NCBI GenBank assembly: GCA_963701295.1
Contig: OY969585.1
Span: forward strand, 1,088,001 to 1,152,000
Length of the DNA stretch: 64,000 bases
Source of the DNA: Ignavibacteriota bacterium
GTDB taxonomy: Bacteria > Bacteroidota > Ignavibacteria > UBA10030
Direction of reading: 5' to 3'
In this document: positions 1 to 64,000 of the stretch, one piece after another
Position numbering within the stretch: the stretch's first letter is position 1
Layout: every line of letters starts with the position of its first letter
Position numbers and translations under genes: made by a program
Notes under the pieces: model-generated
Seen by the model: only the letters and a program-made list of their open reading frames with translations
Database searches by the model: none
Told to the model about the DNA's origin: nothing

Positions 1-613
1 TCATTTCACGGCAGCGGCGTTTAATCTGTGTTATCCAATCACGCTCCATCGGACGCGCACCCGGGCCTGATTCGCCGCCGACGATAACCCAATCGATTCC
101 TCTCAGCGGAAGTTTTGAGATAGGACCAAGCAATGGCTCTAAGGAAAGAAATCGAACAGCAGCAGGTACTTTGACCAGTTCATGGATCCGGTCTGTATAT
201 TTTTGAGATTCGACACTCACGCCCATCCAGACATTTTCAGGCCATGGAAGAAAAGGTGCTATGTGCACTAACCGATCCGATCTTTTTGTAAGTATCTGGA
301 ATGTGTGCCAATATGCGCGCCTCATGGTATCAAAGACTTTTACGATAAAATCGCAAGGAACATCTTTATGCAATAAATCGCTCATGGAATTGACAAAAAT
401 GACGCGCGGTTGTTTCCATTCGAGCGGCAATTCGACGATGTCTTCCTGAAGAGTTACCTTAAATCCATTTCGATAGCGCTGTGATCCCATTGCTTGAAGT
501 CGCATAGCCATACGCTCGGCATAGCAGTTCTTGCAGCCCGGACTGATTTTGCTGCAGCCAGTTACCGGGTTCCAGGTGGATTCTGTCCATTCGATACTAG
601 AATTTTGCGACAT
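1..613 (-). CDS. DUF5131 / phage Gp37-Gp68 family three-Cys-motif (radical-SAM-like) protein, 3' end outside window
   Basis: Manual translation from ATG at 613: [36 protein letters not shown]..., with the family's WNPVTGC-x6-C-x2-C-YA signature. Absent from the ORF track because its stop is outside the window. Confidence 0.92.
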
Positions 614-618
614 ATCTT

Positions 619-1818
619 TTATCGTTTTACGAGTTTAACAAATTTTTCATCGGAAATTCGAACAGAACCATTTTCAGTAATAAGATCACCTGTTTCAAGC
701 AACTTTTTAATAGCTTCATTGTACTCACTTTTTGTAAACCGAGCAAATTGAGACTCAATAAATCGCTTTCGAAGTTCTGGCCTCTTCATCTGAATACTAT
801 AAGGATTATCTTCAGACTTGCATCGCTCATTTGCTATTCGAAATGCCTCTTGCAACATAAGTTGAGGTAAAGCCTCAATATCAGGTTGCATGCCACTATA
901 AAGAAATTCAGATGGTTCATTGTTCTCAAACAATGTGTCTACATTCTTGCATCTGATTTCTTCAAGCATTAATTCTCTCTTTGCTTTAATCATGACATCG
1001 TTCATTATTTCTATTGCAATTTGACTTTGAGAAGCAAAAATCAGAAAATATTTTACTTCTTCCCCCTTTAACCCAGTAGTCACAGGAAGAACACCTAACC
1101 ATTGAAAGATTTCTCGAAAAGATTCCAGATATTTTGATTGAATAATTTGTGGTTTATCATCGTCTGGAATTGATTCTGAATTCATAATATCTAACCACCA
1201 ATTTCCACCTAATGAATCTGTTACAATAGATGTAATTGTTTCAGCCTGTTTACGTAATGTGTCATTTTTAGAATGTAAGTTTTTACAAATTCCTGTAAGT
1301 CTTGGTATAGCTCGGTGGTTAAAATTGATCAGAAGTTCTGTACTTCCTTTCTTTGCCCGTTGAAACACTTGTAATAGCAGCCTCATCGATAATCCTTTTA
1401 TTCCAAAAGGATCTAAGAACATAAATAGAGGTATTTGCTGAGGCAAATTTTTTAATAGAAACAGTCCAACATCTGCAGCTTCACCCGGTATAACATTGAC
1501 TATTCCTTGATCAATAAATTCATGAAGATTGTTCTTCAATTGTTCTCGATCTTCATCATTAATCTCCGCTAAAACAACACGATTATTAAAGCCTAGCTTC
1601 TGTCGATAAATACGTGCAAGATTGGCGATGATCATTGGAGAACCATCGGAACCATCGTCGAACTTCCCCTTGCCGGCAAATAAGTCAGCAACTATTGCTG
1701 GAGATCTATATTTTTGATTAACTTTTGGAAAATATTCTAAGAGGTAGTTTTTAAGAATCTTGTACTTTATGAGAGACCAAGAACGCGGCCGTTCAAAAAA
1801 AGAGTCTGATGTAATCAT
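619..1818 (-). CDS. tcmP: Three-Cys-motif partner protein (TcmP family, SAM-methyltransferase-like fold)
   Basis: [32 protein letters not shown] and ELLINF motifs; directly upstream of DUF5131, its usual partner. Confidence 0.85.
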
Positions 1819-1941
1819 ATTGGCGTAATAAATATTACAACTAATTTAATTCATTCTCTATTCATATCCGATCTTTCTATGTTCTCACATACATTTTTAA
1901 CCATCATTATCACACGCCACATGAAGCTTCTATAATGTCCA

Positions 1942-2373
1942 TCATCCTGGTCGTTTCTTCTTCCCGCAATCAATACAATATCCTTTATGAACACAAATTG
2001 TACCTCCACATTGAGAGCAAGTCCATTTTACATCTTCATTCTTTAAAAATTTTCTAATACCGAGATTTTTAATATTTTCAAGATTTTCAATCATGCTCAT
2101 ATCGTATTTGGTTCGGTATCTTGTATCCAGATGCTTCAAATTGTCGCAGGGGAAATTACTGCATTCAAAACAAAATTTTGCTCTTCCGGTTCGAAAATTT
2201 GTGCAGTTCTTGATTTTACATCGAACACGGGTAACCGGTTTATTCGCGTTCGCTCCTCTGCAGCCGGGACATTTATTTTTCTCTCTCAGATAAGCCATGC
2301 AAATGCCGCAGTTCATTCCGCAAGGAGCTATAAGAGAAAACTTATTCAAGGATTCCATTTTCTCCTTTTTCAC
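1942..2373 (-). CDS. DUF3795 family Cys-rich putative Fe-S/Zn protein
   Basis: APCGMNCGIC..CPGC..CKIKNC..CFECSNFPC plus C-terminal CSQCGG..C..CIDC. Its start overlaps the repressor stop. Confidence 0.8.
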   Translation of the reverse strand: MKKEKMESLNKFSLIAPCGMNCGICMAYLREKNKCPGCRGANANKPVTRVRCKIKNCTNFRTGRAKFCFECSNFPCDNLKHLDTRYRTKYDMSMIENLENIKNLGIRKFLKNEDVKWTCSQCGGTICVHKGYCIDCGKKKRPG

Positions 2374-3026
2374 ACACTCTTAATCACTTTTATAACGCGC
2401 CACATGAAAGTCACATCTTTCTTGTGTACCGCCATTGGTTCGTATTCGGGATTGAGTGGAATCAAGTGTACAAATTGTTCGTCAATTTTTATCCGTTTTA
2501 CAGTATCCTCTTCATCCACGCGCACCACGCAGATGTCGCCGCTTCGCACTTCTAATTTTGGCGTTACCACAATGATGTCGCCGTTCTCGATGCGGGGCGC
2601 CATGCTGTTTCCCTTTACTTCGAGTGCGAACGCATTTGGGTCGCGCACATTGTCCACCGTGATGTATCGCTCTGCCTGATCGGAATGAAACCGCTGGCTC
2701 AATGCACCGGCCGGCACCGATGCAAGCAAGGGAAGCGAAACGAGTTCTACTTTTTTATAACGGTTTGTTGGCAATGGTATGACCTTGGATTTGTGCTGTT
2801 CAGCAGGAACCATCTCTCCTTCACCGCTCAGCAGCCAATGAGCCGCGACTCCGGTCGCTTTGGCAATGCGCATGAGATAATTACTGTCGGGCACCTGATC
2901 GCCTTTTTCCCATCGCTGAACAGTGCGTGTAGCAATATCGATCTTTGCGGCAAGATCAGCCTGGTCAAATTGTTTTAACAACCGCGCTTCGCGGATACGT
3001 TGTGCAATTGTAGGTTTCATAAGCAT
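2370..3026 (-). CDS. XRE-HTH + S24 peptidase repressor (CI/LexA-like, autocleavable)
   Basis: HTH IAQRIREARLLKQFDQADLAAKIDIATRTVQRWEKG, Ala-Gly cleavage site VPAG, catalytic GNSM (Ser) and TVKR (Lys). Start re-called at 3026/3020 rather than 3149. Confidence 0.92.
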   Translation of the reverse strand: MLMKPTIAQRIREARLLKQFDQADLAAKIDIATRTVQRWEKGDQVPDSNYLMRIAKATGVAAHWLLSGEGEMVPAEQHKSKVIPLPTNRYKKVELVSLPLLASVPAGALSQRFHSDQAERYITVDNVRDPNAFALEVKGNSMAPRIENGDIIVVTPKLEVRSGDICVVRVDEEDTVKRIKIDEQFVHLIPLNPEYEPMAVHKKDVTFMWRVIKVIKSV

Positions 3027-3033
3027 TCTCCAA

Positions 3034-3049
3034 ACGACATAAATGTCAT
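3034..3049. promoter_or_regulatory. Candidate operator 1, ACGACA-TAAA-TGTCAT
   Basis: Near-perfect inverted repeat just upstream of the repressor start; same motif as 3143-3158. Confidence 0.7.
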
Positions 3050-3053
3050 AACC

Positions 3054-3083
3054 AAAATAATGCTTTTTATCCCATATTGTCAA
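3054..3083 (-). promoter_or_regulatory. Sigma70 promoter of the repressor gene
   Basis: Minus strand TTGACA (3083-3078), 18-bp spacer, TATTTT (3059-3054). Confidence 0.6.
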
Positions 3084-3134
3084 TAGCTTTATAATAGAGC
3101 AGAAAACAACAGCGGGCTGTGCTGGAATCACTTC

Positions 3135-3163
3135 TTGACAAGACGACAAAAATGTCGTATTGT
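3135..3163 (+). promoter_or_regulatory. Sigma70 promoter of the PolB2 operon, with operator 2 (ACGACA-AAAA-TGTCGT, 3143-3158) in the spacer
   Basis: TTGACA 3135-3140, 17-bp spacer, TATTGT 3158-3163; the spacer holds a perfect 6-4-6 palindrome. Confidence 0.8.
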
Positions 3164-3174
3164 CTTATAAATAC

Positions 3175-3966
3175 ATGAGCAAGATAATCAACATAATACC
3201 CGCTGCGCGCCAACGCCGGTACCCCGCTCCGCCGCCAACCGTGGACCTGCATGATAGTGCGATTCCCATTCGCTCTGAACGGATGATTCATGCCTTTGCA
3301 AACAAACCGGGCAAGGTATTTCTGTTGTACGGCGAGCGGGCTATTTTTCAGTTGTCGCTTCAGATGGCCGCGCATACGATGGTTCAGGGAAATCCTATTG
3401 CCGTTGTAGACGGCTGCAACCGTTTCGATGTGCACGCGCTTTCACGATTTGCCCGCGTGCGGAAAATCGATCCGAACAAATTTCTCAATCATATTTTTAT
3501 CTCGCGCGGCTTCACGTGTTATCAAATGGAACAGGCAATTGCGCACAAACTGCCGGCGTTTCTTGCAACCATCCATTCGAACACTGCACTGGTTTTTGGA
3601 CTGCTTGATACCTTCTACGACGAACAAGCATCTCTGCGTGAGGTGCAGCAGATTCTTCAGAGACTGCTCGGCTCGTTTCAAGAAATGAAATCGAAAGGAG
3701 TCTCGCTCTTGCTGGTGTGTTTAGAAAGGACCGTCGCGCCGCAGGAACGCAATCAGTTGTTTACGACATTAAAGAATGGCGTCGACCGTGTGTACAAACT
3801 CGATATCAATGAACGCGGTACACTTCAGCTCTATTTAGAATCTCAACAGCCTGTGCACGAACAAATAAAAGGAGCATTGAATTATGGGACGAACCGTACC
3901 CACCTTCACCAACCTGATCGATGCGGAACTGGCAAGCTGGTCAAAATTCCGCCGCGGACTGCGTAA
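3175..3966 (+). CDS. Inactivated RadA/RecA-like ATPase (iRadA / ImuA-like)
   Basis: VFLLYGE with no Walker A Lys, VVDGCNRFDVH, IFISRGFTCYQM, LLDTFYDE; first gene of the PolB2 operon. Confidence 0.8.
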   Translation: MSKIINIIPAARQRRYPAPPPTVDLHDSAIPIRSERMIHAFANKPGKVFLLYGERAIFQLSLQMAAHTMVQGNPIAVVDGCNRFDVHALSRFARVRKIDPNKFLNHIFISRGFTCYQMEQAIAHKLPAFLATIHSNTALVFGLLDTFYDEQASLREVQQILQRLLGSFQEMKSKGVSLLLVCLERTVAPQERNQLFTTLKNGVDRVYKLDINERGTLQLYLESQQPVHEQIKGALNYGTNRTHLHQPDRCGTGKLVKIPPRTA

Positions 3967-4138
3967 AGACGATCAGGAAGTTTTCGACGAAATTTTCCGC
4001 GCCGCAAAACTGCACCTGGCAGAAAATTTTTATGCGATGCGGGCTGTTCCGTTCGAAAGCATGATGATGTCGATTGTCGTGGAACAGCAGAAAGCGATTC
4101 GAAGATTGGAAGAAGAAGGAAAGAAAATAAGAAGTTGA
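3884..4138 (+). CDS. Small helical PolB2 partner protein (arCOG07300/PPB2-like)
   Basis: MGRTVPTF..E...WSKFRRGLRKDDQEVFD...PFESMMMSI; SD AAAGGAG upstream; lies between iRadA and PolB2. Confidence 0.8.
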   Translation: MGRTVPTFTNLIDAELASWSKFRRGLRKDDQEVFDEIFRAAKLHLAENFYAMRAVPFESMMMSIVVEQQKAIRRLEEEGKKIRS

Positions 4139-4249
4139 GTAGATGAGTCTATGAGCAATTTAGCCAATGAGCCGTTGAGCCTATAAGTAGTTGAGCATGA
4201 AAAAAATCAGTTTTCAATCTGAAATCTCCAATCTAAAATCTCCAATCTC
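4134..4249 (+). repeat. Degenerate 8-mer tandem array (nnTGAGyn x8) followed by a 7-mer array ((C/A)AATCT(G/C/A) x5)
   Basis: gttgagta gatgagtc tatgagca atttagcc aatgagcc gttgagcc tataagta gttgagca; then caatctg aaatctc caatcta aaatctc caatctc. Confidence 0.75.
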
Positions 4250-6530
4250 TGCCTGGCTGTTCGATGTGTATCCGTCTGAACGCGGCGTCACACTCTGGTT
4301 TATCGGCCGGAACGGTGTACGGCTGCGCTGTTTCCGCACTTTTACGCCGTCATTCTTTCTTCATTTGAATAATTCCGACGCCAAACGTGCGGCGGTTCTT
4401 GCCGACCGGTGCCCTGTTCCGATTTCGCTTTCTCCTACGATGCGCACGGAAATTTACTCCGGCGATTCCATCAATGTGCTGCAAGTCTTTGTTCATGATC
4501 CGATGCGGTTCAAGGAAGTTGTATGGTACTTCGAGAAATTTTTTCCACATTTTGCATTTTTCAATTCTGATGTTTCCGTAGAACAGCAATTTCTGTATGA
4601 AACGCAGTTGTTTCCGCTGGCACTTGGCGAGTATGAGGTCGGTAAGGAAGGTGAACTTCTCTCCTGGCATCTCAATGACAACCGTGAAGCGCCGGAATAT
4701 GAACTGCCGCCGTTTTCCATTATGCAGCTTCGCAACAGCAATGATTTCGTGCCGCCGAAGTACCAGAAGTTTCTGCAGTTAGAGATCAGTTACGAAAACC
4801 GTACGTATGCTTTAGAACAGGATTCACCGCGCGAACTGCTCGAAGCGTTCAACTGGCATCTTCATCATTATGATCCCGACTTGCTTGTTACCGATTACGG
4901 CGATGCGGTTCTTCTTCCGAAGATCCTACAGCTTTCCAAACAGTTCAACATTCCTTTGCTTCTCAATCGAGACGCCGAGGCACAGCACCGCACGACGAAG
5001 GAATCAAGTTTCTTTCAGTACGGAAAAATTGTCCACAAAGATGGTGCATTCACGCTCGCGGGGCGCTGGCATGTCGATGCGAACAATTCTTTTACCGTGA
5101 GCGAAGCTGATCTCGACGGATTATTTGAGATGACGCGTCTGACACAAATGTGCGGACAGCGGCAAGGACGCGCGAGCATCGGCACGTCAATGTCATCGAT
5201 GCAGCTTTCGTGGGCGTACCGCAATAATGTGCTTATTCCGTCGAAGAAACGTGAACCGGAGGAGTTCAAGTCAGCCGCAACACTGCTGCTTGCCGACCGC
5301 GGCGGACTTATTTTTAATCCTCCGCTTGGGTACCACGAAGATGTTGCGGAACTCGATTTCGTCTCGATGTACCCAAGCATTATGGTGAACAACAATGTCT
5401 CGCCGGAGACGGTGAACTGCCGATGCTGCCATAATGAAACAGTGCCAGAACTTGGATATACGATCTGCGAGAAGCGTAAAGGTGTGGTTCCGGAAACACT
5501 TCGCGCTGTTGTCGCCAAACGTGCGTATTACAAACGGATGAAAAAAAAATTCAAGGGAAAAGATGAAGTGCTTTTTAAGCGGTACGATTGCCGGCAAAGT
5601 GCGCTCAAGTGGATGCTGGTAAGCTGCTTCGGCTATCTTGGCTACAAGAACGCCCGCTTCGGACGCATCGAGGCACACGAATCGGTCAATGCCTTTTCGC
5701 GGGATGCCATTCTCACTGCAAAAGAAATTGCCGAGAGCCGCGGCTACAAGCTTCTCCATGCTATTATCGATTGTGTGTGGCTGAAAAAGCCCGGCGCGAC
5801 ACAGGACGATTACGAAGAACTTGCACATGAAATTTCCACACGTGTCGGTATCGATATTTCGCTGGAAGGCATGTACAACTGGATTCTTTTTCCCTCATCC
5901 AAAACAGATCCGCAGATTACTACCGCAAATCACTATGTGGGATGGTACCGGCATGGTGACATCAAAATGCGCGGTATCGAGGCGCGGCGGCGCGATACGC
6001 CGAAATTTATTAAAAACATGCAGAAAGCAATGCTGGATAAAATGTCCGCCGCAAAGAATGTCGAGGAAGTATCGACACTCGTGCCGGAAGTATTGGAGAT
6101 CGCACGGGGCTTCATGGTACTCCTCCAAAGTGGACGTGCAAACCCGATGGAGCTTGTTCTCAAGCGCCACATCACGCGCGAGGCCGATGAATATCTTAAT
6201 AACAGCATCAATGCGGTTGTTTCCAAGATGGTAGAAGAAATGGGAGTACACCTCTCGGCAGGCGAGTCGATCGAGTTCATTATTCTCGATCAATCTGGCA
6301 AGAAAAAGCCCGAAAGAGCTAAACCTCTTGCTCTCTATGCTTTCGAGGACGGCTACGATATTGAGCAGTATACCGAGCTTGCTTTACGGGCTGTGGAAAC
6401 GCTTCTCCTTCCCTTTGGCTACGATGTACAACAGTTGAAAACGCATTTTAGAATCGGTATGCCAAAACAAAAGCGTCTGCAGGTACCCCAAAAAAGTCAG
6501 GAACTTCCATTGTTCCAAATCCAGATCTAA
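4197..6530 (+). CDS. Family B DNA polymerase, PolB2/Dpo2 group
   Basis: Motif A ELDFVSMYPSIM, motif B KWMLVSCFGYLG, motif C reduced to HAIIDCVW (typical of B2), KMRGIEARRRD; exonuclease motifs degenerate. Confidence 0.9.
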   Translation: MKKISFQSEISNLKSPISAWLFDVYPSERGVTLWFIGRNGVRLRCFRTFTPSFFLHLNNSDAKRAAVLADRCPVPISLSPTMRTEIYSGDSINVLQVFVHDPMRFKEVVWYFEKFFPHFAFFNSDVSVEQQFLYETQLFPLALGEYEVGKEGELLSWHLNDNREAPEYELPPFSIMQLRNSNDFVPPKYQKFLQLEISYENRTYALEQDSPRELLEAFNWHLHHYDPDLLVTDYGDAVLLPKILQLSKQFNIPLLLNRDAEAQHRTTKESSFFQYGKIVHKDGAFTLAGRWHVDANNSFTVSEADLDGLFEMTRLTQMCGQRQGRASIGTSMSSMQLSWAYRNNVLIPSKKREPEEFKSAATLLLADRGGLIFNPPLGYHEDVAELDFVSMYPSIMVNNNVSPETVNCRCCHNETVPELGYTICEKRKGVVPETLRAVVAKRAYYKRMKKKFKGKDEVLFKRYDCRQSALKWMLVSCFGYLGYKNARFGRIEAHESVNAFSRDAILTAKEIAESRGYKLLHAIIDCVWLKKPGATQDDYEELAHEISTRVGIDISLEGMYNWILFPSSKTDPQITTANHYVGWYRHGDIKMRGIEARRRDTPKFIKNMQKAMLDKMSAAKNVEEVSTLVPEVLEIARGFMVLLQSGRANPMELVLKRHITREADEYLNNSINAVVSKMVEEMGVHLSAGESIEFIILDQSGKKKPERAKPLALYAFEDGYDIEQYTELALRAVETLLLPFGYDVQQLKTHFRIGMPKQKRLQVPQKSQELPLFQIQI

Positions 6531-6689
6531 TTTCGAGAAGACAATCTATTTCTCTGAGATGATTATACAAAACAAGATTTGAATTTCAGGTGATCTCAGA
6601 TTATCTTCCAGAACAACAAATTATGCAACTTTAACACTTCACATGCCGTCATGTTGCATAATGCTATTTCAAGAACACAAGGTGAATCC

Positions 6690-8359
6690 ATGAAGAACGC
6701 AATGATATTTCTTTTCGCAATAATGCTGTTCGTACCGTTTCTTTTCACAGACGCTCAATCGAACCGAGAGAACCTCAACAATGATAATGTAGGTGAACGT
6801 CTTGGAAACGAAATTGAACAACTTGTTGACAAAATAACACAACGGTGGAGCATCCAAAATGACTTCGAGCAGGATGTGAAAAAGGACACTCTTCCGCCAC
6901 AATCCCGAAGATCACCCGATATTATCGACAGTGAAACTGACGGAAATGCACAAACATTTTCCGGCGATAAAATCGTTCAAGAGTCAGATACGATTAACGG
7001 CAATATCATTGTCAAAGGCGGAAATCTGACAGTCTATGGCGTAGTCAATGGCGACGTGCTGGTGGTCGGCGGTGATTTGCGTTTAAAACGCACCGGCAAG
7101 ATCACCGGTAATCCACGTGTTGTTGATGGAAGCATTCTGAAAGACGAAGGCTCGGTTATCGAAGGATCTGAAGAGAAAACAAGTTATCGTGAAACGCGCA
7201 AAAAGTTTTCACAATCAAGCCGAACATTTGATGTCTTATGGCGAACTGAGCAGACGAACTGGGATAATTATATTTTCCGATATAACCGCGTGGAAAGTAT
7301 TTTTCTCGGCCTCGGGACGGAAAAAAAATATTATTGGGATGGTGAAAAAGTTTGGAATGCATACGGTTCCATCGGTTGGGGATTTAAATCGCATACGTGG
7401 CGTAGCAATTTGGGATTAGTGCGGCAGTTTGCCCTTGTTTCCGATGAAGGATCTGGAATTATTGAACTTGGAGCAGAAGGATATACTCTCACCGATACGA
7501 AAGACCAATGGATTATTTCGCAAAACGAAAACACAGCATCAGCCTTACTGATTCATGAAGATTTTCGTAATTACTTTGAGCGCAAGGGTCTCACAATCCA
7601 TACAGCGTACTATTTGAAACATGACTATTGGAAGGGTGAATTGACACTGGCATATCTGGCGGATTCTTACGATTCTCTAACAAACAAAGTCGATTGGGCG
7701 TTATTTGGCGGTAGTAAAAAGTTTCGTGCAAATCCTGCCATTGACCCGGGCAAGATGCGCAGTGTGATGCTGAGTGGTGGCATCAGGTACCTGTGACCAA
7801 GACAAGCCGAGCACAAGAAGGATGGTGTTTGTTTGGTTCCGCCGAGTTTGCTAAAAAAAACTGGGGAAGCGAATTTGAATTCTATCAATATATGTTCGAT
7901 TTACGACGTTTCCAACCGTTGGGACGATATGAGAATTTTAACGTGCGTGTACGCGTAGGTACTGCAACCGGTGCGCTCCCGCTGCAGAAAGAGTACGAGT
8001 TAGGCGGATTGGGAACGATGAATGCATTTCCTTTCAAGTCGGACATTGGCAACCGGATGATGCTTGTGAATATGGAATTCATTTTGAACGGCAATGTTCT
8101 GGACGATTTGAATTTTTGGCCGACATGGCTTTTTCAATATGTGAATATCATCCTTACCTCGGATGCCGGATTCACACGTTCTGTTCCTCCGTGTGATGGC
8201 GCGGCCCAGGCATTCGGCGGAATGAAGTTGAATGAATTTCAGCACGACTTTGGCGTGGCATTAGGAAACCGGGCCGGCACCTACAGGATTGGATTTGCAT
8301 GGCGAACAGACCGGCCAGCCCCGGTACAGTTTCTTCTCAGGTTTAGCAGGCCATTCTAA
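6690..8359 (+). CDS. Outer-membrane beta-barrel protein with an N-terminal beta-helix (bactofilin-like) segment, split by a frameshift near 7786-7791
   Basis: Signal peptide; GNIIVKGGNLTVYGVVNGDVLVVGG repeats; RYNRVE; LGGLGTM..F (Omp85-like); terminal Phe. ORFs 6651-7796 and 7793-8359 appear to be one gene. Confidence 0.65.
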
Positions 8360-8433
8360 AAAGATAACCATCCTACAACCTTCTGCAAGAAGCGGAATGG
8401 AGCGAACCATTCAATAGTTATGTGAATTTTTTA

Positions 8434-8471
8434 CTTGCATAATTATCCATATTATTGTATATTCATACAAG
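8434..8471 (+). promoter_or_regulatory. Tandem ARG boxes overlapping the arg operon promoter
   Basis: Cores TGCATAATTATCCA (8436-8449) and TGTATATTCATACA (8456-8469); the 18-bp boxes are 2 bp apart. TTGCAT-17-TATATT promoter at 8435-8463; argR is in the operon. Confidence 0.8.
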
Positions 8472-8510
8472 TAGCAAGATCAAGAAACTGAAGGGAAAAA
8501 CACTCAAACA

Positions 8511-9527
8511 ATGATTTCCGTTTCTGTGGTTGGCGCGTCAGGATATTCCGGCGCTGAACTTATAAGACTTCTCATGAAGCATCCCGGTGTGCAGATCGAT
8601 AAACTCTTCGCGCATACTTCTGCAGGGAAGAAGCTTGCCGATATCCTTCCTTCATTCGGCAAAACGCTAAATATCATTCTTGAATCGTACTCCGTTGAAT
8701 CTATCGCCAAGAGCGATCTGATTTTTATTGCTCTGCCGTCGGGTGAGGCAATGAATCTTGTTCCGGGCATGCTGTCGGCAGGAAAACGAGTGATCGATCT
8801 CGGCGGCGACTTTCGCTTGCAAGATACTTCACTCTATGAGCAGTATTACAAACGTACGCACTCAGCAAGCACGACGTTGAAACAAGCGGTGTACGGTTTA
8901 CCTGAATGGAATTTTAACCTAATCAAATCAGCTGCTCTCGTTGCGAATCCAGGTTGTTACCCAACAAGCGCCATTCTTCCGCTTGCTCCGTTATTGAAGG
9001 AAAGTATTATTGAACACAAAGGAATTGCTGTGAGTTCGCTTTCCGGTGTCTCCGGTGCTGGAAAAAGCGCGTCTGTCGACATGTCGTTCGCGGAAGTGAA
9101 CGAATCGGTTCGAGCATATAAAGTTGGTGTACATCAGCATTTTCCGGAAATTCGGTCAGTTTTAAAGATCCTATCGGGCGTACCGCCTTCGTTCTCGTTT
9201 GTGCCACACCTTCTTCCGATAACGCGCGGCATCTACACGACCATCTTTGCGACATTGTTGAAACAACTCGACGACCAAGCGATACTTGCCATCTATGAAA
9301 AATATTATAGGAAAGCGCCGTTTGTTCGTTGCGCGGCGTCAGCAATTCCAGAAGTGAAGAATGTTAATTATACAAATTTTATCGATATCGGATTCCGTGT
9401 TAATCAGGAAGACAGACAGATCGTTGTCCTTTCCGCTATCGATAACCTGATCAAAGGTGCGGCGGGACAGGCAATACAAAATATGAATATCATGTTTGGA
9501 TTTGAGGAAACAGAAGGATTGAAGTAA
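8511..9527 (+). CDS. argC: N-acetyl-gamma-glutamyl-phosphate reductase
   Basis: VGASGYSGAEL, ANPGCYPT, SGVSGAG, DNLIKGAAGQA. Confidence 0.97.
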   Translation: MISVSVVGASGYSGAELIRLLMKHPGVQIDKLFAHTSAGKKLADILPSFGKTLNIILESYSVESIAKSDLIFIALPSGEAMNLVPGMLSAGKRVIDLGGDFRLQDTSLYEQYYKRTHSASTTLKQAVYGLPEWNFNLIKSAALVANPGCYPTSAILPLAPLLKESIIEHKGIAVSSLSGVSGAGKSASVDMSFAEVNESVRAYKVGVHQHFPEIRSVLKILSGVPPSFSFVPHLLPITRGIYTTIFATLLKQLDDQAILAIYEKYYRKAPFVRCAASAIPEVKNVNYTNFIDIGFRVNQEDRQIVVLSAIDNLIKGAAGQAIQNMNIMFGFEETEGLK

Positions 9528-10744
9528 TGGAATTTAAAACAAATCAGGAATGTGACGGCGGCGTGACTGCTGCTCAAGGATTCATTGCTGGCGGATTGTA
9601 CTGTGGTATACGAAAAGCAAAAAAAGATATTGCACTTGTTCAATCGATAAAACCTGCACTTGTTGCCGGTGTGTTCACGCTGAATAAAGTTGTGGCAGCA
9701 CCGTTGCTGGTGGATAAGCTGCAGCTTCAGAATTCAAGCCTGTGTTCTGCCATTGTTGTCAACAGCGGCAACGCTAATGCATGCACAGGCGAGCAAGGAA
9801 TGAAGGATGCATGGACAATGGTCGATATGGCGGCAAACGCTCTTCATCTGCCGCGAGAACAAGTGCTTGTCTCTTCCACCGGAGTGATCGGACAATATCT
9901 TCCAATAGAAAAAATCACAGAAGGAATTCGTGAGCTTTCCACCAAACTTTCAGCAGATGGGAACAGAGATGCCGCTGAAGCGATCATGACAACAGATCTT
10001 TTTTCGAAAGAATGTGCCGTTCGTTTCACAAGCGGTTCATCTGTTGTCACGGTGGGCGGGATGGCAAAAGGGTCCGGAATGATTGCGCCGAACATGGCTA
10101 CGATGCTGGCGTTTGTTACGACGGATGCTGCCGTTGCACCTTCAGCTTTGCAAACGGCTCTGAATGCTGCAAATAATCATTCTTTTAACTGTATTTCTGT
10201 CGATGGGGATATGAGCACGAACGATATGGTGCTCGTGCTTGCCAATGGTTTGGCAAAGAACGAAGAGATTCGGCAAAACACTCCTGCCTTCCGGCAATTC
10301 CTTGCTGCTTTGGAGTATGTTCTCGTCAAACTTGCCAAGATGATTGCACGCGACGGCGAAGGTGCGACAAAGTTTGTGGAGATTGTCGTTCAAGGTGCAC
10401 GAAGCGAGGCAGAAGCAGTACAAGCGGCGCGCTCAGTGGCAAATTCTAATTTGGTAAAAACTGCACTTCACGGTGCAGATGCAAATTGGGGACGTATTCT
10501 TGCAGCTGTCGGGTACTCTGGTATTGAATTTGATCCGGCGAACGTCTCGATCAGTTTTAACGACTTGCCGGTCTTTAAGCCGAATTACGAAATTGTCCTC
10601 GATGAAGTGAAAGCAAAAGCGGCACTGTCACAGGAAAACATCACCGTGTTGATCGATCTGAATCAAGGTTCCGCTAAAGCGCACTTCTGGACATGCGACT
10701 TGACAAAAGAATATGTGAATATTAATGCGAATTATAGATCATAA
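9527..10744 (+). CDS. argJ: Ornithine acetyltransferase / N-acetylglutamate synthase
   Basis: NSGNANACTG, AKGSGMIAPNMATML, DGEGATK, NWGRI. Confidence 0.97.
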   Translation: MEFKTNQECDGGVTAAQGFIAGGLYCGIRKAKKDIALVQSIKPALVAGVFTLNKVVAAPLLVDKLQLQNSSLCSAIVVNSGNANACTGEQGMKDAWTMVDMAANALHLPREQVLVSSTGVIGQYLPIEKITEGIRELSTKLSADGNRDAAEAIMTTDLFSKECAVRFTSGSSVVTVGGMAKGSGMIAPNMATMLAFVTTDAAVAPSALQTALNAANNHSFNCISVDGDMSTNDMVLVLANGLAKNEEIRQNTPAFRQFLAALEYVLVKLAKMIARDGEGATKFVEIVVQGARSEAEAVQAARSVANSNLVKTALHGADANWGRILAAVGYSGIEFDPANVSISFNDLPVFKPNYEIVLDEVKAKAALSQENITVLIDLNQGSAKAHFWTCDLTKEYVNINANYRS

Positions 10745-10843
10745 GGACGTAGAATTTATAAAATGGAATGTAAAATATAAATGTTAACTGTTAGTGCTCA
10801 TAGCTCATAAACCTTAACTCAAAACTGATTATAGAAAAATCGT

Positions 10844-11692
10844 ATGATTGACACTCAAACAAAAGAAGAAGTCCTCATTAAAGCGTTGCCGTACATTCAA
10901 ACATACGAAGGCAAAACATTCGTCATCAAGTACGGCGGTGCGGCAATGAGGGATGAACGTCTGAAGGTGACATTCGCTCAGGATGTAACGATTCTGCGAA
11001 AAATAGGTATCAATATCATCATTGTGCATGGCGGCGGAAAAGATATTACTGATCTTGCATCTGCCCTGAATATTGAATCGCGATTTGTTGACGGTCAACG
11101 CTATACCGATGAACACATGGTGGATGTGGTGCTGATGGTGCTTGCAGGAAAGCTGAATAAAGAAATAGTGAATCTTATTAATTCGAATGGCGGGAATGCG
11201 GTTGGATTGTGCGGTGTGGACAACGGATTGCTCAAGGCAAAGCAGAATTCAGAAAAAGATCTTGGTTTAGTGGGGGAAGTAAGTTTTGTGAATGTATCTT
11301 TTCTCAATTTACTCCTTAATAACGGAATGATGCCGGTGATTGCCCCGCTTGCCGTAGGAGAGGAGAGTAAAATTCTTAACATTAATGCAGATCTTGCAGC
11401 AGGTGCCATTGCAGCGGAATTGAAAGCGGAAAAACTGGTGTACCTGAGCGACATTGAAGGTGTACTCGTGAATCAAAAGCTTATTTCATCCCTCACGCAT
11501 TCGGAAGCGGAATCGCTTGTCGAACGTGGTGCTATTCATGGCGGAATGATTCCAAAAGTACGCTCGGCGTTCGCAACACTCAACCGCGGTGTTCGCAAGG
11601 TTCACATCATCGACGGGCGCATCAAGCATTCACTGTTGCTTGAAATTTTCACAGACGAAGGAATTGGAACCCAAATGACACACGAATCATAG
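10844..11692 (+). CDS. argB: Acetylglutamate kinase
   Basis: VIKYGGAAM, VHGGG, NINAD, GGMIPK. Confidence 0.97.
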   Translation: MIDTQTKEEVLIKALPYIQTYEGKTFVIKYGGAAMRDERLKVTFAQDVTILRKIGINIIIVHGGGKDITDLASALNIESRFVDGQRYTDEHMVDVVLMVLAGKLNKEIVNLINSNGGNAVGLCGVDNGLLKAKQNSEKDLGLVGEVSFVNVSFLNLLLNNGMMPVIAPLAVGEESKILNINADLAAGAIAAELKAEKLVYLSDIEGVLVNQKLISSLTHSEAESLVERGAIHGGMIPKVRSAFATLNRGVRKVHIIDGRIKHSLLLEIFTDEGIGTQMTHES

Positions 11693-11703
11693 GGAACACA
11701 CAT

Positions 11704-12156
11704 ATGGAAAAACAACGACGACATTTGGCAATCAAACAAATCATTGCCAACCGTACCATCAACACACAAAGTGAATTGGCGTCGGCCATGCGAAAAGAAG
11801 GATTTAAAACAACTCAAGCGACGCTCTCGCGTGATATGAAGGAGCTTGGTATCGCATGGGTGTATACACCGAGCGGTGCAAAGTACATGCTCAATCCGGA
11901 ACAGGAAGAAGAACGGCTGACAACGCTCATCGGAATGGAAGTAGAAAATATTGAAGCGAATGAGACCGTGATCGTTGTCAAGACGCTTCCCGGTCGTGCA
12001 CAAGGGGTTGCAGAAATTATTGATCATCTTCGATTGCCGTCTGTGCTTGGCACACTTGCCGGCGATAACACAGTGTTCATTTTACCGCGTTCAATCAAGA
12101 AGATAAAAGCAACGATTCTAGCACTGCACGATGTGCTCGCAAAGACAAAACAATGA
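11704..12156 (+). CDS. argR: Arginine repressor
   Basis: TQATLSRD, KTLPGRA, GTLAGDNT. Confidence 0.96.
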   Translation: MEKQRRHLAIKQIIANRTINTQSELASAMRKEGFKTTQATLSRDMKELGIAWVYTPSGAKYMLNPEQEEERLTTLIGMEVENIEANETVIVVKTLPGRAQGVAEIIDHLRLPSVLGTLAGDNTVFILPRSIKKIKATILALHDVLAKTKQ

Positions 12157-12198
12157 TGGCTATCTTTGCCACACACGGTTTCAGAGGAATATATTTTT

Positions 12199-12537
12199 AT
12201 GTATGTTCGTACTATTGACATTGCGCATCCGCCGCTGAAGTCTGATGATGCTGAACAAATATTGGAAAATGAATTACGAAGCGCCCGCTTATCAAAAGAA
12301 GGACGTGTGTTGAAAGTGATCCATGGCTACGGTAGTCAAGAACGTCCCGGTGTGTTAAAGGGAGTTGTTCGCAATTGGACGTATCGAAACCGAGCGAAGC
12401 TGTTAGCAGTTATTCCCGGAGAAGAGTATCAAATGTTTGATGCGAAGACGATCGAAATACGGAAGGCGTGCGGACAGATGTTCGATCCCGATCTCGGCAT
12501 GAGCAATTCCGGTATTACATTGATTTGGATAAAATGA
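12199..12537 (+). CDS. Stand-alone Smr/MutS2-family domain protein
   Basis: LKVIHGYGS...GVLK...NSGITLIWIK; SD GAGGA before ATG 12199. Confidence 0.75.
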   Translation: MYVRTIDIAHPPLKSDDAEQILENELRSARLSKEGRVLKVIHGYGSQERPGVLKGVVRNWTYRNRAKLLAVIPGEEYQMFDAKTIEIRKACGQMFDPDLGMSNSGITLIWIK

Positions 12538-12688
12538 GTATTTGAGAAGTTCCCGCCAACTTATTCGCTGTCTTTTTGGCGGACGGTGGATGTGTCTATG
12601 GTACAGAGTTGATGAGCAGTTGAATTGAAAATCCTTAAAATAATAGTAACACTCGGAATAGTAAAAAATAAATCTTAGGAGAATAAAC

Positions 12689-13909
12689 GTGAAGAAGGAA
12701 CGTATTGCCGTCGCATATTCCGGTGGCCTCGATACCTCAGTCATTGTGAAATGGCTGCAGGAAAAATACGACGCAGAAATTATTACTGTCACAGGAAACT
12801 TAGGACAGAAAAAGGAACTTATTGGGGTGAAAGAAAAAGCACTGAAGACCGGTGCAAAGAAAGCATACGTCCAGGATCTTCGCAAGGAATTTGTGGAAGA
12901 GTACATCTATCCTGCACTCAAGGCAGGTGCATTGTACGAATACAACTATCCGATGGCAACAGCGATAGGGCGTCCCTTGCTTGCGAAATCTTTAGTAGAA
13001 GTTGCATTGAAAGAAGGATGCACGGCAGTTGCACACGGTTGTACTGGAAAAGGAAACGATCAAGTCCGTTTTGAAGTCGCTGTGGCGGCGCTTGCTCCGG
13101 AGTTGAAAGTGCTGGCTCCTGTACGCGAGTGGGAATTCAAATCGCGCGAAGAAGAGATTGCCTATTGTGAAAAGCATGGCATTCCGGTTTCTGCAACGAA
13201 GAAGAATCCATATTCCATTGATGAAAATCTCTGGGGCACTGCCATCGAGTGCGGTGTGTTGGAAGATCCGATGGTCGAGCCGCCTGCCGACGCATACCAA
13301 CGTACCGTACCACCCAATCTCGCACCGGACGAACCGACAAGCGTGATGATTGAGTTTAAAAATGGTGTTCCGATTGGATTAAATGGTAAAAAAATGTCCG
13401 GTGTTCAGTTGATCGATCGTCTCAATGACATTGGCGGCGCAAACGGCATCGGCAGACTTGATCTTGTCGAGAACCGATTGGTCGGAATCAAATCGCGCGA
13501 GGTGTACGAAGCTCCAGCTGCAGCCATCCTCCATTTTGCGCACCGTGAGCTTGAACGCCTTGTACTCGACAAAGATACGTCGCACTTCAAAGCGAAGCTC
13601 TCCGCTGATTATGCCGATATGATTTATAATGGCCTGTGGTTCACACCTTTGCGTGTCGCTATGGATGCATTTGTGAATGAAACGCAGAAAGTCGTTTCCG
13701 GTTTGGTGAAAGTAAAACTCTACAAAGGCAATCTCGATATAGCCGGACGCACATCACCATCTTCACTGTATGACACAAAATTAGCAACATATACAGAAGA
13801 GGATTCGTTCGATCACAAAGCAAGCGTCGGCTTTATTAAAATCTATGGCTTACCGGTGAAAACGTTTTATTCAGTGAACAAACAATTGTTAAAGAAGAGA
13901 AAAAAATAG
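12689..13909 (+). CDS. argG: Argininosuccinate synthase
   Basis: [41 protein letters not shown]. Confidence 0.98.
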
Positions 13910-13933
13910 TCAAAGAAGTAAGTTTTTACTATC

Positions 13934-13965
13934 AAAAAGCCATTCTATATTATAGGATGGTTTTT
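13934..13965. terminator. Intrinsic terminator after argG
   Basis: AAAAAGCCATTCTATA / TATAGGATGGTTTTT hairpin with A/T tracts. Confidence 0.7.
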
Positions 13966-14046
13966 CTATTTTGGGTTTGTGCTTGAATTTCATCTCATTT
14001 CTTGATTGATTAATACCAGCAGTATTCTATAATGCTGGAAATTTAT

Positions 14047-15861
14047 ATGCTACGTTCAATCTTAATCCTTCTCTTCTTTGCATCAAGTGCAGAAGCGCAG
14101 GTCAATATCGATCCAATTCGTCCGCATATGCCGGATTCACTTTTCTTGCAAGTACAAATTCCAGATAAAGATACAATCCGGACATTTTCATCGCACTTAC
14201 GGATTGCTGCTTGTACTCGGCCGGAAGCAACGGCATTCATCAATGGCAAGCAAACGACAGTCTATCCAAGTGGCGCGTTTGTTGGACTTGTGAGCGTGAA
14301 TGTCGGTATTACCAATCTTCGATTTACGGTACTTTCAGCAAAAGGCGATTCGCTCTGGAAGGAGTTCGCCGTTCTTCGTCCAGAACCGATGAAGAATTCA
14401 TCGCATGATACACTCGTTATCGAAGATGCACTGATGGAACCATCGCAAGATATGTGGTTGACGTCAGGCGATGTGTTGGAAATGAGATTTAAGGGAAGTC
14501 CCGGATGGGAAGCTTCATGTGATATTCCGGGAATTAAATCAGATATTAATATGCGAGAGCAGTCTTCGAAGGAAGCAGATGGTTTTTCAGGAGTTTATAT
14601 TGCTTATTACACAGTCAAACCTGCCGATGAAGTACATGAAGTGCAAATTATCTTCAGATTGAAAAAAAGTTTTTGGAGTAAAGAAAAAGTTCTTTCCAAA
14701 GCAAAAATATCTTTTATTCCCGGTGAACTATTGCGTGTTGCAGAAATTGTTGGGAGTCGTCCGTATCTCAACGCCGGTCTCGGGAGTGATCGCCTCGGCG
14801 GGTCAAAACTTGGCTTTCTTCAAGCAGGTGTGCGATTGGGGATAACAGGAAAAATCGGTTCGCAGTATCGCGTACGATTATCAGAAATAATGAATGCATG
14901 GCTGCCGGAAGAATTTGCGAAACTCTTACCGCCTGATACACCACTGCCACGCTCGTTGGCGGGTGCTATTTCTGCAACAGGAAATGGCTCGGAAGATATT
15001 GTCACGCTTGTGCTCTCTGAAAAGCTGCCTTACACCAGCGAGCAGTTGATAGCCCCCAACGCAATCGCCGTTGATGTCTATGGAGCAACATCCAACACTA
15101 ACTGGATTTCACAAAATCTTTCTGCAAGCGGCATTGAAAATATCACATGGAAACAGATTGCAGCAGAACAGTACCGTATGACCATCACTCTTCAACATCC
15201 GCATTGGGGATACGATATCGACTATGCGGGAAATTTACTGCGTGTAAAAATACGGCGGCCGCCAGCAATACTCTCTCGCGATTCTGTATTAGCAGGACTC
15301 ACTATTGCTCTCGATGCAGGACATGGCGGCGATGTGAAAGGAGCGGTTGGCGCTACCGGTGTACTTGAGAAAGATGTAACTATTTCGATAGTGCGTCACC
15401 TTGAATCCATTCTCAAATCGAAAGGTGCCAAGATAATACTGACGCGAAGAGAGAACGAAGGGCCGTCCATGGCAGATCGGATCGATAAAATAGCGCGTTT
15501 AGGGGCTCAACTTCTCGTGAGCATTCACTGCAATTCTGCGGGCGAAGCTTCAGATCCGCTTACCATAGCTGGTGTCAGTACGTACTACCGGCCTATTGGT
15601 TTTAAACCGCTTGCGGACATTATATATACTAAGATGCTTGCTCTTGGACTTCAACAATTTGGTGTCGTAGGCAGCTTTAATTTTATGCTTAACTCACTCA
15701 CTCAAATGCCTAATGTCCTCGTGGAAACGGCTTTTCTCTCCAATCCCGAAGATGAAATGCTCTTATTAGATGATGGGTTCAGGAAGAAAGTGGCGGAACA
15801 AATTACAATAGGATTAGAGGAGTTTGTTAGAAATAATTTAGGAGTGAAAGAAATTAACTGA
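14047..15861 (+). CDS. N-acetylmuramoyl-L-alanine amidase (Amidase_3), secreted
   Basis: Signal peptide; LDAGHGG, LEKDV, SIHCN, VLVETAFLSN. Confidence 0.9.
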   Translation: MLRSILILLFFASSAEAQVNIDPIRPHMPDSLFLQVQIPDKDTIRTFSSHLRIAACTRPEATAFINGKQTTVYPSGAFVGLVSVNVGITNLRFTVLSAKGDSLWKEFAVLRPEPMKNSSHDTLVIEDALMEPSQDMWLTSGDVLEMRFKGSPGWEASCDIPGIKSDINMREQSSKEADGFSGVYIAYYTVKPADEVHEVQIIFRLKKSFWSKEKVLSKAKISFIPGELLRVAEIVGSRPYLNAGLGSDRLGGSKLGFLQAGVRLGITGKIGSQYRVRLSEIMNAWLPEEFAKLLPPDTPLPRSLAGAISATGNGSEDIVTLVLSEKLPYTSEQLIAPNAIAVDVYGATSNTNWISQNLSASGIENITWKQIAAEQYRMTITLQHPHWGYDIDYAGNLLRVKIRRPPAILSRDSVLAGLTIALDAGHGGDVKGAVGATGVLEKDVTISIVRHLESILKSKGAKIILTRRENEGPSMADRIDKIARLGAQLLVSIHCNSAGEASDPLTIAGVSTYYRPIGFKPLADIIYTKMLALGLQQFGVVGSFNFMLNSLTQMPNVLVETAFLSNPEDEMLLLDDGFRKKVAEQITIGLEEFVRNNLGVKEIN

Positions 15862-16006
15862 GAAGGAGTAAAGGAAAGTCATCTAATTATTCAGTAAGCT
15901 TTCCATGCACGCTATTATTCATGCCCCGTTGTTCCCTCCCCTAAATATGATTAAATTGATATAAGAATAAGTCGTACGTCGACCATGATCACATTGGACA
16001 ACCATT

Positions 16007-17398
16007 ATGGCAGCACAAACACTCTGGAGTGGACGCTTTAAAGAACCCCTCGCTGAAATTGCACTGAAGTTTTCTTCTTCCATTGAATTCGATAGACTTT
16101 TATACGAAGAAGACATTGCAGGAAGCATCGCCCACGTCGAAATGCTTGCTGCGTGTAAGATTCTTACTGCATCAGAAGGACGGCGCATTCGCACAGCCCT
16201 GAAGGCAATTCAGAAAGAAATTGAAACTGGCAAATTCAAGTTGACGTCCGAGTATGAAGATGTGCACTCGGCAATTGAACAACGGCTGACACAGAAAATT
16301 GGTGCGCTTGGCGGAAAACTTCACACAGCCCGCAGCCGCAACGATCAGATTGCACTTGATGAACGTATTTTCCTTCGTTCGGCTATCCGTGAAATCAGTA
16401 AACTCGTCATTAATCTTCAGCGCGTGCTGCTCTATAAAGCGGAAAAGAATTTTGGTGTTTTGATGCCGGGTTATACCCACACACAGCGGGCGCAAGCCAT
16501 TATGTTGTCGCACCACCTGCTGGCGTATATCAGCATGTTGGAACGCGACTTCGAACGTTTGCAAGATTCCAGCAAGCGTCTGAACAAGTCTCCACTTGGT
16601 GCTGCGGCATTTGCCGGAACACCGTTCCCAATCAACCGTGCACTGGTGGCAAGGAAATTAGGCTTTGATGGTATCGTGGAAAATAGTATCGATGCCGTGA
16701 GCGATAGGGATTTTATTCTTGAATTCATCTCTGCATGCAGTATGATGATGATGCACCTGAGCCGTTGCGCTGAAGAGCTCGTCCTTTGGACAACAAAAGA
16801 ATTTTCCTTCGCTCAAATCAGCGACTCCTACACGACCGGCAGCAGTATTATGCCGCAGAAAAAGAATCCGGATATGGTGGAACTTGTCCGCGGTAAAACA
16901 GGACGAGTGTATGGTGCATTGATGAATCTTCTTACGACGATGAAAGGACTGCCGCTCGCATATAACCGCGATATGCAGGAAGACAAACAACCGATGTTCG
17001 ATGTCGTGAAAACAGCGCGCGAGTCCCTCTTTATCCTTGCACATGTCTTAGTTCATACAACGTTCGATAAATATCATCTGGAAGAAGAACTCCGCACAGA
17101 TTTTCTCACTGCAACGGATATGGCTGACTATCTTGTCACGAAAGGCATTCCCTTCCGCGAGGCACATGTGATCACAGGCGAAGTTGTTCAATACTGCGTG
17201 ACGCATAAGATGTATTTTGGCAATCTGGATCTTGGCACGCTGAGGGAATTCTCACCCAAATTCGAGCCGGATATCTTTGATTTTATTTTGCCGCAAACAA
17301 GCGTTGAGCGTAAGCAATCAGCAGGCAGCACAAGTCCGCAGGAAGTGAAGAAACAGATTGTGCATTGGACACATGTGTTGAGTAAACGAAGGGTCTAG
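16007..17398 (+). CDS. argH: Argininosuccinate lyase
   Basis: LWSGRF, HTARSRNDQ, MPGYTH, GSSIMPQKKNPD. Confidence 0.98.
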   Translation: MAAQTLWSGRFKEPLAEIALKFSSSIEFDRLLYEEDIAGSIAHVEMLAACKILTASEGRRIRTALKAIQKEIETGKFKLTSEYEDVHSAIEQRLTQKIGALGGKLHTARSRNDQIALDERIFLRSAIREISKLVINLQRVLLYKAEKNFGVLMPGYTHTQRAQAIMLSHHLLAYISMLERDFERLQDSSKRLNKSPLGAAAFAGTPFPINRALVARKLGFDGIVENSIDAVSDRDFILEFISACSMMMMHLSRCAEELVLWTTKEFSFAQISDSYTTGSSIMPQKKNPDMVELVRGKTGRVYGALMNLLTTMKGLPLAYNRDMQEDKQPMFDVVKTARESLFILAHVLVHTTFDKYHLEEELRTDFLTATDMADYLVTKGIPFREAHVITGEVVQYCVTHKMYFGNLDLGTLREFSPKFEPDIFDFILPQTSVERKQSAGSTSPQEVKKQIVHWTHVLSKRRV

Positions 17399-17420
17399 GG
17401 CTGTCAATGCACAGATTATG

Positions 17421-17453
17421 AAAAAGCCGTCTTGATCCATCAAGACGGCTTTT
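17421..17453. terminator. Bidirectional intrinsic terminator
   Basis: AAAAAGCCGTCTTGAT-CC-ATCAAGACGGCTTTT between convergent genes. Confidence 0.85.
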
Positions 17454-17500
17454 GTGTATGTAAATACATACTGTGCAATCGCTCTGTATTTACTGCTTAC

Positions 17501-19027
17501 CTACCAGTTATATCGTATGGTATAGGTAATTGTTTCCTCTTCGTCCTTTTTCAGCTTCACAGGAAACTTGATTGTAGTCTGATTTACTTTTTCCCAAGAA
17601 GTGTTGCTTTTAGTTATATCCCATTCATTCCAGCGCCATGGGTGTTCATAGACAAGAACTTCAACTTGTTCTGATTTATGATTGCGGACTTTGACCTCAA
17701 ATGTCTCATCGACGACATGACCGGAAATAACGACGCGGAAATCTTTCTGCGCTCTTTCGCCGACAATGTCAAATGCGTTTCCGAGATAAAGTTTAATTTC
17801 TTCATCCTTTGGCGTATGATCGATTTCGTCCTCACCGATGAATTGTTCTTTACCATCATCATCTTGTTTATAGACGCGTACTTTGCCTTTCGGCAATGCA
17901 ATGCCGAGTCCAGCTTTTTCTTCGTTCTTAAAAGTCACAAATACACCGACCTTTTTGTTCGATTCCTGGCCGAAACTTCCCTGTGCACGATACGAGTAGC
18001 TATTGTACCAATACCGCCATTGATCAGAAAGCCCATCATAGATAAAAACTTTTTTTGAAAGAACATTCTTAGCAGATGTCAGTTCAATCTGTTTTGTTTC
18101 GTTATTCCCAAGATCTGTTTTTCGCTGGAGCGAATAGAGCTTGTACTCAAAAAGTTCTTTCTGTTGAAATTGCGGCGCGGCTGCCACTCCGTCCATCGCT
18201 ATCCTGGATTTCATCATGCCGCTATAGCTGGCTTGTTCTTCTTTTACAAGATTCACATCGCCTGCTACCAATTTCAATCCTGTGTTTTTAAACGTTGTGC
18301 CGGAATTGTTCGTAATCGTCACCCAGCCTGTCAGGTCGATCTCCGTATCTTTTGAATTGAGTAACGCAACATAATTGCAACCCCATGTCAATTGATTGGC
18401 AAGGTAACTGATTTCCGTTTTGTGCAGACCTGCCTTTGTTGTATTGACAAGCCATTCAAGTTGTGGTTTCAGGATCAATCCCTCCGGCAAATTTGGAAGA
18501 ATAAGTCGACCTGCGGGACCAATTTCGATCTTCCCGTTGATTTCTGCGATCATTTGTCCGGTCGAATAGTAAGGTTCACCGCCACTGTAAGGATTATACC
18601 CGGGTTGAGGCTGCCAACCGGTAGCAAGAAGCTTTCCTTTAACGGTGTAATCTTTCTTTGATTCGTTGTCCGTTCGGATAAATTCCACTTCTTTGCCGAT
18701 GTATTTTTCCATTAACTTAGCTTGGTGCACAAGGTCGTACTGGTAGTTTTGTTCTAACACTTTCACGGCTTCTGGATCGGTGAGACTTGAAAAGTGCAGT
18801 GACGTGCCGTCGATGGTGGCAGGAATATCGGGAATAATGACACGGTTCAATCCTTTCGCCAAGTCGATTGTGCGTTCCTCGCGAACCAGTGCAAGATTAA
18901 TATTATAGATCGTGAGGTCGACCGCTTGGCGATTGCTTGCTGGTGTGATAGGCTGTGCAGATGTTCTACACCAGCCGCCCATTAACACACAAACAACAGC
19001 GAACAACGAGCAAAAGAGATTTTTCAT
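17501..19027 (-). CDS. DUF4139 domain-containing secreted protein
   Basis: VDLTIYN.NLALVRE, EQNYQYDL, ISYL..LTW..NY, LPKGKVRVY, FIGEDEIDHTP. Confidence 0.85.
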   Translation of the reverse strand: MKNLFCSLFAVVCVLMGGWCRTSAQPITPASNRQAVDLTIYNINLALVREERTIDLAKGLNRVIIPDIPATIDGTSLHFSSLTDPEAVKVLEQNYQYDLVHQAKLMEKYIGKEVEFIRTDNESKKDYTVKGKLLATGWQPQPGYNPYSGGEPYYSTGQMIAEINGKIEIGPAGRLILPNLPEGLILKPQLEWLVNTTKAGLHKTEISYLANQLTWGCNYVALLNSKDTEIDLTGWVTITNNSGTTFKNTGLKLVAGDVNLVKEEQASYSGMMKSRIAMDGVAAAPQFQQKELFEYKLYSLQRKTDLGNNETKQIELTSAKNVLSKKVFIYDGLSDQWRYWYNSYSYRAQGSFGQESNKKVGVFVTFKNEEKAGLGIALPKGKVRVYKQDDDGKEQFIGEDEIDHTPKDEEIKLYLGNAFDIVGERAQKDFRVVISGHVVDETFEVKVRNHKSEQVEVLVYEHPWRWNEWDITKSNTSWEKVNQTTIKFPVKLKKDEEETITYTIRYNW

Positions 19028-19112
19028 AGCGAACTCCTTTTGTTCATGGTTAAAGAACACCATGAATTAATATGATGGAATTCAAAAAGGTAAATGAATC
19101 TTTCTATGTTTT

Positions 19113-20024
19113 TTATTTTGAAGGTACAAATTTCCGTTTTGCCATTCTATCCCACAACTTTATTAATAATGGAGCAATAGCAAGTGCAAGGAATGCGACT
19201 GCAATACCTACCACTGCATCAGTCACATAATGATAACGGCAATAGAATGTGGAAATGTACAGCGAGAGCACGATTGGTGATAAAACCCAGAATGATGGGC
19301 GATGATACCGATATGCCATCACCCACATAATTGTCGCGGCGGCTGTATGCGGACTGGGAATCGATCCGCCGGCAAAATGCAGATACTTCCGCATACACTC
19401 ACCAAGAAATGTCCAGACCCAACCATCTAATGGCACAGTGTATAATTGTTTGATGTAATACATTGGACTCGCAACCGGGAAAAGAATGAAGCCAATATCG
19501 CAAAGAATGTTGGTGAAGCCGAGCGTGAAGAAGTAATCCTCCATTGCCAGCTCGCCGCGCAAATAATAAATGATTCCGCAAAGGACGGGATACATAGGAA
19601 TATAGATCACGTAAGAGAACATCAACCATTCCGTGAGAGGTTTTGAGATGAAGTCTTCAAGCCATAAAGTTGGTTGTACACCAAAAACCCATTGTTCGAA
19701 ATCGGTAACATAATAATCCATCCATTGACCATGAATCAGCAATTGGAATTTATCAACGGCACCGAAAAGATATGCATACGTGAGCGTGACTGCTGCGACA
19801 CGCAGAAAGAATCGCCAGAATTTCTTCGAAGTATTTTCGCTTAACCGGTTGAAGAGGATGTATGTAATCGCAACGATAATGTTTTTCAGGATCAACATCC
19901 ACCATCCTTCGATCCGGTTGAAAAAGATAATTGCGAGTAAACTGAAAAATGCAAGTGTTGCGAGAATGAGTCCGTCTGTCGCACCAAGATGTAATTTACC
20001 AATTGCGATTTTTTTATTTGTCAT
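19113..20024 (-). CDS. PAP2-superfamily membrane phosphatase/phosphotransferase (AUR1/IPC-synthase-like)
   Basis: Multiple TMs; FPVASP, SIPSPH, YCRYHYVTD. Confidence 0.8.
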   Translation of the reverse strand: MTNKKIAIGKLHLGATDGLILATLAFFSLLAIIFFNRIEGWWMLILKNIIVAITYILFNRLSENTSKKFWRFFLRVAAVTLTYAYLFGAVDKFQLLIHGQWMDYYVTDFEQWVFGVQPTLWLEDFISKPLTEWLMFSYVIYIPMYPVLCGIIYYLRGELAMEDYFFTLGFTNILCDIGFILFPVASPMYYIKQLYTVPLDGWVWTFLGECMRKYLHFAGGSIPSPHTAAATIMWVMAYRYHRPSFWVLSPIVLSLYISTFYCRYHYVTDAVVGIAVAFLALAIAPLLIKLWDRMAKRKFVPSK

Positions 20025-20038
20025 AATATTCCTAAAAG

Positions 20039-20085
20039 ACCTTGTCAAGGTTCACTGTACGTTGCTTTAGAAACCTTGACAAGGT
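20039..20085. repeat. REP-like 14-bp perfect inverted repeat
   Basis: ACCTTGTCAAGGTT (20039-20052) ... AACCTTGACAAGGT (20072-20085). Confidence 0.75.
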
Positions 20086-20091
20086 TTCACA

Positions 20092-20814
20092 CTAGCCAAA
20101 GCAAATGAAATAATCGAGTGATATACCAAGCAGCCAATGTGTTGTGATCGCGGGCCAGATTGATTTGGAGCGAAACACTAATATTCCCCACACTAAAGCG
20201 CCGAGAATGGAGCTGTAAATTTCGCTATCCGGTTTTCCAATGTGGACGATACATGAAAGGGCAACTTGTACAAAAATAGCGCCCCATATGCCAAACCGCG
20301 GTGTCAATCCGGTCTGCATAAAACCACGGAAAAATATTTCCCAGCTGATGTAAAATATAAGATAGGCAAAAGCATGTATCACAAATAGCTGCATAGAATC
20401 ACCGGCACCTTTGTACAGCGGATATTCTGCAATATATTGTGGGTCTTTGGATGATGGATAGGAAAGCCCAATCATTACTGCCCCTACGATGAGCGCTGCC
20501 GGAACCCAAAATTTCCAATCGCCAACTTGCAATCCATAATCAGTAAGTGATTCCTTAAACACTAATTTGATGATAGCGATGGAAGATACACCTAGTAAAA
20601 CGAAGGCAGAAAAATAGTTGTACCACTCTGCTGTCATCGCAGCACTGTTGAATAAAACGAACGTGCTGCTAAGATGAGCAAGGTAAAACGATTTGGTACC
20701 GTAGTACTTCCAAGTAGTCAGGACAATCGGAGCGATGAGGAGAATGAATATTGGTTTTTTATTCTCTTTGGAAAAAAGGCCGGGAAGAGAAAAGAAGTCT
20801 TCGAATCTGTTCAT
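20092..20814 (-). CDS. CPBP/Abi family intramembrane glutamic endopeptidase
   Basis: WEIFFRGFM, HIGKPDSE, THWLLG. Confidence 0.85.
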   Translation of the reverse strand: MNRFEDFFSLPGLFSKENKKPIFILLIAPIVLTTWKYYGTKSFYLAHLSSTFVLFNSAAMTAEWYNYFSAFVLLGVSSIAIIKLVFKESLTDYGLQVGDWKFWVPAALIVGAVMIGLSYPSSKDPQYIAEYPLYKGAGDSMQLFVIHAFAYLIFYISWEIFFRGFMQTGLTPRFGIWGAIFVQVALSCIVHIGKPDSEIYSSILGALVWGILVFRSKSIWPAITTHWLLGISLDYFICFG

Positions 20815-20816
20815 GA

Positions 20817-21830
20817 TTATTTCTTTTTGAGTTGACGTTGTTGGAGAATCCATTCGTACGTTAAACGAATTCCTTCTTTGAGCGGCGTGAATACATAGCC
20901 AAGTTCTTGCTGGGCTTTTGCGCACGAGTATGCCCAATCCTGCAAAAAGGTTTCTACCCAGCCGGTAGTTATCTGTGGGTAAACACCGAACGTATTGGCT
21001 GCAAATTTTTGGATACCGCCGTACGCAAGCCCAACTCTCGGTGGAAGATTCACTTGAAAATGCTTCTTGCCGCTGACTTCATCTACCAATTCGAAAAACC
21101 GTTTCAATGAGGCATTCTCGCCGCCAATAATATACCGCTCGCCGACGTGTCCTTTTTCCATAGCAAGAATGTGTCCGCGCACCAGATCGTCGACCAGTGC
21201 ATAATTTCCGATGTTGACGCCGCGGTTTAGGAGAATCGGTACTTGACCTCGATCGTATTGATCTATCATCAAGCTCACAGAGTTACCTTCAGTCAGTTTC
21301 CCAGGACCATATACACGCGTGGGGTTCACGATAACAACAGGAAATCCTTCCGCGGCAAACTTGATTGCTTCTTGCTCTGCGAGAGCTTTCGTTTCTTCAT
21401 ATTCTGTATAATATTTTTTGGTAATCCGCGGCATTGTTTCATCGCCGATAACCCCAGGTGAAGTTGGTCCAAATGTAACAATCGTAGATGTCCATATGAC
21501 ACGTTGAACTCCGGTTTGTTTGGAAGCCTCAAAGACATTCCGCATACCAATGACATTATGGTCATAAAAAATCTTCTGATCAGGTGCCCAGTTTTTCGCA
21601 TATGCTGCAAGATGAAAGACGTGTGTACAATCTTTCATTCCTGCGACAAGCGAATCACGATTCATGATGTCACCCTGCACCAGCTTAATATGCTCATGAT
21701 CGAGTCCTTCGCGGTTGCTTTTTGCGCGTGTCAGTGCGTGTACAGTGTGTCCTTGTCGGATAAGTTCGTTCACAAGCTTTGTGCCGATAAATCCTGAAGC
21801 GCCGGTTACAAAAATAGTTGTCGGATTCAT
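20817..21830 (-). CDS. NAD-dependent epimerase/dehydratase (HpnA/dihydroflavonol-reductase-like extended SDR)
   Basis: VTGASGFIG, FHLAA, YEETK, VNPTRVYGPG. Confidence 0.88.
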   Translation of the reverse strand: MNPTTIFVTGASGFIGTKLVNELIRQGHTVHALTRAKSNREGLDHEHIKLVQGDIMNRDSLVAGMKDCTHVFHLAAYAKNWAPDQKIFYDHNVIGMRNVFEASKQTGVQRVIWTSTIVTFGPTSPGVIGDETMPRITKKYYTEYEETKALAEQEAIKFAAEGFPVVIVNPTRVYGPGKLTEGNSVSLMIDQYDRGQVPILLNRGVNIGNYALVDDLVRGHILAMEKGHVGERYIIGGENASLKRFFELVDEVSGKKHFQVNLPPRVGLAYGGIQKFAANTFGVYPQITTGWVETFLQDWAYSCAKAQQELGYVFTPLKEGIRLTYEWILQQRQLKKK

Positions 21831-22148
21831 AATATTAGTAAGGGCGGATAGCAATCCACCTCAGAAGCGATGTAATCATCACCCAATGAAAATAGATGTT
21901 CAGCTTGTGAGCAAGGTAAAAAAAAAAGAGGCAAGAGACAACGAAGAATTTTGAATTCTGCTCATTTGGAAAAACATCTCTTCTATGAGAGCAAATAATT
22001 CGTACTAAAAAAACCGTACAACTTTTGCTGCACGAACTCTCCTTCACTTGCCCGCTCTATCTTTTACTCATGTTTTACTAGATTAACCATCACGTTTGTA
22101 TCATGTTTGGCCATTTTGTATTTTATTTTTTTCTAATGCATGAAATAC

Positions 22149-22177
22149 TTGCAATTGAATATTCCTTGTAATATAAT
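22149..22177 (+). promoter_or_regulatory. Sigma70 promoter
   Basis: TTGCAA, 17-bp spacer, TATAAT upstream of the 22208 ORF. Confidence 0.65.
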
Positions 22178-22213
22178 GAATCATTCATCTATTTACTTAT
22201 CCATGGAGTGTGC

Positions 22214-22597
22214 ATGAAATACGTACTTCTCTTTATTCTCGCATTGTCTTTTATTTCGTGTCAAGAAATCGTTAACACTCCGCCGCCTACATATGTTTTG
22301 AAACAGAATTATCCTAATCCATTTACCGATACAACAAGGATTATCTACGGCGTTCCTTCTGTTGGAGCAAATGCTACAGGACCGCACGTACGCCTCATTA
22401 TAAAAGATCGATTTAATTATACAGAAGCCACACTTATTGATACCTACAATCATCCGGCGGGGGTGGATACTGTGGTGTGGAACGGCCGTGGAGCAAATTA
22501 TCAAAAAGTTCCTGCCGGGTTATATTACATCGAACTTCAACAATTAACTGAAGGTGATGTGTATGTTCAAGGCCGTCAGGTCGCACTGAAACAATAG
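22214..22597 (+). CDS. Lipoprotein consisting of a FlgD-Ig/T9SS-CTD-like domain
   Basis: Lipobox SFISC followed by LKQNYPNPF..T.I.Y...WNG.....VPAGLYYIEL. Confidence 0.7.
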   Translation: MKYVLLFILALSFISCQEIVNTPPPTYVLKQNYPNPFTDTTRIIYGVPSVGANATGPHVRLIIKDRFNYTEATLIDTYNHPAGVDTVVWNGRGANYQKVPAGLYYIELQQLTEGDVYVQGRQVALKQ

Positions 22598-22607
22598 GGA
22601 ATCTGCA

Positions 22608-23330
22608 ATGAGAACAATTCTCTTTTTTCTCTCTTTGGTATTGCTTCTACAGTCATTGCAAGCACAAGATACCATCTCTTCTTCCACTCTTTTAAAATAT
22701 AAACTTTCACTCAGTTACGGAATCAATGCTATCAATCCGAGTGATATAAATGACCATATATCAACATCAAACGATGTGTTTGGAAGTACGACAGCAACCA
22801 TAAAATCAATTTCTGAAATTGCAGCAACATTTTCTGTGCGTCCACTGCAAGACAATCAAATTCTTCTTTTTCGCGGCGGATACATGTCGATCCAGCGCTC
22901 CTTTCAAGTTTCTATTCCGGAAACACAAAACAGTCCGGTGGCAACAGGGTATACCACAGGCACTATTAAGGAAATCTATACGGCATATCCTCTTTCCATT
23001 GGTGTCGGACTTGCGTCGTTCACATTCGATTCACAAATTCAAATAGAATTTATTTATGGACTGGGATATATCAACGAAGAAACATCCTACACATCTTCAA
23101 CAGGTAAAGGGACATCCTATTCAAAATCATTCTTCAGCCCGGCGTACGGTTTTAGGATTGCCGGACAAACAACGGTCCGATTTTCAGACAAAATCGGTAT
23201 CACACTTGAACTTGGGTACCGCGGACTTGCCTTTGATGAATATGAAGAAGACACTTCTACCCAACCTGCAAATATTAAATTTTCGTATTCTGGTCTGAGT
23301 GGCTCTGTCGGATTGTCGATTATTTTTTAA
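22608..23330 (+). CDS. Outer-membrane beta-barrel protein
   Basis: Signal peptide, alternating beta pattern, C-terminal GLSIIF. Confidence 0.65.
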   Translation: MRTILFFLSLVLLLQSLQAQDTISSSTLLKYKLSLSYGINAINPSDINDHISTSNDVFGSTTATIKSISEIAATFSVRPLQDNQILLFRGGYMSIQRSFQVSIPETQNSPVATGYTTGTIKEIYTAYPLSIGVGLASFTFDSQIQIEFIYGLGYINEETSYTSSTGKGTSYSKSFFSPAYGFRIAGQTTVRFSDKIGITLELGYRGLAFDEYEEDTSTQPANIKFSYSGLSGSVGLSIIF

Positions 23331-23476
23331 CTTAATTTCTACAATATATTGAATGTGGCAACCATGAAAATGTCTGTTGCATGAATTGTACTTCGCCGCT
23401 GCCGATTAGTACTTAATGATATTCCTATCAAGATGGATTTATCAAATGCATGGGGTAGCATTTTCGCCACAGACAA

Positions 23477-23806
23477 CTACTTCACGATATAGTGCATCTG
23501 TGTCAATTTTTCAGTGACACGTGTGCGTTGATCTCCCTGTATTTCGATTTTTCCTTCTTTGACTGTTCCCCCGGCTCCGCAATATTGTTTTAATATCCGG
23601 CTGATTTCTTCCATTGTTGTCGGATTATGCCGCAAGCCACTCACGATTGTAACACTCTTTCCTTTTCTTCCATGCATATCCAGCAAAACATGAACAATGC
23701 TGCCTTTTCCGTCGTGTTGATCTCTTGGAGGGGCAGTACGAACCGGTTGCGGTTCGTTGAGTTGCTCTAAATCGAAGAGAGAGCGATATTTCTTTCGATA
23801 TTCCAT
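23477..23806 (-). CDS. yciH: SUI1/eIF1-like translation factor
   Basis: GRKGKSVTIVSG, LKQYCGAGGTVKEGKIEIQGD. Confidence 0.9.
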   Translation of the reverse strand: MEYRKKYRSLFDLEQLNEPQPVRTAPPRDQHDGKGSIVHVLLDMHGRKGKSVTIVSGLRHNPTTMEEISRILKQYCGAGGTVKEGKIEIQGDQRTRVTEKLTQMHYIVK

Positions 23807-23834
23807 GTGCGATATTCTCTCTTGACTTCCCAAA

Positions 23835-23993
23835 CTATTTCAATCCGCGTTTCTTTTTCTCTATAACAACCTGAGCATCCACAGGAGCAGCGCAGAGAGG
23901 ACACACGTAACGCCGCATGGTTTCATTGAAGTCGGGTTCATGAACCTGCTTGCAGTTCGGACATCGTATTAAAAGCGGTTTTTCCTCTTTCAT
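23835..23993 (-). CDS. Small zinc-ribbon protein (52 aa, not in ORF track)
   Basis: MKEEKPLLIRCPNCKQVHEPDFNETMRRYVCPLCAAPVDAQVVIEKKKRGLK; two CxxC motifs; fills the gap between co-oriented genes. Confidence 0.7.
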   Translation of the reverse strand: MKEEKPLLIRCPNCKQVHEPDFNETMRRYVCPLCAAPVDAQVVIEKKKRGLK

Positions 23994-24014
23994 CTTCGCT
24001 ATCTTATTCCTTCA

Positions 24015-25088
24015 TTAACTTGTTTTTCTTTTCTTCGATACAAGAGGAATATTCTCAACGGGCGTTTCCGGTCCGAGTAATACTGCAAGCCACCGTGTTT
24101 GTTCATTGTTCTCTAATGCAAATTTTAATGTCATGGTGAACGGGATGCACAAAACCATACCGATCAGGCCGAGCAAGTTACCCCAGAAAATTAATGAAAG
24201 AAAAACAACGAGTGTCGACAAACCAACACCGCGTCCTACGAGTTTTGGTTCAACAGCTGTGCCAATAATAAAATTTACTGCTATATACCCACCGGCCGCA
24301 AGCGCTGCCTGACCCGGTCCGTATTGGATAAGAGTGAGAAGTACTGCGGGTACAGCAGCAATCACAACCCCGAGACTTGGCACATAATTAAGCAGGAAAG
24401 CCAAAAACCCCCAGAGCACCGGAAAATCTACGCCGAGAATGGACATCCAAATTCCAATAAGGATACCTGTCGTTACGCTGACACCGGTCTTGATAAGCAT
24501 ATAATGATTAATATCATCGATAAATTTTCGGAACTGTGAAAATTCTGCTTTTGGATCATCGAGAATAGCACGAAGCTTAACGGGAAAACTTGAGACCTCG
24601 AGCAAGATAAATGTGACCGTGAGCAGGATGAGAAACATGCTGGAAAGTGTTGAAGTTAATCCTGAAAGCAAGCTGGCAGTTAAACCCATCACCGCTCCCA
24701 GATTGGCATATTCGAGCACAGCATTATCCTTGATCGTGAATCCTTTGTTTGCCAAGAATCCTCTCAGTGCTTGGACTTCCTCCTGTATGCGCTGCTGATA
24801 AAACGGCATGCTATCAGAAAAGTGAGCGAGCGATGTGCCGACGAGTCCGCCGATCATAAGCAGGATAGCGACCATACACGCTAGAACTGCCAGCACGGCA
24901 AGAACAGAGGGAATTCGCTTCTCTTTGAGCCACAGTACCAGCGGCGCTCCGATGACTGCAAGGAACAGAGCGACGAGCATGAGCACCAGAACAGATTGTG
25001 CCTGAACAATGCCCCAGACAATAATGACAAGTGATGCCGCGACAACGAGTAAGTTCGTTCCGCGTTGAGTGTTAATTTCTTTATTCAT
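24015..25088 (-). CDS. AI-2E family transporter
   Basis: Multi-TM; LWGFLAFLLNYVP.LG, EPKLVG..VGLS, GMVLCIP. Confidence 0.9.
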   Translation of the reverse strand: MNKEINTQRGTNLLVVAASLVIIVWGIVQAQSVLVLMLVALFLAVIGAPLVLWLKEKRIPSVLAVLAVLACMVAILLMIGGLVGTSLAHFSDSMPFYQQRIQEEVQALRGFLANKGFTIKDNAVLEYANLGAVMGLTASLLSGLTSTLSSMFLILLTVTFILLEVSSFPVKLRAILDDPKAEFSQFRKFIDDINHYMLIKTGVSVTTGILIGIWMSILGVDFPVLWGFLAFLLNYVPSLGVVIAAVPAVLLTLIQYGPGQAALAAGGYIAVNFIIGTAVEPKLVGRGVGLSTLVVFLSLIFWGNLLGLIGMVLCIPFTMTLKFALENNEQTRWLAVLLGPETPVENIPLVSKKRKTS

Positions 25089-25356
25089 ACAAAAATCTCT
25101 TTCCGAGTTCTTTGTGAACCCCTTCTTTATCTCGCCTTGAGAGGGGAGAGTTATTGCATTCTCTGGAGTGCATCCCACTAACTATCATAGAACATCATAA
25201 ATTAAATAAAAAAATGTATCTGTTTTCTTGAGAGAATGCAAGAGCAGATGGAAAGATGAAAACAGAAAATGAGAAATGCGAAATGGAAAAAATGAGGAAA
25301 TCGCAGTACGGCGATTAGGTGAGAATTCTAACAGAAACGAGTCATCGTTCGTCCAA

Positions 25357-26499
25357 TTAATCGCCGCCGGCGGAAGAAACGGCATGCTTAGGTGAATCAA
25401 GGATACCCATAAAACGATCAATATTCTCAAAACTCCAATTTACTTTATTGCACAACACGATAATCGTTGTTTTATCGTGAAGTCTTCTCACAAAGATACT
25501 ACTATACCCACGCCACAAACCTGCATGGTACACAATCTTACTGCTGTCGTCAGCCGTCGTGATGCGCCATCCATAGCCGTAACTATTGTCGTTTCGCCAG
25601 TCATAGCTGAAAGGTGTATACGCTTCTTGAAGAGTTGTTTGTTTGACTAATCGTTCGGTGTACAGCGCCTGGTCCCACTTAAACATATCTTCCACGGTGG
25701 AGTAGATCCCTTTATCTCCGATCACACCGCTTAAATAATCTTCCTCCGCTCTGCGTCTATTTTTCTTGTATCCTGATGTATGGTATTCGACGTCTGACAT
25801 ATTCTTCGTGTTATAGATAAACGTCCTCTTCATGCCGAGCGGCTTGAAAATCCGTTTTTCCAGAAATGTATGGAACTGTAATCCCGATACCTGTTCAACG
25901 ATAAGCGCTAGGATCACATACCCTGTATTGTTGTATATGTATTTTCGATCCGGTACAAAAACCAATCCTGGATGATACGTGTTCAACATATCCATAACGT
26001 CATCGTTGCTCATGAGAAGTCTCTTATTCTTCCAGTACCGTTTGGCGAAACTCATATATTCTGGCAATCCAGAGCGATGCGTAAGCAATTGGCGAATGGT
26101 TATATCATGATAAGGAAATCCAGGAAAGAATCGCTGCAGCGTATCGGTAAAGTTGAGCTTACCTTCATCGTGCAGCATCATAATCGCCATTGCTGTAAAC
26201 TGTTTCGTTATTGAGGCGAGTTGGAAGGAGGATTCAATATTGAGCGCCGTTTTCTTTTTCAGGTCGGCATAACCGAAAGCGTTTTTATAGATAACTTTCC
26301 CTCTCAGCGCAATCAGTACGTTACCGTTAAAGCCTCTCTTTGTCGAAAGGACTTGAAAGAGGGAATCTATCCTGAAGACGATGTCGCCAGATGCGTGATC
26401 GTTAGCCGAAATATTGCCGGAGATTGTTGATGAAGTTGTATCGTTCGTAAAACATGCGGAGAACAACGACAGCAAGAAGCAGAAAATAATGGAAATCAT
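25357..26499 (-). CDS. Serine hydrolase, beta-lactamase/PBP class C-like
   Basis: ASITK (SxxK), LLTHRSGL, YNN, HAG. Confidence 0.88.
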   Translation of the reverse strand: MISIIFCFLLSLFSACFTNDTTSSTISGNISANDHASGDIVFRIDSLFQVLSTKRGFNGNVLIALRGKVIYKNAFGYADLKKKTALNIESSFQLASITKQFTAMAIMMLHDEGKLNFTDTLQRFFPGFPYHDITIRQLLTHRSGLPEYMSFAKRYWKNKRLLMSNDDVMDMLNTYHPGLVFVPDRKYIYNNTGYVILALIVEQVSGLQFHTFLEKRIFKPLGMKRTFIYNTKNMSDVEYHTSGYKKNRRRAEEDYLSGVIGDKGIYSTVEDMFKWDQALYTERLVKQTTLQEAYTPFSYDWRNDNSYGYGWRITTADDSSKIVYHAGLWRGYSSIFVRRLHDKTTIIVLCNKVNWSFENIDRFMGILDSPKHAVSSAGGD

Positions 26500-26733
26500 T
26501 TCAAGTTAACCATATAAAATTAAATAACCTGTCATCATAGTACGGGAATATCGATGAGGTGTCAAGAGATGCCAGCTTTTATTCTCTCCTGAAAAGAAAA
26601 TGAGAATATATTGAACAGCCTTTACCATTGAGAAAAACGACAAGAGAAAACGAAAACAGGTTTGGATAAAGAATAAATCGGCAGGATCAATGATAGTGTA
26701 TTTTCGTAGATGACCATAATAATCATATCGTTA

Positions 26734-27987
26734 TTACTTTTGTTGGGTACTTTTTTGTGTGTGCAGTATATACGCGAATACACCGAATGCACGTATTGCC
26801 TGCGATTGCGGATGCACTGTTCCTACTTCATCAACTTTGTACCCATCCTCGCCGCCGTTTGGATTCCATCCGTTTCGGATGCCATCGTCTATGAGGCGAT
26901 GAAGTGTTATCGCTGCATCGCCGTGATGGTTCGTCCACACGTGTTCCAGCATTTTCTCAATTTTACTTGGAATGTCAGGCAGCTGGTTAGGTGCGATCTG
27001 GTACGCATCCAGAATAAAATGAACGAAAGCCCCATTTCCATCCATCCGCAGTTGGTAATAATCGTTCGAATCGATCCAACCGTTAGCCGGATCCATAATG
27101 CGGCGTGCTGTTTCAACAACAATCTTTTTGTACTTCGCCTCTCTGGTCATTCGGAACATCGCCGCCCCGATCGCACACATCCCTGCTCCGTCCCATGGAA
27201 ACTGTTTGCCGAAAGCCGCCTGTCCTTCGTTGCCTTGCCATTTTCCATTGCCTCGGTAGGACTGTTTCACCACTCCCGGATACTTTGTATCGCCGTTCCA
27301 CAGCAGCATGGCATCTATGTAAAATTGTTGTTCATGTGTGGCTTCGTACAGCCAGCATGCAACAGTCGCCATCTGGTTCATATTGCTGTTCGTGAATATT
27401 CTGAAGTTCCCCTGTGTATTCGGTGCATAGTTATACCAACTCCAAAATCCTTCGTGATGAGAGAGTCGTCCCTCACGCTTTGCTTCCAGATATCTGTTCT
27501 TTGCATCATCCACCCATTGCATATTCTTTCTTCCGGACATATCCCACCAATACATTTCTGATAAACAGATCCACGCACGATTGTCCACCCAAGCTCCATT
27601 CTGCATATCGAGAAGTCTATATGTATTGGTATATAAAGAAAGCAGGTTCTCATCACCGGTTGCAGCATAAAGATACGCATCTCCAATAGCGCCATTCGCA
27701 CCTTCCCATGCTGCATTATAAACTTGATGGAAAAGTTTATCAATCGCGTATGTGCGCTGCACTATACGTTGAAAAAGATCAGGTGCAGGTGAATCCTGCA
27801 TTATCGCTTTTTGAACGACGGGTGTGTCCTTTGTCCCGAATAAGCCACCTTTGGTAAGAATGTAAACTGCAGCAAGAATAGTAAGCAGAGCGATACCGCT
27901 GAGCGTAATTATTTTCAAGCGGAAGATTGATTTTCTTTTCAGTTTTTGTTCATTGACGGCTAGTTGTTTTTTTCGTTTCGTAGACAT
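26734..27987 (-). CDS. GH76-like alpha/alpha-toroid protein, membrane anchored
   Basis: N-terminal TM; WVDNRAWICL resembles the GH76 DD-x-AW motif; FTNSN. Confidence 0.5.
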   Translation of the reverse strand: MSTKRKKQLAVNEQKLKRKSIFRLKIITLSGIALLTILAAVYILTKGGLFGTKDTPVVQKAIMQDSPAPDLFQRIVQRTYAIDKLFHQVYNAAWEGANGAIGDAYLYAATGDENLLSLYTNTYRLLDMQNGAWVDNRAWICLSEMYWWDMSGRKNMQWVDDAKNRYLEAKREGRLSHHEGFWSWYNYAPNTQGNFRIFTNSNMNQMATVACWLYEATHEQQFYIDAMLLWNGDTKYPGVVKQSYRGNGKWQGNEGQAAFGKQFPWDGAGMCAIGAAMFRMTREAKYKKIVVETARRIMDPANGWIDSNDYYQLRMDGNGAFVHFILDAYQIAPNQLPDIPSKIEKMLEHVWTNHHGDAAITLHRLIDDGIRNGWNPNGGEDGYKVDEVGTVHPQSQAIRAFGVFAYILHTQKSTQQK

Positions 27988-28152
27988 AGGAAAGAGATTA
28001 AATTCTGCCGTTATAGCATTCGCTGTCTCCAATGTACATCTAAAGTATGTCGGAGTTCTATTATGTTACCAATGATTTTTGCTCAAAATGTAGACAAAAG
28101 GGAGTCGAACTTCAAGGAGGAAACGGGAATTTAGAAAGATGAAAGCATCAAA

Positions 28153-28481
28153 TTGGATTTACGTTTTGCTACAGAAGGTACATGCGGTTTCCATAACGAT
28201 CACGGTATCGAATCACGGCTCATCAAAAAAGTATTCGAAGGCAGATCAAATATTGTTGACGCTATTAAAAACGGAGAGGTTCAATTGGTTATCAACACTC
28301 TAGCCGATAAAATGAACGAGTTTGATGATTCGTACATCAGAAAAATTGCGATAAAATATAGAATCCAATATATTGCAACAAAAGATACTGCTCTCGCTGC
28401 TATAATAGAAATCAAAGCAAGGTGGAATGGAACATATTCGATAAAGTCACACTACAGGAATATCACGCTGGAATTAAATGA
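28153..28481 (+). pseudogene. carB: Degenerate C-terminal (MGS-domain) remnant of carbamoyl-phosphate synthase large subunit
   Basis: FATEGT...EGRSNIVDAIKNGEVQLVINT...DDSYIRK; the native-looking ending LQEYHAGIK* is in a shifted frame; no upstream domains. Confidence 0.7.
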
Positions 28482-28508
28482 TAAGCGAGATGGACGGATC
28501 GATACTCT

Positions 28509-29246
28509 TCACCTGTGGATTGAAGAATTGTGCAAATGCAGCATCGCATAGTATGCACCACCAAGAATCAATCCTATAAGTGGCACTATCAATCCGCATG
28601 CAATTTCATACCCATGGGGCGTTTCGGGCGTGAGTCGGATGGCAATATACGACGGCAATCCTCCAAGTATAAATGTTGCTATGTACGTAACAACACGGTT
28701 TTTCTGTGACAGTCCATGATAGAAAAAGAGACTTGCTACAAGGCCGTCGAAGAAAGGTATATGTTTCAATTCTTTTTGACTCCATGTATTCCATAACCAC
28801 ATCAAGTAAAGTGCGATGATAGTGCATATGATGCAATACAATCCCAGGAAAATAATCCAATAGATGTCAGTCGGCGTTCTATCGGTTGGACTTATTTGTG
28901 CTAATCGGATTCGATGCAGGCACAACACACCCAAGATCCATGCCGAGAGAAGAGCCATCGCTATGCGCGACCGTTCTGCAGAATGACCATGAAGCGCTGT
29001 TTTTAAGTCCTGATATCGTTGAACAATCGAAGGAAAGAGGGCCCTTTTTGTGAAGTATCCTTCAAGAATTCGCATGAAGTACAATGACGTCAATACAACG
29101 ATGACAAAAGCTGCAAGGGTCATCAGTACCCAATACGATCGGGCAAAGAACACAATCAATCCGACAAGAATCAGCAACACTTGGAATTCTTCGCGATGGT
29201 ACCACGTGAAAAAGAACAACTGTTGGTTTTGATTTGATTTCGTCAT
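28509..29246 (-). CDS. Hypothetical integral membrane protein
   Basis: About 6 hydrophobic segments; co-oriented with the upstream gene. Confidence 0.6.
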   Translation of the reverse strand: MTKSNQNQQLFFFTWYHREEFQVLLILVGLIVFFARSYWVLMTLAAFVIVVLTSLYFMRILEGYFTKRALFPSIVQRYQDLKTALHGHSAERSRIAMALLSAWILGVLCLHRIRLAQISPTDRTPTDIYWIIFLGLYCIICTIIALYLMWLWNTWSQKELKHIPFFDGLVASLFFYHGLSQKNRVVTYIATFILGGLPSYIAIRLTPETPHGYEIACGLIVPLIGLILGGAYYAMLHLHNSSIHR

Positions 29247-29257
29247 CGCATGTTCAC

Positions 29258-30199
29258 TTACACTTGAGCACCGCTATTAAAAGCAAGAGTGGTAATCTCA
29301 GAGAGTTTCCGCGGATTGAAGTACAAACCTTCAAGCTTGCGCAATTCAGAAACCAATACTCCCACTTTTATAAATGGATACATCACCTCGGCACCCTCCG
29401 GAATGATCTTCGTTGCTCGGCACATCAGGTAGTAACTTTTAAAGAACGGAGCATAAGGCTTGAGCCAAGGCTCTGCATTCATAGATTGAAAAAAGTCATA
29501 CACCTGCCGATTGAATCGCAATACTGTTGTTTCGTCTTTTAATTGTTCTTCGCTCAGTTCTGGGAAGTCGGCAGAAAGGGAAAGTCGTTTTTTGTTCGGA
29601 TCAATTCTGACTTCTTGTATTTTTTCGTACAATGGATGGGGAGAATGTGTCTGCGTGTGGATACGCCACAGCTCGCTCATATCAATAGTAACCCCTTTCC
29701 GCAGGAGCGTGAGTTGTGTATCCTGTTCTTTTTCTTTGTCCAAGTTCGCTTGCAGCCGTTCGCGTTGGCGTGATTCCGAATTATTCACAACACGTTTTTT
29801 ATTGTGTTTTCGCTCTCGGCGTATTAATGAAAGTAAATCAAGTCTTCGCTGTTCAGAGCGGCGAAATTGAAGTGCTTCCTTGAAAAAATCCTGTGTATCA
29901 TCAATGTGCAGTTCATATCTTGATTTATTGAGATAATTCATTACAAAACCGGTGAGCAGTATGGAAAAAAGAAGTATGCCAATATCTATAATTTTATGAT
30001 CATAAATATAGTTTACGAACGTTAAACCGATCCCGCCAAACCATGCCAGTAGCGAAAGGAGAAATAGCCATGCGATAGTTCCCCCAAGCATGGATTCAGA
30101 AGCACTAATGGGCCTTTGTATCCATATTCGTGTGAACCGGCGCAGCAGTGGCCAAGTAAGAAGAAAACCAACAAGTGCTATGGGGAAAATTACATACAT
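29258..30199 (-). CDS. Hypothetical protein (3 N-terminal TMs plus a soluble domain)
   Basis: 313-aa ORF with a plausible composition. Confidence 0.65.
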   Translation of the reverse strand: MYVIFPIALVGFLLTWPLLRRFTRIWIQRPISASESMLGGTIAWLFLLSLLAWFGGIGLTFVNYIYDHKIIDIGILLFSILLTGFVMNYLNKSRYELHIDDTQDFFKEALQFRRSEQRRLDLLSLIRRERKHNKKRVVNNSESRQRERLQANLDKEKEQDTQLTLLRKGVTIDMSELWRIHTQTHSPHPLYEKIQEVRIDPNKKRLSLSADFPELSEEQLKDETTVLRFNRQVYDFFQSMNAEPWLKPYAPFFKSYYLMCRATKIIPEGAEVMYPFIKVGVLVSELRKLEGLYFNPRKLSEITTLAFNSGAQV

Positions 30200-30373
30200 G
30201 ACATGATTGCGAGGTGACGAAGCTTCAGTTTGAGAACTGTGGCAAGCCTACAGAGCATTCCAATTTACCCAGAGGAATATTCCGTTGCAAAAGTACATGA
30301 AGGCGTATCACGGCAGATACCTAAGAGAATGCACTGCGATAAAATCTGTGCTCAGCATATCTGTAAAAAAAAA

Positions 30374-30712
30374 TTACTTATAGCTTGCAATAGCCCGGTC
30401 CACGGTTTCGTAGGTCTTGAACACTTTTACCAATTGTGTAATGGCAAACAGACTTTCTACCTTCTCGGTGATATTTGCTAAACGCAAATCACCGGATTTA
30501 TTTCGTACGGATGTCAGTGCAGCGATCAGCGTGCCTAAACCGGTACTGCTAATCCATCGCACGCCTTTCATATCTACAACAATCTTGGTAAATCCTTCCT
30601 GCAACAGACTGTAAATTTTATCACGTAGATTTTCTGTGTCCGGTTCTCCCATCAGGTTGCCTTTCAAGCTCAGAACTGCAACCGCGCCATGCATTTTTTC
30701 TTTTATTGTCAT
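30374..30712 (-). CDS. STAS-domain anti-sigma factor antagonist
   Basis: IVVDMKGVRWISSTGLGTLI..GDLRLAN. Confidence 0.9.
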   Translation of the reverse strand: MTIKEKMHGAVAVLSLKGNLMGEPDTENLRDKIYSLLQEGFTKIVVDMKGVRWISSTGLGTLIAALTSVRNKSGDLRLANITEKVESLFAITQLVKVFKTYETVDRAIASYK

Positions 30713-30915
30713 AGACCTTCCTTTGTGCAATACATCTGGACTGCTTAGTAATACATTCTTCTGTAAAATGATACGTCCTTTTTGACGGAATGTCAACGCC
30801 CATATATTTGCCGGTTAAATCCACAAGGCTGATTGCAATTGGTTTTGGTGCGGACTTCTTTGTATTATTATGCAGAAATAGGCCGATATTACAAACCATT
30901 TCTACACTGAACAAC

Positions 30916-31734
30916 TTGATTACGTTGATACCTATAACATCTCTAGAGTATCCTGAATTGGCGCCGTATCGCACCCTGCGCCAATCGGTCGAACAATTTC
31001 GCCAAGGCAAGTTTATAGGAGAGGGAAAAATAGTCGTCAGGAGGCTTTTAGAGAGCACTCATGAAATTTTTTCTGTTCTCATGACATCGGAATGGTTAGA
31101 AGAATATCGTGAACTTCTCGTCATGAGGCCAGAGAAAATAACTGTGTTTCTAGGGCAGAAGGAATTGCTCAACACGATTGTTGGATACAATCTGCATCAA
31201 AGTATTATGGCACTTGGGAAAATTCCTGCACAGGCAACGCTTGACTCAGTTCTCACACAGTCATTGCCGCCGCGTTTATTTGTCGCTGTGGATGGATTAG
31301 CGAATTCTGAAAATCTCGGAGTGCTTGTACGGAATTGTGCCGCCTTCGGAGTGCAAACTATTCTTGTAGGAGAAACATCAAGCAGTCCATATTTGCGGCG
31401 GGCTGTGAGAAATTCTATGGGAACGGTGTTTAAGATACCCATTGTGCACTGCAAGAATCTTGTCGAAACTCTCACAATGCTTCGACATTCTCACAAATTT
31501 AAAATTATTGCCGCGCATCCTCATGCCGAAGAGCATAACATTCAGCGCATGAATTTCACAGAGCACTGTTGTGTTGTCTTCGGAAGTGAAGGGAATGGAA
31601 TTTCTCCGCGTGTTCTTTCTGCTTGTGATATCACAACGGCGATCCCCATGCAGCTGGGAGTTGATTCACTCAATGTGGCAAGTGCCAGCGCGGTGTTTTT
31701 ATATGAAGTGATGCGACAAAGAAATAAAGCATAG
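30916..31734 (+). CDS. TrmH/SpoU family RNA methyltransferase (start uncertain)
   Basis: ENLGVLVRN, FGSEGNG, IPM..GVDSLNVA. Confidence 0.9.
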   Translation: MITLIPITSLEYPELAPYRTLRQSVEQFRQGKFIGEGKIVVRRLLESTHEIFSVLMTSEWLEEYRELLVMRPEKITVFLGQKELLNTIVGYNLHQSIMALGKIPAQATLDSVLTQSLPPRLFVAVDGLANSENLGVLVRNCAAFGVQTILVGETSSSPYLRRAVRNSMGTVFKIPIVHCKNLVETLTMLRHSHKFKIIAAHPHAEEHNIQRMNFTEHCCVVFGSEGNGISPRVLSACDITTAIPMQLGVDSLNVASASAVFLYEVMRQRNKA

Positions 31735-31764
31735 ACACGCCGCACTGCATATTTATGAATATAA

Positions 31765-31995
31765 TCAGGATTTTGATGTTACTGGCGGCAACTCGCGTGC
31801 AGTAATTTCTGATTGGAATCCACATTCCCGATGTGAACCATCGCAGAAAGGCTTATCTTTGCTATGGCCGCAGCGGCAAAGTGAAACACTCGTTCGGTCA
31901 TTGAGATCAAATTTCTTCCCGCTCAAATCGAGTAATTCGAAATCACCTTCCACACGAATGCTTCCATTATTCTTCACTGTAATTATTGCTGCCAT
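31765..31995 (-). CDS. CDGSH iron-sulfur domain protein
   Basis: LCRCGHSKDKPFCDGSH. Confidence 0.92.
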   Translation of the reverse strand: MAAIITVKNNGSIRVEGDFELLDLSGKKFDLNDRTSVSLCRCGHSKDKPFCDGSHRECGFQSEITARELPPVTSKS

Positions 31996-32004
31996 AGAAG
32001 ACTC

Positions 32005-32988
32005 CTATTGGATCTGAAAGTCAATAGACAACTGTGTTTTTTCCCAGAAGAGTTTCATCACACCGGATTTATCACTCGTCCGTTCCAATGTCATGGTGAA
32101 CTTTTCTGCCACATGCGCAAGCGTCGTCTTCTTCAGCGGAATTCGTGCTATATCAAGCTTTTCATCATACACCGTTCCCCATTGTCCGGTTTGTTTATTG
32201 ATAATAAGCTTCCATTGTTTGGATGATGGGAGAGAGTAGAGAGTATAAGATCCGTGTGGTAATTTTACGTTCCCTAAAATCAGATCTGCTTGCGTCGTAA
32301 ATCTTGTTGCGGCATTAGCCCCAGTTCGCCAAACTTTGCCATACGGGACAACACTTCCCATGATTTTTCTGCCGCGCATTGATGGGCTGCCATAATCCAC
32401 CGATAGGTGTTTCCCGTTTAGTATGAGTTCCGTCGAGTCGCGCGGACTTGGTACTAATGGATTTTTACTGACATGAAAGGGAACCGAAAGAGATCTATTT
32501 GCCCACTCGATTCTCAGTATACCGCTATCATTGCCGTTCTTATCTAACTTGAATGTGAGGTCTTCTACCGGGGATTTCAGCTTCTTGATATTCAAATCGA
32601 CGCGTGCAAGATCAAGTTGCGGATCATAGTCTATCCCCCATTGTCCTGTCTGTTTGTTGATGATGAGCTTCCAGCGTTCTTCAGCAGGAAGCGTGTAGAG
32701 CGAATACGCGCCGCGCGGAACAAGCGCACCGTCTACTTCAAGGTCGAGGTCGGTTATCAAGGTAGTAGCCGCACCGGCACCGGTACGCCAGACTTTGTAA
32801 TAGGGTACAAAGGCGCCGAATATTTTCCGTCCGAGAACTGACGGTTTACCATAACTAATCGCGATCTTCCTTCCATTGAATGTCGTCTTAACCGAATCAC
32901 GCGGGCTGACAATTGGTTTCTGTGCGTAGGTTTCGACAAAAAAACCAGCGGTGATCAAGAAGAGCCAAAGTACGTTCCTTAATTTCAT
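32005..32988 (-). CDS. Tandem DUF2911-domain secreted protein
   Basis: Two copies of SPRDS..YG.PS..GRKI.G..VPY.KVWRTGA.AAT..INKQTGQWG. Confidence 0.85.
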   Translation of the reverse strand: MKLRNVLWLFLITAGFFVETYAQKPIVSPRDSVKTTFNGRKIAISYGKPSVLGRKIFGAFVPYYKVWRTGAGAATTLITDLDLEVDGALVPRGAYSLYTLPAEERWKLIINKQTGQWGIDYDPQLDLARVDLNIKKLKSPVEDLTFKLDKNGNDSGILRIEWANRSLSVPFHVSKNPLVPSPRDSTELILNGKHLSVDYGSPSMRGRKIMGSVVPYGKVWRTGANAATRFTTQADLILGNVKLPHGSYTLYSLPSSKQWKLIINKQTGQWGTVYDEKLDIARIPLKKTTLAHVAEKFTMTLERTSDKSGVMKLFWEKTQLSIDFQIQ

Positions 32989-33008
32989 AAGTCCTTCATT
33001 CTCAAACA

Positions 33009-33551
33009 TTATTTTATGTCAGATAATTCTTTCTCTACGGATAGATATGTTTCGTATGTTATTCGGTCAAAACATACAATAAGTACACGTTCAAGTTCTA
33101 TATTGGTTTCAAGTTCGCGGAAAATTTCCTTCAGTGCAATGCGAGAAGCCCGTTTCACCGGAAATCGATACACACCTGTACTGATAGATGGAAACGCGAT
33201 AGTTCTGATACCATGTTTACGTGCAAGCGCAAAACAGTTCCGGTAGCAATTTGCCAGAAGGGTCTCTTCATCGCGTGTTCCCTCTTGCCAAATGGGACCG
33301 ACAGTGTGTATAACATAATTTGCTGGAAGATTATAGCCTCTTGTCATTTTCGCATTGCCGGTTTCGCAACCTTTTAGAGTTCGGCATTCTTCTAACAGCA
33401 TCGGCCCGGCCGCTTGATGAATCGCGCCATCAACGCCTCCTCCGCCTAAAAGCGAGTTATTGGCAGCATTGACAATAGCATCGACTATTTGTGTGGTGAT
33501 ATCACCTTGAACAATAGAGACATGGGAGTGTGTGTTTTTTCCTATCTTCAT
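33009..33551 (-). CDS. Macro-domain O-acetyl-ADP-ribose deacetylase (YmdB-like)
   Basis: GDIT..DAIVNAANNSLLGGGGVDGAIH, FPSISTGVYRFP. Confidence 0.92.
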   Translation of the reverse strand: MKIGKNTHSHVSIVQGDITTQIVDAIVNAANNSLLGGGGVDGAIHQAAGPMLLEECRTLKGCETGNAKMTRGYNLPANYVIHTVGPIWQEGTRDEETLLANCYRNCFALARKHGIRTIAFPSISTGVYRFPVKRASRIALKEIFRELETNIELERVLIVCFDRITYETYLSVEKELSDIK

Positions 33552-33603
33552 ACACATTTCCCTTTCATAGTTCCGACCTACTGTATGAAACCTTTCATCT
33601 GTC

Positions 33604-34485
33604 CTACACTTTTGGTTCCAACGCTCTTGCTACCATTATTCCTGTATCCTTTTTAATCTTCATGAGATATTCCCAAAGTGGTATTTCGGTGATTTGCACT
33701 TTTGAACCAGGAATTGGTGCATGAATCATATGCAATTTTTTGTTCTTCCAGATGGCAATACCAGTATGTGTGCAGTCTAATCCTTCGATGGTTGTCGTGA
33801 TGCCCAGGATGTCACCATCGTTGATCTGAGAAGCGGCATTCTTTACTTTTAATTTAGGAATGTGATACATCGTACGTTTGTTCATCTCTGCTTCCTGTGC
33901 TGCAATCATTTTTACAAATTCCGGATTCTCTCTCAGCTGCAAGTAAGAATCAGTGTGCGTGGACATAAAGTTGATCTTCTTTTTGTATGGCACACCACTG
34001 ATTTCTTTTGTAACATTTTTTAGCACAGACTTTTTTTCGTTATCAAAGAAATAATCCGATGTATAATGTAATCGGCTTGGATACTTGTCGATGATGCCGC
34101 CACGATAGCGAATAAATTGCAATTCCTTCTTGTAGTCTTCAAATGTCATCGTGTTTTTCTTGATGCATCGCGCGAGGACGAGCGAGTTCTCATAGAAGGT
34201 CACACAGTCGAGTGTTTGAAGATTAACAATGAGATGCTCTTCACCCGGCGCTTCGATAGCATTGAGGGCATAATCAACTCCGAGAAACGATTTTGCTATT
34301 TCTATGACTACTTCGTTGATTGGTTTTTCGGTGAGCTTGAGAGAGATGGCAAAACCAAATTTCTTCTTACAGATCAATTCATTTGGATTGGAAAGAGGAT
34401 CGATTGCTGCGCCCTTTTCTTGCAGGAAAAGAGAAGGCAATAAGGCAGCAACGGGAATCGATTGCAGAAATGTTCGACGGTCCAT
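33604..34485 (-). CDS. DUF1460 (NlpC/P60-like amidase), Tat-exported
   Basis: MDRRTFL Tat signal; LDCVTFYE, SRLHY, GLDCTHTG. Confidence 0.85.
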   Translation of the reverse strand: MDRRTFLQSIPVAALLPSLFLQEKGAAIDPLSNPNELICKKKFGFAISLKLTEKPINEVVIEIAKSFLGVDYALNAIEAPGEEHLIVNLQTLDCVTFYENSLVLARCIKKNTMTFEDYKKELQFIRYRGGIIDKYPSRLHYTSDYFFDNEKKSVLKNVTKEISGVPYKKKINFMSTHTDSYLQLRENPEFVKMIAAQEAEMNKRTMYHIPKLKVKNAASQINDGDILGITTTIEGLDCTHTGIAIWKNKKLHMIHAPIPGSKVQITEIPLWEYLMKIKKDTGIMVARALEPKV

Positions 34486-34521
34486 GATTGCTTTCTTTAC
34501 TTATTCTATCTAAGCTCCAAT

Positions 34522-35955
34522 CTAAAACGGTGTAACCTCTTCTCCAGATTCAGCTGGTAAAAATGTCTCAGGTCTGAATGCAGTTCGGCTTTCGAACCGT
34601 GCATATTGTTTAATGAACTGTAGTTTCACTGTGTCTGTAGGACCGTTACGCTGCTTGCCAATGATAATTTCTGCTAACCCTTCTGTCGCTTCGCCGTCTT
34701 GTTCTTGAATACCGAACATTTCGGGACGATGAACGAACATCACAACGTCAGCATCTTGTTCGATTGCACCGGATTCGCGTAAGTCCGAAAGTGCGGGCCT
34801 CTTGTCATTTCGTGATTCAACTGAACGGTTCAATTGCGATAATGCAATGACAGGGATATTCAATTCTTTAGCGAGCGCTTTCAGTGAACGTGAAATAGCG
34901 GAAATTTCTTGTTCGCGGCTTTGTGCGTTTCTTGGTCCCTGCATAAGTTGAAGATAATCGACAATGATAAGTCCGATATTATGTTCTACCTTTAAACGGC
35001 GGGCTTTCGCCCGCAATTCCAGCACAGCAAGCCCCGGTGTATCGTCGATAAACATTTTCGCTTTATAGAGACGTCCAACACTGGTACTGAGTTTCTTCCA
35101 TTCATCTTCCGGCAAACGCCCTGTGCGGACTTTGTGCGCATCCACGCGAGCTTCGGCGCACATTAATCGCATGACCAATTGCTGTGTGGACATTTCGAGG
35201 CTAAACATACCGATAGGAAAATCGTGTAGCACCGATGCATTGCGCGCAATCGAGAGTGCAAATGCCGTTTTCCCTTGCGACGGCCGTCCGGCAATAATAA
35301 TGAGGTCGGATGATTGGAATCCGCCTGTGAGCGAATCAAGATCGGCAAAGCCGGAAGGCACGCCAGTAACGCCGCTGTGTTTGCCGTGGATGCTCTGAAG
35401 CAAGTCCATCGTTTTGTGCACTGCAGTGTTCATCGAGACGAAGCTCTTCTTCATCCGCTGTTCGGAGATATCGAAGATTTTTTGTTCTGCCTCATCGAGC
35501 AAGCCAAGTGCGTCTTCGGTTTCGCTGTATGCGCGGTTGATGACTTCTGATGATGAATGAATAAGCTGACGCATAAGCGCCCGCTCCAGTACCATATGTG
35601 CATGGTATTCAACGTTCGCGGCGCTGGAAACTTTTGTCGTGAGTTCAGTAAGATAGTATTCACCGCCGATTTTTTCTAAATCGCCGCGGCGGCGAAGTTC
35701 TTCTGTCAATGTAATAAGATCGACCGGTTCGCTTCGTTCGAACAACGACATCATTGCACGGTAGATGCTTTGATGCGCTGGTTTGTAGAAAGCAGTGTCA
35801 TCTAGAACTTCAATCGCTTTAGCGATAGCATCTTTTTCCAAGAGCATCGCCCCGATAACGGCGGCTTCTATATCCATCGCTTGCGGAGGCACACGCCCTT
35901 CGGTCGAAACTGATTGCGGTGAGTTGAAGTCGATTATTTTTCGTGGGTCTGCCAT
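34522..35955 (-). CDS. dnaB: Replicative DNA helicase
   Basis: AGRPSQGKT, SLEM, DYLQLM, LSQLNR, DLRESGAIEQDAD, KQRNGP; no intein. Confidence 0.98.
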   Translation of the reverse strand: MADPRKIIDFNSPQSVSTEGRVPPQAMDIEAAVIGAMLLEKDAIAKAIEVLDDTAFYKPAHQSIYRAMMSLFERSEPVDLITLTEELRRRGDLEKIGGEYYLTELTTKVSSAANVEYHAHMVLERALMRQLIHSSSEVINRAYSETEDALGLLDEAEQKIFDISEQRMKKSFVSMNTAVHKTMDLLQSIHGKHSGVTGVPSGFADLDSLTGGFQSSDLIIIAGRPSQGKTAFALSIARNASVLHDFPIGMFSLEMSTQQLVMRLMCAEARVDAHKVRTGRLPEDEWKKLSTSVGRLYKAKMFIDDTPGLAVLELRAKARRLKVEHNIGLIIVDYLQLMQGPRNAQSREQEISAISRSLKALAKELNIPVIALSQLNRSVESRNDKRPALSDLRESGAIEQDADVVMFVHRPEMFGIQEQDGEATEGLAEIIIGKQRNGPTDTVKLQFIKQYARFESRTAFRPETFLPAESGEEVTPF

Positions 35956-35995
35956 GCAACATTCTCCTTTCCACGGATTAAAATCCGTGGTTATA

Positions 35996-37156
35996 TCATC
36001 CAATCATCGGCGCGATGAGCAAGCCAATGAGATACGTTGTGATCGCTTCTCCTAATCCGATAAGAGTCATCTCGGTGCCGCTTTTAAGCCACGAGCGGCC
36101 GGTGACGAGTACTTTCGATGCTCCGACAGCGAAATGCGCTGCAGTGCTAATGATAAACGAAATAACGAGCGCTTCCATTCCCGACCAGAAGATAAATGGA
36201 AGCACAGGAATAATTGCACCAATTGCCGTGCTGATTGTTGCGCTGACTGCCGATCTCCACTGGTTAGGAAACGATTTTTCAGAAAGCCCAAGTTCTTCGT
36301 GCGCCAACGTTTTAAGAAATTGTCCCGGTTGTTCTGCAAGTTTTACTGTCATTTTTTTTGCTTCTTCAGGCGAGAACCCCTTAAGTTGATAGAAGAGCTC
36401 CATTTCTTCTTGTTCTTCTTCTGGATGTTCCTCAATCTCACGTCTTTCCTTTTCCATTTCAGCTTCGTACACTTCCCGTTCGGACTTTGTTGCGAGGTAC
36501 GCGCCGCTTCCCATTGACAATGCTGATGCAACTGCTACTGCGAGTCCGCTCAATAAAATATAATTGCCGTTTGCTGCAGTTGCACCTGCCACACCGCTGA
36601 CGACGCCGAACGCTGCGCCGAGTCCATCATTGACACCATAAATTGCCTGTCCGATCCAACCGCCTCCGGTGACATGCCAGCGTTCTCTGCCTAACATTCG
36701 ATCGAGTCTGCTCTGCGGATGCTGTGCAACGCGCGGATGGCTCATTTCTTCCAGCATTTTGCCGTGGGCATTTTCTTCACGTTGAGCTTCCAGGAGTGCT
36801 TGTTTATCCGTTTCTGATTCTGCCGTAATAATCATTTTCTCGTATAATGCATCTGCCTGGCTTTCACCCGCTTCCAAAATTTGTGCGGCTTCTTCGCTTG
36901 AGCTTTTCAGTAATACTGTCCGATGCAATTTCTCTATCGGTGTATCGTGAAATGTGCCAACCTCGACACCCAACTCGCGTAAACGCACTTTCCATCGATC
37001 AGCATGCCGGTCTTCTGCCTCAGCCATGCGAATAAGGATTCCTTTTTTTTCCGGATGCTGCTCATGTTCCGCTAATGCGCGATAGTTGCGTGCACTCAGC
37101 ATTTCATCACGCCAAGCTTTTTTTAAATTCTTGTTGAATTCTTTCTTTCGATCCAT
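35996..37156 (-). CDS. Ferritin-like + VIT1/CCC1 iron exporter (MbfA-like)
   Basis: ExxH ligands (EDRH, ENAH) followed by YGVNDGL, ALSMGSGAYL. Confidence 0.85.
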   Translation of the reverse strand: MDRKKEFNKNLKKAWRDEMLSARNYRALAEHEQHPEKKGILIRMAEAEDRHADRWKVRLRELGVEVGTFHDTPIEKLHRTVLLKSSSEEAAQILEAGESQADALYEKMIITAESETDKQALLEAQREENAHGKMLEEMSHPRVAQHPQSRLDRMLGRERWHVTGGGWIGQAIYGVNDGLGAAFGVVSGVAGATAANGNYILLSGLAVAVASALSMGSGAYLATKSEREVYEAEMEKERREIEEHPEEEQEEMELFYQLKGFSPEEAKKMTVKLAEQPGQFLKTLAHEELGLSEKSFPNQWRSAVSATISTAIGAIIPVLPFIFWSGMEALVISFIISTAAHFAVGASKVLVTGRSWLKSGTEMTLIGLGEAITTYLIGLLIAPMIG

Positions 37157-37264
37157 ATTCAGAATCTCAATATTCAATAATCAAATCACAAACAAATTTC
37201 AAAAAGGAATTTTCAAATTCTTACCGTTGGACATTTACTATTGGAATTTGTTTGAAGCTCGTGT

Positions 37265-38113
37265 TTAGTGACTTGTGTCATATTTTCCGGCTTTTATTTC
37301 TTCATACAGCTTTCGAAACTTCTGAACATCTTCCCAGCAAGGCCTTTTCCAATTTGGATTGCGCAGCAACGCAGCAGGATGGTACGTAACCATTAGCGGA
37401 ATGCCGCGATAATCATGCACTTTGCCGCGTAAAAGCGTCAATGAGGCATTGGTCTTTAAGAGCGATTGCCCGGCGATACGTCCTACACACAGAATCATTT
37501 TCGGTCTGATCAATTCAAGCTGTTTCCATAAATATGGTTCACAGAGTTCGATCTCTTCCGGCTGCGGATCGCGGTTATTCGGCGGCCTGCATTTAAGAAT
37601 ATTACAAATAAAAACTTCTTCACGTTGAAATTGGATTGATTCGAGAATTTTATTCAATAATTGCCCTCCGCGCCCGACAAACGGTTCGCCTTGTGCATCT
37701 TCATCGGCTCCCGGTGCTTCACCAACAACAACTACTTCCGCCTTGGGGTTGCCGACACCGAAAACAAATTTCGTCCGCGTTTTTCCGAGTTCGCATTTCA
37801 AACAAGTGTTGATTGCCTGATTGAGCGTTGGAATACTTTCGGCAGATGTCCAAGGTTCTGCCGGATAAGCATGAAGAGCCGTGGTTGTTTGAGAAGCGTC
37901 AGGATTTCCAAAAAGGTCTGTTTCAGATTTTCGAGGCATAGATGTCCCGCTCGTGGAAGATATAGTTCGCTCTTCTTGATATATCGGCTGATCCATAGCT
38001 GGTTGAACAGGAGTTTTTTGAATCAGCAGCGAGTCGCCGTAGAGTTCTGCTTGTTGTTTGAGGAACCGTTGAGTATCCGACAGCAAAGTATTGAAATCGT
38101 CGTCAAGAGACAT
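37265..38113 (-). CDS. udg: Uracil-DNA glycosylase family 4
   Basis: [31 protein letters not shown]. Confidence 0.95.
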
Positions 38114-38220
38114 AGGTCAGATATTATAATTTACTATTTCGATCACAACGAAAAAAATCTCCCCTTCTCAACAGGAGAGAAAGACGTGATCTATGAATCG
38201 GGATTAATGCGCCTATAAAA

Positions 38221-39429
38221 CTATAAGAGAGTTTTTATTTTATTCAAAATCTTGTTTGCAACATCGAACTTTGGCAATATGGGAAGTTGTTCCACTTTAC
38301 CGCGTTTGTCGATCATCGCGACCGTATTAAGATTAGAACCGAATACGCGGTTCTGTTTGCCATAGGAATTGAGCACAATAAGGTCGAGATTTTTTTTTTG
38401 AAGTTTTTCCTTTGCACCTGCAAGTTCGTCCTTTGTTTCCAGCGCAAAACCTACCAATATCATCGATCGCTTTTTCTTACCGAGCATAGTGAGAATGTCG
38501 GTTGTTTCTTCGAGTTGCAATTCCAGTCCCTTACTGCTGAAATGTTTCTTCATCTTATGCTTCGCTGGATTTGCAGGCCTGTAATCGGCAACAGCCGCCG
38601 CCATTATAACAGCATCTGTTTTTTTTGTATGGGAAAGAACGGTGGTCAGCATTTCCTTTGCCGATTCAACATCAATGCGTGTTACATTGCGTGGTGTTTC
38701 AAGATGCGTTGGTCCTGCAACAAGGGTTACCTCAGCGCCGCGCTGTGCAGCAGCGTTTGCGATTGCAAATCCCATTTTCCCAGACGACCGATTTCCTATA
38801 AACCGCACAGGATCGATTGCTTCATATGTTGGCCCTGCCGTCACAAGAATTCGCTTCTTCTTAAAATCCTGATGTGATTGATCAAGGATTTTTCCAATTG
38901 TTTCAACAATAATTTTAATTTCTGGCAAGCGTCCTGGTCCGCTTAATCCGCTGGCAAGTTCTCCTTCAACCGGAGGGATGACAATATAGCCGCGTTCTTT
39001 CAGCGACGTGAGATTGTTCTGCGTAACGGGGTTCAGATACATTTCTGCATCCATTGTCGGTGCAAGAATAATCGGCCGCGTGGTTGCAAGAGCAACAACA
39101 GCAAGCAGGTTATCGGAAATGCCGTAGGCAAGTTTTGCTATTGTATTGGCCGATGCCGGTGCAATCACTAGTACATCTGCCCAGTTGGCAAGGTCGATGT
39201 GCTGAGTGCTGATGTCGGAATCCGAAGATTGGTTGTTCGTCCAGAGATCAGTGAAAACCGGATTTTTTGAAAGCGCGGAGAACGTAAGCGGCGTAACGAA
39301 ACGTGTTCCCGCTTCCGTCATCATCACTTTTACCTCGGCTCCGGACTTTACAAGGTCACGAACGAGATATCCTGCTTTGTAAGCTGCAATCCCACCTGTG
39401 ACTCCGACTAACACGTGCTTGCCGCGCAT
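38221..39429 (-). CDS. coaBC: Phosphopantothenoylcysteine decarboxylase/ligase
   Basis: GVTGGIAAYK, APASANTIAK, DPVRFIGNRSSGKMG, GFALET. Confidence 0.97.
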   Translation of the reverse strand: MRGKHVLVGVTGGIAAYKAGYLVRDLVKSGAEVKVMMTEAGTRFVTPLTFSALSKNPVFTDLWTNNQSSDSDISTQHIDLANWADVLVIAPASANTIAKLAYGISDNLLAVVALATTRPIILAPTMDAEMYLNPVTQNNLTSLKERGYIVIPPVEGELASGLSGPGRLPEIKIIVETIGKILDQSHQDFKKKRILVTAGPTYEAIDPVRFIGNRSSGKMGFAIANAAAQRGAEVTLVAGPTHLETPRNVTRIDVESAKEMLTTVLSHTKKTDAVIMAAAVADYRPANPAKHKMKKHFSSKGLELQLEETTDILTMLGKKKRSMILVGFALETKDELAGAKEKLQKKNLDLIVLNSYGKQNRVFGSNLNTVAMIDKRGKVEQLPILPKFDVANKILNKIKTLL

Positions 39430-39440
39430 CGCAAATTCCG

Positions 39441-39797
39441 TTATTCTTCGGTTGTTGTTTCTTTAGAAGAAGTCTTTGCAAAAAAATCAATATGTTCTTT
39501 GTAGCGATAGGGAATTTTCTTTTCCCGTACCTCATCGATCGCAACTTCTGTTGGCTTCCTGCGTTTCTCAAATTCCAGACTAATTTTGAGTTGATCCGGA
39601 TTAGCAACTGTCACTTCGCTGTCATCTTCCGGTTCCGGTGTCGCATTTAACGCTTTGAGCGTTTCGAGTCGCTGTGATAATTCAATTTTGAGGTCATCAT
39701 GAATTTGCCGCGACCGTTTCGCAGCAACGATGATTGCTTCGTAAATATTGCCGGTTTGTTCTAAGAATTCATGCATTGCAACTGGTTTGACTGCCAC
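39441..39797 (-). CDS. rpoZ: RNA polymerase omega subunit
   Basis: TGNIYEAIIVAAKRSRQI..FEKRRKPT; gmk-rpoZ-coaBC synteny. Confidence 0.9.
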   Translation of the reverse strand: MAVKPVAMHEFLEQTGNIYEAIIVAAKRSRQIHDDLKIELSQRLETLKALNATPEPEDDSEVTVANPDQLKISLEFEKRRKPTEVAIDEVREKKIPYRYKEHIDFFAKTSSKETTTEE

Positions 39798-39838
39798 TGG
39801 TTTTCCTCCATTACGCTATGAGTATATTTATACAGTAT

Positions 39839-40399
39839 TTATATTTTTTTTTGAACGATCTCATCCACCTCAACAACTGCTTTATTGAGATCATCGTTCA
39901 CCACCTGAAAATCAAATTGAGAACCCTGTTCCAGTTCCATTGGTACTCGATCCAATCGTTGTTTGAGAGTTTCGAGATTCTCCGTTTTCCGATTTTCTAA
40001 GCGTTTCTTTAGCACTTCCATACTCGGTGGCTTGATAAAAATTAAAACAGAGTCTTTAGGAAAATGTTGCCGAATCGATAATGCACCGTTCACATCCACA
40101 TCAAATATCATTGAATAACCATGATCGAGTGCTCTGTGAATTTCGCTTTTCATCGTCCCATAATAATTTCCATAAATCTTTTCCCACTCTACCAAATCCC
40201 CAATTCGAATACGATCTTTAAATTCTTGTTTCGTCAGAAAGAAATAATCTCTTCCGTTTACTTCACCGACCCGTATGTGCCGTGTTGTTGCAGAAACAGA
40301 AAAGAGCATCGTCGGATATTTTGCCAGAATCGCTTTCGCGATTGTGGTCTTCCCGCATCCACTGGGTGCCGATATGACAATGAGCTTTCCTTTGGTCAT
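39839..40399 (-). CDS. gmk: Guanylate kinase
   Basis: SAPSGCGKTT, SVSATTR, GRDYFF, YYGT. Confidence 0.96.
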   Translation of the reverse strand: MTKGKLIVISAPSGCGKTTIAKAILAKYPTMLFSVSATTRHIRVGEVNGRDYFFLTKQEFKDRIRIGDLVEWEKIYGNYYGTMKSEIHRALDHGYSMIFDVDVNGALSIRQHFPKDSVLIFIKPPSMEVLKKRLENRKTENLETLKQRLDRVPMELEQGSQFDFQVVNDDLNKAVVEVDEIVQKKI

Positions 40400-40480
40400 T
40401 GGTGCTATATATTGGTGATTGAGTCGTAGATGAACCTGATGTACTATCTACCAATTAACTATTCACGAATTCACTCATTG

Positions 40481-41362
40481 CTATTCAATATTCTGCAACT
40501 GTTCCCGGATTTTTTCTAGTTCTTCTTTCAACCCAATAATCATATGTGCAATAGCCGCATCATTGGATTTGGAACCGATCGTGTTTGCTTCGCGGTTCAT
40601 TTCTTGCACGAGGAAGTTCAATTTGCGACCAGCTGCTTCATTCTTATTGAGCGCTTCGAGGAAAAACTTGTTATGACTCCTATAGCGGACGCATTCTTCC
40701 GTAATGTCAAGTTTATCGACCATCAATGCTATTTCCAGCTCTAGCCTATTTTGGTCAAGAACGAACTTGTCTTCTACCAACTGCGCGATTCGTTCATACA
40801 AGTTTTTACGTTCTTCTGGGATCCGTTCCTTCGAAAGTTTCTCCACTTCATTCAGAGTCTCCTCCATCGAGTGGATGCGTTTTTCGAGGTCCTTCGCCAA
40901 TTCGCTTCCTTCTTGCGAGCGCATCGCATTGAGATTCTCTAATGCTTGGCGAACTGTTTCCTGCACTTGTTCCCATTCACGTTCGTCGGTTTCTTCTTCT
41001 TCAACTGGTTCGAGTACTTCGGAGAAGGTTAAAAGATGTTCAAGCTTAACCTGCTCGCGAATCTTCACGGACTTACGGATCTCATTGAGAAGCTTAAAGT
41101 ACGACTTTGCTGCTGCTGTATTCACTTTCAAAGGAATAGCACCGTTTGAGTCATAAGCAATCTTGACGGTGATGTTCAAACTGCCCCGATTCAGGAATGT
41201 GCGAACAATATCCTTCAATTCCTTTTCACGCTGGGAAATACTTCGCGGCAGACGCAACGTGACATCGAGATAACGGCTGTTCACACTCCGCACCTCTGCA
41301 CTGATATTGATACCGTTCCTACTGACTTCTGCACGGCCAAAGCCGGTCATGCTTGCTACCAC
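40481..41362 (-). CDS. yicC: YicC/YloC endoribonuclease
   Basis: SMTGFGR, GRKLNFLVQEMNREANTIGSK, REQLQNIE. Confidence 0.95.
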   Translation of the reverse strand: MVASMTGFGRAEVSRNGINISAEVRSVNSRYLDVTLRLPRSISQREKELKDIVRTFLNRGSLNITVKIAYDSNGAIPLKVNTAAAKSYFKLLNEIRKSVKIREQVKLEHLLTFSEVLEPVEEEETDEREWEQVQETVRQALENLNAMRSQEGSELAKDLEKRIHSMEETLNEVEKLSKERIPEERKNLYERIAQLVEDKFVLDQNRLELEIALMVDKLDITEECVRYRSHNKFFLEALNKNEAAGRKLNFLVQEMNREANTIGSKSNDAAIAHMIIGLKEELEKIREQLQNIE

Positions 41363-41429
41363 AAAGGCTCCTCGAAATAGAATTTTGCATCAAAAGGTAC
41401 GGAAAATTCGATGGGAGGGCAAGGTTTAC

Positions 41430-41526
41430 TTTTGCACATCATCTGCACGTTGATATTCACGAGTTATCCACATCGGGATTGCAATTCCTTGCAATTTTAC
41501 TGATTTTGGATGTGAATTGTGGATAA
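41430..41526. promoter_or_regulatory. DnaA-box cluster (candidate oriC or DnaA-regulated region)
   Basis: TTTTGCACA 41430, ATCTGCACG 41441, ATATTCACG 41453, TTATCCACA 41464; opposite-orientation TGTGGATAA at 41518. Confidence 0.65.
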
Positions 41527-41539
41527 CTGACAACCATTA

Positions 41540-43213
41540 ATGATTACCAACTACTATACTTTATTTCACCTGGCGGTTGAATTGAATCAAGAATTTTCCG
41601 GACGAAGAGTAGACGAAATCTTTACTCAATACCGCGGTGAGTTGATTCTGTCGTTTCGGGAAACTCCTGCTGTTATTCTCGCTGGTTGTGAACCAGCGAA
41701 TAATTATATCTATGCGCGAAAAACGTTTGCTCGGGCGCGTCGAAACTCCACAAATCTTTTTTCCGAAGTTCATGGGATGATGATTGAGAGGATTTCCATA
41801 CATCCGACAGATCGGCAAATATTTATTCGATTGAAGGATGGATGTGAACTGATTGTCCAATTATTCGGATCAAAAGCTAATATTCTTTTCGTTGATACAA
41901 GCGATAGAGTGACCGATCTGTTCTTGAAGAAATCAGATCTGAAGAATACGAAACTTGAATTGTTCTCTCAGATTCAACGCTCGGATATTCCAGAACCGCT
42001 CCACAACAACATTGTGGCAACGTACGGAGACCAACCACTCGCAACCGCGCTGAAACGTATGTTCCCATTATTCGGTTCTGTGCTTATCCGGGAATTGCTC
42101 ACTCGTGCTGGTTTGAACGGCGAACAACTGGTTGTCGATTTACTGGAAAATGAAATTGACCGATTGTTCAATGGTGCACAACGATTAAAAGAAGAACTTC
42201 TTTCTCCACCGTCACCGCGTGTGTACTCGAACGGCACATTGCCTATACGCTTCTCTATCATTCCATTGCAGCATCTCAATGAATTTGAGTTTCAAAAATA
42301 CGAATTTGTGTCGGAAGCAATCTACATGTTTCGTGCGCATGTATATCATGAGAAAACCATTCTCCACGAGAAGGAAGGAATCATGAAAGTACTGGAGCGC
42401 GAACGAGACCATATAGAGCGGACACTGCAAAAAATTGCAGTTGAAGCAGAAGTGCCAAATCGGGCAGAACACTACGAGAAATTTGGGAAGCTATTAATAG
42501 CGAACCTCCATCTCATCAAAAAAGGCGATCACATAGCAATAGCTGAAGATTTTGTAAGCGGTTCTCATGACATTCTTGAAATTATGATTGACCCGCATCT
42601 CACACCGGCAAAAAACGCTGAACGATACTTTGAAAAAGCTAAAAAATCCCGGCACGCTGTAGAAGAACAACGTCACCGTGTGGCTGAATTAACAGAGCGG
42701 CAAAAATCGGTTTCTCAGCTTCTCACGCGTATGGAAGACGTTATTACAGCAGATGATCTACATCGCTTTGCAGAAGAAAATCGGATAGAGCTTTCAAAAT
42801 TTGGATTGGAAACAAAAAAATCAGGACGGGTAAAGAAAGAAGAACCATCACCGTTTCGTGTGTTTACAGTTGTGGGCGGATTTCAAGTGTGGGCGGGAAA
42901 AAGCGGTGAGAACAATGATTTGCTCTCAACGCGCCACACGGCAAAGAATGATCTCTGGTTCCATGCCCGTGGTGTGGGCGGTTCGCATGTGGTACTCAAA
43001 GTCGGAACGGGTAAGGGCGAGGTAAGCAGGCAAGCGATCGAACAGGCGGCTGCAATTGCGGCGTACTATAGTAAGATGAAGAATTCAAAATTGGTGCCGG
43101 TAGCGATGTGCGAGGGGAAGTACGTAAGAAAACCAAAAGGAGTTCCGGCGGGCACAGTTGCTTTGGAACGAGAGAAGACATTGTTCGTCGAACCAGCTTT
43201 ACCGCAGCCGTAA
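41540..43213 (+). CDS. rqcH: NFACT/RqcH ribosome quality-control protein
   Basis: HPTDRQI, NAERYFEKAKK, GKSGENNDLL, WFHARGVGGSHV, AAYYSK. Confidence 0.9.
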   Translation: MITNYYTLFHLAVELNQEFSGRRVDEIFTQYRGELILSFRETPAVILAGCEPANNYIYARKTFARARRNSTNLFSEVHGMMIERISIHPTDRQIFIRLKDGCELIVQLFGSKANILFVDTSDRVTDLFLKKSDLKNTKLELFSQIQRSDIPEPLHNNIVATYGDQPLATALKRMFPLFGSVLIRELLTRAGLNGEQLVVDLLENEIDRLFNGAQRLKEELLSPPSPRVYSNGTLPIRFSIIPLQHLNEFEFQKYEFVSEAIYMFRAHVYHEKTILHEKEGIMKVLERERDHIERTLQKIAVEAEVPNRAEHYEKFGKLLIANLHLIKKGDHIAIAEDFVSGSHDILEIMIDPHLTPAKNAERYFEKAKKSRHAVEEQRHRVAELTERQKSVSQLLTRMEDVITADDLHRFAEENRIELSKFGLETKKSGRVKKEEPSPFRVFTVVGGFQVWAGKSGENNDLLSTRHTAKNDLWFHARGVGGSHVVLKVGTGKGEVSRQAIEQAAAIAAYYSKMKNSKLVPVAMCEGKYVRKPKGVPAGTVALEREKTLFVEPALPQP

Positions 43214-43223
43214 GGATTGAATC

Positions 43224-44036
43224 TTGCTCAAAATAAGACAGATAGAACAATCTGAAATTCCCCAGCTGCAAAATTTTCCTCCTGAAGACTGGAATTTGGA
43301 TCTCCCCAGATTATTCACTTTTCATTTCGGGTATCCCTATTTCTATCCGGTAGTAGCTGAAGTCGATAAAAAAATTATCGGATGCGGAATTGCCATAGTG
43401 CATGGAAATATCAGCTGGCTTGGAACGATTATAGTTCTTCCAGAATTTCGAAGAAGGGGAATTGGAAAAGAAATAACATCCCATCTTGTACAATACTGCA
43501 AAGACAGGGGATGTATCACTCAGCTGCTCACAGCCAGTGCAATGGGTGAATCTGTCTATAGACAGCTTGGCTTTAAAACCAGTGCAGAATATATATCTTA
43601 TAAAAGGGAATCAAATGTTTCAATTCAACGCATTTCAAATATGAGAGAAGTCAGACACAAAGATGTAAAATATATTAAGGAACTTGACAAAGAGATTATC
43701 GGAGAAGAACGATTTACTTTTCTTGAAAGGTTTCTTTCTACCGGATGGGTCTATGTTCCAGAGAGATCAGCTTGTATCAGTGGTGCCTATCTTCCGGATT
43801 TTGGCAGTGGGTTAATGATTGCAAAAGATTCCACGGCAGGGTTAGCACTTATGAAATTGAGATTCAATCGTGGGAAGACAACAGCAGTCGTTCCGTCGTC
43901 GAACACAATTGCTCGAGAGTATTTATTGTCAGAAGGGTTTCAGGAGCATCGCACAGCTCCGAGAATGGTATTAGGGAACGATGTGCAGTGGCATCCCACA
44001 ATGCTTTACAATAGGGCAGCGGGCTATTGTGGGTAG
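43224..44036 (+). CDS. GNAT acetyltransferase
   Basis: VLPEFRRRGIG, LTASAMGESVYRQLGF. Confidence 0.85.
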   Translation: MLKIRQIEQSEIPQLQNFPPEDWNLDLPRLFTFHFGYPYFYPVVAEVDKKIIGCGIAIVHGNISWLGTIIVLPEFRRRGIGKEITSHLVQYCKDRGCITQLLTASAMGESVYRQLGFKTSAEYISYKRESNVSIQRISNMREVRHKDVKYIKELDKEIIGEERFTFLERFLSTGWVYVPERSACISGAYLPDFGSGLMIAKDSTAGLALMKLRFNRGKTTAVVPSSNTIAREYLLSEGFQEHRTAPRMVLGNDVQWHPTMLYNRAAGYCG

Positions 44037-44059
44037 ATAACAATCAATAGAATTATTGA

Positions 44060-45740
44060 CTATTTCTTTTCCTTCTGCTCAATCTTTGCCCATGTATCTT
44101 TCAAAGTCACAATGCGGTTGAATACCGGTGCACTCGGTTTTGAATCTTTCATGTCTGCACAAAAGTATCCTGTTCTTTCGAATTGGAATCGTTCTCCCGG
44201 TGCGGCTAAACCGAGCATCGGTTCCAATTTACTATGTGTAAGCACCTGCAGGGAATTGGGATTAATGTTGGAGAGAAAGTCTTTTCCTTCTTCCACGTCG
44301 TTGGGATCTTCTTTCACAAAGAGACGATCATAGAGTCGAACTTCTGCATTCACTGCATCATGTGCGGAAACCCAATGAATCGTTGATTTCACTTTGCGAT
44401 TGGCTGTTGCAGTACCGCTTTTGGTCGCTGGATCGTATGTGCAATGAAGTTCTGTGATATTCCCTTTTGCATCTTTTATAACTTTTTCGCATTTGATAAT
44501 GTATGCATACCGAAGACGCACTTCTGTTCCCGGTGATAACCGATAATATTTTGGCGGCGGTACTTCGCGGAAATCCTCTTGATCGATGTACAATTCACGG
44601 CTGAACGGAATCATGCGTGAGCCCGCTGACTCATCTTCAGGGTTATTTACAGCACTTAATTCTTCCGCTTTGCCTTCGGGATAATTCGTGAGCACCACTT
44701 TCATTGGGTTCAACACAGCCATTGCCCGCTGCGAGTTCTTGTTAAGATCCTCTCGGATACTCCATTCCAGCATTGCCACATCGATCATGCTGTCTTTCTT
44801 CGAAACGCCGATCTTGTCGCAAAACACTTTAATCGAATCTGCCGTATATCCCCGGCGCCGAAATCCGGCAAGAGTCGGCATACGAGGATCATCCCAGCCG
44901 GAAACATGCTTTTCTTGAACGAGCTGCAGCAGTCTGCGTTTGCTCAGGACCTGTGTACGTAATGTTGAGCCGAGCAAATTCGATTTGCTGCGGATGGTAA
45001 ATTCCTATGTTCTCAAGAAACCAATCATATAACGGACGATGGTTCTCGAATTCAAGTGTGCAGATAGAATGCGTGATGTTCTCAATGGAATCTTCAAGTC
45101 CATGTGCCCAATCATATGTTGGATAGATGCACCATGTATCGCCTTGTCGGTGGTGTCCCTCATGAACAACTCTATACATAATCGGATCGCGCAGGTTGAT
45201 ATTCGGCGATGCCATATCGATCTTGGCACGCAGTGTCTTTGATCCGTCCGGGAATTCCCCCTTGCGCATGCGTTCAAACAAATTGAGATTTTCTTCGATA
45301 CTTCGGTTTCTAAAGGGGCTATCCTTACCAGGCTCTGTGAGTGTGCCACGAGTAGCTCGAATCTCATCTCCATCGAGATCGCAGACGTAAGCTTTCCCCT
45401 TTTTGATCAGATCAACAGCCCACTGATACATCTGCTCAAAATAATCCGATGCATAGAATAAGCGGTCTTCAAAATCACCCCCCAGCCATTTCACATCTTC
45501 AATAATCGAATCAACGTATTCCTGTTCTTCTTTTTCAGGATTTGTGTCATCGAAACGGAGATTGAATTTACCGTTATAGTCTTTAGCTATTCCGTAATTG
45601 AGGCGAATAGATTTTGCATGCCCGATATGGAGATATCCATTAGGTTCAGGAGGGAAACGTGTATGGACGCGTCCTTGAAATTTATTGGTTTTGAGATCCT
45701 CGTCAATAATTTCACGGATAAAATCATTTTTTTCGTTCAT
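44060..45740 (-). CDS. glnS: Glutaminyl-tRNA synthetase, apparent 1-nt frameshift at about 44950
   Basis: [41 protein letters not shown]. Removing one base restores [13 protein letters not shown]. Confidence 0.93.
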
Positions 45741-45861
45741 TGTTATAATTCTTTCCAAATTCAATATTGAGTGTCAGGTAAAATATAGGGAAAACCGAGC
45801 GATTATCAAAAGAAGTCACCTCAATAAGAATTTAGGCAACGAAGAGAAAAAGGGGGATAAC

Positions 45862-46350
45862 TCAGTTGATTCTCTTATAGAGAGGTAGAGAAAGATTCTT
45901 AGCAACGGAATCAGCCAACTTCTTTCCTTCCACACTGAATCCCCAATAGAAAAGGAATTTGATTGGATGCTGCTTCTGGATAGATTTGATTGCCTTGCAC
46001 ATCAAACGCTTTGCAAGTCCTTTTCTTCTATACTCAGGAAGTACAAGCGCTGAACATAAATAGACAGCATCATACTTAGCTCGAAGAGAAGTTCTCTTCA
46101 ATAATTCCTTCTCATGAATCTTCTTTGTAATAAATTGACTCATTAAGTCCTTCGTCGTTGGGAAAACAAGAATCCATGCAATTGGTCCATTTTTAGTGCT
46201 TTTCTCTGTTATGGTGCTCGGATGGATTTTCCGGAGACGGGTTATAACTTTTGTGTTGACGGAGATTTGTGTCGGATCTTGCTTCATGCCGAAAACTTCA
46301 TCGGCGAGACGAATCATTCTAGCAAGATTTTCTTCAGTTTGAATAGACAT
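45862..46350 (-). CDS. GNAT-like acetyltransferase
   Basis: YLCSALVLPEYRRKGLAKRL. Confidence 0.7.
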   Translation of the reverse strand: MSIQTEENLARMIRLADEVFGMKQDPTQISVNTKVITRLRKIHPSTITEKSTKNGPIAWILVFPTTKDLMSQFITKKIHEKELLKRTSLRAKYDAVYLCSALVLPEYRRKGLAKRLMCKAIKSIQKQHPIKFLFYWGFSVEGKKLADSVAKNLSLPLYKRIN

Positions 46351-46532
46351 ATTCCTTTGGTGAAAGGAAAGAAGATATGTGTTCAATTTCAACTATTGAA
46401 ATTTGTTTGAACAAGCGGTAGATTCATTTCAATGTTATTGTCTGTCTCGAATGGAATTCGAGACGAGATCTCGTCCGACAAAATCGGGACGGAAAGTTCG
46501 ATTGTCACACTGTCAACATCGCCGAAAGAGAA

Positions 46533-46937
46533 ATGATTACGGGAATGAAATGCACAAACAATAAGTCTTGGAATTCGAACCTCTATGTGCTCAAACTTGC
46601 ATTGTTGATCACGCACGAAATTGATTCAGCATTCTGGAAAGAATGGAATTTGTTTGGACTGCCAGACGGCGTTCAAGAATTTCTCGTAGTGAATTTTCTT
46701 CTTATGCTGGTTGCACTCGTTGGATTTAGGAATATGATTTCTGGAAAAATGAGCGGATATTATTTTGCCGTTCTCTTAGCAAGTTCAGACATATTTGCTT
46801 TTTGTCTCCATATGTACTTTATCTTAACGGGACATCAGGAATTCACGCTACTCGTTTCTATTGTTATACTCATCGCAACGTTGATTGTTTCGCTGATCCA
46901 AGGTGTGCTTGCACTACAGGCAATACGCGAAAAATAG
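46533..46937 (+). CDS. Membrane protein (DUF6713-like; start uncertain)
   Basis: LLITHEIDSAFWKEWNLF plus 4 TMs. Confidence 0.65.
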   Translation: MITGMKCTNNKSWNSNLYVLKLALLITHEIDSAFWKEWNLFGLPDGVQEFLVVNFLLMLVALVGFRNMISGKMSGYYFAVLLASSDIFAFCLHMYFILTGHQEFTLLVSIVILIATLIVSLIQGVLALQAIREK

Positions 46938-46952
46938 TAAACTGGAAATTTT

Positions 46953-47315
46953 ATGATAAAGATATTCATGATTCTCATCCACGCGTTCATTGGCTGGGCG
47001 CTTTGTGCGGCAATCATTGGTATCGGGTTTCATATTACTACTGAACAAACTACGCTGATCGTTCACGCTCTGGGTGCCCCGCTCATCTTTGGCGTTATAT
47101 CAAGGTTTTACTTTAAAAAATTCCATCATGTGTCGCCGATGCAGATGGCGTTCATCTGTTCGGGATTTGCATTGTTTTTAGATTTCTTTCTTGTAGCAAT
47201 GATAATTCAGAAGAGTCTCGCGATGTTCAACAGCGTTTTAGGGACATGGATTCCATTTCTCTTGATATTTCTTTCAACATACATTGTTGGGGGAAAAATT
47301 AACAATGGCACATAA
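46953..47315 (+). CDS. Small 4-TM hypothetical membrane protein
   Basis: Hydrophobic ORF co-oriented with its neighbours. Confidence 0.65.
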   Translation: MIKIFMILIHAFIGWALCAAIIGIGFHITTEQTTLIVHALGAPLIFGVISRFYFKKFHHVSPMQMAFICSGFALFLDFFLVAMIIQKSLAMFNSVLGTWIPFLLIFLSTYIVGGKINNGT

Positions 47316-47386
47316 CGACTTTTTCACTATAATTCGCTCTTGAAGAGCGTCTTCAGAAAACAGAATATATTGAAGGTCATGATTGC

Positions 47387-47998
47387 GTGGTATCGTATCT
47401 CGTCCTCGGAATGACATATGCCTTTGCGGCAGCCGTACAACCAGGTCCGCTGCAAAGCTATCTCATCTCTCAAACGTTGAGAAAAGGCTGGCAGCGTACC
47501 TTACCTGCCGCATGTGCTCCGCTTATTAGCGATGGACCGATCATTGTGGTGGTCATATTTCTGTTGAGCCGTGTGCCTGCAGGAATGATCAACATTCTGC
47601 AGTTTGCCGGAGGAATGTTTCTTCTCTACCTTGCCATAGATGCATGGAAAGCATGGAAGAACTTTGATTCTGAGAACATGATACATTCTGCATCGAGCCG
47701 CAAAACTATACTGCAAGCTGTGCTCGTGAATTTCTTGAACCCCGGGCCCTACCTCGGCTGGAGCCTGGTGATGGGCCCGCTACTTCTCAAAGGTTGGAGG
47801 GAAACCTACTTGAATGGAATTGTATTGCTCTTGGGATTTTATACGACGATGGTTCTCAGTCAAATTGGAATCGTTCTGATATTTGCTCGTGCAGGGAAAC
47901 TCGGTCCACAGGTGAACCGGGTGTTCATAGGCCTGTCGGCGGTCGGCTTGGTGTGCTTTGGAATTTATGAATTATGGTCGGGGGCAAAATATTTCTAA
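47387..47998 (+). CDS. LysE family translocator
   Basis: QPGP, SDGP, NFLNP.PYLGW. Confidence 0.85.
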   Translation: MVSYLVLGMTYAFAAAVQPGPLQSYLISQTLRKGWQRTLPAACAPLISDGPIIVVVIFLLSRVPAGMINILQFAGGMFLLYLAIDAWKAWKNFDSENMIHSASSRKTILQAVLVNFLNPGPYLGWSLVMGPLLLKGWRETYLNGIVLLLGFYTTMVLSQIGIVLIFARAGKLGPQVNRVFIGLSAVGLVCFGIYELWSGAKYF

Positions 47999-48028
47999 TT
48001 GCAATTATGCCAAATAACCTTAGCAGCC

Positions 48029-48598
48029 ATGGAAACTGTCGAAGAACGTATGAGAAGAGTTATACAGGAAGAAGTTGAAGTTGTTCCGTACAATCCGGAT
48101 TGGCCCCGGATGTTTGTGCTCGAAAAGAACCATCTTCTCTCCTGCCTGCAGAAAACTGTCCTGAAGAGAATCGAGCACTTCGGCAGCACGGCAATACCGC
48201 TGTTGTCGGCAAAACCCATCATTGATATTCTGGCGGAGGTGACGTCTCTTGAAGAAACAAAGAAGGTCATTGTTCCGATTTTGACAGCTCAGGGGTACGA
48301 ATATTTCTGGAGGCCCTCTTGGGGCGACGATGTTCCTCCGTACTATGCATGGTTCATCAAACGAGATTCACATAAACATCGTACACATCACATCCATATG
48401 GTGGAACATGATTTTGAACATTGGGATAGGCTGCTGTTTCGAGATTATTTAATTGAGCATCCGGATATCGCGAAGGAATATGAAACAATAAAAGTTCACT
48501 TAGCAAAAAACTTTTCAAAAGACAGAGTGGCTTATACTCAAGCGAAAACAGAATTTATTCTAAAGATAACACGGAAAGCAAAGGAACACTATAGATGA
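48029..48598 (+). CDS. GrpB family nucleotidyltransferase-fold protein
   Basis: VVPYNPDWP, IEHFGSTAIP..AKPIIDI, FRDYL, YTQAKT. Confidence 0.9.
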   Translation: METVEERMRRVIQEEVEVVPYNPDWPRMFVLEKNHLLSCLQKTVLKRIEHFGSTAIPLLSAKPIIDILAEVTSLEETKKVIVPILTAQGYEYFWRPSWGDDVPPYYAWFIKRDSHKHRTHHIHMVEHDFEHWDRLLFRDYLIEHPDIAKEYETIKVHLAKNFSKDRVAYTQAKTEFILKITRKAKEHYR

Positions 48599-48674
48599 AT
48601 AAATCGCTAGTGATGAGAAAAATAGAAATTACTTTCTCATGGAAGAGCCCAATACTAAAGAGGCGTATGGAGAC

Positions 48675-50676
48675 ATGAAACAAACACTTGTCGTTCTCAC
48701 AGTCATACTTACTATGTTCATTTGTTCTACAAATGCACAACAGGTTATTTTTCAATCGCCATTAAGTCCACGCATTGCGAGTTACAAGATATCCGTAACT
48801 TTGAATGCCCAGAAGAAAAAACTGAGCGGAACGGAGACACTGGTATGGAGAAATACCTCGAGCAACCGGATCAAAGAACTCCGGTTTCACCTATATCTTA
48901 ATGCGTTCAAAAATTCTGCATCGACTTTCATGAAAGAATTGAGAGGCCGCCGAGGCAGCAGGTACTGGAAACATGAAATGGGGATGGATTGATGTCAAGA
49001 AAATGACTCTGCATCAAGGGGAAAATCTGACACAGAAGATGGAATTTATTCATCCCGACGATGAAAACGCGGAGGATCGGACAGTCATTCGTGTGCCGTT
49101 GTCGAAACCTATTCTGCCGGGCCGGACAGCAATTGTGGATGTTGAGTTCGAAGCTCAACTTCCAACTATTGTTGCACGTACCGGATATTACAAAAATTTT
49201 GTGATGGCAGCGCAATGGTTTCCTAAAATTGGTGTGTACGAAAAAAAGGGTGATCGATACGCGACAACCGGACAATGGAATTGTCACCAGTTTCATTCGG
49301 AAACAGAGTTCTTCGCTGACTATGGTGTGTACGATGTTTCCATCACGCTCCCCAAAAACTACGTGACCGGTGCAGTAGGTTTGTTGCAATCGGAAAAAGA
49401 GAATCCAGATAGCACCAAGACGGTAATGTACCACGCAGAAGATGTGCATGATTTCTCTTGGACAGCTTCTCCCGATTTCGTGGCCGTTGAAGATCAATGG
49501 AAGAATGTTAAAATTCGCCTGCTGACGCAAGCATATAAAGTACCATCGGTATCCAATAAGCACATTGAATCGGTGAAAGGAGCGCTTCAAAAATTCAACG
49601 AGCTGGTTGGCGAATATCCGTATCCCAACCTCACCATTGTCGATCCACCGAGGAATGCAGACCACGCCGGCGGCATGGAATATCCTTCCCTCATAACAAC
49701 GCTCTCGATTTGGGGATTGCCCTCCAAGATACATTTGAATGAAGCGGTAACAATTCATGAATTTGGACACCAGTATTTTTATGGAATGCTTGGCAGCAAC
49801 GAATTTGAAGAAGCATGGCTCGATGAGGGATTCACGCAATATTTTGAAACGCGAATCATGAACGCGCTCTATGGGGAAAAAAAATCCATGATCGATCTTC
49901 TTGGGTTTGGTTTCGATGACCTTGAATTTACCCGTTGGGAATATACCGACATGATCAATCCTAAACTTGCGCCGACATTGCAAAATGCGTGGCAGTACAC
50001 TGCCGGAGGATATGATGAGTTCACATATTTTAAGAGCACGATGATCCTCACCACACTGGAACGGATGATCGGGCAGCCGGTGATGGATGAGGTGATCCAT
50101 GTTTATTTTGATCGATGGAAGTTCAAACATCCATGTACACGGGATTTCATTGCTGTAGTGAACGAAGTAGTTCTCAAGAATCATGGAAACAAATTCGGCG
50201 ATAATATGAACTGGTTTTTCGATCAGGTTCTTTCTGGAACCGATATCTGCGATTATGAACTGAGCAGGATTGATGTTCATCCGGTGGCGCGTTCGGCAGG
50301 AATTTTTGATTCTGCAAATATTCAGGAAAAGCCAGATTCCACATTGAGAAGCAAACATAGTACTATGTTTGATTCACGAATCATAGTTAGCCGGTTAGGA
50401 GAAATTAAACTGCCCTTGGATGTGTTGATTCATTTTGAAGATGGCACAGAGGTTCGCGAGTCATGGGATGGACAGGCACGTTGGAAGGAATTCAACTATA
50501 CCGGGAAGGCGAAAGTGGTTTGGGCAAAAGCTGATCCGGATGGGGTTCTTGCTCTTGATATTAACCAGAACAATAATAGTAGGACGTTGGAAGTGAATTC
50601 ACTCCCATTCTGGAAATATACCGCGAAGTTTATGACGTTCGTCCAGTCGATTCTTCAATGGACAGCTCTTTTCTAA
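48675..50676 (+). CDS. M1 family zinc aminopeptidase, apparent frameshift at about 48961
   Basis: Signal peptide and FHLYLNAF in the first ORF; QWFPK, GGMEYP, HEFGH..E in the second. Confidence 0.85.
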
Positions 50677-50700
50677 GACTCGATACGAAAGGATCTAAAA

Positions 50701-51807
50701 GTGACAGGATCTTTAAGAAAAGCATTGGTGGAAGGGATTCGTCAAACGAACCGTTCCCTCGCAGTTGTGTGGATTCTGTTTGGAGTGAATTTCTTACTGG
50801 CGCTGATTCCTGCCCTGTTATTTCGGTCGGGGATTATTGCAGGCTTCGGCAGTTCGCTTGCACCGGAACAACTCATAAGCAGATTCGACTTCACTGTGTA
50901 TATGGATTTGATGTATAAAAATTCTGGATCGCTGAGCGGCGCATTCGCATTGATCACCTGGTTTGTAATCGTGAATAACCTCCTGAGCACGTTTCTTGAC
51001 GGCGGTATCATTGGCACACTTGGAGAAACCAGCGAACGTTTCACGTTCCCCTCATTCTTCTCGTTATGCGGGAGATTCGCCGGAAGATTCATTCGCTTGT
51101 TCCTTGTCCTCATTCTCGCGATCGTTGCTGTTGGAATGGTGGCGATGATGGTGAGTGGTGCTGTCTATTCTCTTGTTGCGGGGGAAGGAGAAACAGAGAT
51201 CGAAATACTTCGTGCCGCGGCATCGGCTATTACGGTGTTCATTCTTCCAATGTCGATGCTCGCGCTTTCGGCGGATTACGCAAGAGTCATTACTGTTGCC
51301 GTGGATCAGCGGTCGATGTTCAAAGCCTTCTGGCTAGGAGTCCGCTTTACATTCACACATCTTATCAAAACGTATGGACTCTATCTTATTCTGATGATTC
51401 CTGCGCTTGTCTTACTGCTAAGCTGGATATTGATCTCAATTGGACTCAATACGTCTACTATATGGGCAGTATTGGGCGTCTTCCTTTTACAGCAAGTTGT
51501 TGTCATGGCAAGATTATGGGTGAAGGTCGTTTCGGTGGGCAGTCAAGTTGCATTCTATGCATCGTTAAAACCAGTCATGGTTTTTGAACCGCAGCCAGTG
51601 CCTCTTCTTGTCAAACCATCTTTAGCGACAGAACTGTCTTCTCTAGAGCCGGAAACGATAATTCCTTCGAAGGAAAAAAAATCACTATCCAACGCACCAG
51701 CGATGAAAAAGAGAAGAACACCGACGGCACGTACAACAAGAAAACGCGTTGTACCGAAGACAAAAGAAGTTTTCGTAAAAAAGAGAGTTACGAAGAAGAA
51801 AAAATAA
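50701..51807 (+). CDS. Integral membrane protein with a Lys/Arg-rich tail
   Basis: About 6 TMs; directly follows the M1 peptidase. Confidence 0.7.
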   Translation: MTGSLRKALVEGIRQTNRSLAVVWILFGVNFLLALIPALLFRSGIIAGFGSSLAPEQLISRFDFTVYMDLMYKNSGSLSGAFALITWFVIVNNLLSTFLDGGIIGTLGETSERFTFPSFFSLCGRFAGRFIRLFLVLILAIVAVGMVAMMVSGAVYSLVAGEGETEIEILRAAASAITVFILPMSMLALSADYARVITVAVDQRSMFKAFWLGVRFTFTHLIKTYGLYLILMIPALVLLLSWILISIGLNTSTIWAVLGVFLLQQVVVMARLWVKVVSVGSQVAFYASLKPVMVFEPQPVPLLVKPSLATELSSLEPETIIPSKEKKSLSNAPAMKKRRTPTARTTRKRVVPKTKEVFVKKRVTKKKK

Positions 51808-51820
51808 TAAAAATGTCACA

Positions 51821-51895
51821 GTCGTTCCCGAAGCCGGAGGCATGAGAATAATACAAGCGAAGCAAGCCCATTATTCTATATCCCCGCGGGAATCT
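51821..51895. repeat. Long imperfect palindrome, REP/MITE-like
   Basis: Outer arms TTCCCG / CGGGAA; inner arms AGAATAAT / ATTATTCT. Confidence 0.5.
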
Positions 51896-52297
51896 AAAAA
51901 ATAGATTGGACTATCTTGAATATTGTTTTGAGAGGGTTTATTTCTCTGCCGTTCCTAGAGCTTTTTATTTCAGCATACGTTGTGAGAAACGAGAATTGTT
52001 GATGAAAAAAAGAAATGCAGTATGGCATTGGTGCATACGTCGGTAGGGGGTTTGCCGATTTATTAGAAGTGGCTTCATCAAGTCCCGGCACTGCAGCTGA
52101 TGAGTCACCGCATTCTCTGATTCTTTCTTATGATGATCGTTCTGGGAGCACTTTCCAAGGGATTTAGAAGAGAGTGATAAAAATCACCTGGCACGAAAAT
52201 ATGGTTGATATTTGAACTAGCAAAATGTAGATTGAAAGTATTGCATTTCTGAAATCTGTTGGGGTGAAGAGGCGGCCTATCGTAAGGGAAGGCATAG

Positions 52298-52993
52298 ATG
52301 AATATCAAGGATAAAGTTGTACTCATGACCGGCGCTTCCAGCGGTATCGGAAAAGCTACTGCCGAGTTGTTTATCAGGAAAGGTGCGAAAGTTGTGCTAG
52401 CGGCACGATCTCTTGAAGAAGTGAAAGAACTTGCAGCAAAAATGCCGGACTCTCTTGCCGTGGCTGTGGATATGACGAAACCACAGGAAATACAACAAAT
52501 GGTGCAGCAGACCCAAGCATATTACGGCCGAATCGATGTTCTCATTAATACTGCAGGTCAAGAATTGAATACGTCACTTGAACCTATTGACGTGGATGAT
52601 TTCGCCCGGCTTATGACTTCGGATGTTTACGGGCCACTCGTTGCTATGCAGACAACCATTCCGTTAATGAAACAACAGGGCGGTGGAGCGATCGTAAATA
52701 TCAGTTCAGGAGTGTTGCAAACAGCACGATCGACCTCGCAACAAACTGCATCTTCAAAGTCAGTATTGAATATGAATTCGCTGAATACACGAACTGAATA
52801 TACTGATCAAGGTATCAGTGTATCTCTTGTCTATCCTCGGGAGCCGGAAGCAGGTATTCATAAGCCTTCGAAACGGCACAAGGTAACACACACGAAGCGC
52901 CAGACTCATATACATAAGCTTGATTCAGTGGAAGCGATTGCGGCAAAGATCGTCGAAACAATAGAAAAGGGAATAGCTGTAGAATTCTTTTGA
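52298..52993 (+). CDS. SDR oxidoreductase with a degenerate catalytic motif
   Basis: TGASSGIG, INTAG, NISS; YxxxK replaced by TASSK. Confidence 0.75.
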   Translation: MNIKDKVVLMTGASSGIGKATAELFIRKGAKVVLAARSLEEVKELAAKMPDSLAVAVDMTKPQEIQQMVQQTQAYYGRIDVLINTAGQELNTSLEPIDVDDFARLMTSDVYGPLVAMQTTIPLMKQQGGGAIVNISSGVLQTARSTSQQTASSKSVLNMNSLNTRTEYTDQGISVSLVYPREPEAGIHKPSKRHKVTHTKRQTHIHKLDSVEAIAAKIVETIEKGIAVEFF

Positions 52994-53151
52994 AACCGCT
53001 GCACTGAATTTCTTACCACGCCCTCTTTACTATAACGAGAAGCTTGATATTTGATTGAGCAAAAGGTAGATTATTCTCGTTCGTACACTTCCGATATGTA
53101 TTCTTTGGCGAGATATTAGTATTGCGATAGAGAATATCACCCATCCTTGCA

Positions 53152-55155
53152 ATGGATAGCAAATTGAGATCCTATTATCTCGAGATGATAAATTTCCGAA
53201 TAATTCTTTCCATGATATGGATTATGTATTCAGGGGCGTCTGCACAAACGTCTTCTGATTCCGAATATAAGCAAAAACAGTTTTTACAAAAGCTTGCGAA
53301 TGAAAAGGCCGTCGTACAACGACAACAGTTGTTTGCAGAAACAGCGGCAAGTGTATGGTTTGATGTTACGTATTATCGCCTCGATTTAAATATCAGGACG
53401 TCGTCAAGTTATCTTCAAGGGAAGGTCACCATAACGGGAATATGTCGTACAGACAGCACACGTTCTCTCACGCTCGATCTTGTGGATCAAATGCATGTGG
53501 ATTCGGTGCTCGTGGATGGCCGAATCAGCCTTTTCGCTCAAAACAAAAGTTCCTTTGATATAACGCTCGCTCATTCTTATATGTTCGCGGAAACTCTTTC
53601 GATCGATGTTTTTTACGAAGGTGTACCGATTGCGACAGGACTCGGAAGTTTCTTTTTTGACTCTCATGCAGGCGTACCATGGGTGTATTCGCTGAGCGAA
53701 CCGTATGGAGCAAAAGATTGGTGGCCTTGTAAAGATGATCCAAGTGATAAAGCGGACTCTGCCGATATCATTGTCACATGCGATTCAAATTTGAAAGTTG
53801 GTTCGGAAGGCATTCTTGTCTCGGTAATCGATAATGGCAACGGAACCTCGACATACCATTGGAAAGAGCGATATCCCATCGCTTCCTATCTGATCTCAAT
53901 TGCAATCACGAATTACACTCAGTTTTCCAACTGGTTTCGGTATTCAAAGACGGATTCCATGGAAGTGCTGAACTACGTTCTTCCCGAACATTATAATGAT
54001 GCAATCCAATCTCTTCCGCGAGTGATCGACATGCTGGCAATTTATTCGAACCTTTTCGGCCTGTATCCTTTCATCAAAGAAAAATACGGCCATGCAGAAT
54101 TTGGAAGAGGCGGGGCGATGGAGCATCAAACCATGACTTCTACAACAACATTTGAAGAGAATACCATTGCACATGAACTTGCTCATCAGTGGTTTGGAGA
54201 TATGATTACATGCCGGTCATGGTCGGAACTCTGGTTAAATGAAGGTTTTGCACAATACTCCACAGCGCTCTATCTTGAACGGCGCTACGGCATCGATTCA
54301 TATTGGGCATATATGAATCCGCAATTTGATCAAGCTCAGACCACGCACAGTGTGCTTGGAAATCCCGACACAACCAATGTTCTCAATCTTTTTAATTCAG
54401 CCCTTGTCTATTCGAAAGGGGCTTCTGTATTGCATATGCTTCGCCATGTTTTGGGAGATAGTATTTTTTTCCATTCTCTCCGTGCGTATGCAAACAGTCC
54501 GGCGTTACAATATAGTACAGCGACCACGAGAGATTTTCAATCAATCTGTGAAAACGTTTCAGGAAAAAATCTCAATTACTTCTTTCAGGAATGGATTTAT
54601 GGTGAAGAGTATCCGGTGTATAACTATTCCTGGACTTGGAAATCTTTGGGTGATTCCTCTGTGATCATTTTGGATATCGGACAAATAAGCGGCCGAAGTA
54701 ATCCCGTATTCTTCACTATGCCTATCGATATTCGGATCACGACAGCCGGACGGGATACGACGCTCACCGTGTTGAACGATTTACAGCAACAGAGATTTGT
54801 TATCAAGAGTACTGACAAACCTTCTGCAGTGCTTCTTGATCCCGATAAATGGATTCTGAAGTTTGTAAATTCTGACAACGATCTGCTGCCATCGGAATAT
54901 ATATTGGAACAAAACTATCCCAACCCTTTCAATTCGACAACGAATATTGTTTACTGGCTTCAGCGGCAGGGAGAGGTTACTCTGAAAATCTACGATGTTC
55001 TCGGACGCGAGATCACAACGCTTGTGAACGCTCGACAAACTCCAGGAGTGTACGAGTACCAATGGACGCCTCTCACCTGTGCGAGCGGAATATATTTTTA
55101 TCGCCTCATTGCCGGAAATGTGTACCTGCAGAAAAAGATGATACTTCTTAGATAA
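53152..55155 (+). CDS. M1 aminopeptidase with a T9SS type A C-terminal sorting domain
   Basis: GAMEHQ, HELAHQWFG..WLNEGFA, QNYPNPFN...KKMILLR. Confidence 0.9.
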   Translation: MDSKLRSYYLEMINFRIILSMIWIMYSGASAQTSSDSEYKQKQFLQKLANEKAVVQRQQLFAETAASVWFDVTYYRLDLNIRTSSSYLQGKVTITGICRTDSTRSLTLDLVDQMHVDSVLVDGRISLFAQNKSSFDITLAHSYMFAETLSIDVFYEGVPIATGLGSFFFDSHAGVPWVYSLSEPYGAKDWWPCKDDPSDKADSADIIVTCDSNLKVGSEGILVSVIDNGNGTSTYHWKERYPIASYLISIAITNYTQFSNWFRYSKTDSMEVLNYVLPEHYNDAIQSLPRVIDMLAIYSNLFGLYPFIKEKYGHAEFGRGGAMEHQTMTSTTTFEENTIAHELAHQWFGDMITCRSWSELWLNEGFAQYSTALYLERRYGIDSYWAYMNPQFDQAQTTHSVLGNPDTTNVLNLFNSALVYSKGASVLHMLRHVLGDSIFFHSLRAYANSPALQYSTATTRDFQSICENVSGKNLNYFFQEWIYGEEYPVYNYSWTWKSLGDSSVIILDIGQISGRSNPVFFTMPIDIRITTAGRDTTLTVLNDLQQQRFVIKSTDKPSAVLLDPDKWILKFVNSDNDLLPSEYILEQNYPNPFNSTTNIVYWLQRQGEVTLKIYDVLGREITTLVNARQTPGVYEYQWTPLTCASGIYFYRLIAGNVYLQKKMILLR

Positions 55156-55359
55156 GGTTTTATAGAAAGTCAGGCATCTTCTTCAAGTTGAAATTTGAAT
55201 GAACAATAAGTAGATTGATCTTGGTTCATGGACTTACGCATTCAACAATAAAGGGAATGTTCTGGTTTTACAAAGAATATAGAGAAGAGAAAATATTTGC
55301 AGCAGGTTGTCTGCCCTTGTTTTTAAAGCTGTCACACTGATAAAGAGGAGGGAGTATCT

Positions 55360-56265
55360 ATGAAGATACTACGGCTCATCTTCTGGTCTTTTCTGTTTTC
55401 TGCCTTGGCACTTACTCTGAGCGATCAAGTTCTCTATAGATTTTGGCTTGTTCCTCAGCTTTCATCGCTCCAACAGGTTCCCTTTTATAGTTTTTTACTT
55501 GTTTTTTCCCCGATGGTGCTCGTCGTCATATTCTTTGGATGGATGCTCACATCGTGGAAACAGGTATGTCTTATCGCGTTCATTGTCGCATTGAGCCATC
55601 AGATCCATGATTCTCTCTGTATGTCTCTCGGGTCTCCGGGGTATTTCATGAGTTATGCGCCGGAAAATCCCTACACCTTTTGGCTTCTTCGTTCATTCTT
55701 GATGCTCTGCGTGTATGTGGCTGCGTTCAGTATCGTGTGGTACAGCAAAGTTGTTCTACAAAAAACATTTACCCGTCTTTCTTCTCGTCCTGTCTCACAT
55801 AGTAATCACGAGGAAATGGCGGCGCGTATAAACGATAATAAAAATGAGGATCGTATGCCTGCGAGAATTACATATCATGTTGTACCGGATCCGAGCGGCT
55901 GGCTTGTAAAAAAAGGAAGGGCAAAAAAAGCAAGCAGTGCTCATTCGACAAAAGAGGAAGCTCTGCGCGCTGCGAGCGATGTGGCAAAAAGTCATCCGCT
56001 GTCGCAGGTTGTCGTTCATAAGGCGTCCGGCGTTATTGAATCTGATCGAACCTTTGAATACAGGCACTACAAGAAGAAAAAAAAGAAAAAAGAAATCGGC
56101 AGAAAAATCAAAAAAGGATTGAAGCGAAATAAGCGGAAAGAAAGCGAACAACGCCTGCGGCGGCGAAAGGCGGCGCAGTTAGGAATTGCACGCTTGAAAA
56201 GAAAACGATATCTGCGGCGTCAAGCGGCAAAAAAGGGGGCACAGAAAAGAAAAAATAAGCGATAG
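55360..56265 (+). CDS. 4-TM domain fused in frame to a DUF2188-like domain and an extremely basic tail
   Basis: YHVVPDPSGWLVKK...TKEEA...VVHKASGVIE; internal SD and ATG at 55855. Confidence 0.65.
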   Translation: MKILRLIFWSFLFSALALTLSDQVLYRFWLVPQLSSLQQVPFYSFLLVFSPMVLVVIFFGWMLTSWKQVCLIAFIVALSHQIHDSLCMSLGSPGYFMSYAPENPYTFWLLRSFLMLCVYVAAFSIVWYSKVVLQKTFTRLSSRPVSHSNHEEMAARINDNKNEDRMPARITYHVVPDPSGWLVKKGRAKKASSAHSTKEEALRAASDVAKSHPLSQVVVHKASGVIESDRTFEYRHYKKKKKKKEIGRKIKKGLKRNKRKESEQRLRRRKAAQLGIARLKRKRYLRRQAAKKGAQKRKNKR

Positions 56266-56275
56266 GGATTTCCTT

Positions 56276-57031
56276 ATGTATTCCAATAAATTCTATATGC
56301 CGCACCGTGTGGTTTTGATTTTTGTATGCTGTATCGTATCGTCATGTCTTTTTCAGAGAACGGGGAAAGATCAGGCAAATTCTTCACCGCTGTTGTCTGC
56401 AGGACAATCGGAAGAAGATCATGCCCGGCTTGACACTGTTTTTAAGGCGGCGTACCGCGCATTTGAACAAAAAGAATATATTCGTGCCATTGAATTATTT
56501 AAACGGCACAATGAACTCAATACCGCACTCATGAATTATGAAAGCTATGCATTTATGGCTGAATGCTATCATCGGATGGATCAAAAGGAACAAGGGGAGC
56601 GTATCTACACGGAAGCCCTCCTGAAGAACTCGCAGCGGCCGAAAGATATGAACACAATATATTTTTCAACATTGAGGTCGGAAGAGCTTGACTCATGGAA
56701 ATCGAAGTATCCTTCTTTTCCTGCAGTTCTCAAGAAGGAAAACGGTTTTCTTCCGTATGACGAGTGGCCGGTTGCTGTCTATAAGAAGGCGCCTGTGTAT
56801 CCGGATTCGGCATTACGCAGCGGCATGGAAGGAGATGTTTTTGTCAAAGCGTTAATCGATGAATACGGCAATGTGGTCAGCGTTTCATTTCTGAAATCGA
56901 CTGAAAAAATCTTCGAAGTTCCCGCCCTCAATGCAGTGGAACAATGGAAATTTTCTCCGTTTAAGAAAAAAGGCATGCCAATAAAAATGGAGATTACCGT
57001 ACCGGTGAAATTTAGAATATCACGATCGTAG
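56276..57031 (+). CDS. TPR + TonB C-terminal domain protein (possible lipoprotein)
   Basis: PVYPDSALRSGMEGDVFVKALIDEYG..WKFSP..VPVKF. Confidence 0.8.
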   Translation: MYSNKFYMPHRVVLIFVCCIVSSCLFQRTGKDQANSSPLLSAGQSEEDHARLDTVFKAAYRAFEQKEYIRAIELFKRHNELNTALMNYESYAFMAECYHRMDQKEQGERIYTEALLKNSQRPKDMNTIYFSTLRSEELDSWKSKYPSFPAVLKKENGFLPYDEWPVAVYKKAPVYPDSALRSGMEGDVFVKALIDEYGNVVSVSFLKSTEKIFEVPALNAVEQWKFSPFKKKGMPIKMEITVPVKFRISRS

Positions 57032-57178
57032 CAATCTGCGCTTCAATACTTAAGCATACGATTGTACAGGGTATTGACTCATCTCGTTTTTCTTGTTTAC
57101 TGGGGTTACGTAAAGATGAAAAGAACAACTGTCAGTCCCTCGCGTTTTTTAGGAAGAATCTTACAAAAGAAAGTCGCT

Positions 57179-57206
57179 TGAAAAATATTTTTCATGCCTA
57201 TTGACA
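57179..57206 (+). promoter_or_regulatory. 16-bp palindrome next to TTGACA at the start of the island
   Basis: TGAAAAATATTTTTCA (57179-57194); TTGACA 57201-57206. Confidence 0.4.
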
Positions 57207-57458
57207 AATAAATAAAAAAGTACCATGTTGTTCCAGCAATGGTTATACTATGACGAGATAGTACTATTTGCTGACGCCAAATATTTCATTTTATTTCAAT
57301 TCAATTTACTCTATTTATTATTGGAAGAGAATAGAAAATCCTGAGAGATTTAGATGGGTAAAGTGGTATAACAAATACAGCGCCTTATAACTTCTTGGAT
57401 TTCATATTTGTGATTTTTTGTTCCCTTTGTATAAAAGCAGACCATAAGTATTGTTTTT

Positions 57459-58028
57459 ATGAAAGAATCGTTTCCCAAAGCAATATTCTCGCGAAAACGG
57501 ATCGCTTTAATAATAGTATTTTTAATTATTACAATATTCGTTATAGGCTATTTATACCTTCAAAGCCAATTCGATTTTCCTCCTCCTATCATAGGAGAAA
57601 AAATGTCGCCAGCGATAGTACAAACACTTGATGGTAAAAATGTATCTATTTATTCATTCCTTGTAAAAAAAAGTATCGTAATGTTCTTTTGGACAGATTG
57701 TTCTCATTGTAAGAATGAAATAACCGATATACTTTCGTTGTATCCTGTTTTGAAAGATTCAATGAATATCGTTGGTATTTCATTTAGTGGTAAAGAACAA
57801 ACTGTTGACTTCATTATAACATCGGGAATTAAATTTCCCGTATTCCGTGATGTGAACTGGGAAGCCAAAAATAGTTTTCATGCAAATGTAACTCCATCGA
57901 TATTTTTTGTAGATTCAAGACAGCGATTAGTAAAGTATAAATTTGGAGAGCAAAGTAAAAAGCAATTGGGTGCAATGTTGCTTTGGTTTGCTAATATAAC
58001 TCCGGATTCAACACTTAAACAATTATGA
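57459..58028 (+). CDS. Membrane-anchored TlpA/ResA-like thioredoxin
   Basis: N-terminal TM; FFWTDCSHC; cis-Pro VTPS. Confidence 0.85.
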   Translation: MKESFPKAIFSRKRIALIIVFLIITIFVIGYLYLQSQFDFPPPIIGEKMSPAIVQTLDGKNVSIYSFLVKKSIVMFFWTDCSHCKNEITDILSLYPVLKDSMNIVGISFSGKEQTVDFIITSGIKFPVFRDVNWEAKNSFHANVTPSIFFVDSRQRLVKYKFGEQSKKQLGAMLLWFANITPDSTLKQL

Positions 58029-58561
58029 AGCAGAAAAAAATAATTGCCGCAATAGTTTTAATCGCAAGTGTTGCCGGGCTCAGTGCAATCTGCTGGTTTT
58101 TACAAAAGCCGCATGCAGATAGAATACTCTCAGCTTGGATGATAAATGCGGAATACATTGGCGACGACGGTATTGTCATGCAAACAAAGCACAATAGCTG
58201 CGGGCCCAGCGCTCTGAAAATGATATTTGATCACTACAATATTTCTTCCTCGCTGAAAGAGATTGAGCAGAGTGTCAATCTTACCCAAAAAGGTTCGTCA
58301 ATGCTTGCATTGAAGGAAATGGCAGAACTGAGAGGATTAAAAGCAGAAGGATGGCGCTTCACGTTGGAAGATTTTCTGCGTTCCTCATTTCCATCGATTC
58401 TCTATGTGAATAAGGATCACTACATCGTTGCGGATAGCGTATCTGTGGATGGTAATGTATATGTTTGCGATCCTGCTATTGGCAAACTTCGGATATCTAA
58501 GGAAAAGCTCAATAAAATTTGGGGGGGGGCGAAACGTTGGTGTTTGAGAAAAAGTAAATAG
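58025..58561 (+). CDS. Stand-alone C39 cysteine peptidase with an N-terminal signal/anchor
   Basis: QTKHNSCGPSAL (Gln/Cys), DHYIV (His), CDPAIG (Asp); no ABC domain. Confidence 0.88.
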   Translation: MKQKKIIAAIVLIASVAGLSAICWFLQKPHADRILSAWMINAEYIGDDGIVMQTKHNSCGPSALKMIFDHYNISSSLKEIEQSVNLTQKGSSMLALKEMAELRGLKAEGWRFTLEDFLRSSFPSILYVNKDHYIVADSVSVDGNVYVCDPAIGKLRISKEKLNKIWGGAKRWCLRKSK

Positions 58562-58627
58562 TGAATAGTAAATAGTAAATAGAAATAGGAGATCTAAAAT
58601 CGTAAATTGGCAATCGTAAGTCGGAAA
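58552..58627 (+). repeat. Degenerate 7-mer tandem array
   Basis: aagtaaa tagtgaa tagtaaa tagtaaa ... tcgtaaa ttggcaa tcgtaag tcggaaa. Confidence 0.65.
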
Positions 58628-58642
58628 TTAAGTATAACTCCT

Positions 58643-58742
58643 TGCTCACTGGTTTGTTCATTGCGAATGAAGAAGAAGCACTTGGTTGGCCCCCTTAGAG
58701 CTGAATTGGAATTCGCTGTGAAGAAACGGGCCACAGTGAGCA
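58643..58742 (+). ncRNA. Predicted structured leader RNA (three-way junction) upstream of the peptide gene
   Basis: Stems TGCTCACTG/CAGTGAGCA, TTCATT/AATGAA and TGGCCC/GGGCCA, the last enclosing GAATT/AATTC. Confidence 0.5.
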
Positions 58743-58788
58743 GAAAATAATAAACTAACAATAAACAAATAACATAAAGGAGGTACAT

Positions 58789-58935
58789 ATGAGTGCAGGA
58801 TGTTGGTGGGCTGTAGCAGGAATGGGTGTTGCTATGATGGGTGCCTGTGCTATTACAGGTGGCTTGTCAGCAATCGTTTGGGGCGCTAGTTTGTTGACCT
58901 CAACAGGAGGTCTTATTTCTGGTTGCGGTGGTTAA
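58789..58935 (+). CDS. 48-aa hydrophobic Cys/Gly-rich putative precursor peptide (not in ORF track)
   Basis: SD AAGGAGGT 58777-58784; MSAGCWWAVAGMGVAMMGACAITGGLSAIVWGASLLTSTGGLISGCGG*. Confidence 0.85.
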   Translation: MSAGCWWAVAGMGVAMMGACAITGGLSAIVWGASLLTSTGGLISGCGG

Positions 58936-58946
58936 TCTCAATAGTT

Positions 58947-58977
58947 CTGTTGGGCGGGATGAATTCCCGCTCAACAG
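58947..58977 (+). terminator. Strong hairpin after the peptide gene (partial terminator or mRNA stabiliser)
   Basis: CTGTTGGGCGGGA / TCCCGCTCAACAG; no long U tract. Confidence 0.7.
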
Positions 58978-59005
58978 TTCAAACATCATTTCTAGAGGAA
59001 ATGAA

Positions 59006-59758
59006 ATGTATAATTTTAAAATATTGAAAATTATTTATGAGTTAAACACAACTCTTTCGAAGCGTGTAAAAAAGTTTGAGTGGTTTTATATCACTTTAAT
59101 TGGTTTTGCCTGCCTCTTCCTTGGAGTGATAATTGGAGTTCCGTTATTTACAAAATTGGTGAAATTTCGGGACGAAATGGACTTCAAAAATGCATTAAAT
59201 TTTATCCCAATTTTAGTTCTCCTAATTGATCTCATCCCAACGATATTGCGCTATCAGTATAAAACACTTATCGAGAAACGTCATTTAAGTATTTTCCCTA
59301 TAAAAAGATTGCACACACTTTGGTTTCATTATTTTCTCTGGCTCTCTGATATTAAAAATGCTACTTATATCGTTTGTTTATTATCATTTCAAATATATTT
59401 CCTTGCTCTGTCTATGTTTATTGGTGCTCTTTTGAGTTCATTGTTATGGTTGTTTTTCTTTCTAACAGTAATAACTGGATATCTCATTTTATTTGAATTG
59501 TATAGTGACGTCTTAATGAAATATCGACAACACGCAATAAGCTTTTTTTTTCTTCTGTTAATCTTGGTGAATGCTATAAGAATTATCGGTCGTGAAGACT
59601 TTTATTCCTCTATTCCAATCACTAGCTTTGTGGGAAACGGGCTCTATGCGCTTTCTGTCGGAAACTTTTCTGTTGCTTCATGGAATCTCTTGCTACTATT
59701 ATCCTCGTTTTCTATAGGCGTGTCACTTCTTATCTTCTTAAACCCTAAGAGACGATGA
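59006..59758 (+). CDS. Multi-TM protein, putative ABC permease or immunity subunit
   Basis: About 6 TMs; coupled in an operon to the ABC ATPase. Confidence 0.65.
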   Translation: MYNFKILKIIYELNTTLSKRVKKFEWFYITLIGFACLFLGVIIGVPLFTKLVKFRDEMDFKNALNFIPILVLLIDLIPTILRYQYKTLIEKRHLSIFPIKRLHTLWFHYFLWLSDIKNATYIVCLLSFQIYFLALSMFIGALLSSLLWLFFFLTVITGYLILFELYSDVLMKYRQHAISFFFLLLILVNAIRIIGREDFYSSIPITSFVGNGLYALSVGNFSVASWNLLLLLSSFSIGVSLLIFLNPKRR

Positions 59759-60426
59759 CTTATTATCGGTTTATTCTTTTGTTAATAACTCAATTCAAAT
59801 TATTGAATCGCTATTTAAGGATTCCGGTGCTATTTATTCTACTTTTTCTTTATACATTTGCTTTTGCTTTTCTAAAACATGCTTTTGGTAAACCTATTCA
59901 TCTTCCATTCGTAACGATGATTATTAATATTTTATTCATCGGTTTTCTTTTCAGTGAATATTTCATAGCAGGTGTTAATGAAAAGATATTCTACGCAATC
60001 TTTTCATCAAAAATAAGAAATATAGTATTAACGAATAATGTCGCTTTAATGATTATTATTTGGATTTTGCCAATACCAATATTTATCATCGAACTTATTT
60101 ATTTCTCATCAACATGGCATGAAATATATGATGCCTTGCAGTATGTAGTTATAACAACGCCTGGTTATGTTTATCTATTAGACATATTTTCTACATCTAT
60201 AAAAAAACCAACACGATATATTTCTACGTTTGTACAAATGTTTCTTCAAGTAATCAATATTCTTCTTGCATCTACTCCGTACGCAATATTGCACTTATGG
60301 AGCACATCTAATATCCTTTATATAATTGTCTGTCTGTTCATATTTTGTTTTTGGTACTTTTATGGAGTTACAAGTATTGTCAACTATTTTCGTCAGAGTA
60401 TAATCGGAGCTATTCAAAACCAATGA
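59755..60426 (+). CDS. Multi-TM protein, putative ABC permease subunit
   Basis: About 6 TMs; ATGA overlaps at both ends. Confidence 0.65.
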   Translation: MTYYRFILLLITQFKLLNRYLRIPVLFILLFLYTFAFAFLKHAFGKPIHLPFVTMIINILFIGFLFSEYFIAGVNEKIFYAIFSSKIRNIVLTNNVALMIIIWILPIPIFIIELIYFSSTWHEIYDALQYVVITTPGYVYLLDIFSTSIKKPTRYISTFVQMFLQVINILLASTPYAILHLWSTSNILYIIVCLFIFCFWYFYGVTSIVNYFRQSIIGAIQNQ

Positions 60427-61208
60427 ATGCGATTGAAATACAAGACCTACAAAAAACCTATAAGAATAAGGTAATTGCATTAAATTCATTGAATCTTAAT
60501 GTTCCAAAATCTTGTATTTTAGGATTGCTTGGTCTAAACGGTGCTGGAAAATCTACAACCATCAACATACTCGCAGGTATTTTACAGAAAACTGATGGAC
60601 GTATTCTCATTTATGACAAAGAGATTAATGATGATGAGTATGAATACAAGAGTTACACTGGATTTGTGCTCGAGCGACCACACTATTTTGAAAAGCTCTC
60701 CGTAGAAGAGTACTTAGAATTTGTCGGTGCGATGTATGGTCTTGATGTTCACGAAATAAAAAAGCGGACAAATGAGTTACTTGAGTTACTTGAACTTCAA
60801 AGTAATAGGAGGCAATGGATTGAAACTTATTCAGCCGGAATGAAGAAAAAAGTTTCGCTTGCCGCTGCGATCATCCACAATCCCCAATTGTTAATTCTTG
60901 ACGAGCCGCTGGAGGGAATAGATCCAATCTCAGTAAAGCGAATTAAAGATATTCTGAAACTAATGGTACAAAACGGTGCAGCGATATTAATAACTTCTCA
61001 TGTTCTTGATACAATAGAAAAAATTTGCGATGAAATTGCAATAATAAATAAAGGAGAAATCATCTTTCGATCAAAAACTGAAGAGATTCGAGCTAGAATT
61101 AAAAACGAATTTACTCATGAAACCTATCAATCATTGGAAGAAATATTCATCGATGTCGTTAATAATAAGAATGGAGAAAAGCCGAAAGGAAGATTATCAT
61201 GGCTATAG
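60423..61208 (+). CDS. ABC transporter ATP-binding protein (exporter type)
   Basis: GLNGAGKST, YSAGMKK, ILDEP, TSH. Confidence 0.95.
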   Translation: MNAIEIQDLQKTYKNKVIALNSLNLNVPKSCILGLLGLNGAGKSTTINILAGILQKTDGRILIYDKEINDDEYEYKSYTGFVLERPHYFEKLSVEEYLEFVGAMYGLDVHEIKKRTNELLELLELQSNRRQWIETYSAGMKKKVSLAAAIIHNPQLLILDEPLEGIDPISVKRIKDILKLMVQNGAAILITSHVLDTIEKICDEIAIINKGEIIFRSKTEEIRARIKNEFTHETYQSLEEIFIDVVNNKNGEKPKGRLSWL

Positions 61209-61909
61209 CACTATCCAATATTGTAAATATATTTGCAATCCCGAATGATGTTTTTCAAAACATTAAAACAAGCCCGAAATGGCTTATAGCATTTTTATTT
61301 ATGTTTATTGTAAGCGCAACCTGTGGATATTTTATGGAACCATTCACACAAAAAGTTATGGAACACACTCTTTCCGCTAAAATGAGCGATGAGCAAGTTC
61401 GGCAAACTTTGGATGTGGCTTCAAGATTTCATTTTCTTTTGCTTTTGTTCTCTGCTGTTCCATTATTTGCAAAATGGCTGTTTATTTCGTTATTCCTATA
61501 TTTGGGTGCAATTCTATTGAATGCAGAAAAAACGAATTTTAGAAATATTTATTCAGCCGTAGTTCATTCAGAACTTATTTTATTGCTCATGCTTATGTTG
61601 AATGTCCTTATTTTGCATGTTAAAGGAGTAGAGTCAGTAAATAATATAACAGATCTTAACGCAATTATTGGATTAGAATACTTTCTTGGAGATAAAATAC
61701 ACAATATACCTTTGTACACTTTCCTTAATAACTTCAATGTCTTTTCGATTTGGTATCTTGTCATCCTCATAATCGGCATATCGGTTATTTGCCAAATAGA
61801 AAAATGGAAATCTGCAATATTAGTCTCATCAGTGTTGTTGCTGGGTGTAGGTGTCCAAGTTGCTTTTGTTTCCTTGTCCGAAAATATGCAGCATATGATG
61901 GGGAGTTGA
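61199..61909 (+). CDS. Yip1 domain membrane protein
   Basis: IFAIPNDVFQNIKTSPKW...NVFSIWYLVILIIG; 5 TMs. Confidence 0.8.
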   Translation: MAIALSNIVNIFAIPNDVFQNIKTSPKWLIAFLFMFIVSATCGYFMEPFTQKVMEHTLSAKMSDEQVRQTLDVASRFHFLLLLFSAVPLFAKWLFISLFLYLGAILLNAEKTNFRNIYSAVVHSELILLLMLMLNVLILHVKGVESVNNITDLNAIIGLEYFLGDKIHNIPLYTFLNNFNVFSIWYLVILIIGISVICQIEKWKSAILVSSVLLLGVGVQVAFVSLSENMQHMMGS

Positions 61910-62161
61910 ACGTGGGTAATTGAAATTTTCTTCCGAGTTTGTGAACTACCTGTTTATGTTTATTGACACAATACAACGAGCTATTCATAAAGCCAATCCA
62001 AAATATTATTATCTACAATTTTAACAAATTCAGATGAATTAAGTATAACACTACGATATTCCGTTAATTTCCTAGTTCTAAGCAATTGGGCTTTAGCGTT
62101 AATTATAATCTTTAATTTGGGTTTGGGAATATATATAGCGTGTTGTGATAGTGAATACACT

Positions 62162-64000
62162 ATGAAAAATAAAATAGCATCCTTCTTCGATTATTCATTT
62201 ATAGGGATCACTTACGCCTTAATATTTGCGACAATTTATGGATTGTTCAACCTCAGCATTTTATTTTTTATTGTGTTCGTGATCTATTTGGTTAAAAATA
62301 TTTTCCTCGATGATTTTAACTCTGATATATTCCGTTATACGTGGTTTGATTTAGCGATTCTATTGGTTGCTGTTGCAGAGGGAGTAAGCTATATCGCCTC
62401 AACTTATCATGAGAACAGCTTTTACAGTGTTGCCGATATTTCTTTTTTTATTCTTTTCTATTATTGGGTAAGATTTAATCTAAAGTACGATTATCAGCGA
62501 AGAGCAATATTTTTATTTATAACGGTTCTAGGAGTATATTTATTTTTAGACGGCATGTTGACATTTCTTTCGGGTTACTCTCAAATGAAGTCGGCTGGTT
62601 TAAACGACTTTAATGAGTTCAGGCACCTCCTTTCTTTTGGCTCACCAGTTGGCACACCAACTGCAGAATGGAGTACAATTTATCTCGCATGCCTGCCGTT
62701 TTCATTAATACTATTTTTTACAAAATTCAAAAAGGATAAACGGGAATCATTGCTTTTATTGATTCCGGCAATCTTTATTTTAACAATCCCTGTGATTTCG
62801 TGTTTCAGGGGAATGTATTTTGCTATTGCATCTTTTGCACTCTTTGGAAGCGCTTTATTCCTATTGTATAAACTATCTTCCTTTAGGAAAGTTCTTCTGT
62901 TTAATTCGTTATTTTTCTTTTCGATAGGATTGGTTGTTGTCATATCACCTTTCTTCAAACCTGTATTGACAACTATTTCTATGTTTCAAACTATGTCACA
63001 AGTCCGTAGTTTTGAAGGCAGGAAAAGTCTTTGGAAAACAGGTATCGAGATGATAAAGGATCATCCACTCACAGGAATTGGCTCTAACAATTTTCCAATA
63101 AAGTATTTCTCGTATAAAGATCAAAAAGATAACACACCTTATGCAGGCAGAGTTTTTAACACATTTTTGCAGATTACGATCGAAAAAGGATTGATCGGTT
63201 TGTTTGCGTTTGACATTTTAATAATTGCATTCTTCTTTGTTTCTCACCGAAAGATTAAATTATTAACCGATAATTGGGACCAAAAGGCTACTGTCGTTTT
63301 ATTTATGAGCGCGTTTACAGCAATCATTATAAGAGATTTAAGTTATTCTTCTATATTTTATAATAGAGGGGCAGATCTGCTCATTTGGTTTATGTTTGCT
63401 GACAATGCTCAAGTGCCCAATAATAAAATTTCTTCAGATTCTAGTTGTCGCAAAAAAGCAATCTTACTCTTTCCAGTTCTTATTGGCTCAATTATATTCT
63501 TGCCAATTGCGTTGAATTCTATTCAAAAAGGGAAAGCAGAAAGTCAACTTCTTTCATTTATCGAACAATTAAATCATAAAAAATCTGTTGATGCTCAACA
63601 GAACATCGAATCTGCAATTCAGTTATGTCCAGAGAATGCCTATTATAGAGCCTGCCGAGGATTGTTATCGGATAGAATGATAAATAACAAGTTCAATGTC
63701 GAAGAGTATCTTGAAAATAAATCGTTGTTGACCAAGGCAGACAAAGAGCAGATTAAGATAGGGATTACGTCTTATAATAAAGCGTTAGAGTTAAATCCGA
63801 CTGATGATGAATTCTATCATAATCTTGGATGGTTATATATTATCAATCAAGATGAGAAGCAGGCTGAATATTGTTTACATCAATCAATTCAAATAGACAA
63901 TAATGCGGCAATTCCTCATATCAGTTTAGGGATCTTAAAAGAAAGAAATGGCGAGAAGGACAGTGCTCTAACAGAATATAGTACTGCTATTTGTAGGCTT
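62162..64000 (+). CDS. O-antigen-ligase (Wzy_C)-like membrane protein with C-terminal TPRs, 3' end outside window
   Basis: Manual translation: MKNKIASFF...GRKSLWKTGIEMIKDHPLTGIGSNNF...FNTFLQITIEKGLIG...YNKALELNPTDDEFYHNLGWLY. Confidence 0.85.
   Translation, partial: MKNKIASFFDYSFIGITYALIFATIYGLFNLSILFFIVFVIYLVKNIFLDDFNSDIFRYTWFDLAILLVAVAEGVSYIASTYHENSFYSVADISFFILFYYWVRFNLKYDYQRRAIFLFITVLGVYLFLDGMLTFLSGYSQMKSAGLNDFNEFRHLLSFGSPVGTPTAEWSTIYLACLPFSLILFFTKFKKDKRESLLLLIPAIFILTIPVISCFRGMYFAIASFALFGSALFLLYKLSSFRKVLLFNSLFFFSIGLVVVISPFFKPVLTTISMFQTMSQVRSFEGRKSLWKTGIEMIKDHPLTGIGSNNFPIKYFSYKDQKDNTPYAGRVFNTFLQITIEKGLIGLFAFDILIIAFFFVSHRKIKLLTDNWDQKATVVLFMSAFTAIIIRDLSYSSIFYNRGADLLIWFMFADNAQVPNNKISSDSSCRKKAILLFPVLIGSIIFLPIALNSIQKGKAESQLLSFIEQLNHKKSVDAQQNIESAIQLCPENAYYRACRGLLSDRMINNKFNVEEYLENKSLLTKADKEQIKIGITSYNKALELNPTDDEFYHNLGWLYIINQDEKQAEYCLHQSIQIDNNAAIPHISLGILKERNGEKDSALTEYSTAICRL

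Follow-up and report, generated by a model that had tools for sequence, protein, structure and literature searches.

A bacterial PolB2 operon with a divergent phage-CI-type repressor as its likely switch

Background

Which regulator holds a PolB2 operon off in a bacterial chromosome, and how might DNA damage release it? The question is raised by a locus from a wetland-type bacterial lineage in which, within the 64-kb window (the whole stretch of DNA analysed), three adjoining genes, iRadA, PPB2 and PolB2, diverge from a gene coding for a repressor of HTH_3 + S24 type. With a probability of about three in four, we consider that this chromosomal operon is held off by its divergent phage-CI-type repressor, for which we predict recognition of the palindrome ACGACA-W4-TGTCGT and self-cleavage in response to DNA damage. 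The cassette is of an already known kind: according to the available text of Timinskas et al. 2025 (PMC11791011), bacterial iRadA-PPB2-PolB2 operons were catalogued, their complex was modelled and the analogy with Pol V was drawn. What is added here is regulation by a CI-type repressor and a palindrome; since the core system is already published, the advance is incremental.

Results and discussion

Organization of the locus

The four open reading frames of the original prediction (repressor, iRadA, PPB2 and PolB2) were confirmed, with coordinates as listed in Table 1. Together with the predicted operators and promoter they form a compact unit of 4.2 kb. All four genes are under purifying selection (dN/dS of 0.02-0.10 in 18 of 20 comparisons, the other two being saturated). 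At the sequence level, this selection, the gene identities and the promoter-operator geometry are established. For the repressor, ATG 3020 is the probable start codon; it lies 7 nt downstream of a GGAG. For iRadA it is probably ATG 3175, since the alternative TTG 3160 sits in the -10 box.

The genome is a single contig of 3.64 Mb (99.3% complete) with one RecA, one DnaE and one Y-family polymerase, a single DinB. The cassette would need the host RecA and probably the host beta-clamp. The only RNA run found, a metatranscriptome (word share 0.05), was uninformative on this operon because all 45 contigs compared came from relatives with less than 95% identity.

Table 1. Features of the repressor-PolB2 locus (positions in the window; a slash marks the scissile bond)
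Feature	Positions	Strand	Basis and remarks
CI-type repressor, 216 aa	2370..3020	-	HTH_3 (434/lambda-like) + S24 autoprotease; predicted scissile bond A104/G105, dyad S139/K175; Pfam, PHROGs, PDB alignment
Operator O2, predicted, ACGACA-TAAA-TGTCAT	3034..3049	.	24.6 bits; between the repressor's predicted promoter and ribosome-binding site; kept in relatives
Predicted sigma-70 promoter of repressor, TTGACA-18-TATTTT	3054..3083	-	consensus match only
Predicted sigma-70 promoter of operon, TTGACA-17-TATTGT	3135..3163	+	consensus; TTGAC and operator equally spaced in relatives examined
Operator O1, predicted, ACGACA-AAAA-TGTCGT	3143..3158	.	28.4 bits; perfect palindrome filling the operon -35/-10 spacer
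iRadA, protein of RadA/Rad51 ATPase fold lacking Walker A	3175..3966	+	profile, structure model, alignment; terminal 83 nt shared with PPB2, which is read in a different frame
PPB2 (arCOG07300), 84 aa, N-terminal MGRT arm	3884..4138	+	alignment; GGAG Shine-Dalgarno upstream; family features from PMC11791011
PolB2 family-B polymerase, about 777-779 aa	4191..6530	+	DFVSMYPS, K471-W, HAIIDC, D367-R-G-G, degenerate exonuclease motifs
QELPLF, candidate beta-clamp binding motif	6498..6515	+	disordered C-terminal tail, pLDDT <50; similar motifs in relatives

The repressor

The regulator had been described as CI-like rather than LexA-type, with RecA-dependent cleavage at VPA/G proposed as a check; the protein comparisons bear out its class and agree with a putative cleavage site at this position. 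Pfam recognized HTH_3 (E 5e-11) and Peptidase_S24 (E 2e-26) and no LexA_DNA_bind: the DNA-binding domain is of HTH_3/Phage_CI_repr type and not the winged helix PF01726, which is absent from the whole genome. The protein matched phrog_4 (E 7e-45). It is the sole S24 protein of the genome, and canonical LexA is absent. In the PDB alignment, V102-P-A104/G105 aligns with the V-A-A/G stretch of LexA, and S139 and K175 with its catalytic Ser and Lys.

The repressor might bind the palindrome without being inactivated by RecA, the operon then answering another signal or standing at a fixed low level. This is unlikely. It would fit with the Gly-Gly found instead of Ala-Gly at the predicted cleavage bond in 102/120 close homologs (our literature search retrieved no paper on the effect of such sites) and with the lack of an operator at recA. 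Yet the catalytic Ser and Lys are kept in 120/120 homologs, the V-P-x-G loop is retained and the protein of this locus has the canonical Ala-Gly. Moreover, the genes that share this control (DUF72, dinB) have repair functions, and FddR of Francisella answers damage without recA induction.

Operators in this genome

The palindrome, with consensus ACGACA-W4-TGTCGT, occurs in the operon -35/-10 spacer and again before the repressor gene. O1 is the sole perfect 16-mer match in the 3.64-Mb genome, and a matrix trained on 40 sites from relatives returned just two sites above 20 bits, both at this locus; counts of sites at 13-17 bits equalled those of column-shuffled controls. A genome-wide regulon was thus rejected for this genome. 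The description of the cassette as self-contained consequently holds for its regulation, as these are the genome's only strong operator sites; it does not hold in the sense of a mobile cassette (see below). A DUF72 gene located elsewhere in this genome carries no operator site, and SRAP was not found in the genome. Both the GGA-N5-TCC motif and the CTAA-N5-TTAG motif of Bacteroidetes non-canonical LexA proteins were absent from positions 3021-3175, as was the GTG-N11-CAC motif of FddR from the control region. No account of this control element was found in the literature searched.

Operators among relatives and extent of the regulon

Strict matches to the palindrome numbered 65 in 41 genomes, against 10 for a reversed control. 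An operator lay near the iRadA start in 28/49 loci as compared with 6/288 coding windows, and in 15 of the 29 loci that have no repressor gene in the locus; these genomes are related, so the operator counts are not independent. Among 16 stand-alone repressor genes, all outside the matrix training set, 13 had an upstream operator and three had none within 300 nt. Where PolB2 is split from its partners, the operator stands directly before it (L045, L049, L053, L077 and L152). By contrast, it was found at 0/6 cassettes adjoining canonical LexA, and at 0/30 S24 loci outside the order. It was also absent from six cassettes for which 4-5 kb upstream of PolB2 were covered (L060, L066, L067, L079, L080 and L085) and from two others (L236 and L237), although the latter genomes encode the repressor. 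Forty regions in relatives, some of them cluster regions, were examined for orphan matches; the strict ones in L127, L137-L139 and L155 lay within coding sequence or REP-like repeats and were left out of the operator counts.

The palindrome co-occurs with this repressor family and is absent at recA (0/30 upstream regions, best score 8.2 bits). A small mutagenesis regulon without recA is therefore predicted: from the sites found, it would consist of this locus alone in this genome, relatives adding DUF72, some of them dinB, DUF5131 or tcmP, and not recA. It is distinctly unlikely that the repressor is instead a global SOS regulator as in Bacteroidetes, with recA, uvrA and other genes under its control by way of degenerate sites that escape the matrix. 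Its position as the genome's only S24 regulator and an 18.7-bit site at the uvrA start of one relative (L130) would agree with such a role, but the weaker sites of this genome do not exceed the shuffled controls, recA regions lack a site, and the 5/30 dinB loci with an operator all lie inside a repressor-PolB2 cluster. A literature search combining DUF5131 and DNA damage gave nothing.

The polymerase and its partners

As anticipated in the original prediction, iRadA lacks the Walker A Lys: the P-loop position reads GERAIFQLS, and GKT is missing in 24/24 aligned sequences. An alignment profile of iRadA matched archaeal RadA (E 1.3e-5), and its structure model (pLDDT 91) matched RAD51/RadA in Foldseek (E 8e-10), pointing to a RadA/Rad51 core without the N-terminal helical domain or the ATPase residues. 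The 84-aa MGRTVP partner proved to be PPB2, with MGRTVPTFTN invariant in 27/27 aligned homologs. Neither protein is named by Pfam or NCBIfam, and PHROGs gave only unnamed families.

The expected B2 assignment, IIDC motif C and degenerate exonuclease motifs of the polymerase were likewise recovered. Four orthologs (L044, L047, L063 and L071), 85, 74, 71 and 70% identical to this PolB2, agree with published PolB2 rows along the part of the N-terminus that is printed there (table of PMC11791011, as far as available). Judged by these matches, the polymerase belongs to the PolB2 group as published. Motif A is intact; motif C reads HAIIDC (H521-A-I-I-D525) instead of YxDTD, its first Asp being replaced, and the D(K/R) motif is D367-R-G-G. 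H521, D525 and D367-(K/R)-GG are conserved across 75 homologs. The NGDNFD-type ExoII motif reads YGDAVLL with a hydrophobic residue at the second Asp position, ExoI D-x-E is absent and no acidic ExoI pair aligns; by these motifs, the exonuclease active site is lost. Clamp-like motifs (QELPLF, QIPLF, QQLSFF) occur in many relatives and are missing or unclear in many others.

The missing first Asp of motif C bears on whether the enzyme works at all, and the available text of an earlier family study (PMC4104785) predicted inactivation. No tested bacterial member appeared in the papers found, in agreement with the statement that no experimental characterization was known in bacteria. It is nevertheless very unlikely that bacterial PolB2 is catalytically inactive, or serves gap filling or fork management instead of mutagenic lesion bypass: both metal-binding Asp (D387 and D525) are invariant in 76/76 sequences, the motif B Lys is kept in 74/75 homologs, and Dpo2, which carries the same IID motif, is active. 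In the accessible reports, Dpo2 is an exonuclease-free extender and a damage-inducible mutator (PMC8764526, PMC7390963).

Distribution and origin

Strong PolB2 matches were present in 35/41 relatives and repressor orthologs in 107/151 genomes of the order. Because it is found across the order, the cassette is not a mobile one. A recent mobile element or prophage remnant, with a repressor placed beside the operon by accident, is thus largely refuted and most improbable: full-length phage proteins match the CI-like repressor (about 30% identity) and the left flank varies (DUF3795, tcmP, DUF5131, DUF559), but the PolB2 tree grouped the 13 same-genus genomes (98/96 support) and close relatives have the right flank (outer-membrane gene, argC) in common. 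A quick RecA tree was poorly resolved. In 80 genomes outside the order, the best repressor match was partial (E 4e-22) and no close relative was seen.

We regard as moderately probable a broader scenario in which an Ignavibacteria-like order of Bacteroidota independently recruited a repressor of phage type, together with an operator of its own, to serve as dedicated switch for a PolB2 mutasome of archaeal derivation, and in which this repressor replaced LexA in most lineages. It would govern a mutagenesis-only regulon (the PolB2 cassette, DUF72, sometimes dinB, DUF5131 and tcmP) without recA. Where the operon has split, every piece would retain the operator, which would be lost when canonical LexA adjoins the cassette; DUF72 and DUF5131/TcmP would thereby be indicated as damage-response genes.

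Proposed mechanism and comparison with known systems

In the favoured reading, that of a damage-cleavable CI-type switch, a repressor dimer on O1 would obstruct RNA polymerase at the promoter of the operon, and repressor on O2 would limit its own synthesis. RecA-ssDNA filaments, formed from uninduced RecA, would trigger S139/K175 autocleavage at A104/G105, upon which the operon would be transcribed. The proteins may then assemble as in the published model, a heteropentamer PolB2-iRadA-(PPB2)3 (PMC11791011, available text), and dock on the beta-clamp via the C-terminal QELPLF. Like Sulfolobus Dpo2, the complex would elongate primer ends that are mispaired or contain a lesion, and would do so without proofreading, the preceding insertion possibly being made by the genome's single DinB.

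Bacterial PolB2 operons of group 1a, as described in the accessible parts of PMC11791011 and PMC4104785, have these three genes in the order found here, the IID motif C, the D(K/R) motif, the MGRT arm, an ATPase-dead RadA and a candidate clamp motif at the C-terminus; in relatives, SRAP and DUF72 lie next to the operon. They differ in control, an HTH_3-type repressor with its predicted operator standing here in place of lexA. In the available text of PMC11791011, the regulator is lexA, defined by PF01726 + PF00717, with 108 hits in the neighbourhoods of 1823 PolB2 operons and a LexA label on 1/25 Ignavibacteriota rows examined; no HTH_3-type repressor or operator is described there. The cassette is thus less novel than the original prediction suggested: the phylogeny and complex modelling put forward there as checks were already published for bacterial members, close orthologs included, and the control element is what remains as an addition.

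Dpo2, the only experimentally tested model of this polymerase group in the accessible reports (PMC7390963, PMC8764526), shares the altered motif C and lack of proofreading motifs, but is archaeal, smaller and PCNA-using, and has been linked to Orc1/Cdc6-type rather than S24 control. The analogy with UmuDC (Pol V) was supported in sequence tests and had also been made in the available text of PMC11791011. Experimental precedents exist for CI-type repressors in damage control (PMC8565304, PMC13148647). Francisella FddR is likewise a co-opted phage-type S24 protein, autoregulated via a palindrome, with a divergent target unit (dinB in two species) and no recA induction; its motif, target genes and phylum are different, and its control was shown by EMSA and RNA-seq whereas that proposed here is computational (PMC13148647). 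Non-canonical LexA proteins of Bacteroidetes, from the same phylum-level lineage, also combine a PF01381 HTH with S24 in place of LexA; they differ by their operators, broad regulons including recA and a C-terminal helical extension that this repressor lacks (PMC8565304).

The locus also resembles UmuDC and ImuA-ImuB-DnaE2 in that it is predicted to encode a translesion polymerase of several subunits, one of the RecA family, which damage would induce, but with a B-family catalytic subunit, a RadA-type rather than RecA/ImuA-type partner and a modelled PPB2 trimer instead of UmuD'2. The ImuABC mutasome is composed of ImuA, ImuB and DnaE2. Bacterial PolB2 mutasomes are so far known only from computation in the papers found, and this compact unit, which could be moved as a whole into a laboratory strain, opens the question whether induced mutagenesis in bacteria can be carried out by a B-family complex, and what the contribution of iRadA and PPB2 is. 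The predicted operator would extend the cases in which damage control has passed to a phage-type repressor, with the small FddR regulon as a parallel, and offers a handle on the uncharacterised co-regulated genes DUF72 and DUF5131/TcmP.

The overlap between iRadA and PPB2

The 83-nt overlap was also seen in 31/50 loci. In the 18 non-overlapping loci the same frame was equally open, the first stop being at +104 in 7/18, so the iRadA tail owes its length to the codons of PPB2; selection on the tail or frameshifting, for which no evidence was obtained, was rejected.

The PolB2 cassette and its repressor

The cassette belongs to a known family. What is new is a predicted phage-type switch, specific to the host's order (UBA10030), whose operator is defined and whose small regulon would leave out recA. 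The locus is real, functional by sequence criteria and largely known already, and the original prediction had described it correctly: region 2370-6530 contains one repressor gene on the minus strand and three plus-strand genes. The genome is a single contig of 3.64 Mb (99.3% complete), and the polymerase's closest named relatives are Ignavibacteria-like Bacteroidota MAGs.

Features of the repressor-PolB2 locus and its surroundings
Feature	Position	Strand	Remarks
DUF3795, tcmP (TIGR04474), DUF5131	1-2373	-	after the repressor, same strand
Repressor	2370-3020	-	216 aa
O2	3034-3049		upstream of the repressor's ribosome-binding site
O1	3143-3158		ACGACA-AAAA-TGTCGT, fills the spacer of predicted promoter TTGACA-17-TATTGT
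iRadA	3175-3966	+
PPB2	3884-4138	+	84 aa
PolB2	4191-6530	+
Beta-barrel-like gene	6651-8359		two ORFs, break near 7790

No Pfam match was obtained for iRadA, the first plus-strand protein; archaeal RadA was matched by a profile of 24 homologs (E 1.3e-5), and the structural model (pLDDT 91) matched RAD51/RadA (E 8e-10, TM up to 0.78). The Walker A GKT was absent, as anticipated, and the small partner PPB2 had the MGRTVP start likewise foreseen, its N-terminal MGRTVPTFTN being invariant in all 27 aligned sequences. PolB2 matched DNA_pol_B (Pfam), with a modelled fold resembling Thermococcales PolB (pLDDT 92). Motif A was retained, as was the lysine of motif B; motif C read HAIIDC, and the ExoI pair and second ExoII Asp were missing from its sequence, which agrees with the claimed IIDC motif and degenerate exonuclease. 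Its proposed B2-group membership is direct, since four of its orthologs (loci L044, L047, L063 and L071; 85, 74, 71 and 70% identity) match N-termini printed in the table of PMC11791011.

Some distant PolB2 homologs of about 1250 aa (P0128, P0168 and others) contained a large insert, located at residue 478 of the query, and the two tested, P0128 and P0168, gave intein N-terminal matches. A short, frameshifted PolB2 C-terminal remnant lies elsewhere in the window's genome (G000:C1:789121-789415), with similar ones in G004 and G010.

The repressor combines HTH_3 and Peptidase_S24 domains (Pfam) with no LexA winged helix, confirming the divergent CI-like, rather than LexA-type, regulator. Its N-terminal part aligned with the 434 repressor and its C-terminal part with LexA, lambda CI and UmuD, which places A104-G105 at the cleavage position and S139 and K175 at the catalytic positions. 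The predicted scissile bond is Gly-Gly in 102 of 120 homologs, however, which counts against reading the locus as a regulatory switch. The repressor is the only S24 protein of the genome, where PF01726 was not found and RecA, a Y-family polymerase and DnaE occurred once each. dN/dS, measurable in 18 of 20 comparisons with five relatives, was 0.02-0.10 in each of the four genes.

Distribution and neighbourhood

PolB2 gave strong matches in 35 of 41 related genomes (any match in 37), and PPB2 occurred in 29 of 301 sampled genomes of the phylum, 28 of the 29 within the order. Within the order, full-length repressor orthologs (E below 1e-60) were present in 107 of 151 genomes, one family displaying only distant S24 proteins; outside it, none was found in 80 genomes (best match partial, E 4e-22). 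In a PolB2 tree of 24 genomes, 13 same-genus genomes grouped inside their family (support 98/96), and the right flank of the cassette was common to close relatives. Cassette and repressor look like a long-resident chromosomal module.

Of the iRadA loci, 49 had sufficient upstream DNA, and in 20 of these the repressor lay inside the fetched region; DUF72, SRAP, dinB or DUF559 genes often intervened. In L031-L036, DUF559 nuclease-like ORFs interrupt the control region between repressor and iRadA; they can point either way and lie downstream of one or the other promoter. Besides a CI-type cassette, genome G011 carries a second PolB2 cassette (L162, G011:C44; 52% identity), which is accompanied by canonical LexA and SRAP and lacks the palindrome. 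The two parts of the outer-membrane beta-barrel-like gene (weak DUF5686/Omp85 matches) share a single reading frame in all 9 relatives that have it, and the break in the window is a frameshift or an assembly error.

Predicted operators

The 154-nt divergent region contains two predicted sigma-70 promoters and two palindrome copies. O1 is the sole perfect match to ACGACA-W4-TGTCGT in the genome, and only O1 and O2 exceeded 20 bits in a matrix scan, lower scores being at the level of the shuffled control.

Operator counts come from related genomes and are hence non-independent samples: strict CGACA-W4-TGTCG gave 65 matches in 41 genomes, versus 10 for the reversed control, and the palindrome (one mismatch allowed) was found near the iRadA start at 28 of the 49 loci, including 15 of the 29 without a nearby repressor, compared with 6 of 288 coding windows. 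A matrix trained on 40 palindrome sites was then scanned at untrained places. Of 16 stand-alone repressor genes, 13 had a site no more than 300 nt away (23 of 30 across all repressor loci); sites also lay upstream of stand-alone DUF72 genes (L147, L149, L150, L153) and directly upstream of PolB2 genes split from their partners. The latter situation, PolB2 with its own operator apart from iRadA and PPB2, was seen in L045, L049, L053, L077, L152 and L164; in G023, iRadA sits in a different operator-led unit from PolB2. No site was detected at recA in 30 of 30 loci, and the five of 30 dinB loci with sites were all inside a repressor-PolB2 cluster. Sites were likewise absent from six cassettes neighbouring canonical LexA (two with little DNA upstream of lexA) and from 30 S24 loci outside the order. 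Against the switch, eight cassettes displayed no site (L060, L066, L067, L079, L080, L085, L236, L237).

A repeated intergenic palindrome with the operator core and different flanks (L137-L139 of G010, L127, L155), one copy of which lies just downstream of recA, is probably a REP-like element that gives rise to false positives. In L135 (G004:C55), L133 and L142, the last with a pair 31 nt apart, high-scoring operator-like sites (25-30 bits) adjoin genes lacking Pfam/NCBIfam matches or a clear target.

Relation to published systems

Makarova 2014 (PMC4104785) had already described the operon of PolB2, arCOG07300 and inactive RadA, including copies in bacteria and a neighbouring lexA. Timinskas 2025 (PMC11791011) built a tree, reported a single bacterial gene order, iRadA-PPB2-PolB2, modelled a PolB2-iRadA-(PPB2)3 complex in 40 species, identified clamp motifs and likened the complex to Pol V. 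Dpo2 is damage-inducible, causes targeted mutagenesis (PMC7390963) and acts as an extender without exonuclease (PMC8764526). The literature searched, with most subscription journals outside its scope, yielded no experimental study of bacterial PolB2.

The neighbourhood table of PMC11791011 defines LexA as PF01726+PF00717, a label carried by 1 of the 25 Ignavibacteriota rows listed (places 1-30 of 32). In L063, the CI-type repressor divergent from DUF72-iRadA bears no label in that table. CI-type repressors in damage control are established for Bacteroidetes non-canonical LexA (PMC8565304) and Francisella FddR (PMC13148647), the latter being the closer analogue; the operator motifs of both are absent from the window's locus. 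The repressor-operator pair was not found in the literature searched, supplements of these two papers excluded.

Proposed mechanism

Gene identities, conservation and operator distribution were established by sequence comparison; binding, cleavage, induction, assembly and catalysis would follow LexA/CI biochemistry, Dpo2 and PMC11791011. We give roughly three chances in four to the whole mechanism, a repressor-operator switch with RecA-triggered autocleavage that releases a mutagenic PolB2 complex on the beta-clamp. The repressor, bound to O1 and O2, would silence the operon and its own gene until damage gives rise to filaments of uninduced RecA, which would trigger autocleavage. Production of iRadA, whose message is predicted to be nearly leaderless, and of PPB2 and PolB2 would follow, and the three would assemble as modelled in PMC11791011. 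The complex would engage the beta-clamp via the QELPLF at the PolB2 C-terminus and extend primer ends that are damaged or mismatched, with mutations as the cost.

In L145 and L148, too, the repressor is followed on its own strand by DUF3795, tcmP and DUF5131. An operator lies directly upstream of a DUF5131-repressor-iRadA run in G023 and upstream of tcmP in G024, which suggests that DUF5131/TcmP is part of the damage regulon.

Follow-up and report, generated by a model that had tools for sequence, protein, structure and literature searches.

A conserved GACA-N4-TGTC box as the predicted operator of an XRE-S24 repressor at its own promoter and the divergent PolB2 promoter in Ignavibacteria

Two copies of a 16-bp palindrome lie at the divergent promoters of an XRE-S24 repressor gene and a PolB2 polymerase operon in the window, a stretch of 64,000 nucleotides from an Ignavibacteriota genome (GCA_963701295.1, contig OY969585.1, positions 1,088,001 to 1,152,000). 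As judged from the sequences of this genome and its relatives, these palindromes are very probably the operators of the adjacent repressor, which would keep both its own gene and the divergent iRadA-PPB2-PolB2 genes repressed until DNA damage triggers its RecA-dependent self-cleavage. Repressor and box would make up a damage switch that is predicted to work like the non-canonical (phage-repressor-type) LexA regulons, a kind already known, with a box sequence that is new within the literature searched.

The first candidate operator, O-pol (3143..3158, no strand assigned; ACGACA-AAAA-TGTCGT, 24.0 bits), is the perfect palindrome that a sequence-only reading of this DNA had reported in the PolB2 promoter. 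Its sequence takes up the 17-bp spacer of the sigma-70 promoter predicted to drive the PolB2 operon rightward (TTGACA-17-TATTGT, 3135..3163, + strand; TTGACA at 3135-3140 and TATTGT at 3158-3163) but does not lie wholly between the two hexamers, as that reading had put it, because its final T doubles as the first base of the -10. The second, O-rep (3034..3049, likewise unstranded; ACGACA-TAAA-TGTCAT, 22.9 bits), carries one mismatch, begins 4 nt past the -10 of the predicted leftward sigma-70 promoter of the repressor (TTGACA-18-TATTTT, 3054..3083, - strand; TTGACA at 3083-3078 and TATTTT at 3059-3054) and covers the predicted start site, as had been claimed; the repressor ATG follows 13 nt on. 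The distance from O-pol to O-rep is 109 bp. Distances of 96-99 and 107-109 bp recur among box pairs in relatives; the two classes differ by about one helical turn, a weak hint of phased contact. A companion site 31-32 bp away, common in relatives, is absent from the window.

When the genome, a single contig of 3.64 Mb, was scored with a matrix built from relatives alone, O-pol and O-rep ranked first and second. Within the window, six matches with at most two mismatches were found against 2.2 expected, and six were reached in 2 of 100 shuffles; taken alone, this count is weak evidence against chance. The genome-wide scan for ACGACA-N4-TGTCGT that had been proposed returned a single perfect match, where 0.19 were expected, and 7 one-mismatch sites, which is not above the counts for other spacer lengths (2-11), and by this measure the box is not enriched in this genome. 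The six one-mismatch matches other than O-rep fall within ORFs. It is by position and conservation that the box is seen to be more than chance. Elsewhere in the genome, a 20.1-bit site sits inside an ORF, and an intergenic 19.6-bit box (G000:C1:3436885) has neither an in-register -35 nor a gene start nearby.

Conservation of the motif upstream of orthologous operons, the absence of which had been named as grounds for dropping the proposal, was checked, and the motif is kept upstream of both the orthologous repressors and the PolB2 operons. Of the 61 related genomes, 51 carry the box pattern, whose consensus is RYGACA-WWWW-TGTCRY (16 bp), and 8 its reversed control; the composite TTGACW-NN-box is present in 47 and its reversed pattern in none. 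The sampled relatives, Ignavibacteria/Bacteroidota MAGs where they bear names, are kin, so these counts are not independent events. In a de novo search of 150 bp upstream of the repressors, with the source organism's own genus reduced to one locus, GACA-N4-TGTC was the top spaced palindrome, present in 30 of 34 regions. A box of at least 14 bits lies within 800 bp upstream of the repressor at 46 of 48 loci and at none of the 48 downstream controls, the scoring matrix having been trained on the same loci; among genomes outside the training set, 7 of 7 have a box upstream of the repressor. At the two missing loci, the box was found 1.1 and 2.8 kb upstream, before inserted genes. A promoter ends 0-15 nt ahead of a box at 40 of the 48 orthologous repressor loci.

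The region between the boxes and the start of the repressor or iRadA is also an insertion hot spot, where many relatives carry 130 bp to 2.8 kb of additional sequence with the promoter block left intact (L002-L007, L010, L013, L014, L020); passengers at this spot would come under the box.

A 28-bp near-palindrome (3137-3164) had been described around O-pol, and 22 of its 28 positions are indeed self-complementary, but the conserved unit is the 16-bp box. The longer palindrome was rejected as a unit: its outer arms are the -35 and -10 hexamers, which pair at five or more of six positions in only 7 of 82 distinct promoter-type sites, and since these arms are promoter boxes and their pairing is not conserved, it is a by-product. 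The layout shared by the 82 sites is TTGACA-NN-box-ATnnT, where the bases conserved after the box, ATnnT, are the remainder of the -10. That the palindrome is an RNA hairpin, a terminator or a chance by-product of two overlapping promoters is scarcely conceivable. Although 3143-3158 was flagged as terminator-like, 3130-3175 folds at z = -4.6 and genome-wide enrichment is lacking, the half-site sequence is conserved beyond pairing, the spacer is fixed at four A/T bases and the box keeps a fixed register to the -35. Moreover, among the 120 metagenome loci listed, 91 have a second box 30-33 bp upstream. The terminator and hairpin in particular are ruled out by the position of O-pol upstream of the predicted start site, where it would stay untranscribed.

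The protein to which we assign the box is a 216-aa XRE (434/CI-type HTH)-S24 repressor (2370..3020, - strand; PF01381 + PF00717). In a family-model search, its PF00717 match (E 2e-26) was the only PF00717/S24 match of the genome, and the LexA DNA-binding domain (PF01726) was found neither on the repressor nor anywhere else in the genome. Against TIGR00498 the protein scored 67, under the cut-off of 111. At its N-terminus it matches the 434 repressor structure (E 8e-6), at its C-terminus those of LexA, lambda CI and UmuD; when the S24 domain was aligned to LexA, the Ser-Lys dyad was present. The features of interest are helix 3 (ATRTVQRWE), Ala104-Gly105, Ser139 and Lys175. Helix 3 aligns with the recognition helix of the 434 repressor. 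A recA gene is present in this genome.

Full-length orthologues with at least 51% identity were found in 48 of the 61 related genomes and, across the phylum, in 18 of 251 sampled genomes, all of one order. Residues R32, T33, Q35, R36, W37 and E38 of helix 3 are invariant in 48 of 48 orthologues, as are S139, K175, Val102, Pro103 and Gly105; residue 104 varies, giving Ala-Gly in 21 and Gly-Gly in 27 of the 48. In a tree, 18 orthologues form one clade (100/99), grouped by host family and apart from 8 canonical LexA and 3 phage repressors, several of the outgroup branches being long. Pairwise repressor identity tracks RecA identity (rho 0.64 over 24 genomes, 0 of 2000 permutations). From these comparisons, the repressor appears to be a single-copy gene that is inherited with its host and is not mobile. 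An origin as a prophage CI repressor was considered and rejected: neither cro nor a prophage context was found, and phage matches are distant (~29-33% identity). The repressor gene sits among PolB2, arginine and glycosyl-transfer genes.

The distribution of the box was then compared with that of the repressor. The TTGACW-NN-box composite was found in 45 of the 48 genomes that have the repressor and in 2 of the 13 without it; across the 251 phylum genomes, 16 have both, 2 the repressor only, 1 the box only and 232 neither. Two genomes, G024 and G043, carry promoter-type boxes while the repressor was not found in their draft assemblies, and one boxed site of G043 lies ~80 bp from a contig end. 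A promoter-type box lies within 3.6 kb upstream in 44 of the 48 PolB2 cassettes with a start in hand, a count biased by the many loci that were fetched via the box. The four boxless cassettes are one on a truncated contig and three beside canonical LexA. Since cassettes beside canonical LexA are boxless, the box follows the regulator and not the polymerase. In one such genome (G040), the order is lexA-DUF72-iRadA-PPB2-PolB2, the PolB2 is 68% identical to that of the window, and another palindrome stands before lexA; genome G058 has a CTGT-N8-ACAG box. The palindrome at the lexA promoter of G040 (L246, G040:C74), of the GGTATAC-n-GTATACC type, is a candidate further LexA box. The canonical lexA genes of L248, L249, L250 and L257 have tandem CTGT-N8-ACAG-like boxes of the E. 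coli type.

A second XRE protein of this genome (G000:C1:51918-52553), from a family unrelated to that of the repressor, joins an HTH to DUF4870, has no S24 domain and carries the helix SLRTIQRIE; a GACA-CAAA-TGTC site (11.2 bits) lies upstream of its gene. RxxQR is present in 28 of 29 relatives of this protein. Among their 29 distinct upstream regions, the exact GACA-N4-TGTC was found near -90 in 8 and at least two half-sites in 12, compared with 0 of 30 and 1 of 30 recA regions and with 0.05 and 0.44 expected from shuffles; the remaining 21 have no such exact match, and the eight positives include several kin. These predicted helix and site pairs independently support the assignment of the box to the S24 repressor. 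XRE-DUF4870 is also the sole concrete rival binder by sequence, and cross-talk between the two proteins is possible. It is decidedly unlikely, nonetheless, that the box is read by another regulator such as XRE-DUF4870, with the S24 gene merely a target: the DUF4870 protein does share the RTxQR helix and the 11.2-bit box before its own gene, but only 2 of 14 family-f1 and 0 of 7 family-f8 genomes were found to have it, too patchy a spread to account for an order-wide box that occurs in 32 of 36 and 3 of 3, and the presence of the box tracks the S24 repressor. The DUF4870 gene itself (G000:C1:51825-52553; L504, L514) has GACA-N4-TGTC and direct half-site repeats upstream, a layout common to relatives across the phylum.

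In IMG/VR phages, 13 boxed loci (8 distinct) were found, of which 2 have an [RK]xxQR XRE gene and 6 no such gene by pattern search; this sample is anecdotal, and the control pattern hit another motif family. That pattern, TTGACA-N4-CAGA-W4-TCTG-NTA, matches 68 IMG/VR phage loci (L314-L381), many of them divergent pairs separated by ~245 bp and accompanied by a further copy upstream, and appears to be another operator family with the same layout as the box. A pattern search for an XRE helix at these 68 loci returned none.

The proposed mechanism has the repressor dimer reading two TGTCG half-sites through its RTxQR helix. At O-pol the repressor would fill the promoter spacer and block sigma-70 polymerase, while at O-rep it would block initiation and thereby adjust its own abundance. 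Once RecA had formed filaments on single-stranded DNA, Ala104-Gly105 would be cleaved by Ser139/Lys175, freeing both promoters. MerR-type regulators activate from promoter spacer sites. Activation of this kind by the repressor protein is a very improbable alternative: the box is indeed located in the spacer, and the available text of PMC8565304 leaves activation possible for its own regulators, but the 17-bp spacer is optimal, the hexamers are near consensus and a second site covers a start site, and both sites fit steric repression. It is also unlikely, to a lesser degree, that the repressor binds the box but responds to an inducer other than RecA-mediated self-cleavage after DNA damage, or that some family members no longer cleave. 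Gly-Gly stands at the scissile position in more than half of the orthologues counted above, where the available text of PMC10020695 and PMC8565304 gives a cleavage site conserved as Ala-Gly or Cys-Gly, and recA itself has no box. On the other side, the catalytic pair, Val102, Pro103 and Gly105 are invariant and the protein of the window has Ala-Gly, the targets are translesion polymerases, DUF72 and SRAP neighbours, and the same cassette adjoins canonical LexA in sister genomes.

Three genes would be under the control of O-pol. The first is the RadA-like iRadA (3175..3966, + strand), recognized by a profile of 12 homologues against archaeal RadA (E 6.5e-6), whose start is uncertain, at 3175 or 3283. 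Between iRadA and PolB2 lies a conserved 84-aa partner, PPB2 (arCOG07300-type; 3884..4138, + strand), which had no family-model match and takes its name from the gene order in the available portions of PMC11791011 and PMC4104785. The family-B polymerase PolB2 (4191..6530, + strand) matches PF00136 and falls below the NF004416 cut-off; in its motif C, altered to HAIIDCVW, the first Asp is substituted, and the string matches an Ignavibacteriales PolB2 row in the PMC11791011 supplement. The order iRadA-PPB2-PolB2 agrees with what both papers give in their available text. A short PolB2 fragment in two frames was also seen at G000:C1:789148-789352.

Downstream of the repressor, also on the - strand, lie DUF3795 (1942-2373), tcmP (619-1818) and DUF5131 (613 to beyond the window start). 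Transcription of these three genes may start at the repressor promoter, given that tcmP/DUF5131 homologues have their own boxed promoter in six related genomes. The tcmP/DUF5131 pair (window 1-1818, - strand; L183, L185, L191, L197, L209, L215) recurs behind the box or the repressor, which suggests a DNA-damage role for the pair.

To describe the regulon in trans, 60 loci fetched by the box, most of them unlinked to the repressor, were analyzed. TTGACA (5 or 6 of 6 bases) stands exactly 2 bp before the box at 38 of their 64 sites; most of the other sites have no such -35 and are probably chance matches, or are second or start-site boxes. The boxed promoters lead to iRadA/PolB2, DUF72, tcmP/DUF5131, a PA0069-type radical SAM protein and a Pol IV-like polymerase (IMS), as well as a few unrelated genes, and DUF72 and SRAP are among the neighbours of target genes. 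A motif-only metagenome scan returned at least 120 loci, which are redundant and of which 40 have only 300-bp flanks. Among the matches listed, 85 of 120 loci lead to these target genes or to the repressor, which is divergent in 54 of the 120. The first downstream gene among these at least 120 loci is DUF72 (42), iRadA (20), IMS (13), tcmP (6), radical SAM (2), PolB2 (1), the repressor (1) or another known gene (3), with 25 unassigned and 7 too short.

The box had been called SOS-like, and this holds in a narrow sense only. None of 30 recA loci reached 12 bits up to 1.5 kb upstream (three with less DNA; 59 genomes have recA), and no box was found before the recA, the two uvrA, the dinB-like or the DUF72 gene of this genome. 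In one relative, a box near a uvrA start has no -35 in register. A genome-wide SOS regulon was rejected for this genome, which has only two strong promoter sites. As predicted from the boxed promoters, the regulon of the order takes in only a few damage-tolerance functions (PolB2 mutasome, Pol IV-like polymerase, DUF72, PA0069-type radical SAM and tcmP/DUF5131) and omits recA; it is minimal and not a full SOS, and in this genome it appears reduced to the one locus.

We compared this system with known ones as far as the text available for each cited paper goes. The Bacteroidetes non-canonical LexA (PMC8565304) is alike in its CI-type PF01381 HTH plus S24, its autoregulation, its fixed-spacer palindrome, its error-prone polymerase and radical-SAM targets and its occurrence in lineages without LexA. 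Its boxes, however, are GGA-N5-TCC or CTAA-N5-TTAG and it has an extra C-terminal helix past S24, whereas here the box is GACA-N4-TGTC, recA is unboxed, PolB2 is the main target and the protein stops right after S24. Neither published box is in the top 12 de novo palindromes upstream of our repressors, and by sequence 18 of 18 orthologues end a few residues past the last S24 strand, lacking the extra helix. Compared by box, C-terminal helix and recA, the repressor does not fit the Bacteroidetes family, and its lack of PF01726 and of a boxed recA likewise sets it apart from canonical LexA. Two Hymenobacter matches, on long branches of the tree, were without either published box. The word 'Ignavibacter' has 0 occurrences in the main text and supplement of PMC8565304 as available.

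The closest functional analogue is FddR of Francisella (PMC13148647, in its available text). Like HdiR and UmuDAb (PMC8565304, PMC9578287), FddR is an S24 protein of phage-repressor type; it controls its own gene together with a divergent one and has a minimal damage regulon with translesion polymerases, canonical SOS genes lying outside it. FddR differs in its box (GTG-N11-CAC), lineage and targets, while the present system is order-wide and acts also in trans, as predicted from its boxes. Canonical LexA shares S24 with Ala-Gly, Ser and Lys, an operator over the promoter and, in the Gram-positive box, the 4-bp spacer; here there is no winged-helix PF01726 and the box is another one. As the earlier reading had noted, GACA-N4-TGTC differs from the E. 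coli CTGT-N8-ACAG and Gram-positive GAAC-N4-GTTC boxes (PMC9578287 Table 1, available text), and it also differs from the Balneolaeota direct repeat (PMC7739468, available text). The lambdoid repressors (434, P22 c2, lambda CI) are alike in a 434-like N-terminal domain and in paired operators at divergent promoters; in contrast, the present protein reaches ~29-33% identity to them at best, has no cro or prophage, and is single copy and host-inherited.

The PolB2 mutasome papers (Makarova 2014, PMC4104785; Timinskas 2025, PMC11791011) report the same three genes, DUF72/SRAP neighbours and an association with lexA but count canonical LexA (PF01726 + PF00717), and their available text holds no operator or XRE-S24 regulator. 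PMC12926913 mentions PolB2 and, in the part available, no regulator. In the searchable literature text, which leaves figure logos outside, nothing relevant was found for the motif strings or for SOS/LexA regulation in Ignavibacteria, nor in the searchable literature for DUF5131 with DNA damage or XRE with DUF4870.

With this box, a bacterial PolB2 mutasome controlled by a non-LexA regulator would have its first predicted operator, and whether bacterial PolB2 is damage-inducible could be approached directly. The system adds a case of a phage-type repressor as host damage regulator, with a natural swap for canonical LexA in close relatives. Used as a probe, the box singles out uncharacterised genes, namely DUF72, tcmP/DUF5131 and one for a small Cys-rich protein, which are likely to serve in the damage response. 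A wider reading is possible, if somewhat short of probable: an independently evolved, order-own SOS-type regulator might have taken over the archaeal-derived PolB2 mutasome, interchangeably with canonical LexA in sister genomes; the box might follow a general XRE rule, shared with XRE-DUF4870, by which RTxQR reads TGTCG; and tcmP/DUF5131 and the 80-aa Cys-rich protein might join the DNA-damage genes as new members, the small protein perhaps as the partner of a polymerase.

The ~80-aa Cys-rich protein has three to four CxxC pairs and was found at 33 loci (25 distinct sequences; for example L293:1219-1455 -, L040:3834-4070 +, L432:1064-1309 +). It matched no family above cut-off, had no Atlas match at 0.9 and was not found in this genome. 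It is often the first gene past the box, directly before the Pol IV-like polymerase, iRadA or DUF72. Boxed promoters were also seen before a Panacea antitoxin-like gene and two unassigned ORFs, and beside an IS1-like transposase (L157, L382, L393; L168; L170; L175).

Follow-up and report, generated by a model that had tools for sequence, protein, structure and literature searches.

What is made by a gene for a 48-aa peptide that lies, in an AT-rich part of an Ignavibacteriota genome, between a stand-alone C39 peptidase gene and an ABC module? The question is posed by the 64,000-nucleotide stretch analysed here (the window), where the original prediction saw a candidate peptide system. On the sequence evidence, we hold it somewhat better than an even bet that the cassette family makes disulfide-bonded antibacterial peptides, exported by Sec and trimmed in the periplasm, and that the copy in this genome, which has neither signal nor leader, is probably non-producing.

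The island and its genes

As had been predicted, the genes occupy an AT-rich island: GC content is 0.333 against 0.424 genome-wide, and is equally low in 0.2% of 3,635 equal-sized windows. Every part listed at that time is present, all are co-oriented and the genes are real (Table 1); the absence of GT2 from the cluster also held in a Pfam scan of all cluster ORFs. The expectation that the cluster would continue beyond the window end was correct as well, the extension being ~2.8 kb: the Wzy_C-TPR frame has 844 codons in full, and 3′ of it lies a gene whose 691-aa product matches alpha/beta-hydrolases weakly. Glycosylation, also proposed, fared less well. Since the O-antigen-ligase/TPR gene occurs in just 2 of 53 copies, glycosylation is not a family feature; among 276 other genomes of the order, a single one carries a full-length orthologue of the gene. 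For transpeptidation (or cyclisation) we found no support. The two multi-pass membrane proteins have zero matches in Pfam and NCBIfam, DUF95/SpoIIM included, a remote relation being possible; a metagenome search with the first gave none, and the second is unmatched by sequence, at the cut-offs used, to the proteins that hold its position in relatives. A promoter scan gave nothing beyond the shuffled expectation (6 versus 7.9).

Table 1. Features of the cluster, in window coordinates
Feature	Coordinates	Strand	Basis
Anchored TlpA/ResA-like thioredoxin, predicted periplasm-facing	57459..58028	+	AhpC-TSA E 3e-13; ResA-like below cut-off; C81-x-x-C84
Stand-alone C39 peptidase, N-terminal anchor	58025..58561	+	PF03412 E 4e-27, model positions 4-123 of 133
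G9 run, site of C39 frame shift	58521..58529	+	Conserved tail in another frame
Conserved pseudoknotted RNA	58640..58744	+	Covariation; no Rfam match
Strong ribosome-binding site	58777..58784	+	Sequence; position conserved in relatives
48-aa peptide, uncharged, Gly/Ala-rich, 3 Cys	58789..58935	+	Core of 90-aa precursors minus first 43 residues
13-bp hairpin directly 3′ of peptide gene	58947..58977	+	z -6.9
Multi-pass membrane protein, putative ABC-2-type permease 1	59006..59758	+	Homologues in loci L005, L053
Multi-pass membrane protein, putative ABC-2-type permease 2	59755..60426	+	Same position in relatives
ABC ATPase	60423..61208	+	PF00005 E 2e-27; 64% identity to L005 copy
Yip1 / YknW-like membrane protein	61199..61909	+	PF04893 E 1e-14; NF052650 69.7 bits, cut-off 110
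Wzy_C (O-antigen-ligase-like)-TPR protein, accessory	62162..64000, past window	+	2/53 copies

Precursors and partners in related loci

Recurrence of the peptide at homologous loci had been proposed as a check, and at the same position, after C39, 50 of 52 non-self copies do encode a precursor with a Sec-type signal, a GG-type leader and a Cys-rich hydrophobic core (47 identified by script, 3 by eye). Among 46 precursors, L, M or I stands at -12 and M or L at -7 in all 46, E at -8 in 29, and G at -2 in 44 and at -1 in 38, a logo that is partly circular because the script demanded -12, -7 and a GG-like pair. With hydrophobic residues at -12, -7 and -4, these leaders resemble those of PCAT-dependent double-glycine bacteriocins (a likeness partly circular for -12, -7 and GG), for which the same three positions are marked in the excerpt available of PMC10885120. 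An independent DNA-pattern search found a signal-like ORF after 58 of 59 parsed matches and a GG-like site in 51 of 51 complete ones. The cores are highly diverse behind the conserved leader, some with vicinal Cys-Cys; 45 of 47 have an even number of Cys, and 45 of 47 a net charge <= 0, unlike typical bacteriocins, which are cationic. Four relatives have C-x6-C-xn-C-x6-C, which we take to be the nested-disulfide Cys spacing of glycocins; the window core has 3 Cys. Three peptides that are led by the RNA but lack a C39 gene directly upstream have a signal and no GG leader. At 50% identity, the candidate disulfide peptides come to 100 representatives.

Thioredoxin homologues lie upstream of C39 in the relatives and, with Yip1 (a sequence cluster present in 42 of 52 loci), are the usual partners; MauE/DoxX is found in 19 loci. 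The gene clusters that recur after the precursor were judged mostly by sequence and position. An ABC module of the window type also adjoins full precursors in relatives, and a minority carry an unassigned ~240-aa protein or DUF5686, with no match to HmcD. An exported protein of ~175 aa in relatives had zero Foldseek matches at E <= 0.001; its resemblances to DUF4309/YjgB (Z 8.5, rmsd 4.0, 123 aligned) and to the immunity protein RhsI1 (Z 7.4, rmsd 4.3, 118 aligned) are middling and were not used as evidence. No linked outer-membrane barrel (FapF/NapF/HmcD) was found in the window's cluster, a lone PF13557 gene lying 2.1 Mb away, and this lack of a linked channel is a point against the preferred reading.

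The C39 peptidase is the single PF03412 match in the window's genome, a stand-alone open frame of 180 aa with no ABC fusion, and its catalytic set (Gln53, Cys59, His132, Asp149) is intact. Of 48 C39s, 44 have a hydrophobic segment N-terminal to the catalytic part, and the positive-inside count, a crude test, favours outward topology in just 33 of these 44. The best match of a close relative is the LahT protease (6MPZ), and PCAT domains score better (E 5e-19) than FapD or FilB (E 1e-8). A search for viral contigs carrying a C39 relative gave zero matches. Distribution of the cassette is patchy and in low-GC DNA, with 2 of 15 other genomes of the genus carrying it. None of 22 precursors tested reaches the cut-off of curated bacteriocin models, with weak sub-threshold matches to class II; membership in the BLB8/JUQZ-1 family was rejected, as the resemblance is confined to the signal/leader region and scores far below cut-off; and the Atlas search returned unnamed clusters or leads below 0.8. 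No published description of the cassette family or of the RNA was found in a literature set largely without subscription papers.

Gene order, precursor anatomy, the RNA pairing pattern and the window's two lesions are read directly from the sequence. The scheme that we propose for intact relatives is that a 5′ pseudoknot and a 3′ hairpin bracket the peptide mRNA, and would stabilise it and raise the precursor above the enzyme levels; Sec would export the precursor, whose signal would be taken off by signal peptidase I; the anchored, outward-facing C39 would then cut after the Gly-Gly-type motif; the anchored thioredoxin, often with MauE/DoxX, would set the disulfides; and Yip1, with either the ABC-2 module or the ~175-aa exported protein, may serve self-protection or release. 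What is new is a lineage-wide family with diverse predicted disulfide cores, in which the C39 is anchored and a linked outer-membrane barrel is mostly absent. The family is unannotated and occurs in Ignavibacteria-like bacteria, and its peptides probably undergo trimming and disulfide bonding in the periplasm and are likely antibacterial.

The RNA and the two lesions of the window copy

The RNA, of ~105 nt, precedes the peptide gene and is a long hairpin; between its terminal loop (58687-58692) and a 6-nt bulge near the base (58728-58733) the pseudoknot is formed, and the base pairing has strong covariation, with G-U at 97 versus A-C at 4. It is single copy in the window's genome. Rfam covariance models gave no match at positions 57000-64000 (E <= 5) or in 20 related loci (E <= 1), the hits being chance-level snoRNA, miRNA and sRNA. 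Judged by its pairing pattern, it is a well-supported structured motif, new and without an Rfam match. The c-di-GMP-II riboswitch has a similar topology, likewise a long kinked hairpin with a loop that pairs back near the base, but Rfam gives no match here to connect the two. The SRPS stem-loops, as described in an excerpt of PMC4423207, set operon stoichiometry, a role like that proposed for the RNA here. The RNA has no terminator tract; as for the expression platform of a riboswitch, a U-rich tract was seen in 3 of 43 cases. At the other end, of 47 precursors, 36 have a hairpin with z < -2 on their 3′ side. Two roles considered for the RNA found no support, namely an anti-Shine-Dalgarno switch (pairing no better than shuffled, 244/300, and no covariation) and the blocking of a 5′ exonuclease (no RNase J match in the genome, RNase E/G being present).

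The window peptide matches the core of the 90-aa precursors; in the alignment with one of them (P0107), 35 of 47 residues are identical. Because the match begins at Met44 of the precursors, the window peptide is without signal and without GG leader, and a start at this internal Met is what the removal of 43 codons, ATG to ATG, would leave. Nearly all of the 12 differences fall within small or hydrophobic residues. The leaderless peptide has zero charged residues and an odd Cys count; its predicted model is a helical hairpin (pLDDT 69), for which Foldseek returned nothing and the other matches were generic helical hairpins (Z <= 6.6). A search for an orphan precursor with signal and GG leader elsewhere in the window's genome found none (best E 0.2-0.48).

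The second lesion is in the C39 gene. The W-x-G-[ED]-x-L ending present in 51 of 54 C39 sequences is absent from the window's protein, the last conserved strand being out of frame at the G9 run, the sole run of at least nine G on this strand of the genome. Apart from the tail there are just three conservative changes, so the decay is recent at most, or else an assembly error. Programmed phase variation at the run is unsupported, as the four closest C39 relatives inspected, compared as proteins, do without a long G run. Neither the absence of signal and leader nor the frame shift had been noticed in the original prediction.

The window copy keeps the RNA, the ribosome-binding site and the 3′ hairpin, and its downstream protection genes are intact, whereas the C39 is frameshifted. 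The idea that the peptide is exported and then matured outside the cytoplasm by disulfide formation and Gly-Gly cleavage suits the relatives, with their signal and GG precursors, but not the window copy, which has probably lost signal and leader and become a non-producing form. It would be a poor target for expression, and the intact relatives are better suited.

Alternative readings and known systems

That the window allele is instead a functional leaderless peptide is unlikely. In that case the peptide would be exported by the ABC-2 module, and the C39 would thus be dispensable and decaying. The loss is a clean, in-frame one, with RNA, ribosome-binding site and hairpin retained, the changes from P0107 nearly all stay small or hydrophobic, and none of the ABC, Yip1 and permease frames is truncated; but no second leaderless copy was seen among 50 genome-derived precursors, 58 metagenome matches and 2 further loci, the same ABC module adjoins full precursors, and the peptide is uncharged with its Cys count odd. 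Equally doubtful is a wider reading, in which peptide antibiotics that are matured in the periplasm and stapled by disulfides form an undescribed class, their gene being under a new class of pseudoknotted RNA (ligand sensor or self-cleaving ribozyme), the window being a switch to a leaderless, ABC-exported form. That the cassette of the organism is intact, with assembly errors behind one lesion or both, is very unlikely: homopolymer runs are error-prone, and the reads of one DNA run cover neither lesion, but sequencing errors do not typically take the form of a clean 129-nt in-frame loss, the genome is one contig and 99.3% complete, and an identical frameshifted C39 also appears under a Logan source, perhaps the same sample.

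Two further readings concern the family. The peptides might be structural or envelope components (fibre or membrane-coat subunits, as in Fap/Fil) and not toxins, which we judge quite unlikely. The strong ribosome-binding site and RNA brackets suggest high output, the cores are hydrophobic and non-cationic, and periplasmic C39s serve Fap amyloid secretion (PMC5557850, in part); against this, no FapF-type channel is linked, the lone PF13557 gene being distant, the cores behind the conserved leader are very diverse, and the C39 is closer to PCAT domains than to FapD/FilB. We consider it highly improbable that the peptides remain within the periplasm or inner membrane and buffer metal or redox state there, or that their target is the producer itself (signal or autolysis), as with Naps (PMC11798529, in part), even though the cores are Cys-rich with vicinal Cys-Cys among them, MauE/DoxX recurs and no outer-membrane exit is linked. 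Even Cys numbers suit disulfides better than metal sites, and the genes recurring directly after the precursor include neither a metal transporter nor an MNIO enzyme nor a conserved regulator.

With antibacterial, disulfide-bonded peptides as the preferred reading, several known systems bear comparison. Leaderless bacteriocins share the missing leader with the window allele, but are typically cationic and Lys-rich where the window peptide is uncharged. The SdpC toxin of Bacillus is, like the peptides proposed here, hydrophobic and secreted, and is accompanied by a protection gene of YknW/Yip1 type, although SDP is a Gram-positive system with no C39 and no GG leader. YknW is part of the SDP-toxin efflux system YknWXYZ, according to an excerpt of PMC4887032. 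The haemocin locus hmcDCBAI of Avibacterium paragallinarum plasmid p250 (NC_005245), known here from annotation and ORFs, no paper having been found, shares a signal-like N-terminus, a Leu/Glu/Met...Gly-Gly leader, a Cys core and a stand-alone C39 (about 25% identity). It has a barrel-like HmcD, a small immunity gene and a cationic core, whereas the cassette family has the RNA, thioredoxin, Yip1, the ABC-2 module or 175-aa protein, and cores that are hydrophobic and non-cationic. The Neisseria nap island is likewise horizontally acquired, and for its GG peptides, periplasmic cleavage by the stand-alone C39 NapP has been proposed; Naps, however, are cationic peptides that cause autolysis and employ the FapF-like NapF, with a holin proposed for inner-membrane crossing (PMC11798529, parts available). 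Naps, of similar logic, displayed no antimicrobial activity in that same partial source, a point against the antibacterial reading.

In Pseudomonas Fap (FapD; PMC5557850, in excerpt) and Acinetobacter Fil (FilB, from its NCBIfam model), the catalytic C39 is, as predicted here, outside the cytoplasm with Sec-exported substrates, but these are fibre subunits with a dedicated outer-membrane channel, and the cleavage target of FapD is called unclear in that excerpt, whereas a canonical GG leader lies next door here. Class II double-glycine bacteriocins and glycocins with PCAT share the leader consensus, a LahT-like protease, a thiol-disulfide partner and helical-hairpin cores (PMC10885120, in part); the cassette has neither fused PCAT nor GT2, and its signal peptide separates export from cleavage. 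The original claim that no known class fits was too strong: signal plus GG precursor plus stand-alone C39 is already found in the haemocin locus, and a periplasmic C39 is published for Fap (FapD) and has been proposed for the nap island (NapP). Because that export logic exists there and such C39s are on record, the cassette is not a new class.

For the family, the finding means about 100 candidate disulfide peptides that family libraries miss, and an RNA that is cheap to test in vitro. A periplasm-facing C39 beside an unambiguous GG leader would be a clean system for testing the target of the protease, and pairing an anchored C39 with thioredoxin could offer a simple way of making disulfide peptides in the periplasm.

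Precursors beside stand-alone C39 peptidases

Within the order, 49 of 277 genomes (counting G000, the genome that carries the window) have relatives of the window's C39 peptidase, all of them confined to two families; of 401 genomes sampled from the phylum, 9 have one. The original prediction had suggested looking for similar peptides among the small ORFs of related loci, and peptides do recur there. Once loci duplicating the same places were removed, 53 C39 copies were examined, the window's own included, and of the 52 others 50 are followed by a precursor of 68-138 aa (47 called by script; L056, L062 and L074 by eye); the two lacking one, L073 and L075, are both low-scoring, and the L075 contig stops 96 nt on. 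Each precursor comprises a basic N-terminus and hydrophobic stretch, a leader with a terminal Gly-Gly-type pair, and a Cys-containing core. Counting back from the predicted cleavage site, all 46 precursors compared (omitting L077, mis-cut by the script) have L/M/I at position -12 and M/L at -7, 29 have E at -8, 28 have I/V at -4, and G stands at -2 in 44 and at -1 in 38; since the script demanded -12, -7 and the GG, only -8 and -4 constitute free evidence. The cores are of several types (two-Cys Gly/Ala-rich; C-x10-C-x9-C-x10-C; C-x6-C-xn-C-x6-C; Cys-Cys-x-x-x-Trp) and hydrophobic, with an even number of Cys and a net charge at or below zero each in 45 of 47. None of 22 precursors tested reached a Pfam or NCBIfam cut-off, and a profile built on 45 retrieved 100 representatives at E <= 0.001. 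Some two-Cys cores carry a conserved charged C-terminal extension of about 20 residues past a Gly/Ser linker, possibly a follower peptide.

A hydrophobic segment precedes the catalytic domain in 44 of the 48 C39s with a readable N-terminus, and a crude charge count favours N-in/C-out in 33 of those 44. Taken with the signal-like precursors and the ResA-like thioredoxin, these anchored C39s point to leader cleavage in the periplasm. For an intact close relative, the best solved-structure match is the LahT double-glycine protease (6MPZ, E 4e-11), and models of PCATs, transporters with a fused C39 domain, outscore FapD and FilB, which hints that the family's C39 may have arisen from a PCAT domain, separately from FapD/FilB. 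Among neighbours, a sequence cluster containing Yip1 (and a few other proteins) occurs at 42 of 52 loci, an unassigned exported protein of ~175 aa at 21 and 16 loci as two sequence clusters, and MauE/DoxX at 19. A module of two permeases and an ATPase is found with Gly/Ala-rich cores, and where it occurs the ~175-aa protein is missing. Wzy_C-TPR is limited to the window and L054, a locus from the same genus with a complete precursor within the same gene order; a full-length orthologue was found in 1 of 276 other genomes.

A pseudoknotted RNA ahead of the precursor

An element of ~105 nt sits downstream of the C39 stop, ahead of the precursor; its structure has the best support among the undescribed elements. 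In an alignment of 44 sequences (including L006, which lacks the element), uncorrected for relatedness, the share of cells that pair is 82.9%, compared with 69.0% in shuffles (0/500) and 38-48% in slid controls, and two-sided changes are seen at 37 of the 45 pairs. In 40 of 43 sequences the terminal loop can make 5 or more Watson-Crick pairs to a bulge of 6 nt close to the base, a number that averaged 13 and never exceeded 23 after reassignment of the bulges; the fixed-column figure for this helix is lower (71.8%) because the alignment puts the loops out of register. A metagenome pattern that left the loop unspecified gave 60 matches, partly from organisms already seen, of which 59 were parsed, and the pairing recurs in 57 (shuffling gave 31 on average and at most 44). 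Two matches, L102 and L127 (the one left unparsed), appear to be due to chance. A signal-like ORF follows in 58 of the 59, and a loosely defined pattern picks up a GG-like site in all 51 complete ORFs (46 distinct). G-U outnumbers A-C by 97 to 4, which points to an RNA on the sense strand. No Rfam match was found for it.

A covariance model detected one copy in G000; within the order, 25 of 151 genomes have the element, and within the class 4 of 151, and in the two from another order its position is again between C39 and precursor. Seven copies came from regions selected as lacking a C39 match: three precede signal-bearing six-Cys peptides without a GG leader, one a GG precursor, and three broken or no ORFs. 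Thus the RNA goes with the peptide gene and not the protease. The three six-Cys loci also hold beta-propeller-like, MauE- or thioredoxin-like and Yip1-like genes, an ABC gene and a permease, and L183 has a C39-like ORF ~5 kb downstream. At L135, thioredoxin, RNA and full precursor occur without an intervening C39. Several genomes (L007, L009, L182) have between two and four RNA/precursor cassettes; some of these are tandem copies that differ in their cores, and insertion sequences interrupt cassettes at L006 and L182.

As to its role, a riboswitch or ribozyme is a less favoured possibility. The element's 3' end lies 34-62 nt upstream of the ATG, a U-tract is present in 3 of 43, no covarying anti-SD was found, and a strong hairpin (by mononucleotide shuffles) lies 3' of 36 of 47 precursors; together these favour mRNA processing or stabilisation, by analogy with the account of SRPS operons in PMC4423207. 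G000 has RNase E/G and gave no match for RNase J.

Two lesions in the window's copy

Every ORF, the leader and the hairpin described in the original prediction were found, as was the continuation of the cluster past the window end, the low-GC stretch running ~2.8 kb further and ending after the gene for a 691-aa protein. Island GC is 0.333 versus 0.424 for the genome (3.64 Mb, single contig, with the window at G000:C1:1088001-1152000), and 0.2% of 3,635 windows are equally low. Pfam and NCBIfam identify thioredoxin-like, Peptidase_C39, ABC ATPase, Yip1 and Wzy_C + TPR domains, with no match for the peptide or either membrane protein. The 691-aa protein has no counterpart among the other loci compared.

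Coordinates of the cluster and of associated features
Feature	Location	Remark
C39/peptide cluster	window:57459-64000	+ strand
G9 run in C39 gene	window:58521-58529	
7-nt A/T-rich tandem repeats	window:58549-58620	short; 3' of C39 gene
Arrays similar to these repeats	G000 845.6 kb, 2933.2 kb, 2936.6 kb	
DUF2188 fused to membrane protein	window:55360-56265	very Lys/Arg-rich tail
691-aa exported protein	L001:9683-11758 (G000 1152683-1154758)	within island, just past window; weak alpha/beta-hydrolase (S9/esterase-like) matches
Repeated intergenic sequences	L001:13300-13480, 14210-14370, 17550-17790, 18830-19100	just downstream of island; separate unrelated short genes; suggestive of a cassette-like array
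C14 run	G000:C1:2338072	genome's longest G/C homopolymer
Two-Cys cores with extension	L004:10840-11187, L005:4520-4870, L053, L125	
RNA with six-Cys peptide, sister system	L183:5465-5665, L184:1127-1330, L186 (G033:C5 near 67145)	signal + six Cys (C-x6-C-x3-C ... C-x3-C-x6-C), no GG leader
Annotated haemocin structural protein	L194:3626-3928 (plasmid p250)	signal-like N-terminus, then double-glycine leader; adjoins stand-alone C39 and HmcD

A search among longer proteins gave two 90-aa clusters, six sequences in total, with signal, leader and core. The window's 48-aa peptide is identical to their core at 35 of 47 positions and starts at their Met44; as its 5' UTR and RBS are like those of the full precursors, 43 codons are missing between two ATGs. 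No other signal-and-leader precursor was found in G000. The window's C39 goes out of frame at the G9 run: the C-terminal W-x-G-[ED]-x-L, present in 51 of 54 sequences, is encoded there in another frame, and the lost tail segment aligns to LahT's last conserved stretch. Besides its tail, this C39 shows three conservative changes from consensus. Gly-Gly cleavage outside the cytoplasm, as originally proposed, fits the family by sequence and is not supported for the window's own peptide, which lacks signal and leader.

Most likely, G000 is a recent non-producer that retains protection genes. The leaderless allele might instead be functional; no leaderless copy was found in the other loci examined. 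Assembly error is the other rival. The identical frameshifted protein also occurs under the Logan source, which lends the frameshift weak support, as the sample may be the same; the one sequencing run examined spans neither lesion.

Precedents and what may be new

The original view that this combination fits no recognised class was too strong, since haemocin, FapD and nap make the principle a known one. The haemocin locus likewise joins a stand-alone C39 to a precursor whose N-terminus resembles a signal and whose Cys core follows a GG leader, and also carries a barrel-like gene, HmcD. PMC5557850 shows that FapD is active as a C39 in the periplasm. For the nap island, PMC11798529 proposes periplasmic cleavage of GG peptides, which caused autolysis with no antimicrobial activity seen. 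Where C39 is discussed, a RiPP protease review (PMC10885120) treats it as a PCAT domain, and a Bacteroidales RiPP survey (PMC10352776) mentions it in the PCAT context. No description of this lineage's parts list, core diversity or RNA was found in the literature searched. At the family level, two-step export with periplasmic maturation is well supported by the gene sequences, and the peptides are likely antibacterial.

Follow-up and report, generated by a model that had tools for sequence, protein, structure and literature searches.

The window, that is, the whole 64,000-nucleotide stretch analyzed here, carries on its forward strand a run of genes encoding, in order, a redoxin, a C39 peptidase, a 48-residue peptide, two membrane proteins, an ABC ATPase, a Yip1-family protein and a Wzy_C/TPR protein (Table 1). 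GC content across the peptide locus lies mostly between 28 and 38%, against 42% for the genome, and a promoter scan of the locus stayed at chance level. Proteins encoded nearby have C-termini resembling secretion tags, which makes a Bacteroidota relative the likely host. The Atlas look-alikes of the first membrane protein (0.92-0.96) point to DUF5687 (10-27% of members), ABC_tran_2 (10%) and ABC_export (84%), which we take as a lead only. The Yip1/YknW-like protein, with a Yip1 match in 16 of 20 wide related loci, likely acts in self-protection or as a transporter accessory.

Table 1. Features of the peptide locus (window coordinates).
Feature	Position	Strand	Remarks
TlpA/ResA-like thioredoxin-fold protein	57459..58028	+	N-terminal membrane anchor; CSHC; AhpC-TSA E 3e-13; ResA E 4e-16, under model cut-off
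Stand-alone C39 peptidase	58025..58561	+	N-terminal hydrophobic anchor; no ABC domains; PF03412 E 4e-27
G9 run	58521..58529	+	shifts the conserved C39 tail ETLVF (58531-58557) out of frame
RNA hairpin, ~105 nt, 5' UTR of precursor gene	58639..58745	+	apical loop UGGCCC complementary to 3' basal bulge GGGCCA; predicted pseudoknot
Ribosome-binding site AAGGAGG	58777..58783	+	5 nt 5' of ATG; homologous to the site preceding the signal peptide in relatives
Core-only peptide gene	58789..58935	+	48 aa; predicted helical hairpin; C5/C46 conserved; without the ~42-residue signal + leader of its closest homologues
Strong hairpin, terminator-like or 3' stabilizer	58948..58978	+	directly 3' of the peptide stop; -25.3 kcal/mol
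Membrane protein 1, likely ABC-exporter permease	59006..59758	+	no Pfam/NCBIfam match; homologues in L022, L023
Membrane protein 2, likely second permease subunit	59755..60426	+	no family match; same position in L022, L023, L024, L047
ABC ATPase, DrrA/lantibiotic-protection-like	60423..61208	+	PF00005 E 1e-27; TIGR01188 and TIGR03740 under cut-offs
Yip1/YknW-like membrane protein	61199..61909	+	PF04893 E 1e-14; YknW_fam E 2e-19, under cut-off
O-antigen-ligase-like (Wzy_C) + TPR protein, accessory	62117..64000 (ends 64651)	+	PF04932 E 3e-17

The product of the peptide gene, MSAGCWWAVAGMGVAMMGACAITGGLSAIVWGASLLTSTGGLISGCGG, is 48 residues long, with Cys at 5, 20 and 46, TGGL at 23 and 39, glycine pairs at 24, 40 and 47, and a terminal CGG. 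It contains no Asp, Glu, Lys, Arg or His, has a net charge of 0 and a GRAVY of 1.19, and its computed unmodified mass is ~4492 Da. Translation confirms the description given in an earlier note on this DNA, which had singled out the chargeless ORF, its three Cys, the two TGGL motifs and the CGG terminus. A Pfam/NCBIfam scan of the peptide returned no match, and a PHROG search returned one family of unknown function at E 0.077. The AF2 model, computed from a 17-row alignment, places helices at residues 3-23 and 26-46 with a turn at the first GG (pLDDT 74.6, pTM 0.40), in agreement with the helical hairpin proposed in the earlier note; a Foldseek search of this model against the PDB gave nothing at E 10. 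The hairpin 3' of the gene comprises 13 bp (z -6.5; 0/200 shuffles); it yielded no terminator call and is devoid of a U-run.

A word-index search with the peptide as sole query returned no match, and a HMMER scan of 1.84 billion representatives returned a single protein, P0001 (90 aa, 74% identical). Follow-up searches retrieved 11 homologues in six clusters, 46-77% identical to the window core, with a best E of 2.7e-12. The peptide is also the only chargeless ORF among the 94 of the 3.64-Mb genome that start with ATG, span 35-100 aa and follow a GGAGG site. On both counts the ORF is more than a product of chance; it is a real gene. The window's own peptide is absent from the protein collection searched, in which short leaderless genes are under-called. 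Searches of viral contigs and plasmids gave no match, and P0002, compared with 277 genomes of the order, matched significantly only the genome of the window, the other four matches being weak (E 0.001-0.009). The sole metagenome match to P0001, L041, proved to be a V-ATPase subunit and was discarded as a false positive.

In all 11 homologues the core is preceded by a GG-type leader, seven of them having a Sec signal in front of it and four the leader only. In the 90-residue proteins P0001-P0007 the signal peptide is followed by a leader/core junction of the type QMIQIIGA/EMDASCWW, and Met1 of the window peptide aligns with their Met44. L047/P0009 and P0010 carry a 15-residue leader ending in INGG immediately before the core, and P0011/P0012 read IEGG/KMSAGCWW, in which the first seven residues of the window peptide are present exactly. 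Met1 of the window peptide corresponds to the first or second residue past the cleavage site of its homologues (P1' or P2'). The statement that the peptide has no double-glycine leader is then correct for the window copy and wrong for its family.

Since Cys5 and Cys46 are kept in 11/11 homologues, the predicted C5-C46 disulfide suggested in the earlier note is likely; the AF2 hairpin is compatible with such a staple, although no distance was returned with the prediction. Conservation of the other motifs did not follow. Position 20 is Val, Phe or Thr in 11/11 homologues, the C-terminus is C, CG or CRG and in none of the 11 GG, and the second TGGL is TGSL or missing. About 12 positions of the window core differ from the 90-residue homologues, including the loss of the sole Asp. 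As judged from this comparison, C20, the terminal GG and the second TGGL are private to the window copy, unlike the terminal Cys pair. The further chemistry that had been envisaged, with the internal and terminal GG acting as C39 trimming, cyclization or conjugation sites and C20 glycosylated or otherwise modified, could draw on a hairpin model that brings the two ends together, on the Wzy_C/TPR gene in the locus and on weak circular-bacteriocin look-alikes in the Atlas whose scores (0.78-0.79) fall within the range of shuffled sequences. We consider it highly improbable, given that none of the three features is conserved in any homologue, that the cores of relatives hold an even number of Cys in 42/44 cases, that Pfam/NCBIfam scans of the locus proteins found no GT2/SunS-type glycosyltransferase or SpoIIM/DUF95 protein, and that the Wzy_C/TPR gene occurs in one of the 20 wide related loci (L024, whose core has four Cys), several of these loci being cut by contig ends. 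The C39 site of the family appears instead to be the canonical GG/GA that ends the leader lost by the window copy. The alternative of a pilin-like subunit found no echo in the same scans, from which pilin families were absent.

The window C39 (178 aa; 95 bits against PF03412, cut-off 22) is the only C39 found in the genome. The catalytic Gln, Cys, His and Asp are present, C20 and H93 of the alignment are invariant in 18 rows, and 6mpz, the protease domain of LahT, scores best among PDB entries (E 2e-25). Three Lys stand ahead of the hydrophobic anchor, which, together with the precedent of FapD, suggests that the enzyme faces the periplasm. Its 3' end is altered in the assembly: ETLVFEKK and the stop codon that follows are encoded in a different frame from C39, so the last ~9 residues are frameshifted. 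A tail of the type W-x-G-E-T-L-V-F is found in 36/40 related C39 matches and, in a model of the intact L021 C39, forms a confident beta-strand (residues 127-135, mean pLDDT 92.6). As modeled, then, the frameshift removes the last predicted strand and leaves the fold incomplete in the assembly. On the plus strand of the genome no G run is longer than G9, which may reflect a slipped-strand change, phase variation or a consensus error. Short A-rich repeats (AGTAAAT/AGTGAAT units) lie directly after the C39 stop (58560-58590), with similar runs in L023 and L028.

The redoxin encoded upstream contains a hydrophobic 19-mer at residues 15-33. Redoxin matches in related loci carry CxHC in 37/42 cases and CPHC in 22/42, CPHC being the oxidizing motif of DsbA. 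The window redoxin is likely the disulfide oxidase for the core. The link to neighboring genes drawn in the earlier note is upheld by related loci, in which C39 and redoxin recur with precursors. C39 matches are patchily distributed, occurring in 26/85 other genomes of the family, in 2/15 other genomes of the genus and in 30/401 genomes sampled from the class; eight of the latter are distant, for the most part long frames of the PCAT type.

DNA was examined for 20 wide regions and for narrower loci. The order typical of the family is a TlpA-like CxHC redoxin, a stand-alone N-anchored C39, an RNA hairpin, a signal + GG-leader precursor and ABC/Yip1 genes. The precursors begin with a basic N-terminus, continue through a hydrophobic stretch and a polar spacer to a GG-type leader, and end in a core that contains Cys; signal peptides were assigned by pattern and hydropathy rather than by SignalP. 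The 54 precursor genes in genome loci divide into 48 with signal and GG leader, three signal-only, two broken and the window; the latter is the only one without a signal, as both broken genes begin with signal-type sequence. A set of 44 precursors was compared, made up of the seven 90-aa proteins, L047 and 36 from related loci. L/I/V/M/A residues occupy leader position -12 in 43 of them, -7 in 43 and -4 in 36, and all three in 35, counts that are somewhat optimistic because cleavage sites were picked with a score rewarding these hydrophobics. The same -12/-7/-4 rule appears as C39 recognition for LahT in PMC10885120. Net charge is 0 or below in 42 of the 44 cores. Among 21 proteins scanned, none of the 17 precursors attained the cut-off of a bacteriocin family; sub-cut-off matches of precursors to HblD, NprX, JUQZ and others were read as signal-peptide or hydrophobicity matches.

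Cores vary fast behind near-identical machinery. Within a single genome, L021 (9047-9391) and L022 (4520-4867) differ in their cores although redoxin, C39, UTR, signal and tail are near-identical, and L027, with three RNA copies, is another case of several copies per genome. The cores of L021-L023 also have in common a charged tail at the C-terminus, following CxG(S)GG, where a second processing step may occur. L047 places the core family of the window beside a C39-ABC transporter of 710 aa, accompanied by a redoxin, a MauE-like protein, an ATPase and two membrane proteins; no RNA element was found at L047:5077-11533. In two genomes, three C39 loci (L040/L068 and L075) lack an adjacent precursor, and a block of RNA, precursor and redoxin lies elsewhere. 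Signal-only six-Cys precursors without GG leader follow the RNA element in L083, L105, L108 and L104; the first three show no C39 match in the 1.5 kb upstream, and L104 is frameshifted with only a short C39 fragment upstream. In many loci (L016, L018-L020, L029-L031, L033-L039, L057, L059 and L064) a signal-bearing protein of ~170 aa and unknown family stands between precursor and Yip1 and replaces the two permeases and the ATPase, most cores there showing CC-x-D/N-x-W.

The RNA hairpin in the 5' UTR is a feature of the locus family in its own right (window 58639-58745; L021-L039, L053-L067, L079-L108). Across 22 sequences, 87% of cells are paired and two-sided changes occur in 35/47 pairs, which was reached in 0/500 shuffles and approached by no slid register; as the 22 sequences are related, the shuffle result is not a probability. 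A model built from them, applied to 14 C39 + precursor loci kept out of its construction, recovered a copy in 12 of them (L025 and L065 were missed, and L053 scored weakly); in nine PCAT-type or distant loci it found none. In the model-fitted alignment both sides change in 39/41 pairs. The loop-bulge pseudoknot is not part of the model; a match of at least five Watson-Crick pairs between loop and bulge is present in 21/22 and 12/12 sequences, compared with 157/342 and 21/118 when bulges were swapped. A search of Rfam 15 gave no match over 58639-58745 and two matches elsewhere (E 0.3 and 4). The hairpin is uncatalogued and, together with the locus family, new. It is present as a single copy in the window genome and in 26/151 genomes of the order, the window genome counted, and the 18 new places anchored by it comprise 12 signal + leader precursors, three signal-only cores, one frameshifted precursor and two places without precursor. 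Two RNA copies with no precursor behind them (L027:4847-4955 and L109) lie, by eye, one before a transposase-like ORF and the other, truncated, before a ROK-like regulator. The position of the element and the hairpin 3' of the gene suggest that it stabilizes the precursor mRNA; it could also be a processing site or a ribozyme.

How, then, should a core without export address be read? The window UTR matches those of L023 and L024 through GGAGG (blastn), and the RNA-to-ATG gap is 43 nt, within the 33-68 nt of relatives; the window gene therefore starts where the signal peptide of relatives starts and enters the core directly. This match through the ribosome-binding site also ruled out a reading of the window 5' UTR as a decayed short GG leader. 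We estimate at roughly 55% the probability that the 48-aa ORF is a degenerate allele of a Sec-exported, periplasm-matured, disulfide-closed and likely antibacterial peptide. Sec would carry the precursors of intact relatives over the inner membrane, their signal peptides being removed. GG/GA would be cleaved at the periplasmic face by the stand-alone C39 anchored there, and formation of the C5-C46 disulfide, around the hydrophobic helical hairpin, would fall to the CxHC redoxin. The mature peptide would then target the membranes of competitors, with ABC/Yip1 genes providing self-protection or release, both roles being suggested by the analogy with SDP and YknW (PMC6818787, PMC4887032). The pseudoknotted 5' hairpin and the 3' hairpin would stabilize the short precursor mRNA. 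The window genome would have lost, in frame, the segment between the start ATG and the Met of the core, and with it the export address and function, next to a frameshifted C39; such an ATG-to-Met loss, deduced from the proteins, is the simplest account. No remnant of signal + leader turned up elsewhere in the genome (best E 0.22 among the matches listed). Broken alleles recur in the family (L053, L104, the third L027 copy and L109), and the patchy presence in the genus as well as the low GC of the locus were counted in favor of this reading. In dN/dS comparisons aimed at relaxed selection, synonymous sites are saturated.

Against decay, the ORF, its ribosome-binding site, the RNA element and all locus genes except C39 are undamaged, and what the loss has left behind is nearly identical to the mature peptide as predicted, a result that would fit a working leaderless form too. 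Such a gene would yield the mature hairpin without processing; delivery to the membrane would depend on the first hydrophobic helix or on the ABC/Yip1 complex, oxidation would depend on the redoxin, and C39 would be dispensable and decaying. The position of Met1 at P1'/P2' of the family cleavage site, the retention of C5/C46, the damage confined to C39 and the fact that three signal-only precursors have already dropped the GG leader speak for this possibility, as does circularin A, for which a one-Met leader is enough according to PMC10028692. We nevertheless regard it as unlikely: neither any of the 11 homologues nor any of the 53 other precursor genes lacks both signal and leader, an ATG-to-ATG loss yields the identical junction without selection, and the peptide combines an odd Cys count with the lack of a positive N-region for Sec. 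A degenerate allele remains our preferred reading.

Both lesions could instead lie in the assembly, the strain itself having a full ~90-aa precursor and an intact C39, of which the consensus lost the signal-leader segment and over-called the G run. Runs such as G9 are places where long-read consensus errs, this one is the longest G run of the genome, and the assembly is a single contig. Against this, only 1/30 G/C 7-mers looks frameshift-like and completeness is 99.3%; a clean in-frame loss of ~126 nt would, moreover, be an unusual consensus error, and, as noted, no trace of the missing segment surfaced. NCBI, ENA and Logan all list C39 in precisely this frameshifted form, a weak argument as it comes from one contig. 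One public DNA run, and no RNA run, is listed for the sequence; contigs of the DNA run match 57550-57700 and 58295-58475 at at least 99%, with both lesions outside these segments. An artifact of assembly is in our judgment improbable.

The antibacterial role within the preferred reading is itself open to challenge, in that none of the 17 precursors scanned reached a bacteriocin family cut-off and the cores are neutral or acidic, unlike the basic bacteroidetocins. The cores might be structural or signaling, for example envelope or fiber subunits matured by a periplasmic C39, the window then holding a truncated allele. FapD, a Sec-exported periplasmic C39 needed for amyloid secretion (PMC5557850), offers a precedent; FilB and FapD models do match the window C39, although far under their cut-offs (E 3e-11 and 1e-9; 43.2/475 and 37.5/330 bits), and an mRNA held between stabilizing hairpins would suit an abundant product. 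Such a role for the family is distinctly unlikely, considering that different loci have unrelated cores, even where two loci of one genome have near-identical machinery, that L047 joins the same core to a classical GG leader and a C39-ABC transporter, and that the locus genes scanned include no outer-membrane usher, FapF-like pore, sensor kinase or pilus assembly genes.

In its workings the locus family resembles double-glycine class II bacteriocins, bacteroidetocins and SDP, yet having no PCAT, no family match and, in the window copy, no leader, it does not qualify as a member. Bacteroidetocins, as described in PMC6671954, are small Cys peptides of Bacteroidota with a 15-aa GG leader and an adjoining thiol oxidoreductase and membrane protein, and L047 reproduces this layout with the core of the window. 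Their C39 is fused to an ABC transporter, and bacteroidetocins A and B have basic cores of 42 aa that contain four Cys, whereas the window family has a stand-alone C39, in intact precursors an added Sec-type signal, and neutral or acidic cores without family match, the window copy being leaderless besides. PCAT-exported double-glycine class II bacteriocins (LahT, ComA, PCAT1; PMC10885120) share the C39 catalytic residues, the -12/-7/-4 hydrophobics, the GG/GA/GS site and a conserved leader before variable cores. The window family differs by a C39 without ABC domains and by a signal peptide before the leader; because the signal precedes the GG leader, the cut is predicted to take place in the periplasm. 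PMC12648112 keeps class II bacteriocins with a GG leader apart from those with a Sec leader, as two separate types. By the features that define class II bacteriocins and bacteroidetocins, the window has the oxidoreductase and the membrane protein, and has no GG leader, PCAT or curated core match.

The Bacillus SDP toxin and YknWXYZ (PMC6818787, PMC4887032) share with the family a signal and pro-region before a hydrophobic core of ~42 aa closed by one disulfide, cores that vary from homologue to homologue, and a Yip1-family protein with an ABC transporter in protection. The family differs from SDP by the absence of SdpA/SdpB and of YknX/YknZ-like genes and by a pro-region that is a short GG leader presumably cut by C39, and no sequence match to SdpC was found. 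Pseudomonas FapD resembles the window C39 as a stand-alone exported C39 acting on Sec-secreted substrates, but, according to PMC5557850, these substrates are amyloid subunits that lack canonical C39 sequences, and the Fap operon encodes an outer-membrane pore, of which the locus genes scanned show no counterpart. Glycocins (sublancin, enterocin F4-9; PMC8620827) also bring together a disulfide-forming redoxin, a C39 and a Cys-containing helical core, and some relatives of the window peptide have four Cys; the window, in turn, has neither a SunS-type glycosyltransferase nor a PCAT, and its odd Cys is not conserved.

Leaderless bacteriocins of the aureocin A53/lacticin Q type are not known to have a leader in any family member and have a cationic core; the window peptide has a net charge of 0, and leaders precede the core in all its homologues. 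Circular bacteriocins come with a SpoIIM/DUF95 protein in the cluster and a precursor family match; neither the peptide nor the membrane proteins had a SpoIIM/DUF95 Pfam match at E 0.1. The literature searched, which took in few subscription papers, contains no description of a stand-alone C39 that accompanies a precursor with both signal and GG leader, and the Fap system is the only stand-alone or periplasmic C39 found in it.

We hold as highly probable the architecture of the platform as an export and maturation route: a split PCAT in which Sec transport, an anchored periplasmic C39, a CxHC redoxin and exchangeable cores take the place of the fused transporter. A broader scheme, in which a 5' RNA controls the precursor mRNA of this platform and precursors take four forms, namely leader-only, signal + leader, signal-only and, as a working fourth, the addressless window that makes the mature hairpin, is unlikely as a whole, the working leaderless allele included. 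What is new is the locus family and its RNA element, the peptide itself being probably a damaged copy. The peptide nonetheless leads to dozens of loci that pair two export signals usually treated as alternatives, use C39 apart from its transporter and have an uncatalogued pseudoknotted RNA in common. They yield more than 50 candidate disulfide peptides, predicted from their genes, and an example, amenable to testing, of a single core that switches between export by PCAT and by Sec. The RNA element, in addition, is a marker that locates precursors overlooked by family scans.

Two observations concern the flanks of the locus. Behind the Wzy_C/TPR gene lies one for a protein of 691 aa whose GECVG motif is hydrolase-like (genome offsets 64651-66758), a pair that recurs in L024 only, and upstream of the redoxin a 301-aa ORF (55360-56265) combines a membrane N-terminus, a DUF2188 domain and a very basic Lys/Arg-rich tail.
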